Shown: positions 1-56,897 of the stretch, piece after piece
Numbering within the stretch: position 1 is the stretch's first letter
How the letters are laid out: every line of letters starts with the position of its first letter
DNA from: Tricharina praecox
Taxonomy: Eukaryota
DNA length: 56,897 nucleotides
Assembly: GCF_024521635.1 (NCBI RefSeq)
Contig: NW_026250424.1
Span: 620,001-676,897, forward strand
Reading direction: 5' to 3'
Translations under genes and position numbers: made by a program
Notes under the pieces: generated by a model
The model's input: the letters and a program-made list of their open reading frames with translations, nothing else
Database searches by the model: none
What the model was told of the DNA's origin: nothing

Positions 1-185
1 AAAAGGGTAATCAATATTTTCCGCCTCCCCCCGTCCATAGCCTACATACACACGGCTACCGTCCCGTCCCGTCATAAAAATGAAACCCAGTCTTAGTACT
101 CCCAAAAGAAAACAAAAAACAAAAAACAAAAACAAACACCGCTAGGAACGAAAGACAATCAAAATAATAACCGGTAACAAACGAA

Positions 186-2125
186 TTACAAGTCCAACTT
201 CGGGTTGGAGCCCGCTATTCTCCCGATGACGGTGGCCGGGGCGTACTTAGGGATGACCTCATCGTCGTGGAGCATAGCGAACTCCTCGGTCGCGTCGCGT
301 CCGGCAAAGTTCAGAATAGCCTGAACACCGCCGGGGTGGTCCTCCAGGAAGCCCGTGCAGTCGAGCACGAGATCCTTGACGACGACCCATACGTCGTCCT
401 TCTTATTGTGCTTCGCTACCTCCTCCATGGTGATCTCGTTGGTGGGGATCACAAACTCCTTGGGGCTGGAAGGGGCCACCTTGGCAGGGTCGGCACCCTC
501 GGCTCCGGCCTTGTACACGGGGTGCGTCGCGGTGTGGCCCTCGATGTCTGATTGACTGCCTGAGGACGCGGCGGCGCCGCTCCAGTCGACGGTAACGCGT
601 CCGGGCTTGCTCGGGTCAATGTGTAGCGAGATCTGACCGAGACGCGCGCTGGCGTTGCCGGCACCCCCCTGCGAGAGGACCTTCTGGAAGAGGTATTCGC
701 TGGCGGACTCGCCGGACACGCGACCGTAGACGACGCAACCAAGCAGAGAGGACCCTCCGAGACGGTTGGCACCGTGGACACCACCGGCGACTTCTCCACA
801 GGCGTAGAGACCCTCGAAGGGCTTGCCCTCCTTGTTCAGGACCTGAGCCCTGTCGTTGATCTCGACTCCTCCCATGGTGAAGTGAAGCACGGGCTGCATC
901 AGGGCGACGTGGAAGGTGTCGTTGATGTCGAAGGGGGTGTTGTGGAAGAACTTCTTGCCGTAGGGGTCCTTAGCCTTGCCGTCGGCGATGTCGTTGTAGC
1001 TCTGGAACACCTTCTGGAGGTGGGCATCGCCGCAACCGATCTCCTTGGCCAGCTCCTTACCGGAGATCTTCTTCATCAAACCACGACCGGAGTAGTGGCG
1101 AGTGTGGAAGTCGAGGACGTTGGAGGCCTTGCTGTTGAGGACGAGGCGGATGGGGAACTTGTTCTTGAACATCTCGCCCGAGACGTAATCACGATGACCG
1201 AGCTCGTCGCAGAAGCGGTCGCCAGTGGCATTGAGAAGGATACCACCCTCACCACGGAGAGCCTCAGCAGCCAAGAACTTGGTCTTCGCATCGGGGTCCT
1301 TGGGGTCGACCAGGCCGGTAGGGTGGACCTGAATCTTGTCCATGTCGATGCCGTTACCACCGAGCTTCATGACCATCTTCTGGCCGTCACCGGTGGCGTG
1401 GGTGCCGTTGGTGGTGGACAGGTTGTAGATCTCGGGACGGTGCAGCTTGATGAGGGAGTCCTCAGTGAAGTCGGCGGCGTAACCACCGGTAGCCAGGATG
1501 ACGGGGCCGTTCTCAGTGTGGATCTTGCCATCGTACTCAAAGTCGACACCGGAGACGAAGTTACCGTCGTTGTTGATCTTTGTGACCTTGGCCTTCTTGA
1601 TGATCTTGACACGATGGGGCTCTGTCTCGGCGAGCTCCTCGAGCTTCTGCATCAGAGCGTAGGTGATGGCCATACCGGGGAACTTTGCGTCGTGACCACG
1701 GTGGGTCCGGGGCTGCGAGTGGCCTCCCAGCCGCGAGACCAGGGTCAGATCGAGCTTGAACACGTCCTGCAGCCACTCAATGGCGGCGGCCGACTTGTAA
1801 GTCAGAACCTTGATCAGATCTGGCCGCGCCTTGTCGCGGGCCGACTTCAGGGTGTCGTCGTAGAATTGCTTTACGCTGTCACGGATCTCGGCGTCGACTT
1901 GCGTGCGAGTGAGAGCGCCGTTGATACCCGAGGTAGCCTTGGTCGAGTTGCCGCCAAAGAAACCTGTTCGCCACAGCACCGGTCAGAGCGGAAGAGAGAG
2001 AAAACGATGATAGAGAACGCACCCTGCTTGTCGAGAACGAGCACGTTTCCTCCCGCCAGGTAGATGGTGTGCGCGGCACTCAAGCCGGACAGTCCACCGC
2101 CAACAACGATTGCTCTCTGCGACAT
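186..2125 (-). CDS. OSM1: Soluble FAD-dependent fumarate reductase with C-terminal cytochrome b5 domain; 2 exons (2125-2023, 1963-186)
   Basis: MSQRAIVVGGGLSG Rossmann motif, GGNSTKATSGING, HFTMGG, GVHGANRLGGSSL, then b5 motif FLEDHPGG...FAMLH; intron 2022-1964 GTGCGT...AACAG restores the frame. Confidence 0.93.
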
Positions 2126-2188
2126 GTTGTGTGTGTATGTGCGTGTGTGTGTGTATGTGCGTGTGTGTGTATGTGCGTGTGTGTGTAT
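2126..2188. repeat. Compound TG microsatellite, (TG)nTATGTGCG units, abutting the fumarate reductase start codon
   Basis: gtgtgtatgtgcgtgtgtgtgtgtatgtgcgtgtgtgtgtatgtgcgtgtgtgtgtatg read directly. Confidence 0.9.
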
Positions 2189-3919
2189 GGAACGAGGAGC
2201 AAAGACGACGCAACGCTCGTGTGAATAAGAGAGAGAGAGTGAAGGTGAGAGTGAAAGGGGATTTATTAATCGAAGCCGACGACCTTCTTTTCGGATTTGT
2301 ATGCGTAGTCCGTTCGAGGAGTTGGAGGAGGAGAGATGGACAGGCAGAGGAGAAGAAGAAGCAGGCGGGCTCCGGTTATGTAGCACTTCACATTCCAGCA
2401 GCTGACTGTCGGCGGGAAACTCGACTCCACCATGCAGTTGCCTCGGCTCAGGCAAAGGGCGGCGATACGGCAACGTCCATCTGTGTATGGGCTGGCAGCT
2501 GGGCCATGTAGCTGCTAACTAGCAGAGCACCAACGGGCGAGGGGCAGACTCCCCGCCACTTGGGGCTGGCTGACAGAGAAACAACCCTGACCTTCGCCCT
2601 TTCCTCGGCCGCTGATTCGTCGCGACAGCGTTGGGTCTTCCCCACACAGCGCGTTGGCGGCTTGTGCTTGCTGTGCATCCATAGCGCGGCGCTGGAGAAA
2701 CGAAACCACTCAGCCGGCATACCACATGCCGAGCTCGAGCGTCCGTCTGTCCCATGTGAAAGCCAGGCCGTCGCCAACCCCGGATATCCATCATCATCCA
2801 TCTGGCCATGCAGCCGAGCCCAACCTTGCCCAACCTTGCCTCGCATCTCACCCATCCACACGCTCACCCACGCACGGGCTGTTGTTTCGCCTCTCCCTTC
2901 ACACGTGAGCGTGAACGTGACGTGCTTTTTCCCAAAGGCCCCATGATCTTTTTGTTTTGTTTTTGGAGACGCGAAGGAAAAAGAAGAAAAAATACATCTC
3001 CCTGCATAGTAGTCAGCTTTCACGTGTCGGACTGTGCATGTCCCGCCGTCTCACTCGTCCGGACCGTCGTCTGGGGGGGATGTGTGCTCCGCAGTCCGGA
3101 GTCCGGACAGATTCCTGTGAAAATCGGCCTGACATAAGTAGGATGAAGCACACATGTGACATGCATCGTTGAGACTCGACCTTGGCCACTTGGCGGGGGA
3201 GGGCCAGCGTGGGCCGAAATATGTAGCGGCCAAAGGAGGGCGAAGGGCGACGAGCGTCACCGGATTGGATTGACAATGCCCATCCCGCAGTCTCGTTGAA
3301 ACTTGACGGCCGTTTCCACGTTGCCACATTCACCCATAGTTTCAGTTTATTCGGTCGCCGAGACGCTCGCGATTGCCCCGGTTGATACATTAGGGATTGC
3401 CGTATGAAGTACCTATGTAGTATGAGACGTCTTATATTGACAGGTCTCTCTATGAGGATGCATCTCGAGTATGTACCTACTATACACACGGTACCCACAT
3501 TGATGTTTCCACCTTCCACCTTCCAGTCTCCAGTCTCCAGCTGTCTATCTACACCCTCGGCGTGGCCAATTCCAATCCACTCTACTATACATGTACTCTG
3601 TCCTCCACCGAGCCAGATGTACGCATCATACAACTTTCGGACCGAATTTAACCCCAGCTGCTCGCACCATTCCAGGCGTCCAGCCACCACGCCTGCCCGG
3701 TTGCCCCGCCAGCTGCATACCGAGGCGCCGTCGGAACGGTATCGGTAGTCTTTATATGATGAGCCCCTGCGTGGTAAATCTCATGTGGCATCTTTGTAGA
3801 ATCTATGTACTCTAGATCTCACGTTCTCTCACATAGGTAGGGTATAGTGGTTCGATTGGTATTGGTATCAGTTATTTCGATGGTGCTGGGTATCTAGGAA
3901 AGTATATGGGGTATGTAGA

Positions 3920-5549
3920 TCACAACTCGTCCTTGACATCCGCCACCTTCTCCTCCACCTTCTCCTTGACATCCTCCACCGTCTCTTCCACCGCCTCCTT
4001 GACATCCTCAACCTTCTCTTCCACCTTCTCCTTGACCTCCTCCACCTCCTCCTCAACACTCTTCACCACCTCCTCCACCTTCTCTCGGACTTTCTCCCCA
4101 ACACCCTCCTCCTGAGCCATCAGCGCATCCGGCACCTTCCCCTTGCTACCCTCACCCATCTTAACCGCATCCAACCACGCCAGAACATCCGCACTCTTCT
4201 CGGCATCACCAGCGAACCTTCTAAACCATCCACGATGATTTACCGCGACCAACTGGGGCAGTTCGGTTCCGAGCTGCAGATTCTCAACGAGCGCGGCAGC
4301 GAGCTCGTCGGTGGCGGGCACATGGAACACCTGGAACGTGTGGGGCGGCGGCCGGCTAACGAGCTTGCCGTAGGCGCCTGTCACGCCTGCTACGGGCGTC
4401 GACGAGAGCAGGAGGATGCATGTCTTGGACTTTTTGGCGAGGCAGGTGGACTGCAGCGCGGTGAGGCCCGTGAGCGTGGGCACTTCGGGGGCGGCTGGAG
4501 AGGCGTTAGTTATGTGCTGCAGTGGGGGTTGAGGGGGGACTTACGGGTCGGCGTGGGCTTCGCGGTGGTGGTGGAGGAGGACGTGCTGGAAGATTCCGGC
4601 TCCTCGCTGCTCTTGGGCGCCTTGACAGCAGCGAAGAAGTCGTACATGGCCTGCTTCTCCATTTTTCCGCGGTAGACGACTCCCTCTGCGTCGCCGCCGG
4701 GAAGCACCACGATCGTAGGAAACGTAGACACGCCCATCAGCTCCGCCGCGGCGGTCTCCTTATCACGAACCTGCGCGAAGGAGATGGTGTCGAGGAAGTC
4801 GACGGCAAGGCTCTTCCACAGCGCGCTGGTGGTGCCTTTTCTCGTGAACAGGATCGCCTTGGCAGTGTCGTTCTTGTCGCTCAGGAACTCGGTGAACTTG
4901 GAGCCGCTCAGCTTGGTAACGTGGTTCGGGATGCGCTCGGCCACGGCGTCGGCGATGGCTTTGGCCGTACGGCCACCATTGTAGTCTGTCCACTCACACT
5001 TCCATCAGCTTCCATTCCTCCCCTCCAAAGGGTAGTGGGGTGGAACAAACCCTCGACAACCGGCCGTCCCTTCTTGCTGGAGGGCACGAACAGCTTCAGC
5101 GTGGGAAAGCCCTTGATGCCATACTCGCCGCAGGTGCGCTTGTTCTTTTCCTCGTCGCAGTCGATCGCGGCAATCTTTGCCATGCCCTTGAGCGACGTGG
5201 CCGCCTGCTCGTACGCCGGCTTGAGGTTCTGGCAGTGCCCGCACCACGGCGCGTAGAATCTGCGCTCGCTCGTTAGAACACACTCACTCCACTTTTCCCG
5301 CACGTCCGCAGATGAGGGTGGGAGGGAAGCTTACTCGACCATCTATACACGACGTTAGCACACATGAAACAAGATGTTGGCTGGGAGGAAACATACCGCA
5401 GCATTGCCGGAGCTCAGGATCTCCTTCTGGAAGTTCTTGTGGTCCAACTGGACGATGGCACTCTTTGCGCCGTAGAACGCGGCATCGGCGCCCGACGTCG
5501 ACGCGAGCAGCAGGAGCGTGGTGACGACAAGCTCCCGGAGGAGATGCAT
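3920..5549 (-). CDS. MPD1: ER protein disulfide isomerase-related oxidoreductase (MPD1/PrpA type), multi-exon, including an 8-nt microexon 5342-5335
   Basis: Signal peptide MHLLRELVVTTLLLLAS, spliced MVEFYAPWCGHC thioredoxin site, GIKGFPTLK, second Trx-like fold, C-terminal KDEL. Confidence 0.88.
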
Positions 5550-6000
5550 GGCGGATTCGAGCTAGTGTAAGCTTGGTGTTTGGTTTGCTGGAGAAAATGT
5601 TTCGAGAGCAGTTGGGTCAATTGGAGCGATGAGATGCGGACAAGCGAGCGAGCAACTGCTACTGGTTGGTAACTACTGGAGGTTATTGGCAGGATGCTTT
5701 TGATTTCGGCCTTTTGAATTTCCGCGGCTTTGCCGTGAACGAGGGATAAGGCCAGGTGTACTGTTGCCGCTTGATGGCGTGGGTTGAGTCGTGTGTAACC
5801 GACGGCGATGCACGATCCGATCGACGTGACACAGCCGGAATGTGAATGAGCACTTCGACGGGGATCTTCTTTCTTTAGGAGCAAGGTAGGGATGCCAAAG
5901 GCCCAAAGCACCGTAAAGTCTGAGGCGCGACGGTAAATTGTCATGTAAAGGTGTAAGGCTTGGCTGTCATGATGCACGTTTGCTTTACAGCCACATTATC

Positions 6001-6019
6001 TACGTGACAATACGTGACA
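6001..6019. promoter_or_regulatory. Tandem TACGTGACA bZIP/UPRE-2-like sites in the MPD1-KIN28 divergent promoter
   Basis: tacgtgacaatacgtgacat: two copies; TACGTG is the yeast Hac1 UPRE-2 core. Confidence 0.35.
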
Positions 6020-6107
6020 TTACAATACCGTCACGTTACCGTTGACATCCCTAGAGCCTACCTACCTCTACTCTCCCCACAGCACGATCACCGCCACGAC
6101 CCTCACC

Positions 6108-7345
6108 ATGGCGACTTCCGGTGATCCCCCCTCGGCCTCAATGGTACTGGTCCCAGCCGGCAGCGAAGTCGCCGACGTCAACCAATTGACGCGCGAAAAA
6201 TATGTGAAAGGTCAGTCCGTTTCCTTCCCTCCGGGGGGGTCCCCTCTAACACCCTACAGACGACAAGATCGGCGAAGGAACGTACGCTATCGTGTACCGG
6301 GCGCACGTGCGAGCGACGGGGCAACCCGTGGCCATCAAGAAGATCAAGATCTCGTCGCAGTCGGAGGGGATATCGATGGACTCGCTGCGGGAGATAAAGC
6401 ACCTGCAGGAGCTGCGCCACCAGAACATCGTGAATCTCCTGGACGTGTTCGTGGGCAAGAGCCACAACATCCATGCCGTGCTGGAGTTCCTGGCCGGTGA
6501 CCTCGAGGGCATCATCAAAGATACTAGCTGTGTCTATGGCTCGGGCGATATCAAGAGCTGGATGGCAATGAGCCTGCGCGGGCTGTGGTGGTGTCATAGG
6601 AATTTCGTTTTGCACAGGGTGAGTACGTCGCCGTCCACCACACACCACCGCCGACTGCTAACTCTGACAGGATATCAAACCTAACAACTTGTTATACACG
6701 ATGTCGGGCATTCTCAAGATCGCCGATTTCGGACTCGCGCGGTCCTTCGCCGACCCGCACGCCAACATGACGCACCAGGTAGTGACGCGGTGGTACCGGC
6801 CGCCGGAGCTGTTCTACGGCGCGAAGCACTACGGCGCCGCCATCGACATCTTTTCCATGGGGGCGGTGTTCGCGGAGCTGGTGCTGCGCGCGCCGTACCT
6901 GCCCGGCAGCACAGACCTGGCACAGCTCGAGGTCATCGTTACCGCCCTCGGCCAGCCGAGCGAGCAGAATTGGCCCGGCGTCACGAAGCTGCCGCAGTAC
7001 TGCGTTACGAACGATGCCATGCCCCCCGAGGTCGACCTGCAGGGTATGAAGCGACAGTTTCAGAGCATGAGCATGAGTGGCCTGCAGCTGCTACATGGCA
7101 TGCTGCGCCTCGACCCGCGCAAGAGGGTCACTGCTAGGGACGCTCTCGAGAGCGAGTGGTTCCGCGAAGAACCCATGCCGACGAAGCCGCATGACCTGCC
7201 GGGGAAGAAGGGCAAGGAGGAGCAGGAGAAGGTCGGGCAGGATCTGAAACGCAGGGCGGGATACGATGATGTGCTTAATGGCGACGAGCTGATCGCGGAC
7301 CGCGGGAAGAATGTGGCCAGACGATTGGATTTTGGTGGGATGTAA
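6108..7345 (+). CDS. KIN28: TFIIH kinase CDK7/Kin28, 3 exons
   Basis: KIGEGTYAIV, VAIKKIK, GISMDSLREIKHLQEL, HR-DIKPNNLL, DFGLARSF...MTHQVVTRWYRPPELFYGA, C-terminal VARRLDF. Confidence 0.93.
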
Positions 7346-7805
7346 TTGCTATATGCTGCGCGTACGGGTACATAGGTGGGGCGTTGGGGATTTGTTGGCT
7401 TTCATTTGCATTGGTCTTGCTGCGGCGCGTGTATAAATTGTAGGTAATCCTTGGGTTGCAGTGACGTTCGAGAAGTTCACGCGGTTGATGTGAACCATCA
7501 TGTCAGCGCACTTGATCGGTCTGTAGGTATGGCACCTTGCTGCAGTCCACGGGGGCCTTGAGGCCTGGCCTGGAAACCAGAGATAATCACATAGTATCAC
7601 TCAACATCCATAGCCATTCTCACTCCTCAATTCCTGTCGTCCAGAGCTTCGCTGCTCGGTGGTCTGTGGGGTAGGTATCCTTTGCGCTAACCCAACCAGC
7701 CACACCAGCCACACGCGACACCAAGCCGAGCTGAGCTCATGACCAGTTGTACCTATGGAGGGTGGGTGCCAACCCCTATCCCCTCCCACCCACCAATCCA
7801 TCGCA

Positions 7806-8438
7806 ATGGCGCCGCCGTCCACACCGCTCCCCGCACGCCGTGTGACACCGCCAGGACCCGGCCGACGAGGTGAGCCGCATCCTTATCCTTATCCACGGCT
7901 TACCCCATACCCCGCGAAGTCCGAAAGCCGAAGGCCGAAGCCTGACTAATCACGCCCGCACCGCCTAGGAACAACCGTAACGCCGACGCGCCGAGGCGCG
8001 ATCCTGGCGCTGCGCTATGGCTCGCCGGGGTTCACGATCCGGCAGATCTCCGAGCAGCTGGGTGTCTCGAAGTCGACGGTACACGGCATCTGCAAGCACG
8101 CGGAGAAGAAGGCGCGGGCGTTGCGAGAGGAGCGGGGGGCCGACACCACCGCCACCACCACCGACGACGCCTCGACGGCGACGCAGACCGCGCCCTCGCT
8201 GCTCGAGCTGCTGGCCGCTTCCGCCCCCTATAAGGCCTCCGGACGCCCACGGAAACATGCGCTCACTGCCACCGGCGAAGACGGCGATGACGGCGACAAC
8301 CCGGCCGCCGATGGTCGCGGCGCTCCTACGCCGACGGATACACCGACAGATACGCCGACAACCACGCCGGCGCCAGACGAGACGTCGCTTTTCCAGCTGC
8401 TGGCTGATCCCAACCCCGCACCCGCGTTGAATACATAA
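7806..8438 (+). CDS. 177-aa Tc1/mariner-like HTH DNA-binding protein without DDE domain; exons 7806-7869 and 7969-8438
   Basis: Intron GTGAGC...CTGACTAAT...CCTAG joins the frames; product has RGAILALRYGSPGFTIRQISEQLGVSKSTVHGICK (HTH) and SGRPRK. Confidence 0.65.
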
Positions 8439-9531
8439 GCCCTACCGGAATGTCCCGACTCGACTTGACTTGGTGTTTTGTAGCTCCCACGGGGAAGCTT
8501 TGTTCCCGGAAGAAACCGTTCGATCTCCAAATTCCAATAGAACAGTCGTCCGATCTATCTTGTAATCTTCTTTTCATTTCTTCGTCGTATAAAACGACCT
8601 TCTTCTTTTCCTCATCCATTCAGCCTTTTGCGCGAACAATCTTTCTAATCTTTCTAATCTTTTCTAATTCTAATTCCTTTTCTCGAGTTGGATACGCCAA
8701 AGGATCGTTTTCGTTTAATACCGCAGTACGTGGGGAGGTTGATTCTGTACAGTACTATACAGTTGGGTTCTCCTACATATGATGCTTATCGGCTGTGCTG
8801 GCCTGACGAATGGAAGGTGACATAAGATATAATTCGGCTTTTTTTTGGGCGTAGCAATTACATACACGACTTCCTCCATGAACCTCTATATTGAGAGGCC
8901 CACTTCTGTGCCCACGAGCTGTATCTAGCTGCAAGACTGTCTATGCTGATGAATGCTTTGATTTCTGGGAGAGAGGTGCAGATGTTGATTATACGAGAGA
9001 TGATAAGAGCATTTCGGCCATAGACGTTGTCACTCTTCTGTTACACAGCACGCGAGTGGAAAAAGGCGATAATGGCAACTACTGTTCAAATGATGTTTCT
9101 ATTATCTTCCTCTATCTGGACCCTTTCAATCGTGCTTGGGGGTCCAAGACGAACGGGTGACTTACCCATTCGCTGGACATCACTCGCCGAGGGCCAAAAG
9201 AACCGAAGTGTATATGGTATGTAGACCAAAATGAAAGGACCATGAAGCCCACTGTGGGGACGACACGGTGAGTAAGCGGTCATATTGTATTAATCTTCCT
9301 CACTCCAAAATAGGAACACGCCATAGAACAGGCTTGCACCAGAGTGTTGGTGAGGATCGGTTTGAAGTTTCATGTCACTTCACGTTCACGATTCCGTCAT
9401 TGCAACGAGAGAACTCGGATTGTCCACAGTATCCCATTTGCACTGGAGCTACCAAAAGCAACCCGAAAACGCCGGTCCGATCCCAATACCGTTAAGAAAA
9501 CCAGATCTTTTATTCAAGATTAACGAAGAAT

Positions 9532-10327
<796 letters not shown>

Positions 10328-10461
10328 GGCGATGGATTTGCTGGTGGGGTTAGAAGGTCGGGTTCGGGTTGGGCTGTGCTGGGGCTGGTTGGGCGGGCGT
10401 GGTGTCGAAGTTCGTCAAGTTCCAAAGTCGTCCTGAAAATTGCCAATTGTCAAGGCGCTCG

Positions 10462-10504
10462 TTAGGGCTAGACTGTGGAAAGGATGTGTGTGGCTCTGTG
10501 ACTG
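10462..10504 (-). promoter_or_regulatory. Ribosomal-protein promoter elements AGCCCTAA (10462-10469) and Homol-D box CAGTCACA (10497-10504)
   Basis: TTAGGGCT and TGTGACTG on + strand, 135-177 bp upstream of the RPL12 ATG; both are known fungal RP-gene motifs. Confidence 0.7.
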
Positions 10505-10836
10505 CCGAAAGGCGGCGTTAATCTAATCTCATCTTATCTCATCTGATATTTCCGCACTTTAGCGGCTCCGCAGTGTCCCTCATGACCGGCGCCAGCCAGC
10601 TCTATATGTATACTCTACCCAGCTCTAGGCTAGCCATTCCCACTGAGAATCATCAGGTTGCAGAGTACACACGGTTTGTTATTTGGCAGTGAACCTCAAC
10701 CAAGTACCTACGCCTAAGCTCTCTTTTGATATCCAACGGCAAATGCTAGTTACGAAACACAACATCAAATTTTTCGCCCCAAAACGTCCCCTCCCACCGT
10801 ACCCAAGCGCCTAAATGCATGAAAGATTGACAATTT

Positions 10837-12971
10837 TTACATGTTCTCCGCCTGTGCTTCCAGACCATTCACTGCCAGCTTGACGGTGGAAGAGTGTACT
10901 GACAGAGGAGTCGGCTGCAGACCGTTTTCGGTTCCGTTTTTCATTGGCATGGGAGTTGCTGGCCTGCTCGAAACGACCTGAAAAGGAGAGTAATCAACAG
11001 TCTATTCGCTGGACACATTCAAGAGATAGCATACCTTGCTTGCAGCGCTCAGGATGGCAATCAGGGAAGACTGCGCAGTATCCTCGTGGATGCCAACTCC
11101 CCAAATGGTCTGTGGCTTGCTCGAGCTGCCTCCAACGATACACTCAATGAATGTAGCGGCCTTGACGTCTCGGCCCTGACCGATAGCGTGCTCTTTGTAG
11201 TCCTTGACATCCAATTCCAAACCGATGCACCTGAGGGCATTGGCCAGAGATGAGATGGGACCGTTTCCAACACCCCGGATGGAGTGTTCCCTGCCGTCCA
11301 TTGAGACGATACCAACGAACGTCCTGCGAGGGTTCGCAGAAGCCTTCTCCAAGCCTGGGACCGGCGAGGCCGATCGGTCGGTAGAGAACTCGTAATCCAC
11401 CAAGTTGATCCTAGATGGCGTGTTGAGGTAGTACTCGTTCTCGAACAACGTCTGGATCTCCTTGGGCTTGAGCTCGCGGCCAAGCGCCTCGGTCTCCCTC
11501 TGGACAACCTTGGAAAAGGCGATTTGAAGGCCGCGAGGCATATCAAGCTCCAAAGCGCGTTGGATAATCCAGGCCACACCTCCCTTTCCGGACTGGGAGT
11601 TGACACGGATGATAGCCTCATATGTTCTTCCTATATCGGCCGGATCCAGCGGAAGGTAGGGCATGGCCCAGTGGTCATCGTCCGTCAAACCTTGCTTCTC
11701 GCGCATGTTGAATCCCTTTTTGATCGCATCTTGATGCGATCCAGAGAAGGCGCAGACGACCAGTTGGCCTCCATACGGAGCACGAGCATGGACGGGAATC
11801 TTGGTGAGGTCCTCCACAACATCGATGACCTTTGTAAGATCTGAGAAGTCAACCTTGGGGTTGATTCCCTGGGTGTAAAGGTTCAAAGCCAGGGTGACCA
11901 AGTCAACGTTTCCTGTGCGCTCGCCGTTTCCGAATAGACATCCCTCAACTCGGTCCGCACCACCCATCTGTGCCATTTCCGCAGCGGCGACAGCGCATCC
12001 ACGGTCGTTGTGAGGGTGTAGGGAGATACAGATCTTCTCCCGCTCGGAGATATTCCGTGAGAAGTATTCAATCTGGTCTGCGTAGACGTTTGGGGTCGAC
12101 ATCTCGACGGTGGCAGGCAAGTTGAAGATGATGGGGTTCTCCTCGGTAGGGCCCCAGGCTTCCTTAACAGCCTCGCAGATCTGGATGGCGAAATCCAGGC
12201 GCGTGTCAGAGAAAGTCTCGGGCGAGAACTCATAGGCCCATTCGGTATCCTGCGCGTCGGGATTGTCCTTGGTCAAGCTGCGCACGAGCTTCGTCGACTT
12301 CACTGCCAGAGCCAAAGATTCCTCCTCGGTCATGCCAAACACGATGTTTCTGAAGCAGGCCGAAGTCGCCAGGTACAAGTGGATGATCGCCTTCTTCGCA
12401 CCCTTCATCGACTGGACTGTGCGCTTGATGAAGTCCTCGCGACACGGTGACAGGACCTGCAGCCAAACATCGTCGGGGACCGCGCCAGGAGTCTCGATCA
12501 ACCGGCGGGTAAAATCGAAGTCAACTTGCGACGCCGAAGGAAACGACACTTCGATCTCTTTGTAACCGAGCTGCACCAGCATTTGGAAGTACTCCCACTT
12601 CTGGTCGGAGTCCTGAACGCATCCAGGTCAGGGTCTGCATCGCGCTTCCACGGAAAACATGCACATACCATGGGGTCCACCAAGCTCTGATTGCCATCCC
12701 TCAGGTCCGTTGACAGCCACCGTGGCGCTTTAGTGATGGTCTTTGACGGCCATTGCCTGTCGGGGAGATTGACTGGCGGGAAAGCCTTGTACTTCTTGGA
12801 GGGATCTTTGAGCCTATGTCATTCATTTTGCACTTGTCAGCGACCTGATGAAGCGCCCAAAGAACATGCCTCCAGTGAAAGAATCGTAAGGAATCCAATT
12901 GCACTCAAGCTTTGGCGCAGCTGAGGGGTTGTGATATGTATCGCAAACTGGAGTAGAACTCACATCGGCAT
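10837..12971 (-). CDS. LEU4: 2-isopropylmalate synthase, 4 exons
   Basis: Spliced [65 protein letters not shown]-terminal regulatory domain GNGPIS. Confidence 0.96.
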
Positions 12972-13203
12972 CTCGAATTGGCGATGGTCTTGGTGGGGTA
13001 TGTAGCGGAGTGGATTATAGCTTCTTGTGTCGAAGCTTCGGAAGAGAAGTAAAGATCAACCGTATGATTAACTGACGTCGAGCAAGCAAAGAATGTTGGG
13101 GGGCTTCCACGAGAAGACGCACAGAGATATAGAGGTTTTGCTTCGTTGCAAACAGCTTCGTCGCAATTGATCAATTCCTATAGCCGGCGGCCGAGATGCC
13201 GCC

Positions 13204-13318
13204 TGACTCATCTACGAGCGAAAACCATCTACCCCCGCCACCATCACCCCACCAATAACGCCGATCTGCAATGCACAATGATGCACGCGGCTTATAGTTC
13301 ACAATGCACAGCGAGTCA
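13204..13318. promoter_or_regulatory. Gcn4/CpcA sites upstream of LEU4: TGACTCA (13204-13210) and GAGTCA (13313-13318)
   Basis: Perfect TGACTCA plus a second TGACTC core on the minus strand, upstream of an amino-acid biosynthetic gene. Confidence 0.6.
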
Positions 13319-14126
13319 GCGACACGAGTACGGGCCGCTGGATATATGTAGAGTACTCTACACGGCCGTTATGATACAGCATTCGGACTTCCTTTCGTGA
13401 CCTCCAATTCTTCGCACTGCTGAACTGATGTTGCTGGTTTGTGTTTAATTCGCCAAATCCATCATATTATCCCCCCGCGAAGCAAACAGGAGTCTCTTCT
13501 TTGGTGGTGTATAGAGAAGCCAAGTTTCCTGGTCATAGATTTCGAATGAAACCTGTTAATTGAGATTATGTTAGCCAAGTACATAATACTCCGCTCAAAT
13601 AGACTCATGGGCAAGCTGACACCATTACCACACTTAATTAGCTGTGCGCATTTCTCGCAGCTGCTCATAGAGGGCATACTGAATACCCGAATGGAACTGA
13701 AATGTGAAGATTTTTTATGGGGAAAAGATGCGAAGACTTGTGGAATTTGTGCGGATAAGATATATGAATATATACTTTATTCATTGATCAGACACTGAAG
13801 TAGGAATGGTTACAGATGTAGGCGGCTGGGAATTCTCCATATCCGGTCACTCGGCATTGTGATTCAATCGAGTCAATCGATTATTGCAAGTTTCGGCAGG
13901 CCCGAGGTTGGTCTGAGGGCTTGAAGAAAGCCTTTTCAAAAGCTATGTGACCAAGAACCGCTCTGTAAGCTGACCGAAGTCAGTGTCTATAATCACTACT
14001 ATATACAAGAACCCCAAATGCGCCAGAGACTGAAATATGCCCAAACGACGACCCACGAAAATGCAGAATGATAGCAAACAATCCCGCCAATCACAGCGCC
14101 GTGAGCACGGCCGCCTGCTGCTCTGG

Positions 14127-15508
14127 CTAAATATCAACCAACTGTGGCGGCGGCTCCGACGGCGATGGAGTATGCTTCGCAGTGACACCCCGCTCGCTGA
14201 GTTTCTTCTTCCCTGTCCGACCCCTATTCGAGCCAGAGCCCCCAGCTGCCTTGGCCGTTTCTGATGTCTGCTGCGCCTTCTCAGTCGACTTCGAGACGAT
14301 TCGAGCGGACGTCTCTCCTGATTCTGTGCTACTTGGGGGAGGACTATATGCCACCCCGAAGAGCTTGCACATGGCTTCCATGGTCCTGCATTGCGTGACC
14401 TCGCTGTACATCTTGTTCTTCCCGGGAACAAGGTGCGAGAGACAAAACTTCGTGTTCGAAGTCCAATTTCCGATACTCACACAAGTCTTCAGAAACTCCT
14501 CTGCAACCTCCTGCCACGGCAATACACCCTCGCTGCGGAAGCAGGAAGGATTGGCCTCCGCCGCAGTGGCAATCATGCATCCATCAACACCAAATTCTTC
14601 GATGAGCTCTTCGGCGTGCGAACGTGACTTCACATCTCCATTGGCGTAGCACTGAACACCCGCCTCGTGACAGGTTTTGACGATTTCCCTTAACTGGTCT
14701 CTGATCGCTGCCTCTCGAGGCCGCATGGGCGTGGTCCGACAGTGGACTGTAACTCTGACGATGCCGGTGGCGCATAGCCGGCGTACTAGAGTGAGCGTCT
14801 CCTCCTGAGTATCGAGGATCCGGATTTTGACCGATACCGGCACGTTGTTCGGTTTTCCAACCTCTTTGACCAACGAAGTGAGGATGGCCACAAGCTTGTC
14901 CGGGTTCTTGAGAAGAGCCGCACCCATCCCAGAGTGAACACTGAAATGCTGCCCTCAATCAGCACTGGATTCGTGCCAGTGACTGGAGTTCATACCTTCG
15001 GGCAGCCAGCGTTCACATCGATTCCCGCCACATCATTCACCACGATTTTAGCACCCTCCACTGCCAGCTGTGGATCCGCCGTGCCGATTTGGAATATCAA
15101 CTTGTCCTTTTCCAGTTCTGCGTGCGTTCGGAATACCACTCGGTCCTCTCCGGTACCGTTGTTGGTGCGCTTGACGAAATCGATCGTGCCGAAGTGAGGG
15201 TTGGCGACTCTCGTGCAGCCGATAATGCCCTTATCAACAGTCTCCGGGCCTGCGCAAAGCAAAGATTAGAGGAAGCGACACATGGGAGGTCGGAGCTCAT
15301 TGTACATACCCCATACAGCATCGGCGCCATACTTTAAAGACAGCAGTCGAGTTGGCAGCTCTCCCGTCCTAACCATAGGCGCGAGAACGCATTTCCCCAC
15401 AAATCCTGGATGAGCCATGGTAGAGAGTGCTTCGGTCGTTCGGGCCACAGTCGTGAAACTACGTGATGGTCGTGCTTGGACGAGAAGCTTCAGTGGGGCC
15501 AAACGCAT
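14127..15508 (-). CDS. DUS2: tRNA-dihydrouridine(20) synthase, 3 exons; second in-frame ATG at 15418
   Basis: VLAPMVRTGELPTRLLSLKYGA, FQIGTA, GIDVNAGCPK, GMGAALL, VSVKIR, TVHCRT, ANGDV, IATAAEANPS. Confidence 0.92.
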
Positions 15509-15670
15509 CGATTTAAAGTGAGTAATGCTAGGAGCATGCGAGACGTGAGGCGTGGAGGCTGCGAACATAAACTTTTTTTAGCGCGTGTGGCTGTGCCAAG
15601 CCGCCAGGAAAGCAGACTCACAAAGCTTGAACTTCTTCACCGAGCTGCCACAAGCACATTACAGCACTTC

Positions 15671-16996
15671 ATGGCGGACCTAGAGAGCGACGACGTGCGG
15701 GTGGTCCAGAATTCGCAGGATGTGGATATCTCCGACGAGACTCAAGACTTCCGCTTCTTGAGTATTTTCAGCAAGTGCGTCCTGCAACCCCGAAGTCGTT
15801 GGTAGACATGGACTGACTTTCGTTCCAGACCTTCAGACCATGCAGCGATTCCTAAGCGTGGTGAAAAAGACTTTGAGCCCAATGGAACTGATCTCCAAGA
15901 TCAGGTCCTTGCGGAGTCTCGACAGGCGATGCACGATGCTTTGCGTGGAGAGCGGAAACACAGTGTCAAGACGCACGTCGAAGGAATTTGGAGACCGGAC
16001 AAGCAGTTGACTGAAGTGATCCTTGCGAAAGGACCGCACTTCAAGTCAGTCGGAAAGGCGGATAGCGGGGGCGTGCTATGGTTGCTGCCTGAAGAGACGA
16101 TATACATGGTCGAGCGTGGAAGCATGGAGTGTTGGTGGGAGGAAGGCGTGCCAATGAGCGTACAAGGCGCTTATGCCACCTGTCTTGAGGGCTGTGGTGG
16201 TCTGGAGAGATATCAGGTGTACGCCTACTTGAAGAGAGCGGGATATATCCTCAATCGAGCTCCAACATTCTTAGATGACGGTATGTCCGAGCCAATCGCG
16301 CCCCCCTCCCCCGACGGAACTGTCTAATAATCGACAGAAGAGACGGAAAATGCGCAGGGGAGGGAGATAATGACCATAAGAGCATCCACCGCTGGAAGAC
16401 CTGGCATATTCGCCCAAATATACAACATATACAACGCTTTCTTTGGCCCACAGCCGTCTGGTCCCCTGGTATCACGATGCGTTCACCGCACATATGAGTC
16501 TATCTACCGGAATCTAGCTTTAATACCCTCTCATCATCCCCCGCACCAGGCAATTCCCTTGAATAGCAGTGACGCACGTCTGCCGTACCGCATCGCATAC
16601 CATGTATGGAAGCCGCAGCCAAACTTCAAGAAGAGCGACCCTCCACCACCGGACTTCCGTATTGCGGTGGTCAACGCCAGAGACATGGGAGTTCCCACGT
16701 TGGCACAGCTGTCTGCGCTGTTTAACTCTGTGCCGATCGATTCCAGTGCCGCGGGCAAGAACATGTTTCAGAAGCTGAAGGATGGCCACAGAAATGTCAT
16801 CCTAGCGGTTGTGGACGCGGGTGTGACCAGTTTTCTCAAATTTGGGGATGTGGGATTTGCAGATGAACCTTTATACATGAGGAAGCCGGCAGGGAGGGGA
16901 GGAAAGGGCGGACGCGGAGGACGAGGTGGCGGAAGAGGTGGCCAGGGCGGAAGAGGAAGAGGCGGGCAGGGTGGGAGGGGGCGGGGCAGAGGTTAA
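15671..16996 (+). CDS. SEN54: tRNA-splicing endonuclease subunit Sen54 with C-terminal RGG tail, probably 3 exons
   Basis: DETQDFRFL, IPKRGEKDFEP, KGPHFKSVG, WLLPEETIYMVERGSM, YQVYAYLKRAGY, FKKSDPPPPDFRIAVV, LAVVDAGVTSF. Confidence 0.92.
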
Positions 16997-17464
16997 CTCT
17001 GCACGAGACTGGCTGTATGTTCATCGCCAGCATAAGTTGCTCGGTTTGGGGGCAGTGGTAACCAAATGAAATCATCTTTTTCCATCAAGTCTTGCCTGAG
17101 AATTGCCGTCTATGATCTTCACAGTTTACAATAATCCGACGAGATTCCTTCTATTGCCTTTGTCCGATATTAGCATATACTGAACGATATAGCAAACGGC
17201 ATACTTATCGCCTAGATCGGGCGACTCTCACTGAATTCGCTTCTTGGATCCTCAGCTTCCGATGCAACCTCAACAACTATTTGAGTTCTGGCTGACTGGA
17301 GTGATGACGCTCATGATCGGCTGTCCGGTCTGTTTTTTGTTGGAACGATTGACACCCCCACTTGTATCCGTTTTACTTTCGCATGTTGCACGGCATTCCC
17401 CTTACGGCTTGATGCCCGCTACCCACATTATCAACTGCATTCGCTTGCTCTAAATATCCCCACC

Positions 17465-19006
17465 ATGATATACAAATCACTTTGCCTTCTGGTATTAGTA
17501 TCTCAACTGAAGAATGCTTTTGGGCATGAGCTCGATGTCAACAATCCAGGTAGGGCTTCCCCACATCTACTATCCAAGTATACCACTTACCTTGTACTCG
17601 ACGGCAGAATCCGTTCAGAATGTCGCCCAGAAGGTCGCCTACAAGATGATGCAGTTCTATCCTGGGAACCAGACCAACGGTATCCCAGGGCTATTTGGGG
17701 ATCCGTATTATTGGTGGGAAGCGGGTGCTGCTTTTGGGGTTTGACTCCAGTATCCCCGAGGTTCCTCTCACACGCTTGCACCCTACTGATGGATATTGGG
17801 TGTAGGCGTTGATCGATTACTGGTTCTACACGGGGGACGAAGGATACGTCCCATGCACCATGGAAGCGATGCTCCACCAAGTCGGACCTGACGAGAATTA
17901 CATGCCACCGAATCAATCCAAATCTCTCGGGAACGACGACCAAGCCTTCTGGGCTCTTTCGGCGATGTCTGCGGCAGAAAAGAAGTTTCCAGATCCCCCA
18001 GCCGATCAGCCTCAGTGGCTGGCCCTGGCACAGGCTGTGTTCAATACCCAGGCCGCAAGATGGGACGAGGAATACTGTGGTGGTGGTCTCCGGTGGCAGA
18101 TCTACACGTTTAATAAAGGCTACCACTACAAGAATACGGTATCGAACGGCGCATTCTTCTTGCTAGCTTCACGGTTGGCGAGGTACACCGGCAACTCCAC
18201 CTACATGGATTGGGCTGTGAGGACCTGGGACTGGACTAGCCAAGTCGGACTGATGACGGATACTTACAAGTTCTACGACGGATACGATATCAACGACCAG
18301 TGTACAAAGGTCGATTCGATCCAGTGGACATACAATGCAGGCCTATACCTAGCAGGGGCTGCATTCATCTACAATTTTGTACGTACCTCACCGCCTCCCC
18401 CACCCCTTCCCACAGCGCAATCATCGTAACTGGATTTTATATCAGACCAATGGTGATCCCTTATGGGAGCAGCGTGTCGACGGGATCATGCGAATGACCA
18501 GGATCTTTTTTATCAACGACGTGATGGCTGAGATGGCCTGCGAGCCGTACATGACGTGCAACGTCGACCAACGCAGCTTCAAAGCGTATCTCTCCCGGTT
18601 CCTAGCTCTTACCGTCAAGATGGCGCCGTTCACAGCTGAATACATCATGCCGAAGCTTCAAGCCTCAGCCAAGGCTGCCGCACAGTTCTGCTCATGGGGT
18701 GACGATCAGAATACGTGCGGAATGAGGTGGACCGAGAACCAATGGGAGGGGCTGTGGGGCGTGGGCGAACAGCTCAGCGCCCTCGAGACTATACAGAGCA
18801 ATTTGGTATTGCACTCAAGGGAGTTGGTGACTGAGAAGGTGGGAGGCACGAGTAAAGGGAATCCCGGGGCTGGTGGCAGTGGCGCTATCATCGAGGAAAC
18901 GAGGATGGATATCACGGCGAAAGATAGAGGCGGAGCAGCGGCTGTGACGATAATCGCTGTTATTGGGTTCCTGGTGTTTGGGTGGTTCATTGGGTGGAGT
19001 GACTGA
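17465..19006 (+). CDS. DCW1: GH76 GPI-anchored mannan endo-1,6-alpha-mannosidase (Dcw1/Dfg5 family), 4 exons
   Basis: Signal peptide, [18 protein letters not shown] catalytic motif, [32 protein letters not shown], hydrophobic C-terminus; DCW1 vs DFG5 not resolvable. Confidence 0.9.
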
Positions 19007-19556
19007 ACCGGCTGTCGGAACGAATTTTGCCTGTCTGATTTGATCAGATAGAGGAATTTCACATCGTAGGTAAAATATGGTGGCCGTTGTGTATGTTCAA
19101 GATGTTTTTGGTAATGAACGGCGTTTGTTATCGAATGGCGGGAATTGATAGGAATCGCATGCACAAACTACATAGTTAGTATCAACACCTAAGGAAACAT
19201 GTGTCACGCTTGACTTCATCAATGGCATTTCCATGTTAGCATCTAGTAAAGACATATCAAGCGAGCGTGAGGTATCGACGTGTTCTCTCGAAGAGTTGTA
19301 GCAGTCACGAATGCTGACTCGGGCAGAGTTAACTTTAGAGATTATTGACCAAATCACGTGCCGCGGTAGCATTGCGTACTTCTGGAAGCAGCGTCGTCAA
19401 CCCTTCCCAATTAAAAGTGTCGTCGAGCGAAGCACCACACGTCGAAGCGGGAACATCTCAAAAACAGCACAACCAACGACTCTAAACCCGCACCTAGATA
19501 ACTCCACGAATCTGGGCCTTGGAACACTTCCGGAGCCTACTGTCTTGTCGCCAGGA

Positions 19557-22500
19557 ATGGCTGAGGAACACAGTCCCGAATCGATGTCCGATCAGGCCAG
19601 CGTAACAGTTACAGAGCAAGCTGAAGCCCCTGTGTCGCCGCCATCGCCGCCGGAAGAAACGAATGATGAAGCGTCTACCTTGCAGAAGAGCGACGAGAAA
19701 GTGAAAGAGGAAGTGAAAGAAGAAGCGGAGAACGAGGTGAAAGAAACGGAGAAAGAGGTGAAAGAAGACGAAGAAGCTCGGGAGGACACCGCGCCCGAAC
19801 CGGAGGTACAGCTAAATGGAGGGGAAACCGAAGCTGAAGCTCTCACCACTGCAACGCTGGAAGAGCCAGCTAAAGCTGAAGTTTCATCTCCCGAACAGAA
19901 TGACGCCCCAACCCCGATGCCAACAATATCGCTACCTCAAGAATCCGAAACCGAACCCGCGTCGGATGCCGACAGCACACAATACGCTAAGACACCGTCG
20001 GATTCCTCTCGACCTTCGTCGCTCCATAGTCACCAGGACCGAGATCTACCCCAGTTACCTGAGCCACCTGCCAGCCCCATAACCCAGGGGATCCCGCTAC
20101 CAATAGGTGACAGTGGTCGTCCCGCCGAGTTGTCGCCTAGTCGTACCCCGGAACCTCCGGTAACACCGACCCGAACTTCCTCGAGGAATGCACCTACCAC
20201 TGCCAACCCTCAGAACCGACGGGTTACCTCCGAATCGCTTGCGCAAAACAACGCGGCGGGACAGGTTACAATATCTTCTATGGTATTCGTGGTCCAGGCA
20301 TTGGAAACCATTGGCTCGTCAAAGGACTCTAGGAAGCGCAAGCAGCTGTCGGATGCTGTGCAGAAGGCTGTCGATGCCATCAGGGAGACTGCTCCAGAGC
20401 CTCCAACCGATCCCAATGTTGTTTTCGAGCCGCTGCGACTGGCCTGCAAAACTGGAAACTCCCAACTGGCCACCACCGCGTTGGATTGCATTGGGAAGCT
20501 CATCAGCTATTCCTACTTCTCGGTCATTCCGCTTCATCCGGAGGACACCAAGGAGCAAGAGCCACAGCCGTTGATTGAGAGAGCTATCGAAACTATCTGC
20601 GAATGCTTCCAGGGAGACAGTTGTCCGGATATGGTTCAGCTACAGATCGTCAAAGCACTTTTGGCGGCGGTGCTAAATGATAAGGTCGTGGTTCACGGTG
20701 CCGGACTGTTGAAGGCCATCCGACAGACATATAACATATTTCTACTTTCTCGGAACAGCGCCAATCAACAGACCGCGCAGGGGACGTTGACTCAGATGGT
20801 GCATACGGTCTTCGAGCGCGTCAAGACCCGGCTGGCAGCAAAGGAAGACTATCTCGGCAAAATGAAGAATGAGAGTACTTCAGCGTTGAGCGTTCATATA
20901 CCTCCTACGGATAACAGCTCTCTCAGCTCTAAGGAGGAGCCTGCGGCTGCCCTGCCCATTCCGGACGTTGGACACGAGCGTATCACTCTACAGAGTTTCG
21001 AAAACCGCAAGAGTTTTGACGACGAAAGAATCACGGACGCGGCCCCCACTACCGTGAACCGTGCCCCTCGGAAATCGCATCCCCGGCCATCTTCAGACGG
21101 TGCATCAGAATCGGCAGAGAGCACTCAAGAAGATGAGGACGAGGTGTATATCAAGGACGCTTTCCTGGTATTCCGAGCTATGTGTAAACTTTCAATCAAG
21201 ACCCTTCCGGCGGAGCAGATTGCGGATTTGAAGTCGCATGGCATGAGGAGTAAACTGTTGAGCTTGCACTTGATTCATGTGATTATGCTGAACCATATGG
21301 ATGTTTTCGTATCCCCTCAATCCACGATCAAGAGTTCGAGCGGCGGTGAGCCAACGGGCTTTATACACGCCGTAAAGCAATATCTTTGCCTGGCTCTTAG
21401 CAGGAACGCAGCTAGTGCAGTGGGCCATGTTTTCGACGTCTGTTGTGAGATATTCTGGCTTATTCTGAGCAACATGCGAGTGATGCTGAAGGTTTGACCT
21501 CTCTTCTGTGGGCAGAGATATCGCGCGGTGGCTTATCTTATATCTGCACAACAGAAGGAGATCGAGGTCTTTTTGAAGGAGATCTACCTCACCATATTGG
21601 AGAACCGTCACTCGAGCGTACAGCAGAAGACATATCTCCTGAACGTGCTGGAGAGGCTTTGCTCGGACCCCAGAGCGTTGGTGGAAATTTACCTCAATTA
21701 CGACTGCGATGGCTCTGCTCTGGATAATATGTTTCAAAGGTACGCCTTCCATTATGGAGAGAATTGTGTGCATGAATTGACGCTAGAGCAGGATCATCGA
21801 GCACCTTGCGAGAATTGCGACCAGCCACGTCCCAATCACAGACGTACAACTCAATCACTATGTCGAGCAGATGCAAAAGGCAAAAGCTACTACCCACCGA
21901 GGGCCATCGGGTCTGCCCCCATCGCTTTCCACGGCTTCCATTGGCGCTCCAGTCGTGCCAACCGAGCCCACATTCCCCCCCGAGTTCCCGCTCAAGAAGC
22001 AGTCCCTTGACTGTTTGGTCAATGTGCTACAATCGATGGTGGATTGGTCACAAAAGGCACTGGTAGACTCCCTGCAACACTCAGTAGATATGGAGGACGG
22101 CGGCCGGGAATCATTAGAAGCACACTCGACTCCACGGATGTCGGCGGTGGTGACACCTATCGCGACTACGCCCCACGCGGAGTTTTCTGGCGACCTCAAT
22201 GGTTCTTTCGATGACCCCAACCAACTCGAGAAGGCAAAACAACGAAAGACCGCCTTGATGGAAGCCATTCGGTTGTTCAACTTCAAGCCGAAGCGTGGAA
22301 TCAAAGCCTTTGTCGATAACGGTTTCATCAAAAGTTCTTCACCAGAAGACATTGCCGAGTTCCTCCTTCGAGGACCAGCCGGGCTCGATAAGGCAATGAT
22401 TGGGGAGTATCTCGGCGAGGGCCAACCACACAACATCGCTGCGATGCATTCGTTCGTTGATCTTATGGATTTCACACGGATGCGATTTGTTGATGCTCTC

Positions 22501-25500
22501 CGACGCTTTCTACAGAGCTTCAGGCTGCCCGGAGAGGCCCAGAAGATTGATCGTTTTATGTTGAAGTTCGCAGAACGATACATCTCTGGAAACCCTAATG
22601 CCTACGCGAATGCTGATACAGCATACGTTTTAGCGTACTCCGTTATCATGCTTAATACCGATCAGCACAGCATCAAGCTGAAGGGTAAGGGGCGAATGAC
22701 AAAGGAGGACTTCATCAAGAACAACCGCGGTATCAACGACAATGCCGACTTGCCGGACGAATATCTTGGGAGCATCTATGATGAAATCCGGACAAACGAG
22801 ATCATTTTGGAGGGGGAGAGAGATGCCTCAAAGATAGACCTGACACAGCACCCGTCTGGGGGTATTGTGGAGGGAATCGGAAGGGTCATTTACAACGCCG
22901 GCCGAGACTTGGAGAGAGAAGCGTATGTGATCGCGAGTAATGAGATGGCCATCAAGACCGAGCAATTGTTCAAGAGTCTTCTTAAAGCTCAGCGGCGAGG
23001 AGCCTCCCAGCCAGCTCTGCCTAGGTACATCTCTGCCTCATCTTCCAGGCATGTTGGGCCTATGTTCGAAGTTACCTGGATGTCTTTCCTCTCCGCGCTC
23101 TCCGGCGCCGCTCAAGAGTCGAACGATGTCGCAACGATCCGGCAATGCATGGAAGGATTTAGGCTAGCTATCAGGATCGCATGTTTCTTTGAGCTGGAGA
23201 CCTGTAGGATCGCCTTCGTTTCTGCATTGGCCAAGTTCACACATCTCAACAATCTCAGCGAAATGAAGGCCAAGAACGTAGAGGCACTCAAGGCCCTTCT
23301 CGATGTCGCACAGACGGAGGGGAACATGTTGAAGTCCTCTTGGCGAGACGTGTTGACCTGCATCAGCCAGCTTGAGAGGTTCCAGCTGATCAGTGGAGGT
23401 GTCGACGAGGGGGCATTGCCGGATGTGACACAGGGCCGGATCGTCTATTCCGATGATGCCAGCTCCAGGCCTCGACCGTCGATTTCCTCACAGCGACCGG
23501 CGTCCGTACGGTCTCGGGGTAGAGCACAGAGTCACTACACTGCTTATGCAGCGGAGGTCGCCGAAGAGTCACGATCCCAAGAGGTGGTCAATGCCGTTGA
23601 CCGCATATTCTTCAATACGAGTAAACTCGATGGAACCGCTATAGTGAGCTTCGTGGAGGCCCTGAGCGAGGTTTCGTGGCAGGAGATCCAGAGTTCCGGA
23701 CAGAGTGAGCATCCAAGAATGTTCAGTCTGCAGAAGCTTGTGGAGATCAGTTACCACAACATGGGCCGTATTAGAGTGGAATGGAGCAGCATTTGGGCTA
23801 TTCTGGGCGAACATTTCAATCAGGTTCGTTCCTTCTTCTGGGCGGTTGCATGGTAGCACCGGATACTGACAAGATGAAGGTTGGATGTCATCCGAATACT
23901 CATATTGTGTTCTTTGCGTTGGATTCCCTGAGGCAACTTTCGATGCAGTTCCTGGAAAAGCCCGAATTACCGCACTTCAAGTTTCAAAAGGATTTCTTAC
24001 GGCCATTCGAGCATGTCATGACTAATTCCACCGTTGTTCCCGTCAAAGACATGGTCCTGAGCTGCCTGCACCAGATGCTACAAGCAAGAGGAGACAATAT
24101 TCGATCCGGCTGGGGGACAATGTTCGGCGTCTTCACCACTGCAGCCAAGGAAACCTACCGTAAGCGCACACCTCTCCTGTTCACGAGCTTTGGGGCTAAT
24201 TAGAGTAGCTTCGATTGTGAACCAGGCCTTCGACAGCGTTAAGAAGATCTATCGTGACCGGTTCGGTGTGATTGTTCAGCAAGGGACATTCCCGGACATG
24301 ATCATATGCTTGACGCAGTTCGCAAAGAATCAGCGGTTCCAAAAGATCTCGCTGCAAGCTATCGAGACACTGAAGGGGACGGTCCCTGTCATGTTGGCTT
24401 GTCCCGAGTGTCCGCTATCACAGGCAGAACCTGATTCGGCCCCGGCTCGGACAGTTAATGATGATCCCATGGTGAAGTTTTGGTTCCCGGTTCTGTTTGC
24501 ATTCCATGATATTCTCATGACTGGGGAAGACCTGGAGGCTCGTACAAGGTACTATCAACATCCTATGATATTCGTGGTCTTGCTGACTTTGTAGGGCTCT
24601 GGGCTATCTCTTCGATACTTTAGTGCGACATGGGGGCGATTTCCCCTCGGATTTCTGGGACACCGTTTGCCACGAGCTCCTGTTTCCAATCTTCTTGGTC
24701 CTGAAGTCGCGATCAGAGATGGTGCAGTTCAATTCGCAGGAACAGGTCGGTCTGTGGTTATCGACCACGATGATTCAAGCTCTTCGGAACCTCATCGCTC
24801 TCCTCACGCATTTCTTTGAGCTGCTCGAACGTATGCTTGAGGATTTCCTGGAACTTCTTGTCACCTGCATCTGCCAAGAGAATGACACCATAGCCCGGAT
24901 CGGTTCCTCCTGTCTGCAACAGTTGATCTTGCAGTGTGTACACAAGCTGAAGCCTGAACATTGGAGTAAGATTGTGACGGCATTCGTGCAGCTGTTTGAG
25001 ACCACTACTGCCAACCAACTCTTTTCTGCTATACCTACGGGTAGCAGGTCGGCGAGCGGGGGCGCTGGTGTTTCGCCGTCGGGCGGCCCCGTAATCGGCA
25101 GTATCACCGAGACCATGGCTGACGAGGACGAGGAGGACAACTCCTTGGCAATTGGCGGACTTTCATCCGGGAATGCGGATGAAGAGGACGAGGGGCTCCA
25201 CGAGGGTGAAGAAGCAATGCGAAGCCCCGTTACGGCCGAGCTAGAAGACTACAAGCCGCAACAACTACCGCAGCAGCCAGTCGTAACGGCGGCCAGGCGC
25301 CGTTTCTTCAACAAGATCATCACGAAATGTGTGTTGCAACTCCTCATGATCGAGACGGTGTCGGAGCTTTTCCAGAACGATCAGGTTTACAATGAGATTC
25401 CGTCTGCGGAGTTGTTGAGGCTCATGGCGCTGCTGAAGAAGAGTTTCTCTTTTGCAAGGAAGTTCAATAGTGATAAGGAGCTGAGGATGAAGCTGTGGAG

Positions 25501-26051
25501 AGAGGGCTTCATGAGGCAGCCACCCAATCTGCTCAAGCAAGAGAGTGGCAGTGCTTCCACGTACGTCAGCATCTTATTGCGTATGTACCACGATGAGAAA
25601 CCGGAGCGGAGACAGAGCAAGGCTGCTATCGAAGATGCGTTGATTCCGTAAGTCTTCATCCACATCATTCCCAGTATAAAATATGCTGACTGACATCTCC
25701 AGGCTATGTGTCGACATCATCCGCGGCTTCGTAGTCCTCGACGAAGAGACACAGCAGCGCAACATCCTCGCCTGGCGTCCTGTGGTGGTTGATGTTCTGG
25801 ACGGCTACATCAACTTCCCTGAAGCGGACTTCAGCCGGCACGTTGAGACCTTCTATCCCCTAGCCGTAGAACTTCTTTGTCGCGAGCTCGGCCCAGACAC
25901 CCGGATCGCTCTACAGAACCTTCTCCGACGAATCGGTGAGGTCCGCGGGCTCGGTGTGATGGCGCGTGGGCGCGGCGCCAGACGTGGTAGTGAGCTTTCC
26001 ATGCGTAATGGTGGTGCTAGGCTGAGCAGGCTTTCGCATGCTCAGGGTTAG
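19557..26051 (+). CDS. SEC7: Large Golgi Arf-GEF Sec7 (BIG type), 7 exons
   Basis: DCB/HUS regions (ALDCIGKLISY, RSKLLSL, YLNYDCD), Sec7 domain FRLPGEAQKIDRFM, HDS region FSLQKLVEISY, LLKQES. Confidence 0.96.
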
Positions 26052-26609
26052 ACAGCTGGGGCTATGGATTGAGTGATACCTTTTCGTCATTTTCTAGAGA
26101 AAAGCGGTGGTTGTGATTTCTTTACGTGATTTCTTTGTTCTGGCGGATATGTTTTTCATTACTTACTGCCTTTTAAATGGTGAGATCGAGGGGAGATTTC
26201 GATTCTGGATTGGTTGGGCTTTTTTTTTCTTCTGTTCTGTTGTTCCGTCCGCTGAATTGCTTTCATATACTCGGTCCTCTGGCATTGAAATGTAGCACGA
26301 TTTGATGTACTGTATTCACTTTTGTACGTAGGAATGATTACACATTTGTTATGATACCTATCTCTAGGTGATTTGGCCATGGATGTCCAGGCTCCGTCCG
26401 TCTCATGGTGGACGCACCGATGATATCTCATGATCATGAGGATACTCTATAGCTAAAATTTAGACGATCTATTCGAAGCACGTAGCCAAACTTTGACCAC
26501 AGGCCACACTCTTCAGATACGCATAAATACCATCTACAGCTCCCTACCGCCTCAGTCCCTTCCCACCCTTCCCATCCCTCCCCCTCACTTCCGTCCGTCC
26601 GTATCCACA

Positions 26610-27119
26610 ATGCCCGCTGCAACGATCCTCGACCTTCTCAACTGGCTCCCGTTTCTCTTCAGCGCGCTTTTGTGCACACTCCCATTTTGTATCCCGCAGC
26701 ACCCCGAGTACGTCGAACCCGAGTACGTCGAGCCTCACGATGAAGGGCCCTGCTGTTGCCGTTGCCTGCTGGACGCCCGCAAGCTGCGGCGGGTGCTTGC
26801 CGTCTACAACATGCGCCCTGTCAGGCGCTCTGGCGGGCTCGAGCCCGAGGTCGCCCGGAAGATTGCGAGGATCATTTACACGCCGGGCTGCATGCTGATG
26901 CAGGAGGAGATGCTCGAGAGCTATATCGAGAGCTATATCGTCGAGCTGAGGAAGTATAAGTGCGTTCTGCAAACCATTGAGTGCCGCTGCGGGTGTGGCT
27001 GGGGAGAAGGGGCGGGTGCGGGTGCTAATTCGTGATCTGATAGGTTCATCCGTGTCATGCCTGAGGGAGACCACATCGTGGCACGATATACCAGGCATAA
27101 GCCGAAGCTGCCCAAGTAG
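26610..27119 (+). CDS. Orphan 141-aa protein with hydrophobic N-terminus and CCCRC cluster; exons 26610-26959 and 27044-27119
   Basis: ACAATG start, GC-rich coding-like codons, intron GTGCGT...GCTAAT...GATAG keeps the frame to TAG at 27117. Confidence 0.55.
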
Positions 27120-27501
27120 CTCCGGGCGGAGGCGCTGGTGGTCAAGAAGGGATTGCGTGGGTGCGTGGCTGAAGTTGAAGTGACCTCGGACTCGGGTTTT
27201 GTGGTGCTTTGGGATTGCGAGAGTGGTAGTGTGTGGTCTGGGCTGTAATTATGGCGGCTGTTGGTAAAATTAGCAATAGATACAGTATGTAGTGTTTACT
27301 CGGCTCGGCTCGTAAGGTTTTCCATCAAAGTTCGAAATCTGTCCGTTTCCTATGGATCATAGTTGTTCGTTGTGGTGGTGAAGAGTTCGGTCTGTCTAAA
27401 TAAGCGTACCTACGCTTATAGCTGTTCAAAGTTTAAATTGTGAAGTGAATATCTGCATTGTGTTTACAGCGAGGTAAAACATTAGCTATCACTCGTATTA
27501 A

Positions 27502-28140
27502 AGTACCAGGTCAAGTTATCGCCACTCGCCCCTACGAGACCACCACACCACATATGTAGACCCCTCGAACACCACAACCACACAATAGAAAGTAATACAA
27601 ATTTGCGTACAGAATGATTAGATACATATCCGGCTTCGACAAAATTTCCAGCCAAAAGAAATCAATATTTTATGCGAAGTTATGCGGCAAATCCAAGTCC
27701 CATTGTCTCAAGGCTACCCATTTTCAACCACAGATTCTGTGTCCCAAACACGCTGTAAAAAATATTGGGCAATTGGAATTCCTTGTTAACTGCTTAGGTG
27801 ATCGTATAAGAAACTGGCTTGCAAATATAAGCAGTTGTGGTTGAGCAATACGGCCCAGGAGAAAAATTTCTGGTTGACGCTGGTTGTCATGCAACTTTTT
27901 GTATGGGAGCCCCATACAAAATGCGAAATCGCCGTTCAAGTCATGTGCAAACTCCCATTGAAAGCCACCAATCTTGACTAAAAACAGTCGAATTTTTTAT
28001 ATATGAGAGGGCTTATGATTTTACGGCGTCTGTGAAAGACACAATATTTTTCGGTCAGACGAAGAATGGGTTTTGGTCGAGTGAAAATGGCCATTTTTGG
28101 TGTAAAACGGCCCCCTGGCGATAACTTTTGACCTAGTACT
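27502..28140. mobile_element. Non-autonomous TIR DNA transposon (MITE), 639 bp, flanked by TTAA, Kolobok-like termini
   Basis: Left end TTAA|AGTACCAGGTCAAGTTATCGCCA, right end TGGCGATAACTTTTGACCTAGTACT|TTAA; inverted match with 1 mismatch and a 2-nt indel; AT-rich interior with no credible ORF. Confidence 0.75.
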
Positions 28141-28437
28141 TTAAGTTCATACACGGATTAGTGTGGACGTGGTGCTCTACTCGCTATGCCGGCGTGTTTA
28201 ACACAGCGGAGATTTTCATCAATAAGTAACGCCGCTCGCCGGGCAAGTACGCAGCTATTATCCTGGGTGGACACTTGGATGGATACTCTGCCTCGGGCCG
28301 CGGTCATTAGATGTCCGTTTACGCCTCCCAGAATGAATGCGAGCACACTCGCCGTACAGTCGTCCAATCCAATTATCTACATTCCAATTCTAAAACGAAG
28401 CAAAGCCTCAAACAACGCCACAAAACACAAGCTTTTT

Positions 28438-31392
28438 TTACCTTCTGGCCTTCTCCCTCTTGTACTCGTTCGCAGCCTGACCCTCCTCGCTCTGGATCAT
28501 AGCCGTCAAGCGCGCCATCTTCGCATGGTACTCCTTGCTGGTCTTCTTGTCTTCTTGCAGCTTCGCTCTGGAGATGAAGCGGGCGTCCTTGCGGATCTCT
28601 CTCACGGCACCCTTCTTCTCCCGCTTGTGCTGCGCCTTCAGCTTGGACATCTCTCGGCGGTCGTCGTCGGGATCGTAGTGCTTGTCCATGCTGTAGTCTG
28701 ACTCGAACTTGGGTATGTTGGATGCGATGGGTAGAGGCCGGTGGTGGTGGAGTTGTAATGGGCGGCGCGAAAGCTGCGCTTGGGAGAGTCTGGAGGTGAG
28801 GTCTTTGGAGGTGGCACGGAGCTTTTTCTGTGGACGGGTCAGCAGGGCTCGAAGGGTATTGACAAGATGACAAACCTTCAGTTCCGAGCTCAGATGACCG
28901 ACACATGCCTTGCTCGACATGTGGGTTAGAACGTCGTTCACCGGCCCGAAGACATCGAAGAAGGCGGTTTTCTCAGCCCAGAGATCGGTCAACCGCTCCA
29001 ACAGACCGAGCAGGGTGTAAAGAAGCGCTGAAGGCGTATCTTCCGAGGGTGCAAACATATCCGAGAAAGCGAGTTTCCGCGGCTTCCAATCATCCGATGC
29101 TTTCCTTATCCGGAAGTCATCCGACTCGTTGTAAGGGAATTGGCCTGGTACTTCGGCTTGTGCTACAGGAGCCAGAAGGGAAAGCGCTTTGAGAATAAAT
29201 GTGATAGCTTCAGGGACGTATCGCTTCGAGAGTTGTTGATACTGCTAATGATCAGCACTACCATTCATGTGGTAGGAGAGGAACAACAAACCTGAGAGCA
29301 CATAGTGACCAAATATGATCCTACCGCGAGAACACGCACGGAATCAAGTGCAACCTGGCCCAGCCACCTGCACATGACAAGCATCGAAGGAGTCACAACG
29401 GGGTGGAAGTGATCACTGGTCGGGAAGATGGTTGAAACTGCGGTAAACAGGATCAGATCGCCGGCGTGTAGATCCTCGTTCATACGTGTGTCGTTGATCT
29501 GCTTGAGCTGGTTTCGGAATGCCGTAGAGACAAACTCCGGATAGGTCTTCGTCATGGCGTGCAAGTGGCGGATACACAGTTCAATTGCAGCGAAGGGAAT
29601 CCTGGGAGCTGTGAGGTTGGCAATATAGATGATGTGTTCCAAAAGCACACCAGAGAAGTTCTATGTCTATCAGACCAAGATACGGAAAGATGGCAGTTTA
29701 TGGGACCTACCTGAAGTTTTGCCTTGTTTTCTGCCGCAAGTTTCGCGTGGTGCAGGACTCGGATGCGCTGAACGACAGTCGGTGTGTCTTCCACAGCAAT
29801 GTCCTTGACAATCTCCAACATCTCCTTATGTGTTTGCGGACAGGGGAAAGTAAAGGCCAGCTTTTCGTCGCGCATTGTCTCCTCTGTAGAGGCGCCTACT
29901 TTCTTAATGGCTCCACTGGAAGACAAAACATCCGCAAGGAAGTCCTCCTCATCCGAATCCACCTCCGCGTCCGAGCCAGTAACACTGTCGTCCTCATCGT
30001 CCGAGAAATCAACGTCGCCATCAACCATGCCGTCCTCATCAACATCCACGTAGTCGTCTTCTGATACCGCATAGTCTCCATCGAGGTAGTCTTCGGGATT
30101 TCCATGAGGCACGTCCCGTGGAACTGCGCCTGGAATACCGTCACCCAATCCATACGCAGCCGCTTCGGTGATTCTCTCTTCCTCCTCCCAGCCGCGGTCT
30201 TCATCCATGGCATCAGCGCCATCAGCGCCATCCGCAGGTCCCTCATCCTCACTCTCCTCCCCTCTCATGCGCCGCTGCCGAGCGTCTTCAAGCTTCTTCA
30301 GCCTCTCGCTCTCCGCCGCAGCCTTCTCTTCTTCCGTCTTAGTCCTGTCCGCGGGCTGGGATCGTTTGTCGAACATCATTTCCCTGACGGCTTGGTCGTA
30401 CTCCACCTCCTTCTTCCGTAGTTCCTTGTCTTCGTCCGACGGTTTCGAGGCAATTGGCCTGTCAAAGCTCGGCATTTCTCCACCACCCAGTGGTTCATTA
30501 TTCGCGCCTGAACCAGCCCCGGTCCTTGAGGGTTGTCTCGTGCCCAGCAGCGCCCATAGTTCTCCCATCTCCGCATCTAGCTTCTCTCTTTCATCCTCAT
30601 CGTCCTCCTTCAGCTTTTGACGCTCATACTTGTGAAGCTTCGACTTAGCCATGACCTCCTTCATGACCTCTGCCTTGCTCTTCTTCCGATCAGGACCCTT
30701 CTCCTCATCATCCGATCTTTCCGCGTCATCCTCCCCATCCAACGGACGTTTCCTGGACAACCTCGCAGCCTCCCCATCCTCGTTGTCTTCCTCGCCGTCG
30801 AAGTCGTCCTTGAGCAGGCCCTGGCCAATTTCGCGGAGACCACCAAGCGATTTGCCGAAGTGCGTGAGCTCGTCCTCATCCTCGAGGTTGAAGATCTCGC
30901 CGCCACGCACGCGCCGTTGCTTCTCACGGGTGAATCGCTCCAGCATCCGGTCCTCGGGGGCCATGGTAGGATCGTTTTCTCCGAACCGGCGATCGACGAT
31001 TCCTCCGACCTTGTTGCGCTTCTGCATCTCGACCAGCAGCGTCCTCTTGCGCTGTATCCGCCAACACGATCAGCACCCAACCACTAACCGCACAGAGAGA
31101 GAGGACGCACATGTTCCTCGCCGATAGACTTGCTTAAACCCGGCCTTCCCTCCTTGCCCTTGACCCGTCCCTGTCCCGAGATCTCATGCTTCGTCTTTGT
31201 TTTCTTGACCTCGAACGGATTGAACTCCTCGCGGATACTCTGCAGCGCCTGGTCACGGCTCACTCTGGAGTCGTTCTTTGCGTCGGCGGCGGAGGCGTTG
31301 CGCTTTGTCTTCGCCTTCTTGGGCTTCTGCTGCCCGGTTACTCCGGCGGTTCGGAGCGAGGCTTTGAGCCGTTTCAGCTGGGATTGGACCAT
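28438..31392 (-). CDS. NOP14: Nucleolar SSU-processome protein Nop14, multi-exon
   Basis: SQLKRLK, IREEFNPFE, GGIVDRRFGENDPTM, KSKAEVMKEVMAKSK, FPTSDHFHPVVTP, KGAVREIRKDARF. Confidence 0.95.
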
Positions 31393-31907
31393 TTTTCGAG
31401 TGCGTGAAGGAGGTTGTGGAAGGTCGCTGTCGCCAAACAACGGTTGGTTCTTGGGCTTGGGCTTTGGCGGGAGAACTGAAATTTCTGGCGCTAACCTAAT
31501 GAGATATGGGCAGGGCCCAGCAGAGCCGCATGTCACGTGCCGTCTGATGGAGCTGCGAACGGTGGTGAGCTAAAAGCGCGAGTGTCTCCATGGCAGACAC
31601 GGTATTGGTGCTTGTGACCGAGGGATGTAACTGCATTGCCAGCTGTTACAACATAGAGCTCTGGTCGTCCGTTCACGATCACCATACAATCGCAAGTAAC
31701 TGACTGCGCGCGCCAATGGCGGGGTACTTTCTATACAGATCCCTGACTATGACCGCGTCGAACATGACAGACGATGCCCAACACGACCCCCGAGCGGAAC
31801 GGTGGCATAGCATTGCATAGACATATCACGACTATGACCCGAGCGGCCTTGTCTCTCTCCGTCCACTCCCAACACCCACCGCACCACCAACACTCCCACA
31901 ACCCACC

Positions 31908-33121
31908 ATGTCGTCCTTCACCCTGCCGTCGCCGCTTTCGTCCAATAAAATGACCTGGGTAGTCGCCGGTGTGCTCCCCCGTCGCCACTCCCGCCCGCCC
32001 GCCCGCCCCTCTAACAGCCCACACGGACAGGTCTCGGCACCCTCATAGCTGTGTACACGACGTACTGGCAACTCGACAACTTCAAGAAGCGCACCATCAT
32101 CAAGCCTTCGGGCGCGCGAAGCGTGGGCGTCGAGCAGTCCACGGAAGATGGTAGAACACCCTTCATGTCTGTCATCTTCGAGCTAAGCTCATCAGCTATT
32201 CGTCTCTCGACACTTGCGGTCCTCGCCCGCGGCGTTAATCCTGAGCTTCGCACCGCGTACGTCAAACTTGCCCCCGTCGTTGCCAGCTAGGCAGGTAGCT
32301 AACACCCCGCCCGCCCGCCCGCCCACCGCCAGCGCCCTCAAGATCCTCTGCGAGCGCGCGCTCAAAGACGAAGCCTTCGCCGTAGTCCTCGAAAAAGTCG
32401 AAGCGGACGATCTCGCGCGCAACTTCGTCGGGCTGCGGGTGCTCGCGCTGCTCGTACAAAACGGTCCCCCCCTCCCCCCTCCCGCCCTCCCTCCTCCGGC
32501 ACATACTAACTCCCCCTAGCGACCCCGCGCCATCTTGTGCGACCGCGGGTGTTCAAAGCGCTGCTCGACATCCTGCGACGGGCGTCTCAGCCCTGCGATC
32601 CGCCGCACGCATACGCGATGCGGTGCCAGCGGGAAGCGATCTCGCTTTTGAGCCGGCTCATCTCGCTCGGCGACATAGCGCACAAGTTCGCGATCGAGGC
32701 TGGGCTGCTCGACTGGATCAAGGAGTCGCGCGTCGCGGGCTACGATACACTGTTTGCCGCGGTGTTCGATATGAACAGGAATGAGCCGATCGATCAGAAT
32801 TTGTATGAGCTCCTGAATGCATTGCGTGGACGGGGAAATCTGGGGAGGGATAGTCTCGTCGAGCTCGGGCTGCTGAGGAATGGCAGGGGAACTACACCGT
32901 CGACGGGCAGGCCGTATGAGCTTAGCGATGAGGATTGGGTCGAGGTTGCGGTGGGCGGCGAGGGTGCGGGGGGCGCGGGGGGCGCGGAGGAGCCAAGGGA
33001 GACGCCGGAAGCAGAGAATCAGGAGGTGCAGTCGCAGGAGGTCGTCGTGGTGGTCCCCGTTCCTGGCCCGACGATGGAGGAGGATCCCATCGATGTTTTG
33101 GTTGTCACCATGTGGGGTTAA
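31908..33121 (+). CDS. Fungal hypothetical protein with N-terminal hydrophobic segment and helical (ARM-like) region, about 5 exons
   Basis: CACCATG start; consistent GT-AG introns join ORF pieces (AIRLSTLAVLARGVNPELRTAALKILCER, REAISLLSRL); 3' end uncertain. Confidence 0.65.
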
Positions 33122-33658
33122 GACAATGTTGGGAGTCATAATGGGAGGGTTGTAGCTGATTAACGAGCGGTATACATGGATCCTGAGAGATCTTGCTTTT
33201 ATTACATATCAAAGGGGGCGGATGAGAGAGAACATCACTTTGTTGTCGCAATAAAGGGGACGGAAACGTTCGTTACAACAGGCCCAAGTGTAGTCGTGCG
33301 AGTGACACACTGTGCTTGGCTGTGAGTGTGTGATCTACATATCTGCGGACTTGCTGTAAAGCATACGACCACAAGAATTGAGCCTTCAACGAGAGTCCGG
33401 CGTAGAGTGCAAGCCATAAAAAGACTCCCGAATCAGCCGCATAGGGCATCACTCGGCCGGATCTCATCGCACCCCTGCATCTGCCCCTGTCACCCCAGGA
33501 AACATCCGCTTGGCCTTCGCCGGCTAGTACTAGCAATTACCCCTGCTTTCCGCGGGTCCGCCAGCCCAGCTCGCAGCTCACAGCTGCGTGCATACCTCAC
33601 CTCCCTCACCCTCACCTCCCACCTCCCCCCCCCCAATCCGCGCGCAACCTCCACCACG

Positions 33659-33968
33659 ATGAAATGGCCCACCCCCTCCTCCTTCACCTCCCCGTCACCT
33701 CCTCCTCCAGACGAACCAACGGGCTTCTTCTCGCGCCGCGTCCGCTTCTACCAGCACACGTACACGTTCCGCGAGCTGTCTCTGGCGTGCGGCGCGGCGG
33801 GCGTGCTGGTTCTCGCCGGCTCCCACGTGTTCAGAAACTACTTCCGCCGCGTACCCACCGCGAATCATATCGCACACCACTTTTTGAGGAAGCGCAGTCT
33901 TCTAGGAAGGGTCACGAGTGTGGGCGATGGAGATAATTTCAGGATTTATCGTAGGTCTACTCCATGGC

Positions 33969-34000
<32 letters not shown>

Positions 34001-34498
34001 TGATGGTGGGGAACAGATACGCCCGGCGGCTGGCTCCTCGGCTGGGACTGGCTGCGGCCGATCCCGTCAGTGCGGAAAGACCTGAAGGACCAGACGGTGC
34101 ATGTGCGGCTTGCGGGGGTTGACGCGCCAGAGTGTGCGCACTTCGGGCACCCCTCGCAGCCGTACAGCAGCGAGGCGCTCGCATGGCTGAAGGAGTATGT
34201 GGGCGGGCGGCGGGTGCGCGCGTACATCCACAGCAAGGACCAGTACGAAAGGGTTGTTGCGACGGTGTATGTCTGGAGGGGATTGTGGAGGAGGGATGTA
34301 GGCCTCGAAATGCTGAAGGCCGGGATGGCGGTGGTTTATGAGGCGAAGGGAGGCGCGGAGTTTGGCGGCAGAAGGGTCCAGTATGATGCTGCTGAGGCTA
34401 GGGCGAAGCACGCGAAGCTGGGCCTCTGGAAACAGGCGAAGAAGAAGAGGGTCTCGCCCGGGATGTTTAAGAAGTCGATCAGGGAGGGGAATTCGTAG
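33659..34498 (+). CDS. LCL3: Staphylococcal-nuclease-family endonuclease Lcl3, 2 exons (intron 33951-34016)
   Basis: [62 protein letters not shown]. Confidence 0.92.
33971..33999 (+). repeat. G29 homopolymer inside the LCL3 intron
   Basis: 29 consecutive G between donor and branch point. Confidence 0.9.
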
Positions 34499-34545
34499 GC
34501 GGGCGTGGGCGTGGGCGTCGGCGTGGGCGTCGGCGTGGGCGTGGG
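34497..34545. repeat. (GGCGTG/GGCGTC)n hexanucleotide repeat just after the LCL3 stop
   Basis: ggcgggcgtgggcgtgggcgtcggcgtgggcgtcggcgtgggcgtggg. Confidence 0.8.
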
Positions 34546-36643
34546 TATTGTGGTGGGATCAGTGGATGGCTATGGCGTTTAGATTGGAAGCATAACGGGC
34601 GGTGTTTGGTTTGGCTTTGGCTTTAGCTTTACGGGGTTGATGATTATGATATGGTGTACAATAATCCGAGGGGAGGACGTTTGTACATATATACCGAGCA
34701 GTTGAGCGCCTATTGTGAGGCGGAAGGCAGAAGGCAGAAGGCAGAAAGTTGCCATAGCAGGGAACGCATGTACTCGTCTGCTTGGCCCGCATATGGGAGG
34801 ATGGGTCATGCCTACTCTACTCTACTCGATGGGGACAGGTGGTTGTGGGTACCAACACCGAACTTCGCACCCCCGAGTAAGCTGGCTGACCGCCGACTTC
34901 CAGGATCAAAGAACAGGAGGATATACTCTTCATTCTCACTCATGAACAACAATCTAGGCAGGCAACTATTCACCGCCATGACTACCGAACCAGCTCGTGA
35001 AGCATTTTCCAACCATAAACGCCCTAACAAACCAACTGTCTTCCGACCATGCTCTCGAGCTCGAGCTCATCTGGCGGCGATACCTACGGTATGCATACTT
35101 TACATACTACCGAGATGACATGGCCATCGGACCATCTCAGATCAAGATACCTAGTTCTAGCGCTTGAGTTGTGTTGCGATGGGTGCGATGTTGAAGCATG
35201 GTGAACTGCAGTTACGGCGGAGTTGTCGAGCGGGGGGGATGGGGGATCGCGAGTGCATTCCCATGATGCAATACCTATCACGTCCATGTCCATGTCCATG
35301 TCCATGGGGACCGGAACGTCCGTCGTCCATCGTCCATCGTCCAGGTATCTATCGTCCATCCCAGTCCGCGCGTCGAAGGATCTACACAGTCTACACATCC
35401 TTCCATCCGCGGTCTCTGGCACCTGCAGCCTACCTACATGACTATGTCTGTATGTAGATATCTCGTGCTTGCCTGTTTGTTTGTAATGCGGAAGCGAAAC
35501 ATCCGCACTCCGCTTTCCGTATTATACCCGTACCCGTGCTCGCGCTCGTGCTCGAGTCATGTCATGTACTCCACAATACCTATGCGTTTGGTGAGATGAT
35601 ACCGGTGGCTTGTGCTCCGATTCGCGAGGGTGGTATCTACGGTGTGTGCTATGTACGATTTATATGGTGCTATGTACACCCGTATCCTCGGTTGGTTGGC
35701 ACATGCAAATATATACGATGTGAACGGGATTGTGAACGGGATTGTGAACGGGGTTGTAAGGGGTCGGGTTGGGTCGGGTGGTGAAGCAAGTCGTAGGTGG
35801 TACAACAACTGTCGGTGTTTTTTGATGCAGAGGAGGTGCTGGTGACGTTCTTCTGGCCGGTTAATTGCGTGTAGTTGAAGAGGTGTGGTGGTGGTGGTGG
35901 TGATGATGATGCGTCCGCCTCTTCCCCAATAGAATGGAGGCATGTGGAGGACTAGTAGGCACTGCCGTAGTAGAGTTTGAGGCGCGTGCAAGTGGATTCG
36001 GTGGCGGACGGGCCACCCCTCCGACGACGACGCTGAAGACCGTTGACGAAGAATTCCGAAAGCGCTGCGGTGGTTGAAACAAGAATCCCTCCGCATATGA
36101 TACATAAATGGATGCGAAGGGTCTGGTTGGTCTCCGGCTCAACAGAACATCCGTCCATCCAACTGCTCGGTACTCTAAATCCGATAACTAGACCGCACAG
36201 ACCAAGCAAGCACCCCCACCAAAAAATAATCGGGCGATCTGGAACTTTGGGGGGAAGTAGCGCGCATTGGGTTGGAGTTTCCAGCCATGAGAGATCCCCC
36301 ACCCACCCCCCCTTAAAGTACTACTACTACTACTACTACGGCTCGCCTCCCGTCTTCCTTCCAATTCTTGTCATCGTCCATCGTTCTCAAAGTCAACTCT
36401 TCACCCCCCATCCACGGGCTCGCTACTTCTTCGTCGACATCAGGTTTCGCGACTGAACGTCGGCGTTGCCACTCGCCCCCCACCCACGACACGCACCACG
36501 ATCACCCCGCGAGTCAGTCAGTCACAGCCGACCACCGCACACAGCCTCGAAGCGAATAAGTGCAAAGGCGAAGAAATAAACCTTTTTTCCTGCTCGCAAC
36601 TTAATCGTCGCCCCCGTCGAGTTGAAACAACAAACGAAACAAA

Positions 36644-37662
36644 ATGTCCGCCTCGACCGCAAACCACGCCCGCAAACTCCGAAAGGCCGCGCGAGTGATC
36701 CTCGTTGGGCCTCCTGGCGCCGGAAAGGGAACCCAGAGTGGAAGGCTCCTCGAACACTTCCGGTTGTCTGCTATTTCGTCGGGCGATATCTTGCGCGAGA
36801 ATGTGCGTCGCTGCTTCCCCCCCTCCCCCTCCCCCTCTTCCTCCGACTCCCCCCCACCTATGTTCTCCGGAAGTCTAATTTTTTATTTTTCGGTGTAGAT
36901 TCGCAACCGGACTCCTCTCGGCATGCAAGCGGAGAGCGTGATGCGCGGCGGCGGGCTGATCAACGACGCGGTGATGGTCAAGCTGATCGTGGGCGAGCTG
37001 TCGAAGCGCGGCTGGGTCGAGTCGCGGCCAACCACCACCTCCGGCATCACCGTGACCGGCGCGCTCGAGATCATGGGACACACATCGGCGGCGAAGACGG
37101 CACGGTTGGCGGCTAGCAACTGTCCTAGCTCGAGCTTCCTCCTAGATGGGTTCCCGCGCACCGTTACCCAGGCTGAGAGTCTGGATAAGGAGGTCGATAT
37201 GAACTTTGTATGTCTCCCGCTACCCCCGTAGAGTTTGGGGTGGATGGAGTGCTGACGCAAGACGCATAGGTCGTCAACCTGAATGTCCCCCGAGACGTCA
37301 TCCTCGACCGTATCGCCAACAGAATGGTCCACGAGCCTTCCGGCCGTGTGTACAACAACACCTGGAACCCTCCACAGGTGCCGGGCTACGACGACGTGAC
37401 TGGCGAGAAGCTCACGAAGCGGGCCGACGACTGCCCAGTACGTCCCCCCATCCTCTCCCCTCCCCCCCTCCTTATCCCTCCAGCTCACACTGACTCCCCG
37501 CACAGGAAACATTCGCGAAGCGCCTAAAGTCGTACGACAAGAGCACCGCGCCGCTGCTGGAGTACTACGACAAGACCGGCCTGCTGTGGACAGTCTCGGG
37601 CAAGTCTAGCGACGAGATCACGCCACAGCTCGACGCCGAGATCTTCCGACGTTTCGGATAGT
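36644..37662 (+). CDS. ADK2: Mitochondrial GTP:AMP phosphotransferase (AK3-type adenylate kinase), 4 exons
   Basis: VILVGPPGAGKGTQ P-loop, ISSGDILREN, FLLDGFPRT, LID HEPSGRVYNNTWNPP...DDVTGEKLTKRADD. Confidence 0.9.
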
Positions 37663-37758
37663 AGCTTGAGCCTACTGTAGCTACTATAGACGCCGATGAA
37701 TGTACAATGTTTCCGTAGTTCCCTTGTTAATGGTTTCTCTCCCGGACCGGATCGGACT

Positions 37759-37862
37759 TGGGTGGGCTGGGCTGGGCTGGGTTGGCTGGGCTGGGTTAAG
37801 CTGGGTTAAGCTGGGTGGGCTGGGTTGGGATGGGTTGGCATGAGATGAGATGAGATGAGATA
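37759..37862. repeat. (GGGCT/GGGTT)n and (ATGAG)n simple repeats downstream of ADK2
   Basis: Read directly. Confidence 0.8.
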
Positions 37863-39546
37863 AGCTGCGGGTGCGGGTGATGTGTACGGCGTTCCACTTT
37901 CTATCTTTTTTTTTTCTTATTTCTTTTCTTTCTTCTTTTTTTCTTTTTCTATCTTTGATTGATGTTCTCCACGGACAACTGGTATACCTGTCTGGCTGTA
38001 AATATCAAAATGGGCGATCTGATGCGGGTTACGGTTACGGTAAATGCGAATTGGGAATTGGGAATTGGGAGTTTCGAGATGGATTATGCGTGACGACGTC
38101 TATATACACATGCCGCTGCCATCTGGCAGTTGGAACTTGGGGTATGTAGGATGTGGGTAGGATGTAGGTAGGATGTAGGTACCAGGTACCTTGCAGTCTC
38201 AACGGCTTTCTGTCTGGACTCTGGCGGGCTGATGAACCCAGTATCTATGGACCAGTTCGGGATTTATGTAGTTAAGCGCTTCGCTCGTGATCTTCTGTGA
38301 AGATCTATGCACGATAATAACGACAAGTTACAAGAGACATTTTCCAGTCCGACAAAGAACCTGGAGTAGAAGAATTTAGCAGTGGTTGAACTGGGTGGGG
38401 GTGGGGGGGGGGCAAGCTGGTGAGTGGTGGCGGTGGCTGTGGCTGTGATGTGAGATCGGTAGAGGATATGTTGAAGTTTCTGGGGTCGCCACGGGGGAGA
38501 CCCTATTGCCGCGAGAAGATGAAGATGAAGATGAAGCAACGACGAGTCCATGACCTGAGATCGAAACTGAAGTATTGACCGGGACGATTGGAGTCGTTGA
38601 AACCGTGGAGATGTCCCATTTTCCTACAAAGGAGCTGCTGCACGAGCTTGTGAGTCTCCCAGGCGAGACAGATCTCCACCCTATCTCCACCCTATCTCCG
38701 CTCATTTTCGGCTTGGTCCACGCTCTGTTCCCGAGGATGAACCCGCCGGAAGTCAGGACTGACTAACTGCCGACCACCGACCACTGGGCGTTGTCGTCGG
38801 TAGAATGCTGCGGAGAGTGAAATAGGTATCATGAACCGCCACTCAGCTCAGCTATCTCAGGTGGCGAAAACTAGTGGTCAAACAGCTAGAATCAGTGCTG
38901 CTACTATCATAGTACTGTCATAGTAGCGCTACATGTACAGGATGAAGATATCTTACAAATACGTACAAAAACCACGAGTGTCTTCAATCTTCGCTGATCA
39001 ATCGGTGACTGACAAATTATCTCTTTTACGTATCCGGTCACGCGCAAACGTTTGCATTCCTTTAGTCGGCAATAGCTGGTAGCTGGTATGATCTAGGTAC
39101 TTTAGCACGGAAGGATTCTCTGGCAACAGATTTCATGCCCTATGTAGACCAGAGCCTAACCTCAACCGTTGCATTTCGAACTGACACACTGTCATGATTC
39201 ATCCCGGATCGATCTTCGAAGATCTGAGTCTTGACTCTTGAAAAACCCTATGCATGGGTGAGGAAGATCTTAGTAGATGAGCCGACGAGGATCATAATAG
39301 GTAGTATTTACCTGGGTGAGCATACTTCATTCTCCTCTTCATATCTGCCCCCGAGCGGCTTTCGTGGGGGATGTTTGAACCAGACTGATAGCGATGCGGT
39401 AGGCTGGAATCTGGATGGGCGGCTGTATTGGATGATTTTTTGAGTGTCATTCATTACCAGGTATCATTCCGAGTGAGATCTTGTGCAGTCAGTCAACTCG
39501 GCCGCGCTTCAAGCTGTTTGACTCTTGAGCTCCGAACGTACCCGTT

Positions 39547-39582
39547 GGCTGTCGTCTGGCTGTCGTCTGGCTGTCGTCTGGC
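39547..39582. repeat. 11-bp tandem repeat GGCTGTCGTCT x3
   Basis: ggctgtcgtctggctgtcgtctggctgtcgtctggct. Confidence 0.8.
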
Positions 39583-39696
39583 TGAGTCCGTTTACCGGTC
39601 CGTCCACCAGATGCCGACATTCCACAACGACCATCTGACCTGTAGTAGAACCCCCTCGCAGCCCATCCGTTTACACATTCTTCACAGTTTCAGTTT

Positions 39697-39738
39697 CACA
39701 TCACATCACATCACATCACATCACATCACATCACATCA
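39697..39738. repeat. (CACAT)n pentanucleotide microsatellite
   Basis: About 8 units read directly. Confidence 0.9.
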
Positions 39739-40125
39739 ACGATCCGCCAGGACCACAAGTAGATACGTAAAGTAAAGTCCACTTTTAGAACCCGTACGGT
39801 AGAAGGAAGAAAGTAAGTAAGGAAATGAAGAGGAAGAAGACCACAACGCAAGGAACCTAAAGCTACAAATGCACGGCAAAAAAAAGGACACCCTTGAACA
39901 AGACAAAACAAAACACCCAGCAAAGAAAAAGAAAAAGACAGTTTTGTTAAAGGAAATTTCAAATCAAACCCCCTCCCCCCTCCTCGTAAACATCGTTTCC
40001 CCAACCCCCAACAAGTTCACCCCCGAAAAGGCAAAAAATTAAACACCGGTCCGAAAGGCTGCAGACTCTCCCATTCCAATCTAATTTACAAATCCCTCTC
40101 CTTTCATCCATCCCGAGCGATGCGC

Positions 40126-42021
40126 TTAAGCCTTCTTCGAGGATCGTCGGGCAGCCTTGGGCTTCTCGGTCTCGCTCGAGGAACCCGTGGTGGTGGCGGT
40201 GGTTTCGGTCTTGGTTGCGGGAGCGACAGTGACCTTCTTGACGGTGGCGGGCTTGGAGACCGTGGTCAGGAGGCCGATGAGGATGGCCATGATGGTACCA
40301 ATGACACCGAGGATGATGCCGGCGATGTCGGGGAAGGCCTTGATCGCTCCGACAGGGTCGATCTGGGCAGCGGCAATGAAGGGCTCGAGCTTAGCCTTGA
40401 TGAACGCCAGCGGGTCCTCCTGGAAGCTGCCGATCTCCTTGGGGGGCTCGGGTGCCTTGGGGGCGGTGGCGGCCTCCTCCTCGATCTCGACGGCCTTCTT
40501 GATGTCGAAGGTCTCCTTCTGAAGCTTCTCGGCATCCTCGATCGAGTGGCCGATGTAGAGGTTGTCGAACAGAATGTCCTTGGTCATAGTCCACAGCTCG
40601 AATCCGACCGCACCAATGGGCTCGAAGTTGGCAGGCTCCTTGTCCTCGAAGTAGTTGGGATTAGGGATCTTGCGAGGCGACCAAGGTCCCTTGTAGGCGG
40701 GGTTCTCAATCATGGGAGCGATCCACTTGCCCTTGTAAGCAGGGTTGGCCTTCATGGGCTTCTCCCACTTGCCGCATCCACTGGCCTCTTCGCACTTGGG
40801 GTTGGTAACGGTGGGGGCGATCCAGTCACCATCCTCCTCGTCATCCCAGTCCTCAGGCTTCTTGGCATCGGGGTCGGGAATGAACTCGGGCTCATCCTCC
40901 AGCCAGTCCTCAGGCTGGGTGGCCTCCTCGTCAACAATCTCGTAAGGCGCATCCTCATCCCAGTCCTCCGGCTTCTTCGCCTCAGGGTCGACAATCTTGG
41001 GGGTGTCAACCCAGTCCTCGGGCTTCTTGTCCTCGGGATCCTCAATCTCGGTGGGAGGGTTCACCGCCGGGGTGAAGTCCTCGAGGAGGCTGCCACTCTT
41101 GACGCTCTTGCCGTCGATACGGACGTCGAAGGTCTGATCGGGGTTGACGATCAGGGTGTAGAGGGTGGACTGCTTGGTGATCTTGGCCATCGGGGGAGAG
41201 CTGAGATGCTTCTCCTCGTACTCGCCGGTCTTGGGGTTCTTGTGCTTGAAGATAAAGTGAACCTTGTTGGTAGCACCGCACTTGTCGGGTCCGAACATGA
41301 TCACGTAGGGCGAGGCATTGGAGAACTCGTCGGCGTGAAGGTTGGCGTTCTCCTTGAGGAGTTTGAGGTAGGCACCACCGCACTCGAGACCATTCTGAAG
41401 CTTGACTTCGTACTGAACAACCAGGGTCTTGCCCGTGTTGTCGACCGGCTTGTCGAATTTGGCGGAGATGGCGTGGTGAGCGGCAACGTTCTTCACGACT
41501 AGATAGCAACAGCTCGTCAGTCTCCACCATTCCGAACACGTGTCAGCGCAAAGTCGGAAACATACCCAATCCCTTGTCTCCCTCGATGCCCTTAAGCTCA
41601 ATAGGCTCCTCGACAGCCCACTGGCCGATGTAAGCCCACTCCTCCGCAGCATCTTTATCCTTCAGCTCCTTCTTGGCATGGCTGATCTTCCACCGGGAAT
41701 CCCAATCGTCGGTAAACTGCTCGTAGAAGGATGCGGTGATAGCTAGCGGCTAGAGGTGGGGAAATGTCTCATTAGCAAGAGAACGCAGGAGTGGGCGCGC
41801 ACGCGCACGGATTGGTGTTGTTCGGAGCAGGGGAAGCTTACAGAGAAGGTGGGCTTCTCAATGGCGATTGTCGACGTGCTGGTCACGGTTGATGTGGTTG
41901 TGGAGGAGGATCCAGCAGCGTCACCGAACACATCGTCAAGCTCATCGGCGACAGCAAAGTTGCCGAAGCCCATAAGGGCGACAGAGAACAGGCCAAAGGC
42001 CACATTCCGAGCGAAACGCAT
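40126..42021 (-). CDS. CNE1: Calnexin, 3 exons
   Basis: Signal peptide, [29 protein letters not shown]-domain repeats KPEDWD, GFELWTM, one TM helix, basic tail. Confidence 0.96.
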
Positions 42022-45000
42022 GTTGTGTGTGTTGGGGGAAGTGGGTAGAGCTTCAGGTGGATAACGAAGGTATCAAGCACGACAGTGTCGAGGTGGAAGC
42101 CGAGGGGGGCAATCGATGATGGGAGTAGGATGGGAGAGAGATCCGATTCCTTGAGTTTGTTTTCGTAGGGAGGAGGGGGGAGCGAGGGTGAAGTCGAGTT
42201 GTTGGAGTGAGAAGCAGAACTGAGAAGAAGTCTCAGAGATAGAGGGAGCTCGTGTTGGGTTTTGTAAGTGATGAGGACACTTTGGAGATTCAGCGCATCG
42301 GGTTTAGACAACTGCGTGACCCTGAAAGAGGCCACTTTACCACTTCCATCTGTACTACGCTACTTGCTACGCTAACTAAACTCGATCCGAAACAAGAAGG
42401 AAAGGCGGTTTATGCGCGACGAAAACCCTAACCCCGTCTTCACCGCCTGGCACGCGGAATCGTGGAAGGTTCTAGATGAAGGCATGACATTTTGGGTTTC
42501 TCTTGGATTATTCGACCCAGGCAGCTTTCAATTCTTCGTAGACGCCAAATTCGAGACCCGACCGTAACGGCGAGTGTGTTGGTGAGAACAAATTGTCGCG
42601 AAATGTGTTTGTTTCTCGAGTCTTGGGTGGCAGTATGAGTATCTCTGCGCGAAATTGAAGGGGCCGCGGCCGCAGTATCAACGACAGGGTCCACGTATAC
42701 CAGATCTTTCACAGAACCACCCCACAAGCCGCTGCAGAAAAGTTTATCTAACGGCTCCACGTAGATTACCCAGTTGCTTTTGCAATTGTGTCTTTCCACC
42801 ATCACCGAATCTTCCGTCGGCGCCGACCACCGGTTACTGCTGTGTAATACCCGGTTGGCTGCATACGGGATGTGTAGAATAGCCGCAAGAACCACCACCG
42901 ATGGCTGCATGCTGCATGCTGCGGAAGTCTCCAGCTCTGCGTGCGCTACGACACCGGCGAGTCTCGAGCATTCTCGAGGATCACTGGTGAAAAGTGGCGA
43001 GCACGCGGAGAATTTGGCTCGATGTGATTGCCAAGGTGTAAAGTTTGCCAATCACAAGCTCCGGAAGTATGTACACTGCTCTCTGCACGATGCGGCCGTT
43101 AACAGAAATCATCTCCATCCAAGTGCCGCCGGTTACCATGAGCCCGAACGCCGTGTTCTGCTAGCTTGTTCGGGCAGACATGCACATACCATCTGATTGT
43201 ACAGGCCGAGCATTCACTTCCGACATCTCAACATCATGCTGCGCAGGCTTCAGTCCCTGGGAAGCTAACACTGACTCAAAGTGAGATACGTGAGGTATAT
43301 ATAGCCTTTCAGCAGCTACTTTAGGTAGGATAACACTCGTACAACAAAACACCTTCTCCCTGGAAACAAAATCACGGAAGGACACCGCCCAAGAGCACTT
43401 GAACGAGGTCAAAAGACACTCATGTATCTTTCCGCCAATATCCACCAGAGTATCCAAAGGCTTTAGAGCCCTCTGCCATCCAGCCTTGGAGGTCAATACG
43501 GGATAAGTATCATCCCGAGGCTCCAGACGGAAGAATCTATACGGCGTGTAAAGCTAGGGCTCAGCCCATGCTTGAAAACGAGCGCTAAATCAAGTACCGA
43601 TATCAGCCCTCTGGACTCTGGAGTCTGAAGTCTGGAGTCTGGGGTCTGGGGTCTGGGGTCTGAGGTCTGCGCTCCATCACAACCCTTGCTACATACCATG
43701 ATTAGCCAAAATAACAAACTTCTATGAGTGAGGTGAGGTGAGGCGCACAGGATCCTATCCAAAAAATGTAAACATTTCGAGTAAAATGCAGAATGGCGGA
43801 GGTCCTAGAGGAACATACATACGCGGATGGGATTCTGAAATTTCTAGCGAGGATCACTCGTGGTCGGGTTCGGGATGAAGACGCCTTTGAAGCCGAGCTT
43901 TGCGGCTGCGGGTACTGTTCCCGTACGGCCGACCATGAGCAGCGGGGAACAGCTCGACGCCGCATAGGCGGGGAAGCCACTCACCTTGAGAAGTGGTATG
44001 TACCTAATGTATGTACCACTATGGTCGAGAAAAGCAACCACATATAGGTATGCATAGTACATACATTGTACAAAAAGCAATGAAGCCGAAGACTTTGTTT
44101 CCCTACTAGTAGCCCTCCATCACCAACCGCATAGTACCTATCGAGTAGGTACCTAGGCGGATATCTTTATGTTACATATTCCGCTCTTATGTGCCCTCTA
44201 CATACTGCGCTTGGGAACGACCACAAGACCGCCGCCGCGTCTAGAAACCGCAATACTTCAGACGACAGTCCGCGGCTCCATGGCTCCGCAGGGTAGACAG
44301 GCAGGGTGGCTATCGGCACGACGAAATCGTTGACGAATCCGGTGATCGGCTACCTACCTAACCTAGGTATGTCACCGACTCTACTATGCAGTAGATATAT
44401 ACTCCGTCAACATATTGCAATCTGCATTTATCTGGTATGTACCTGCATATCCGGAGGATATGTAAGCTTGCGCGGTAAATGAAGAACCCAATCGTGCAGA
44501 AGGCTGAAGCAGCCGACGACGGCCGGACCGACCGCGTTTCCGAGGGGTTGGTCGTTTCCGGCTTATGTGTGTGGGTGGGTGGGTGTGGAAAGGCATTGAT
44601 ATGTGGCGCCAATTATTGATTTTGCGGTTGATCATAGAATCGCATACGATTTCTAGCATAACATCATAGATAGACGAGTCGGTGCGACTGCCAGACGAAA
44701 TGGTTGTTGAAAGGGTTTGTTTGCTTGTCTCATCCTACGTAATCGTATTCAGTCTACTTATCTAGACTATGCGGAGTAATACATAGAAGTAGTTGCTGCA
44801 AGGAATTGTTGAGTTTGTCGAGTTTGTCGAGTGGTAATAAAACGAGTGCGATTTCGTGAATGACTCTCATTAAGGCTGCGTTGAGCCTTGGCCGACCTAG
44901 GTAATCGGCTTGAGGAACTTGGATATTCAAGCTTTATTAGCTGAGTATGTACCATCTATCTCTCAGGATAAGCCATGCGGATTATTCACTGATGGAGTAG

Positions 45001-45324
45001 ATACGCCATTTGTTTTTGGCGAGAATTCTAAACATTCAGACGATTTTGTAGGGAGTGCGGACTATTCAACAGTATGGCCTAAGTTGAGTAGGCGTATGAA
45101 TGTGAGATATAGAGGTGTAGATTTGAATGGTGGTAGCACGTGTGACAAATATTGCGAAAGACATTTATTGTGAAAGAGCCAGATCAGACAATTTGTTATG
45201 GTGTTTCCGTAGATTCCCCGCCATCCTTCGTAATATACCAGCATTGATCCTCCAAAGACAGTACAAAAAAAACTTTCATCATCATAATTCGTTAGAGAAG
45301 TAGCCCGATCCTTACCAGCTGTCA

Positions 45325-46040
45325 TCAACCACAAACAGTGCGGCGGTCGTAGATAACTTCGAGGCCGAAGATTATCGAACACTGCGGTGGACCCACTTGC
45401 GGGCCCCTAATACTCTCGTCAACAATAATTTACTTGATCATACTTCATCAACAGGAAACTCACCAATACAAACTCCAATTATCGCCGCTCCTACAGCCCA
45501 TCCAACTACCAGTAGACTGCCCATATCCCAGCCAGTTCCGACCGTCAGCACCGCGGATGACAGCAAAGCTATCCCACAAGGTCAATGCCGGGATTGTGTC
45601 GGTCTGTGGGTCGCTGCTGAAGACGTAGTACATCGGACTTCCGTGAGTGGGACGGAACCAACTACCACACACCGGCACATTAGTTCTCTCCTCCCCGCAT
45701 ACCCCTTCTCTCTTTCGCAGAAACACAGAAGACGAGTAAGTACATACAGAATATTTTCTGGCGCGGAAGCATCGTGGAGTTTTCCCCATCCCGCCTGCGA
45801 GGGATCGGTGCGGTTCCCGTACGGCTCAATGTACCCGCGGTAGTTGCGCCCGGGCGTAGCAAACCACCCGAGACGCCAATCGAGATAGCCCCAGGTATTG
45901 ATAGGCGCTGGAGCGCGAGTGTCGGCACGCAGTCGGAAAGTGCGGTATCTCGGTCTGCCGGGGCCACACCGTCCTTCCTGGGCGAAGACGGTGGCGAAGA
46001 GCAGGAGGGAGAGGAGCGTGAAGAGGATAGACGGCTTCAT
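45325..46040 (-). CDS. Small secreted Trp/Cys-containing protein, 190 aa; exons 46040-45748, 45661-45464, 45406-45325
   Basis: Signal peptide MKPSILFTLLSLLLFATVFA; introns GTATGT...CTAAT...GTAG and GTGAGT...TTGAC...TTAG give a continuous 573-nt frame ending ...PPQCSIIFGLEVIYDRRTVCG*. Confidence 0.78.
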
Positions 46041-46651
46041 TTGCGAGTTTCTTTGATGGCGAGAAAAAGAGTCTCTTTGAGAGTCGTGCCCGAGCCAGCA
46101 ATTTATACACATATGGAGGTGGGGGCCGAATGCCCGCCCATTCGCCCACGCAGTGCACGCACGGCACAGGCCGGATGCGTCCTCGCTCCAGCTCGTATTC
46201 CCCACGCATGGTCCAATGGATCCATCGGCTCGATTGGCGAAACCGACATCGTGCCGTGCGCCACGAGCGTCATGCCTGCACATGGTTGTTATTTTTGTAC
46301 ATATCCCATTCGTATACAGACTTTCCTACAAGTTGCACAAGGGACCGGGAACGATGTGTCTCCAAATGGAAGTATCGCGGTGTTTACGTTGCACACGAGC
46401 CAGAGCTGGGAAATCTCGGTCGGTCCATCGGATCCAGCTCGTATTACCTGGAGAATTTGGCGGATGGAGTTTGACGCATGCGCGCAATAATTGTAGTGGT
46501 ATCCTAATACTTAAGTAAGAATTACTTTAAGAAGTAATTTTATATTTTAGGTTTCACTTCGCTTGAGCCTCGGCGTTCGCCAATCAGCTTTCTGTATATA
46601 AATTTAGCGCAATTATTCAGTCATAGAGTAGTACTCGATTCTTGACTGGCG

Positions 46652-46803
46652 ATTCATTCTGAGGTTGTTTGCTTGTGATGGAGGGAATTCGTCCTTTAGG
46701 GCTTGAGCAAAAAATATCAGACTTACCATTCATTCTGAGGTTGTTTGCTTGTGATGGAGAGAATTCGCCCTTTAGGGCTTGAGCAAAAAATATCAGACTT
46801 GCC
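46652..46803. repeat. 76-bp tandem duplication, 2 copies
   Basis: ATTCATTCTGAGGTTGTTTGCTTGTGATGG...ATATCAGACTT at 46652 and 46728; 3 transition differences. Confidence 0.92.
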
Positions 46804-47044
46804 AGTTACAAGGCTGAGATGCTTCACCAACCTCCAACCTCCATCCTCTCTTCCCGCTACAACCTCTCATCTCACAATTACTTCCTACCACACACACCCT
46901 ACTTCCTTCATCCAACCAACCAACCACAACACCACAAATTTTCGACACCACGTTCGCAACCTCTCCACTCAAGATCAACTAACCTCACGAAAGTACCTTA
47001 CCTTTCATTCACACTTCTCATCTCATCCAATCGCATCCTTAAAC

Positions 47045-48419
47045 ATGTCTCCGCAATACTCGAGCCTCTTCGGCAGCCTCAGCCCTGTGAGGATATCCGA
47101 TGGATCTCTCATGGAGCAAGAACCCTGCTCCGAAGATGTCTAAATTAAGCAAGAACCCCGCTCCGACGATTTCGACATTAAGCAAGAGCATTGGGACGAA
47201 GAGGTCACCGTTATGCGAAGATATACCGGTAATTGAAATTGCTACGAAAAGTCAGAGCCCCGCGAAGAAGATTTCTATATTAAGCAAGAATCCGAATACG
47301 AAGAATTTGCTATGCATCAAGAGTCTCGAAGCGAATCAGTCGGTGTGAAGCAAGAGCATTGGGGCGAAGAGGCAGCCGCCATGCAACAACATACCGGAAA
47401 TTGGAATGACTCCGTAAAGTCAGAGAATTGGGACGAAGAAGATGCTTACATCAAGCAAGAGATCTGGCACGAAGAAGATGCCTACATCAAGCAAGAGGAT
47501 TATGACGAAGAGTTCGACATCAAGCAAGAGAGTTGGGACGAAGGTTTCTACATCAAGCAAGAACCCCACGGGGAAGATTTCGACATCAAGCAAGAGAATT
47601 GGGACGAAGATTTCGAAATTAAGCAAGAGGATTGGGACGAAGATATTGACATCAAGCAAGAACCCCGCGAAGAATATTCGAGTCCTGCTTTCCAACAGGA
47701 GTATGAAGAAGATGTTGAAACGGGAAGCGGTGGTCGTCAGAGGATGAGGCAGGATATCAAGCGGGAGTATCTCAAGAGGAAGATAGACGTTGAGCCGCAG
47801 AATTGGGATAGAATGGAAGCTGGAAGGGAGTCTTTCGACGGCTCACGACAGGTGGCATGAGCTCTGGCAACAAGAAGCCACGAATTAAGAAGGAAGATGT
47901 CGAGGTCGAGGAAGAAAAGCAGGTGGAGGAGAATGACCGCAAGACGGCCCCCAAAGTCACGTTGTCCGAGATTTTCCGGGCTGGTCAGATCAAGGTGGGC
48001 AATGTTTTCAGCCTTCGGAGGAAGTTCAAGAGATCTTGCAAAGGATATTGGGTTCGCAAGAATGCTGTGGTATGCACCTTCTTCGATCACGTAACTCTCC
48101 TAGGGAGGTCAGATTAATAATTGTGCACTAGATTACCCACACTGCCCCTTCTGGGAGTGCATTCGGTGTCCGCTACGCCCCAGGCACCGCGGAAATCCCC
48201 ACCGACAAGCCGGATGACAAAACGGCCAAGAACATATCATCGCTCAACGAGCTGATGATTGTTCTTGGCCGGGAGCACGGAAGACCAGTGAAGAAACAGT
48301 TACAAGACAACGCGTGGAATCTTCTCTGGCTCTTTCGCTCCGGGGAGGAGGAGGATATCCAGTTGACTCTGCTCAAGCAGAAGTACCGCGAGGGGAAAAT
48401 AGGCGAGGATGAGGCGTAG
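47045..48419 (+). pseudogene. Disrupted gene: IKQE acidic repeat array plus RAMA-like C-terminal domain (intron 48070-48131)
   Basis: One frame from ATG 47045 with stops at 47141 and about 47234, ORF 47312-47860, frame break near 47850, then KVTLSEIFRAGQIKVGNVF...ISSLNEL...NAWNLL...LTLLKQKY to TAG 48419. Confidence 0.6.
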
Positions 48420-48675
48420 GGGGGATTTGAGGGGGATGTGAGGGGTGATTACATTTTTTGCATTTTTTAAAAGTTCAATGACATTTGTTTTACGTTTTAT
48501 ACTTTTGTTGTTTTTTTGGCCAGACTTGATTGTTTTTTGGCGAGACTTGGTTTTTTTCGGGGTATCATTTACCCCCAAGTTCCAGTTGCTCATGAATGTA
48601 TCATGTAAATCAAGAGTGTTTGCGTGTTTACTAGCTACAAGAGCATTAGAGTGAATGAGAATTCCATGTAGAGTT

Positions 48676-48678
<3 letters not shown>

Positions 48679-48724
<46 letters not shown>
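48679..48724. repeat. (AG)n microsatellite, about 22 units
   Basis: Read directly. Confidence 0.95.
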
Positions 48725-48726
<2 letters not shown>

Positions 48727-48848
48727 TCGGTTTATTTCGCATGCAGCCTATCGGGACTATGGCGAATCATGTGGTTACGTTAATTAGCTAGCAATTCGTC
48801 TGAAGATTGTTGGATTATATTCTATGTCAAGTGCACTAAATAACAACA

Positions 48849-48929
48849 GGCGTTGTGGCCGAGTGGTTAAGGCGAGAGATTAGAAATCTCTTGGGTTCGC
48901 CCGCGCAGGTTCGAGTCCTGTCGACGTCG
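48849..48929 (+). tRNA. tRNA-Ser (anticodon AGA), intronless
   Basis: Acceptor GGCGTTG/CGACGTC, D-arm GCCGAGTGGTTAAGGC, anticodon stem AGAGA-TTAGAAA-TCTCT, long variable arm GGGTTCGCCC, T-arm GCAGGTTCGAGTCCTGT, G discriminator, downstream oligo-T Pol III terminator. Confidence 0.97.
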
Positions 48930-49135
48930 CTATGTTTTTGTTTTTTTTGGCGAGATGCTTTTGACTGCACAACTACCAGCAGGACTGTCGCTCGGCATTG
49001 ACGTGTTCAGGGATGATGGTCATGTAGATAGCCTAAAAGTAGAGTGCCGGCGACGATCACACACTTTATTTTGACCCCGCCAAAAACTTTTCCAACCGCA
49101 ACCCTTCATCTTCGCCATCTTTCTAGCTTTTAACC

Positions 49136-50119
49136 ATGTGCGCCGACCACAATACCGAAGCCTTGATCTGCTCCGATGGTAAGCAGAATATCATCCTCGC
49201 TTCTCGATTAGCTACGTCTCGAACTGACTCATCAGTCCAGACCCAAATCACCCCGCTAACTTGGTACTTTCCTTCATCTCCCCAGCCAACAACATCCAAG
49301 CTTACAGCGCCGCAGATCTGCAGTCTCTGCCGCAACTTCTACACTCTTGGCTGGGTACCTTTCCTCATATCGCGCATCGTGCCCAACCCATCCTGATGGC
49401 CAGTCCCTAGGTCACTGGTACTGGCGGAGGCATATCTATTCGCGAGCGCACTCCCGACCATGACCACATCTTCCTCGCGCCGTCGGGTGTCCAAAAGGAG
49501 CGACTGCAGCCGGACAACATGTTCGTCATGGACTACCCCACGCAGACCTACCTTCGCAAGCCCGTGGATCTAAAGCCTTCCGCGTGCACCCCGTTGTTCA
49601 TGGCGGCGTTCAGCAAGCGCGGCGCGGGAGCGTGCATCCACACCCACTCCCAGGCTGCGGTCCTGTGCACGCTGCTCACAAAAGGGAAGACCTGGTCAAT
49701 CGCGAACATCGAGCAGATCAAGGCTATCCCCAGGCCGTCCACTGGGGGCTACATGGGGTTCTTTGATACTTTGACGATTCCTATCATCGAGAACACTGCG
49801 CAGTGAGTGCTATTGTCACGCTTCCTTTCTACAGTCTGCTGAGATCCCCGTAGTGAGGAGGATTTGAGGGAAAGCCTGGAGAAAGCCATCGAGGAGTACC
49901 CGGACACCTGCGCGGTGCTGGTGCGAAGGCACGGAGTGTAAGTCGCCATCTTTTTGGCAAGCGGGGGGACCCATCTAACAATGCAGCAGCTACGTCTGGG
50001 GCGATACGGTGTGGAAAGCGAAGACACAGGCTGAAAGCCTGGACTACCTTTTTGAGTTGGGCGTCAAGATGGTGCAGTTGGGGCTTGATCCAGCGGGAGC
50101 GATTGCTCCTGTAGAATAA
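49136..50119 (+). CDS. MDE1: Methylthioribulose-1-phosphate dehydratase (methionine salvage), multi-exon
   Basis: [73 protein letters not shown]. Confidence 0.94.
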
Positions 50120-50504
50120 ACAGATACTGGGTGGATGGTGGTTCTAGCTTGTGGCAGCGTTGCTGGATGGTGCCGGACGGTACCTTTCTTCTCCGCGACC
50201 GTAATTCTTATTCTACCTGAAGTACCATGTATGATGGAGTTTGGGGGTTTTGTACGGTTACCATGCACATTAAAAAAGCTTTTGTCTTTCTTTGCATAAT
50301 GGGGCTCTCCCGAGGCACCGAGCCCATTCCATGAGCCACATTCAGTAGAATCTCGAGTGATATTTCGTGGTCGCAACGTCACACAACTGTGTCACCTAGT
50401 CTATGCGAGCTCGACAAATTTGCATGGATCATGGTCGCGTCGCGTTTTCCCTTGAAACTCTACTTCCATTTTACGCCTCACCAACGCCCACCTTAAAAAC
50501 TACC

Positions 50505-53500
50505 ATGGACAGTGACGAAGACTTCGGCAGCGATATCGACGATTCCGAATTTATAGCCGCCGCCACACAAGCCGAACAAGAGTTCAGTTCCAATGCGAAC
50601 CGCACCATAAGCAATGGGGGCGACCTCCTGCCACCCGATGACTTCATCGACGACGCCGATATCGAGATGAACGACTTCATGTCGTTCTCGCAAGCTCCCA
50701 TACCTCCACGAGGAAACCTACGACAAACAACACTTTTCGGGGCCTCGGTGGTGGAGGCGAGTTCACCCCAGCAGCAGAAGCAGAAGCAGAAGCAGCAGCA
50801 GCAGCAGCAGCGACCGAGAGCGAATTGGCCACTGTCAAATCAGGAAGAAAAGCCCACACACCACAAGATCGACCGCGAAGCTGCAAAGACGTGGATCTAC
50901 CCAATCAATGTTTCGTACCGCGACTACCAGTACAATATAGTGCGCCGTGCACTGCTATCAAATGTACTATGTGCTCTCCCCACAGGTGTGTACGGACGCG
51001 CGGTGCCTTCTCCGTTGAAGGCCTCCCACTGAATTATGTGCTGCGTAGGTCTGGGTAAGACATTCATCGCGGCCACGGTCATGCTCAATTGGTTCCGATG
51101 GGCCCCCGAAGGACAAATTGCCTTCCTGGCGCCCACCAAACCACTCGTTCACCAACAGATCGAGGCTTGCTTCACTATCGCCGGAATACCACGGAGTCAA
51201 ACAGCAACGATGACGGGCGGTGTGCCGAAAGCGCTACGGCAAGAATACTGGGAGGAACGGAGGGTATTCTTTACGACACCACAGACGATGCAGAATGATA
51301 TTAAGAACGGACTTTGCGATCCGAAAAGAATCATATGTCTGGTGGTTGACGAGGCTCATCGGACCACTGGTGCGTACGCGTACGGAGAAGTCGTGAAGCT
51401 CGTACGGAGGGAAAATACCAGCTTCCGTTTGCTTGCCCTTACAGCGACGCCTGGCTCCACCGTGGAGGCTGTCCAGGGTGTCATCGACGGTTTGGGTATA
51501 TCCAGGGTAGAAATCCGGACCGATGAATCCCTCGATATCCGGCAGTATATCCAAAGGCGGAACCTTGAGGTTCAGACATTCTCCATGCCACCGGAAATGG
51601 TCGAGCTGAGGGACTTGTACTGCAAATGTTTGGAGCCGCAATTGAAAAAGCTGAACGCTGGTAAAGCATTTTATCAAACCAGAGCCGAAAACCTCACGCC
51701 CTTCGGTGTAATATCAGCGATGGGAGAATGGAGGAATTCTGCACAGGCTCGGAACATGAACAAGGGCTACTTCTTCGGTTTGATGAAGCTCTTCAAGAAT
51801 CTGGCCAGTCTTGCGCATCCACTCGGTCTCTTGGAGACGCACGGCGTTCGCCTTTTCTACGACAAGCTGATCAATGCGCGGGAAGATGAGACCGACGAAG
51901 AAGTGACCAAGTCTGCTGTGAACTCGATCCGCAAGGAAAAACCCTTCACACAGGTTCTTGAGCGAGCAGCACAAATCGTAGCCGATCCCAACTTTTCCGG
52001 TCATCCAAAGGTCGACTTCATGGTCAATGCGATTCTGAAGCATTTCTCTGAAGCCGAAGATGAAGATACAAAAAGAGAGACCAGAATCATGGTGTTTACG
52101 AGTTTCAGAGATAGCGCAGAAGAGGTGACGCGAATGCTCCGGAGACACGAACCCTTAATCCGCCCGCATGTTTTTGTGGGGCAGGCCAATTCTGGGAAGA
52201 ATTCGGCTGGTATGTCACAGAAACAACAGCTTGATGTATACTGTCTGGTCCTAAGACTGCCACTTTTGCTGACGACTGCTCCTAGATCATCTCCAAGTTC
52301 TCTGACGGAACATACAATACTCTAGTCTCGACTAGTATTGGAGAGGAAGGACTGGATATTGGAGAGGTTGACTTGATTGTGTGCTACGACACTTCAGCAT
52401 CACCCATCCGACTTGTAAGCCCCATTTCTATGTTGACGATGGACATTGCTGATTACTCTTCCAGTTGCAACGTATGGGCCGAACAGGTCGTAAACGGGTA
52501 GGCTCCGTTCTGGTTCTTCTCAGTGAAGGACGCGAACACGACAAATACAAAAGAGCTCTGGACAACTACGCAGTGATGCAAAAGAAGATTGCGTCAGGAG
52601 CCGACTTTTCGTTCCCCCACGAGCTGTCTCCTCGCATCATCCCGAAAGATATCGACCCTCAACCAGACAAAAAACACATCGAAATACCAGTCGAAAACAC
52701 GCAACCGGAACCAGACAAACGGAAACCCAGGACAAAAAAGAAGGCGCCAATCAAAAAGTTCTTCATGCCCGAAGGTGTCCAGACTGGCTTTACCAAAGCG
52801 TCGCGGATAGGAAAGGAGCATGTTCTGTCCACCGATTCGTCCGGTGGTGAATCGGAAAACGCAGCCCGGGCAAGCGGAGCTCCGGGTGGGACGAACGAAG
52901 AGCCATTAGCCCCTTTACTCGACGATTACGCTGCTCTACTCACAGAGGCAGAACAGCTGGAGCTGCACCGACACTATATCCAGGATTTCTCGGGTCAGGA
53001 TACCGTGATCGTCGAGCACCCGCGTCTAGACAAATTCCCAGAAACACAGAGAAACCTGGGGCCGATAAAACATGTGCCCCATAGTGTGGTCACAAAACGC
53101 TTTGTTAATATGATTGGTTGCATGCGAGCAATCGACGACGCCAGACTGGAGCGTTTCCAGAGTACCCTCGACCGGGATCTCCTCAAGAGCCCCAAGAAAA
53201 CGTTGGCGTTCAAGCCCGTAAGACCAGCGGCAAAACCCCCGGCAAAACCCCTACTGGCCCAACGAAAACTACCTGTTAAGTTGAAGGAGAAGAGGGGGGC
53301 ACGGAATGACACTGACGATGGCGACGACGATGATGTGGAAATTATATCACCACCACCACCGCCACCAAAAGCTCGCACACGAGGCAAGCTGGTGAAGCTG
53401 GCAGCTCCTCCCCTCGTATCGAGTGGCGACGACGAGGACGTTGTCGTGACGTCGAAACGGAAACGGCAGAAGGTTTCCACTGCCGGCTCGGACTCGGACT

Positions 53501-53571
53501 CGAGTCTTCCCGACGCTGCAGACTTGCTGAATAGTTTTCGGTGGGCTGGGAGCGGACAGAAGACGATGTAG
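50505..53571 (+). CDS. MPH1: FANCM-family DEAH DNA helicase Mph1, 4 exons
   Basis: [65 protein letters not shown]. Confidence 0.95.
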
Positions 53572-54881
53572 CTTGGAGAGCGGAGAGCGTGGGGCGGGCA
53601 GATCCAGGTGTCCGTTTGGCTAGAGATGTAATCTTGTCTATCATACAACGAGGTGTTTGGCGTGGTTCATTCTCTTATAAGTTTTGGCAGGAATGGGCTT
53701 CCTTTGCTTTGCTCCTCTGGGGTTAATGTATAAGTATAATAGCAAAAAATGGGGTGCGATTGCTACCAGCGGAGAACGTATATCAGTGTGAATACCGGGT
53801 TAACATGGTAATTCGGCAGAGAATAAGTAGGCCTACTGGAGCAAACGTCTACGACATCGGGTTAACCGTTAACACGAGCTTTTGGTGTATACCTATTGGA
53901 TTACTCTGGCAGCAGTCGGATGCTGCGTTTTGTTACAGAACCTACACACTTGAATGAGACTATATAAGCACATAATTACTTAGACTATGCTATTATACAC
54001 AACATCTCGAATGATGTTATCGTGGTCAGTGTGAAGCAGACGGATATCGAGAGAGTGTGCGTGTGTATGCAGGTTATCCGATGACTTCACGTTGGTCGTT
54101 ATGTGCTTTTCAGTGCATATCCGGACATGAATCGGAGAGCCAGAGATGCCGCCCTAAAATCTGGAGAGAACTTCCTTCCCTTCACGATCTGTACACTGCC
54201 CGAATCCAGCTTCCATCCGACATTTCAATTCTGCAGGCGTTCCGGACCATACGGGCACGACAGAACTCATTGTTTAGGCGAGCAGCGGGCATTGTAATAT
54301 ATGTACTACTTATAGTAATAGTTAGTCCGTTGCTCTCAATAGAATACCTACCATTGTGGGGTTGGGTCGTCTCAGCTCGCAGCGCAATCTGTAGTTATTA
54401 CATACCGGTACATATACTCTGCATAGTGTAGCGCCAACCAAAGAACCGCCCTGTGCAGATCAACCACATGGAACTCCCCAAAAGCGCACGATTACATAAC
54501 CTCCTCACCGTCGATTATGTAACTCTATGTATGCACTCTGGCGACGTCAACACTAACTAACGACGAACTCTAGGTCGTCCGCCTGCCTGCCTGCGCTGCC
54601 GACGTTCTAAAGCCGAAGAACGACCTCCCCACAACCCATACGAACCACGCGCAGATCCCCCGGACTCGGGCTGAAGCACAAACAGGGTTGATGATTCGCT
54701 GTAACGCGGCGCCTGTGATTCCTGTTCCCCCATCCCCTCCCATCCTTCAATCACCAGCGCCGCCAACACAGCATCGGTTGTTGTCCCGTGAGACGGTGCT
54801 TGCTTGAATTGACGACAGCGATAACTACCTCGCACACTACACTACACACGCTCGAAACCGGCTCTCCTAGATACATCCAAG

Positions 54882-56191
54882 ATGCGCCACGACCCCCGCA
54901 TCCGCCAAACATCGACCATTTCTCGACCTCGCTTGAGTCCGCCGTCGAAAATGCGCGCACCGGCTGCTCACCTTCACAAGTCATACCTCGAGCCTTGTTT
55001 TCTCCTCCCTGATAGATTGCTGTACCAACCTGCGTTCCGCAAGCAAAAACCACCATCACCACCACCACCACCATCACCACCGCCACCGCGCGCCGCAGCG
55101 CAGCGAGTTTTCCATTCGCATTCTACGACTATGACGACTACGACAGCGACTCCGATGAGCGTGCGTCGCGCGGGTTCCTAGCATGGGGGACCGACGAGCT
55201 TGACCGCCTGCTGGCTGGGAGCGGGAGTCAATCGCCGACGACGAGGAACGAGAGGATGTTCTACGGCGCTGTGAACGATGCGTCCGGTCCTAGCGGCCTG
55301 CTGAGGAAGAGCACGCACCCCGGCGGTGTGGGCCCGGACCCGACGGTGATTCCTGGGACCAACATGTTTGGGTTTCTTTCCTCGTTTGGGTTCCGCGGCA
55401 AGGGAATGCGGTATAAGCCGTCGGCGGCGAATCTGCAGGAGCATCCGCAGCGCAGCACGGCGGATATGACCTATACGCGCGGCCATGGGAGACAGAGGAG
55501 TGGGACGGAGTCGAGTTTGGCGAGTCAGGGCGATAGTTTGAGGAGTCGCATGGATCTGTGGCCGAGTGAGGATGAGGACGATGCCGTCGTTATCGGCGAT
55601 GATGCGTTTCCGAGGAGTAGCGATGGGGAGAGTACGCATGCTATGGGATTGGGCATTGGCACCGACGACGATGACGGTGTGAGGTATGAAGATCTACTGA
55701 TAGATGACGGGGATGCACGGCGGCGGATGTGGAGACACGCGAAACGACTCACCATGCAACGGGGGCTGAGTTCAGATAGCATGGTACGTTCACCGTCTTC
55801 CCATCCTCCAATATATCTTCCAACAACTAACCATCCACAGGAAGAAAGCAAAGCCAGAAGCACCTATAACCAAGGCTCCAGCAGTGCGCCACCCACAATA
55901 CTAGCCACCAGTCCTCCCGGCAGCATCAGATCCTATGAAGCCATGAGCATCCAACAGCGATCGTTATCGCCACTGAGTGCGGGGGCACTGCGAAAAGAAA
56001 TGGATAACGAGACGCCCAGGGCGCACCTGCAGATGAGGCAGGTATCAGCACCTTCACCCATCCATACCCCGTCGTCACCACGACCTCCATCGGAATGTGC
56101 CAGTGATTCCACGCCGAGGGCTTCTGCGTCGGGGATCTTGATGGTTCCGCCGTCGCCGTCATTTTCACAAGCGGATCCTGATGACGAATAG
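54882..56191 (+). CDS. Fungal hypothetical protein; 5' part broken by several frameshifts; probable in-frame intron near 55783-55840
   Basis: HDPRIRQ, STSLESA, SYLEPCF, FYDYDD, WGTDELDRLLAGSG, DPTVIP, MRYKPSAANLQEHP lie in shifting frames upstream of and within ORF 55256-56191. Confidence 0.6.
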
Positions 56192-56897
56192 GATATGGCA
56201 AGTGTTGAGTAAAGTTTTCTTTTCTTTTTGTTTTCTTTCGGGAATTTGTGGCGTAACGCATCGTTGTTGTGTGTTGTTCGGGGTGGAGAGTTGGATGGGG
56301 GATTTGCTTTGCTTTGCTTTCGTGGTATTGATATAAAAGTGGGTTTACCAGATCAGGTAATGGGTGGGCAGGGACGGAGTGTAAATTGGGTTATTGGGAG
56401 GGTATCCGGTCACAAATGCGATGGTCCTCTCACTTATGTGCGAATTTGAAGTGATCGGTAATGCGATGAGTGATAGATGCTGAATTCTCAACCAGAACCC
56501 TAGTTCCCGTCTTGGATGCAGCTGCTCTATTCGCGCTCGGTTCATGGTTAAGACGGCTCGTCCTCGGCGTGGGTAGATCCACCCAACATAAAGAGAACCT
56601 TCTACGTGAACAACTTTGACATCAAAGAAGTAGAGTGATTGTGCGACGATTCGCACTAACCACCTAACTAATTCTGGTGGGGCACAACCAAATGTCGAAC
56701 CAGGATCTGTGATCGCATGTATCTAGGTGACACGTGACACGTGACGGACGCGTCGCCAAGAACGACTTAGAGCCTTGGCTTTTGTGCCTTCACGTTGTCC
56801 TGGAAAGCGCCTGTCAAAACAAAAAGCAGCAATCCACAACGTCCACGCCCTCCATGGCCTCAGCAGACACCACCACGCACATGTCGACCAACTCACT

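Follow-up and report, generated by a model that had tools for sequence, protein, structure and literature searches.

On the forward strand of a Tricharina praecox contig, between positions 47045 and 48419 of the window (the whole stretch of 56,897 nt that was analysed), lie two adjoining modules (Table 1). The first is an open reading frame (ORF) that carries a tandem repeat, and the second, which begins where the first ends, is a basic domain that would be encoded in two exons separated by a candidate intron. A degenerate extension of the array precedes the first module. The context is eukaryotic and fungal, since 14 of the 30 long ORFs of the window that were scanned match housekeeping Pfam families and the adjacent genes have GT..AG joints in RNA. 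A tRNA was the sole match in an Rfam scan of 44000-50000.

Table 1. Features of the locus, in coordinates of the window.
Feature	Positions	Strand	Description
Decayed 5' extension of array, frame A	47045..47311	+	ATG 47045, degenerate 33-bp units, in-frame stops; codon-usage score 0.06
Repeat ORF	47312..47860	+	182 aa + stop; acidic, aromatic-rich tandem-repeat protein; 10 psi-K-x-E sites
Core array	47414..47683	+	Nine 33/36-bp units; I/V-K-Q/S-E, then x-W/Y/H/R, then acidic/aromatic stretch
Exon 1	47857..48069	+	71 codons; K/E-rich NLS-like start, then RAMA-like N-terminal motif
Candidate intron	48070..48131	+	62 nt, phase 0, GTATGC...CACTAG
Exon 2	48132..48419	+	95 codons + TAG; N-A-W..L-W and L-L-K-Q-K-Y motifs

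The 33-36-bp repeat described in an earlier sequence-only reading is confirmed by the nine core units and by Tandem Repeats Finder, which reports a period of 33 bp (7.1 copies, 47422-47661, 71% matches), a period of 99 bp (2.5 copies, 47422-47674) and a separate 33-bp array of 2.2 copies at 47115-47187. Translation likewise bears out the ten psi-K-x-E sites counted in that reading (VKQE, VKSE, seven IKQE and IKRE), and thirteen are found when frame A is read from ATG 47045 to 47860. As had been noted, acidic patches follow most of these sites: at least two D or E lie within the next eight residues at 12 of the 13, the exception being I-K-R-E at 47756. In three units IKQE is followed by proline, and W, F or Y occurs inside the D/E runs of every unit, the ORF as a whole containing 55 D+E and 21 W/F/Y residues. 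In 5000 residue shuffles the number of sites averaged 0.48 and never exceeded 6, far below the ten observed, although these ten derive from a single repeat unit by copying and are hence not independent events. Several frames stay open through the 33-bp periodicity regardless of selection, four of the six being open across the array.

The distribution of differences among the units is more informative about the protein. In the seven clean units the 12 nt of the core differ at 5 of 84 sites, all of them third codon positions, as against 38 of 147 sites in the other 21 nt of the unit (Fisher p 1e-4). Because the core differences are all synonymous and are fewer than those in the rest of the unit, the IKQE core appears to be under protein-level constraint, as judged from this comparison of repeat copies. 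The AF2 single-sequence model of the ORF has a pLDDT of 39.9, with residues 1-128 below 50, a prediction of disorder, and with it of accessibility, for the array. An 11-residue amphipathic-helix repeat of the apolipoprotein or LEA type was considered and rejected, the I, W and F of the unit not falling on one helical face.

The extension upstream of the ORF is interrupted by two in-frame stops, TAA at 47141-47143 and TGA at 47234-47236. The sequence-only reading had placed three further IKQE sites upstream in the same frame and an IKKE downstream. The three upstream sites do lie in frame A, but those at 47144 and 47177 are cut off by the stops and that at 47279 lies 5' of 47312, the first ATG of the stop-free stretch, while the IKKE belongs to another frame. 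The TGA at 47234 aligns with a TGG (Trp) codon in the paralogous downstream segment, and the TAA at 47141 occupies the position of GAC or TAC in other units; RIP was rejected as the origin of these stops, as changes from TGG to TGA and from TAC/GAC to TAA do not match the CpA to TpA context. No RNA contig begins before 47247, 3' of which the first ATG is that at 47312, and today this segment is probably promoter or 5' UTR.

The basic domain (about 137 aa, pI 9.75) is charged oppositely to the repeat ORF (pI 4.28). Removal of the 62 nt that the sequence-only reading had proposed as an intron opens a 95-codon continuation of exon 1 with gene-like codon usage; this part of the proposal stands, while the splice itself, over which no RNA contig extends, is kept as a candidate. 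Its length is similar to that of five RNA-confirmed introns nearby (51-86 nt). The codon-usage log-odds are 0.35 for the repeat ORF, 0.40 for exon 1 and 0.33 for exon 2, the mean being 0.30-0.31 for true gene chunks and -0.36 for wrong frames, which reach at most 0.20-0.28, although K/E-rich sequence tends toward high scores on this measure; for the candidate intron the value is about -0.4 to -0.6 in each of the six frames. By codon usage, then, the three pieces are gene-like and the putative intron is non-coding. The AF2 model of exon 2 alone is all-helical, but at a pLDDT of 55.4 and a pTM of 0.34 it is too poor to be interpreted.

Transcription was assessed from one RNA run of the same organism, labelled 'RNA?', in which spliced GT..AG joints are visible in neighbouring genes. 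Three contigs with a depth of 2-3 map to the locus, at 47247-47507, 47600-47840 and approximately 48184-48416, the last having a depth of 2.4 and a position inferred from bin depths; the two contigs for which an alignment is shown have 0 mismatches to the genome. The contigs are without strand, and their cover excludes 47841-48183, which contains the ORF junction and the candidate intron. The depth at the locus is 100- to 800-fold lower than the 400-1750 of the neighbours, and falls to zero in the flanks at 46206-47210 and 48417-48617.

These data bear on the explanation that no protein is made at all, and that a GC-balanced 33-bp minisatellite and its adjoining sequence merely contain chance ORFs, the RNA being pervasive low-level or antisense transcription. 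The open state of four frames across the array, the very low depth of strandless contigs and the lack of homologues in all collections searched (see below) are in keeping with such an explanation, but it is difficult to square with three coding pieces that score like the true-gene mean and above every wrong-frame chunk of similar size, with a proposed intron that scores as non-coding, with synonymous-only variation of the IKQE core that is specific to one frame, and with RNA that extends over 735 of the locus's approximately 1170 nt but over none of approximately 1400 nt in flanking intergenic bins. It is accordingly given a low probability.

The sequence-only reading had assigned the spliced domain to the RAMA type. 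An hmmscan against Pfam of exon 1 (71 aa) and exon 2 (95 aa) as separate pieces returned no RAMA row at E<=10, and neither piece reached the 35.2-bit gathering cut-off of the family (PF18755); a Pfam scan of four pieces of the locus found nothing relevant. Bacterial RAMA members, by contrast, score 55-83 bits against the Pfam model. Three profiles built for this work from 50 bacterial RAMA regions gave the spliced domain 10.0, 11.0 and 12.7 bits, above both the best of 2000 shuffles (8.0 bits) and the best non-RAMA sequence among 498 real-protein segments (6.8 bits), an excess that is significant as a single pre-stated test and not after correction for all families. Among the 1372 six-frame ORFs of the window the exon-1 ORF ranked first (profile scores 17.7, 8.7 and 11.0 bits; runner-up 5.2-6.2). 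With hhalign, exon 1 aligned to RAMA over 29 columns with a probability of 80% and an E of 1.4e-5, and the spliced domain with a probability of 63% and a score of 29.6, where the highest of 300 shuffles scored 20.0. In a positive control, CcrM (6PBD) reached 111.9 bits with the same bacterial profile and human MPND (7YDT) only 27.1 bits, from which it follows that distant eukaryotic RAMA members score low. Pairwise Smith-Waterman comparison with the 50 regions produced z values of up to 4.8 (median 1.7) and is too weak alone.

The signal is also unevenly distributed along the domain. Most of it comes from one N-terminal motif of 27-29 residues, sought as the helix-turn pattern p-r-V-x-f-x-x-L-v-e-a-G-l-l-x-p-G-e-x-L, to which hmmsearch assigned 7.4 bits; designed armadillo proteins, which are unrelated, score 4.6-7.0 bits per repeat against the same region of the profile. 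No alignment to the RAMA profiles is obtained for the middle of the domain, and the C-terminal N-x-W stretch matches the RAMA C-terminus colinearly but weakly (about 0-2.6 bits, hhalign P 0.029). In an alignment of 25 bacterial RAMA sequences (A1), G75 and W79 are invariant and W76, A43 and R94 near-invariant. In its N-A-W-N-L-L-W and L-L-K-Q-K-Y stretches the locus keeps the Trp but has Ala for the invariant Gly of N-G-W and Lys for the near-invariant Arg of L-R..Y, and the spacing of its second Trp is shifted by one. With its putative helix-turn motif at one end and N-x-W...W followed by L..L+..Y at the other, the domain has a colinear resemblance to the C-terminal RAMA domain of CcrM (PDB 6PBD) and to bacterial RAMA (PF18755), and the pattern V-T-L-x-x-[IL]...G of the N-terminal motif is seen also in MPND in the profile alignment and with hhalign. 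The fold of CcrM 6PBD (C-terminal domain) and MPND 7YDT consists of three helices and long antiparallel strands. The part of the earlier assignment that survives is thus a weak resemblance of the putative spliced domain to RAMA, with scores above the nulls; the exon pieces have no Pfam match to the family, and the motif that dominates the signal also matches armadillo repeats.

A search for relatives found no homologue of any module in any of the collections examined (protein clusters, prokaryotic genomes, metagenome contigs, the PDB and the ESM Atlas), and hence no comparative support for coding, intron or function. A phmmer search with exon 2 against 1.84 billion cluster representatives yielded two weak matches, P0001 (6273 aa) and P0002 (1899 aa), and no annotated protein containing exon 2; P0002 was rejected as a relative, since its 23-26% identity over 56-58 aa falls in a repeated unit and the likelihood of a chance match is inflated by repetition. 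The 182-aa repeat protein itself occurs as a single-member cluster, P0003, from one 1610-nt contig. In word-indexed searches the repeat ORF found itself alone among proteins of near length and none of 537 candidates among longer proteins, and for exon 1 none of 41 longer candidates scored. Confirmation by tblastn failed for all 399 pattern stretches of exon 2 in prokaryotic genomes, for all 509 in metagenome contigs, and for all 20 of the repeat ORF in metagenome contigs. A PDB sequence search matched exon 2 to neurexin only, at an E of about 0.5, which was discounted, and exon 1 to nothing; in the ESM Atlas the best score for exon 2 was 0.83, to unrelated clusters, and residues 27-71 of exon 1 had no usable match. 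Within the window, tblastn and blastn detected no paralogues. A literature search on RAMA in fungi gave nothing pertinent among the papers listed, and one on tandem SUMO-consensus arrays, at the level of titles and abstract openings of the papers listed, gave no description of such an array.

The sequence-only reading had further joined the array to the domain in one polypeptide, a poly-SUMO acceptor array coupled to a RAMA reader of 6mA or otherwise modified DNA. For this to be so, an unrecognized intron, a ribosomal frameshift or a base missing from the assembly must be supposed, because the TGA at 47858-47860 ends the repeat ORF and the domain lies in a different frame, open from 47812 to 48117, after a -1 frame change. 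The ATG of the domain at 47857 overlaps this stop as ATGA, so that insertion of one base between 47841 and 47857 would suffice to fuse the two frames seamlessly; the modules moreover adjoin each other on one strand, a single transcribed interval includes both, and 12 of the 13 psi-K-x-E sites are followed by an acidic patch. MPND offers a precedent for the combination, as its RAMA domain is flanked by acidic regions that inhibit the binding of DNA and favour that of histones (PMC9963953). Against this, none of the 95 frame-restoring GT..AG combinations that were enumerated combines a consensus donor with an acceptor and a branch point that are plausible. Beyond 47840 there is a single GT donor, GTGGCA at 47852, and the sequence 3' of it is purine-rich and coding-like. 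The RNA contig at 47600-47840 is unspliced, colinear with the genome and identical to it, which rules out a mistake in the runs of GGG and TTT. RAMA membership is itself unproven, given the results on the exon pieces and the armadillo repeats, and the 6mA selectivity of MPND was not reproduced in the structural study (PMC9963953), the matter being disputed in print (PMC9963953 versus PMC6591016). A single fusion protein is therefore contradicted by the stop codon and the frame change in the absence of a convincing intron, and this model is considered improbable.

The explanation preferred here, with a probability of roughly 0.45, is that the locus is protein-coding, lineage-restricted and weakly transcribed, and consists in this genome of two modules that are not one ORF. 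The stop codon and -1 frame change between the modules, together with the two upstream nonsense codons, suggest either a gene pair of recent origin or one ancestral gene in early decay. A rival explanation is a recently inactivated single gene, whose ORF once extended from ATG 47045 across the whole array and on into the basic domain. Two nonsense mutations, and a frameshift of 1 nt near 47841-47857, would since have disabled it, and the low transcription that is left would be without function. Three ORF-disabling lesions within approximately 800 nt, all in repeat-homologous or codon-usage-positive sequence, fit such a pseudogene, as do the single base between 47841 and 47857 that would rejoin the frames, the RNA level 100- to 800-fold below the neighbours and the lack of an annotated exon 2 protein among the cluster representatives. 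What it does not readily accommodate is that the IKQE core of the remaining ORF varies synonymously only, that RNA cover begins 3' of the second stop and so makes 47312 the first AUG, and that codon usage (0.06) and motif are both gone from the 5' part but kept after M47312, a contrast that suggests selection still acting on 47312-47860. Complete inactivation is thus a serious alternative, though on balance an unlikely one.

For the locus read as two coding modules, a tentative mechanism can be outlined by analogy. The first module would provide a protein, intrinsically disordered, aromatic and strongly acidic, that derives from a coding 33-bp repeat with an invariant I-K-Q-E, and the second (47857-48069 joined to 48132-48419) a basic domain whose two ends resemble the RAMA DNA-binding domain. 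The basic domain may bind duplex DNA or nucleosomes in a largely sequence-nonspecific manner, as do the RAMA domains of CcrM and MPND, and the acidic-aromatic array may act like the acidic regions of MPND, counteracting DNA binding and promoting histone binding. The repeated psi-K-x-E lysines, by their motif, are plausible Ubc9 targets, and their modification could tune DNA or histone binding. The functions of SUMO scaffold and 6mA reader are speculative.

As in MPND, a basic RAMA-type putative DNA-binding module here stands next to a strongly acidic region. The locus differs from MPND in having no MPN/JAMM domain, in that 33-bp tandem units with a conserved I-K-Q-E core make up its acidic part in place of a plain acidic stretch, and in that the acidic and RAMA-like parts lie in different reading frames. 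The sites resemble the NDSM SUMO motif and synergy-control motifs, which occur in transcription factors, in the acidic patch that follows psi-K-x-E. To our knowledge SUMO substrates have one or a few such sites, unlike the tandem array of ten in 182 aa found here. In its acidic-aromatic composition the array is also like acidic activation domains and the "acidic plus aromatic anchor" tails of histone chaperones, although we know of none among these that is an exact tandem repeat or has a conserved lysine motif.

As found, the locus is an orphan: its frame is broken, it is expressed at a very low level, and no relatives were detected. It illustrates that a domain call made by eye requires a fold or a family-level score. 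If the two modules were one protein, through a hidden splice, recoding or strains that are free of the 1-nt change, the approximately ten Ubc9-consensus lysines in acidic-aromatic histone-binding repeats would form a switchable multi-SUMO platform, and the product would be a SUMO-gated chromatin factor with a RAMA fold; the chance of this is slight. If the basic domain has the RAMA fold, it would represent a stand-alone fungal member of the family, and a highly divergent one, adjoining an acidic module, an echo of the acidic-region/RAMA logic of MPND in which the acidic part consists of tandem SUMO-consensus lysine units, and a compact natural system for the tuning of a non-specific DNA or nucleosome binder by an acidic tail and SUMO. 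The main value of the locus is as an example of a coding minisatellite in which a short motif appears to be under selection.

The multiple psi-K-x-E array (the SUMO consensus) that had been read from the sequence alone is real: translation places 13 sites in the frame of the acidic repeats between ATG 47045 and 47860. The repeat ORF itself (47312-47860) contains the ten sites claimed for it (VKQE, VKSE, seven IKQE and IKRE), and the flanking sites were borne out in part, since the three upstream IKQE sites (47144, 47177, 47279) share this frame but the downstream IKKE lies in another. With Tandem Repeats Finder, 47422-47661 resolves into 7.1 copies of a 33-bp period, with a 99-bp super-period, and a second 33-bp array lies at 47115-47187. 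Against the ten sites present in the repeat ORF, 5000 residue shuffles yield 0.48 on average and never more than 6, a large excess; as the ten are repeats of a single unit, the question is rather whether the motif has been maintained.

In seven clean 33-nt units the 12-nt core varies only at synonymous third positions (5 of 84 sites), against 38 of 147 sites for the other 21 nt (Fisher p about 1e-4). Over 12 units, most core changes affect third codon positions, 6 in the Ile/Val codon and 4 in the Glu codon; besides these, an A-to-G change turns Ile into Val twice, and one unit has Ser in place of Gln. Comparing six units pairwise, codon by codon, gives 13 synonymous and 67 non-synonymous differences outside the core. 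On this substitution pattern the motif appears to be maintained, and as judged from the aligned units, only the motif and an acidic and aromatic character are kept. The encoded protein has a pI of 4.28, with 55 D/E and 21 W/F/Y in 182 residues, and is probably disordered, the predicted pLDDT of residues 1-128 being below 50.

The joining of this array to the downstream domain, which the sequence-only reading had made its central claim, did not hold up: the repeat ORF stops at TGA 47858-47860 and the domain occupies a different frame, open from 47812, whose ATG 47857 overlaps the stop as ATGA. An intron might restore the frame, and 95 GT..AG pairs were enumerated, none of which offers both a consensus donor and a plausible acceptor with its branch point; because an RNA contig covering 47600-47840 follows the genome sequence without a splice, the poor donor GTGGCA (47852) is the only one left, and the sequence 3' of it is purine-rich with strong coding character. 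The same contig confirms the short homopolymers in 47812-47840, and an assembly indel is therefore possible only in 47841-47857. Further upstream the array is broken by TAA 47141 and by TGA 47234, which aligns to a Trp codon of the paralogous segment 47345-47461, and the repeat unit ending at 47143 has also lost its I-K motif. Because of these stops, the lost motif and the frame change, the locus looks like a gene with a decayed 5' array and two modules split by a one-base frame change, and it may be decaying; as the sequence stands, the fusion architecture is without support.

The coding character of the individual pieces was evaluated by a codon-usage log-odds score trained on 5466 codons from Pfam-supported ORFs of the window (see table). 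In a public run of the same organism, RNA contigs match 47247-47507 and 47600-47840 with 0 mismatches in both, and a third lies at about 48184-48416 (as derived from bin depths), while 47841-48183, spanning the ORF junction and intron, has no RNA cover from this run. Expression of the locus is real, though 100- to 800-fold below that of its neighbours, because it is covered at a depth of 2-3, against zero in the bins on either side (46206-47210 and 48417-48617); the RNA contigs carry no strand information. The first ATG past the contig start at 47247 is 47312.

Features of the locus and its surroundings, with codon-usage scores
Feature	Position	Codon-usage score	Remarks
5' extension of array	47045-47311	0.06	
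Repeat ORF	47312-47857	0.35	
Exon 1	47857-48069	0.40	
Proposed intron	48070-48131	about -0.4 to -0.6	all six frames
Exon 2	48132-48416	0.33	
True-gene chunks		mean 0.30-0.31	
Wrong-frame chunks		mean -0.36	maxima 0.20-0.28
Introns of highly expressed neighbour	45406-45462, 45662-45747		minus strand; RNA-confirmed
Perfect (AG)22.5 microsatellite	48679-48723		between locus and tRNA
tRNA-Ser (anticodon AGA)	48849-48930		430 bp downstream of locus
Class II aldolase (MtnB-like) gene	49354-50268		three RNA-confirmed introns, 56, 51, 52 nt

The downstream two-exon ORF adjoining the array is basic (pI 9.75), and its proposed likeness to RAMA, a DNA-binding domain, found partial backing: the spliced domain (47944-48069 + 48132-48416) scores above nulls with RAMA profiles, but Pfam gives no RAMA row for exon 1 or exon 2, scanned as separate pieces at E up to 10, and the signal is mostly one short motif. 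For reference, 50 RAMA regions were chosen that span nearly the full model and are free of internal stops. They come from PF18755 loci found in samples of four bacterial phyla and in five genomes reached through loci; two loci whose genomes are flagged as unpublished were excluded. PF18755 occurs at E<=0.001 in 85/301 genomes of one phylum sample and 4/5 of those reached through loci, and at E<=1e-5 in 13/301, 11/301 and 13/301 genomes of the other three samples. The all-member profile gives 10.0 bits (best of 2000 shuffles 8.0), and the trimmed and non-CcrM profiles give 11.0 and 12.7 bits, against 6.8 for the best non-RAMA among 498 real-protein segments, a null set that may contain segments from the two unpublished loci, the quoted scores coming from neither. 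Among 1372 six-frame ORFs of the window, the exon-1 ORF ranks top for all three profiles (17.7, 8.7 and 11.0 bits; runner-up 5.2-6.2). With hhalign the spliced domain, for which 300 shuffles served as control (best 20.0), reaches 63% probability and a score of 29.6; exon 1 reaches 80% probability, and exon 2 aligns with P 0.029 in the expected colinear place (the N-x-W...L..L+..Y end).

The evidence against carries equal weight: the signal comes down essentially to a helix-turn motif of 27-29 residues, to which the C-terminal part of the domain adds about 0-2.6 bits and the middle no alignment. On the PDB, the bacterial RAMA profile scores 111.9 bits for CcrM (6PBD) and 27.1 bits for human MPND (7YDT), followed by designed armadillo-repeat proteins, whose repeats hit the same N-terminal motif at 4.6-7.0 bits each. 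The invariant columns of a 25-member RAMA alignment are the Gly and Trp of N-G-W; the locus has Ala for Gly. Exon 2 folded alone has a pLDDT of 55. RAMA membership is unproven, and the chance that the domain has the RAMA fold is put at a little under one half.

The comparative work was based on protein and contig collections, and no relative of the locus was found in searches of proteins, prokaryotic genomes, metagenome contigs, PDB sequences or the ESM Atlas; nor does the window hold the paralogs whose search had been proposed. Word-indexed searches with exon 1 and the repeat ORF, at near and longer lengths, returned only the repeat ORF itself, a 182-aa protein alone in its cluster and called on a single contig of 1610 nt. 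Searched with phmmer against 1.84 billion cluster representatives, exon 2 has just two weak, repeat-inflated matches. One of them, a 1899-aa protein, carries at least 5 copies, about 380 aa apart, of a unit weakly like exon 2 residues 37-94; at 23-26% identity, the match was judged to be chance.

The window is, by its gene content, ordinary fungal chromosomal DNA: 14 of 30 long ORFs scanned match housekeeping Pfam families, including fumarate reductase/cytochrome b5, isopropylmalate synthase, Dus, GH76, Sec7/BIG, Nop14, calnexin, DEAD helicase and class II aldolase. Both neighbouring genes show GT..AG joints in the RNA, at depths of 406 and 1754. The very highly expressed one (45185-46047, minus strand; contig depth 1754) starts with a hydrophobic stretch resembling a signal peptide; its ORF 45585-46325 matches no Pfam family at 1e-5, and it may encode a small secreted protein. 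In the aldolase gene, the donor region of the first intron, GGTACC, is atypical and leaves the exact cut ambiguous. One tRNA-Ser RNA contig (depth 357) has A where the genome has C at 48873, 32 nt from its end; a further copy of the gene, a misread caused by base modification or an artefact of the contig end could explain this. A 76-bp direct repeat at 46652-46804 (2.0 copies, 96% matches; also a blastn self-match, 93% over 85 bp), in the untranscribed flank about 250-400 bp 5' of ATG 47045, could be the scar of a duplication or part of a promoter.

Psi-K-x-E followed by an acidic patch is framed by the concepts of the negatively-charged-residue-dependent SUMO motif (NDSM) and of synergy control. 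The array lysines fit the Ubc9 consensus, with an acidic patch downstream of 12 of the 13 sites, and are putative SUMO targets. By analogy, the basic domain might bind DNA or nucleosomes in the RAMA manner, and the acidic-aromatic array might work like the acidic regions flanking MPND's domain. The structural study describes DNA backbone contacts without sequence specificity for the CcrM and MPND RAMA domains, MPND binding not raised by 6mA, and flanking acidic regions that inhibit DNA binding and promote histone binding (PMC9963953); an earlier study reports a 6mA-selective pull-down (PMC6591016).

The nearest known arrangement is the acidic region plus RAMA domain of MPND. The locus differs from it in four respects: there is no MPN domain, a tandem SUMO-consensus array makes up the acidic part, relatives are not detectable, and a stop together with a frame change separates the modules. 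No description of such an array came up in the literature searched at listing level, and this only weakly suggests that the arrangement is unpublished. The appeal of the finding came from the fusion architecture, which lacks support; the motif array is real, and its motif seems, from its substitutions, to have been selected.
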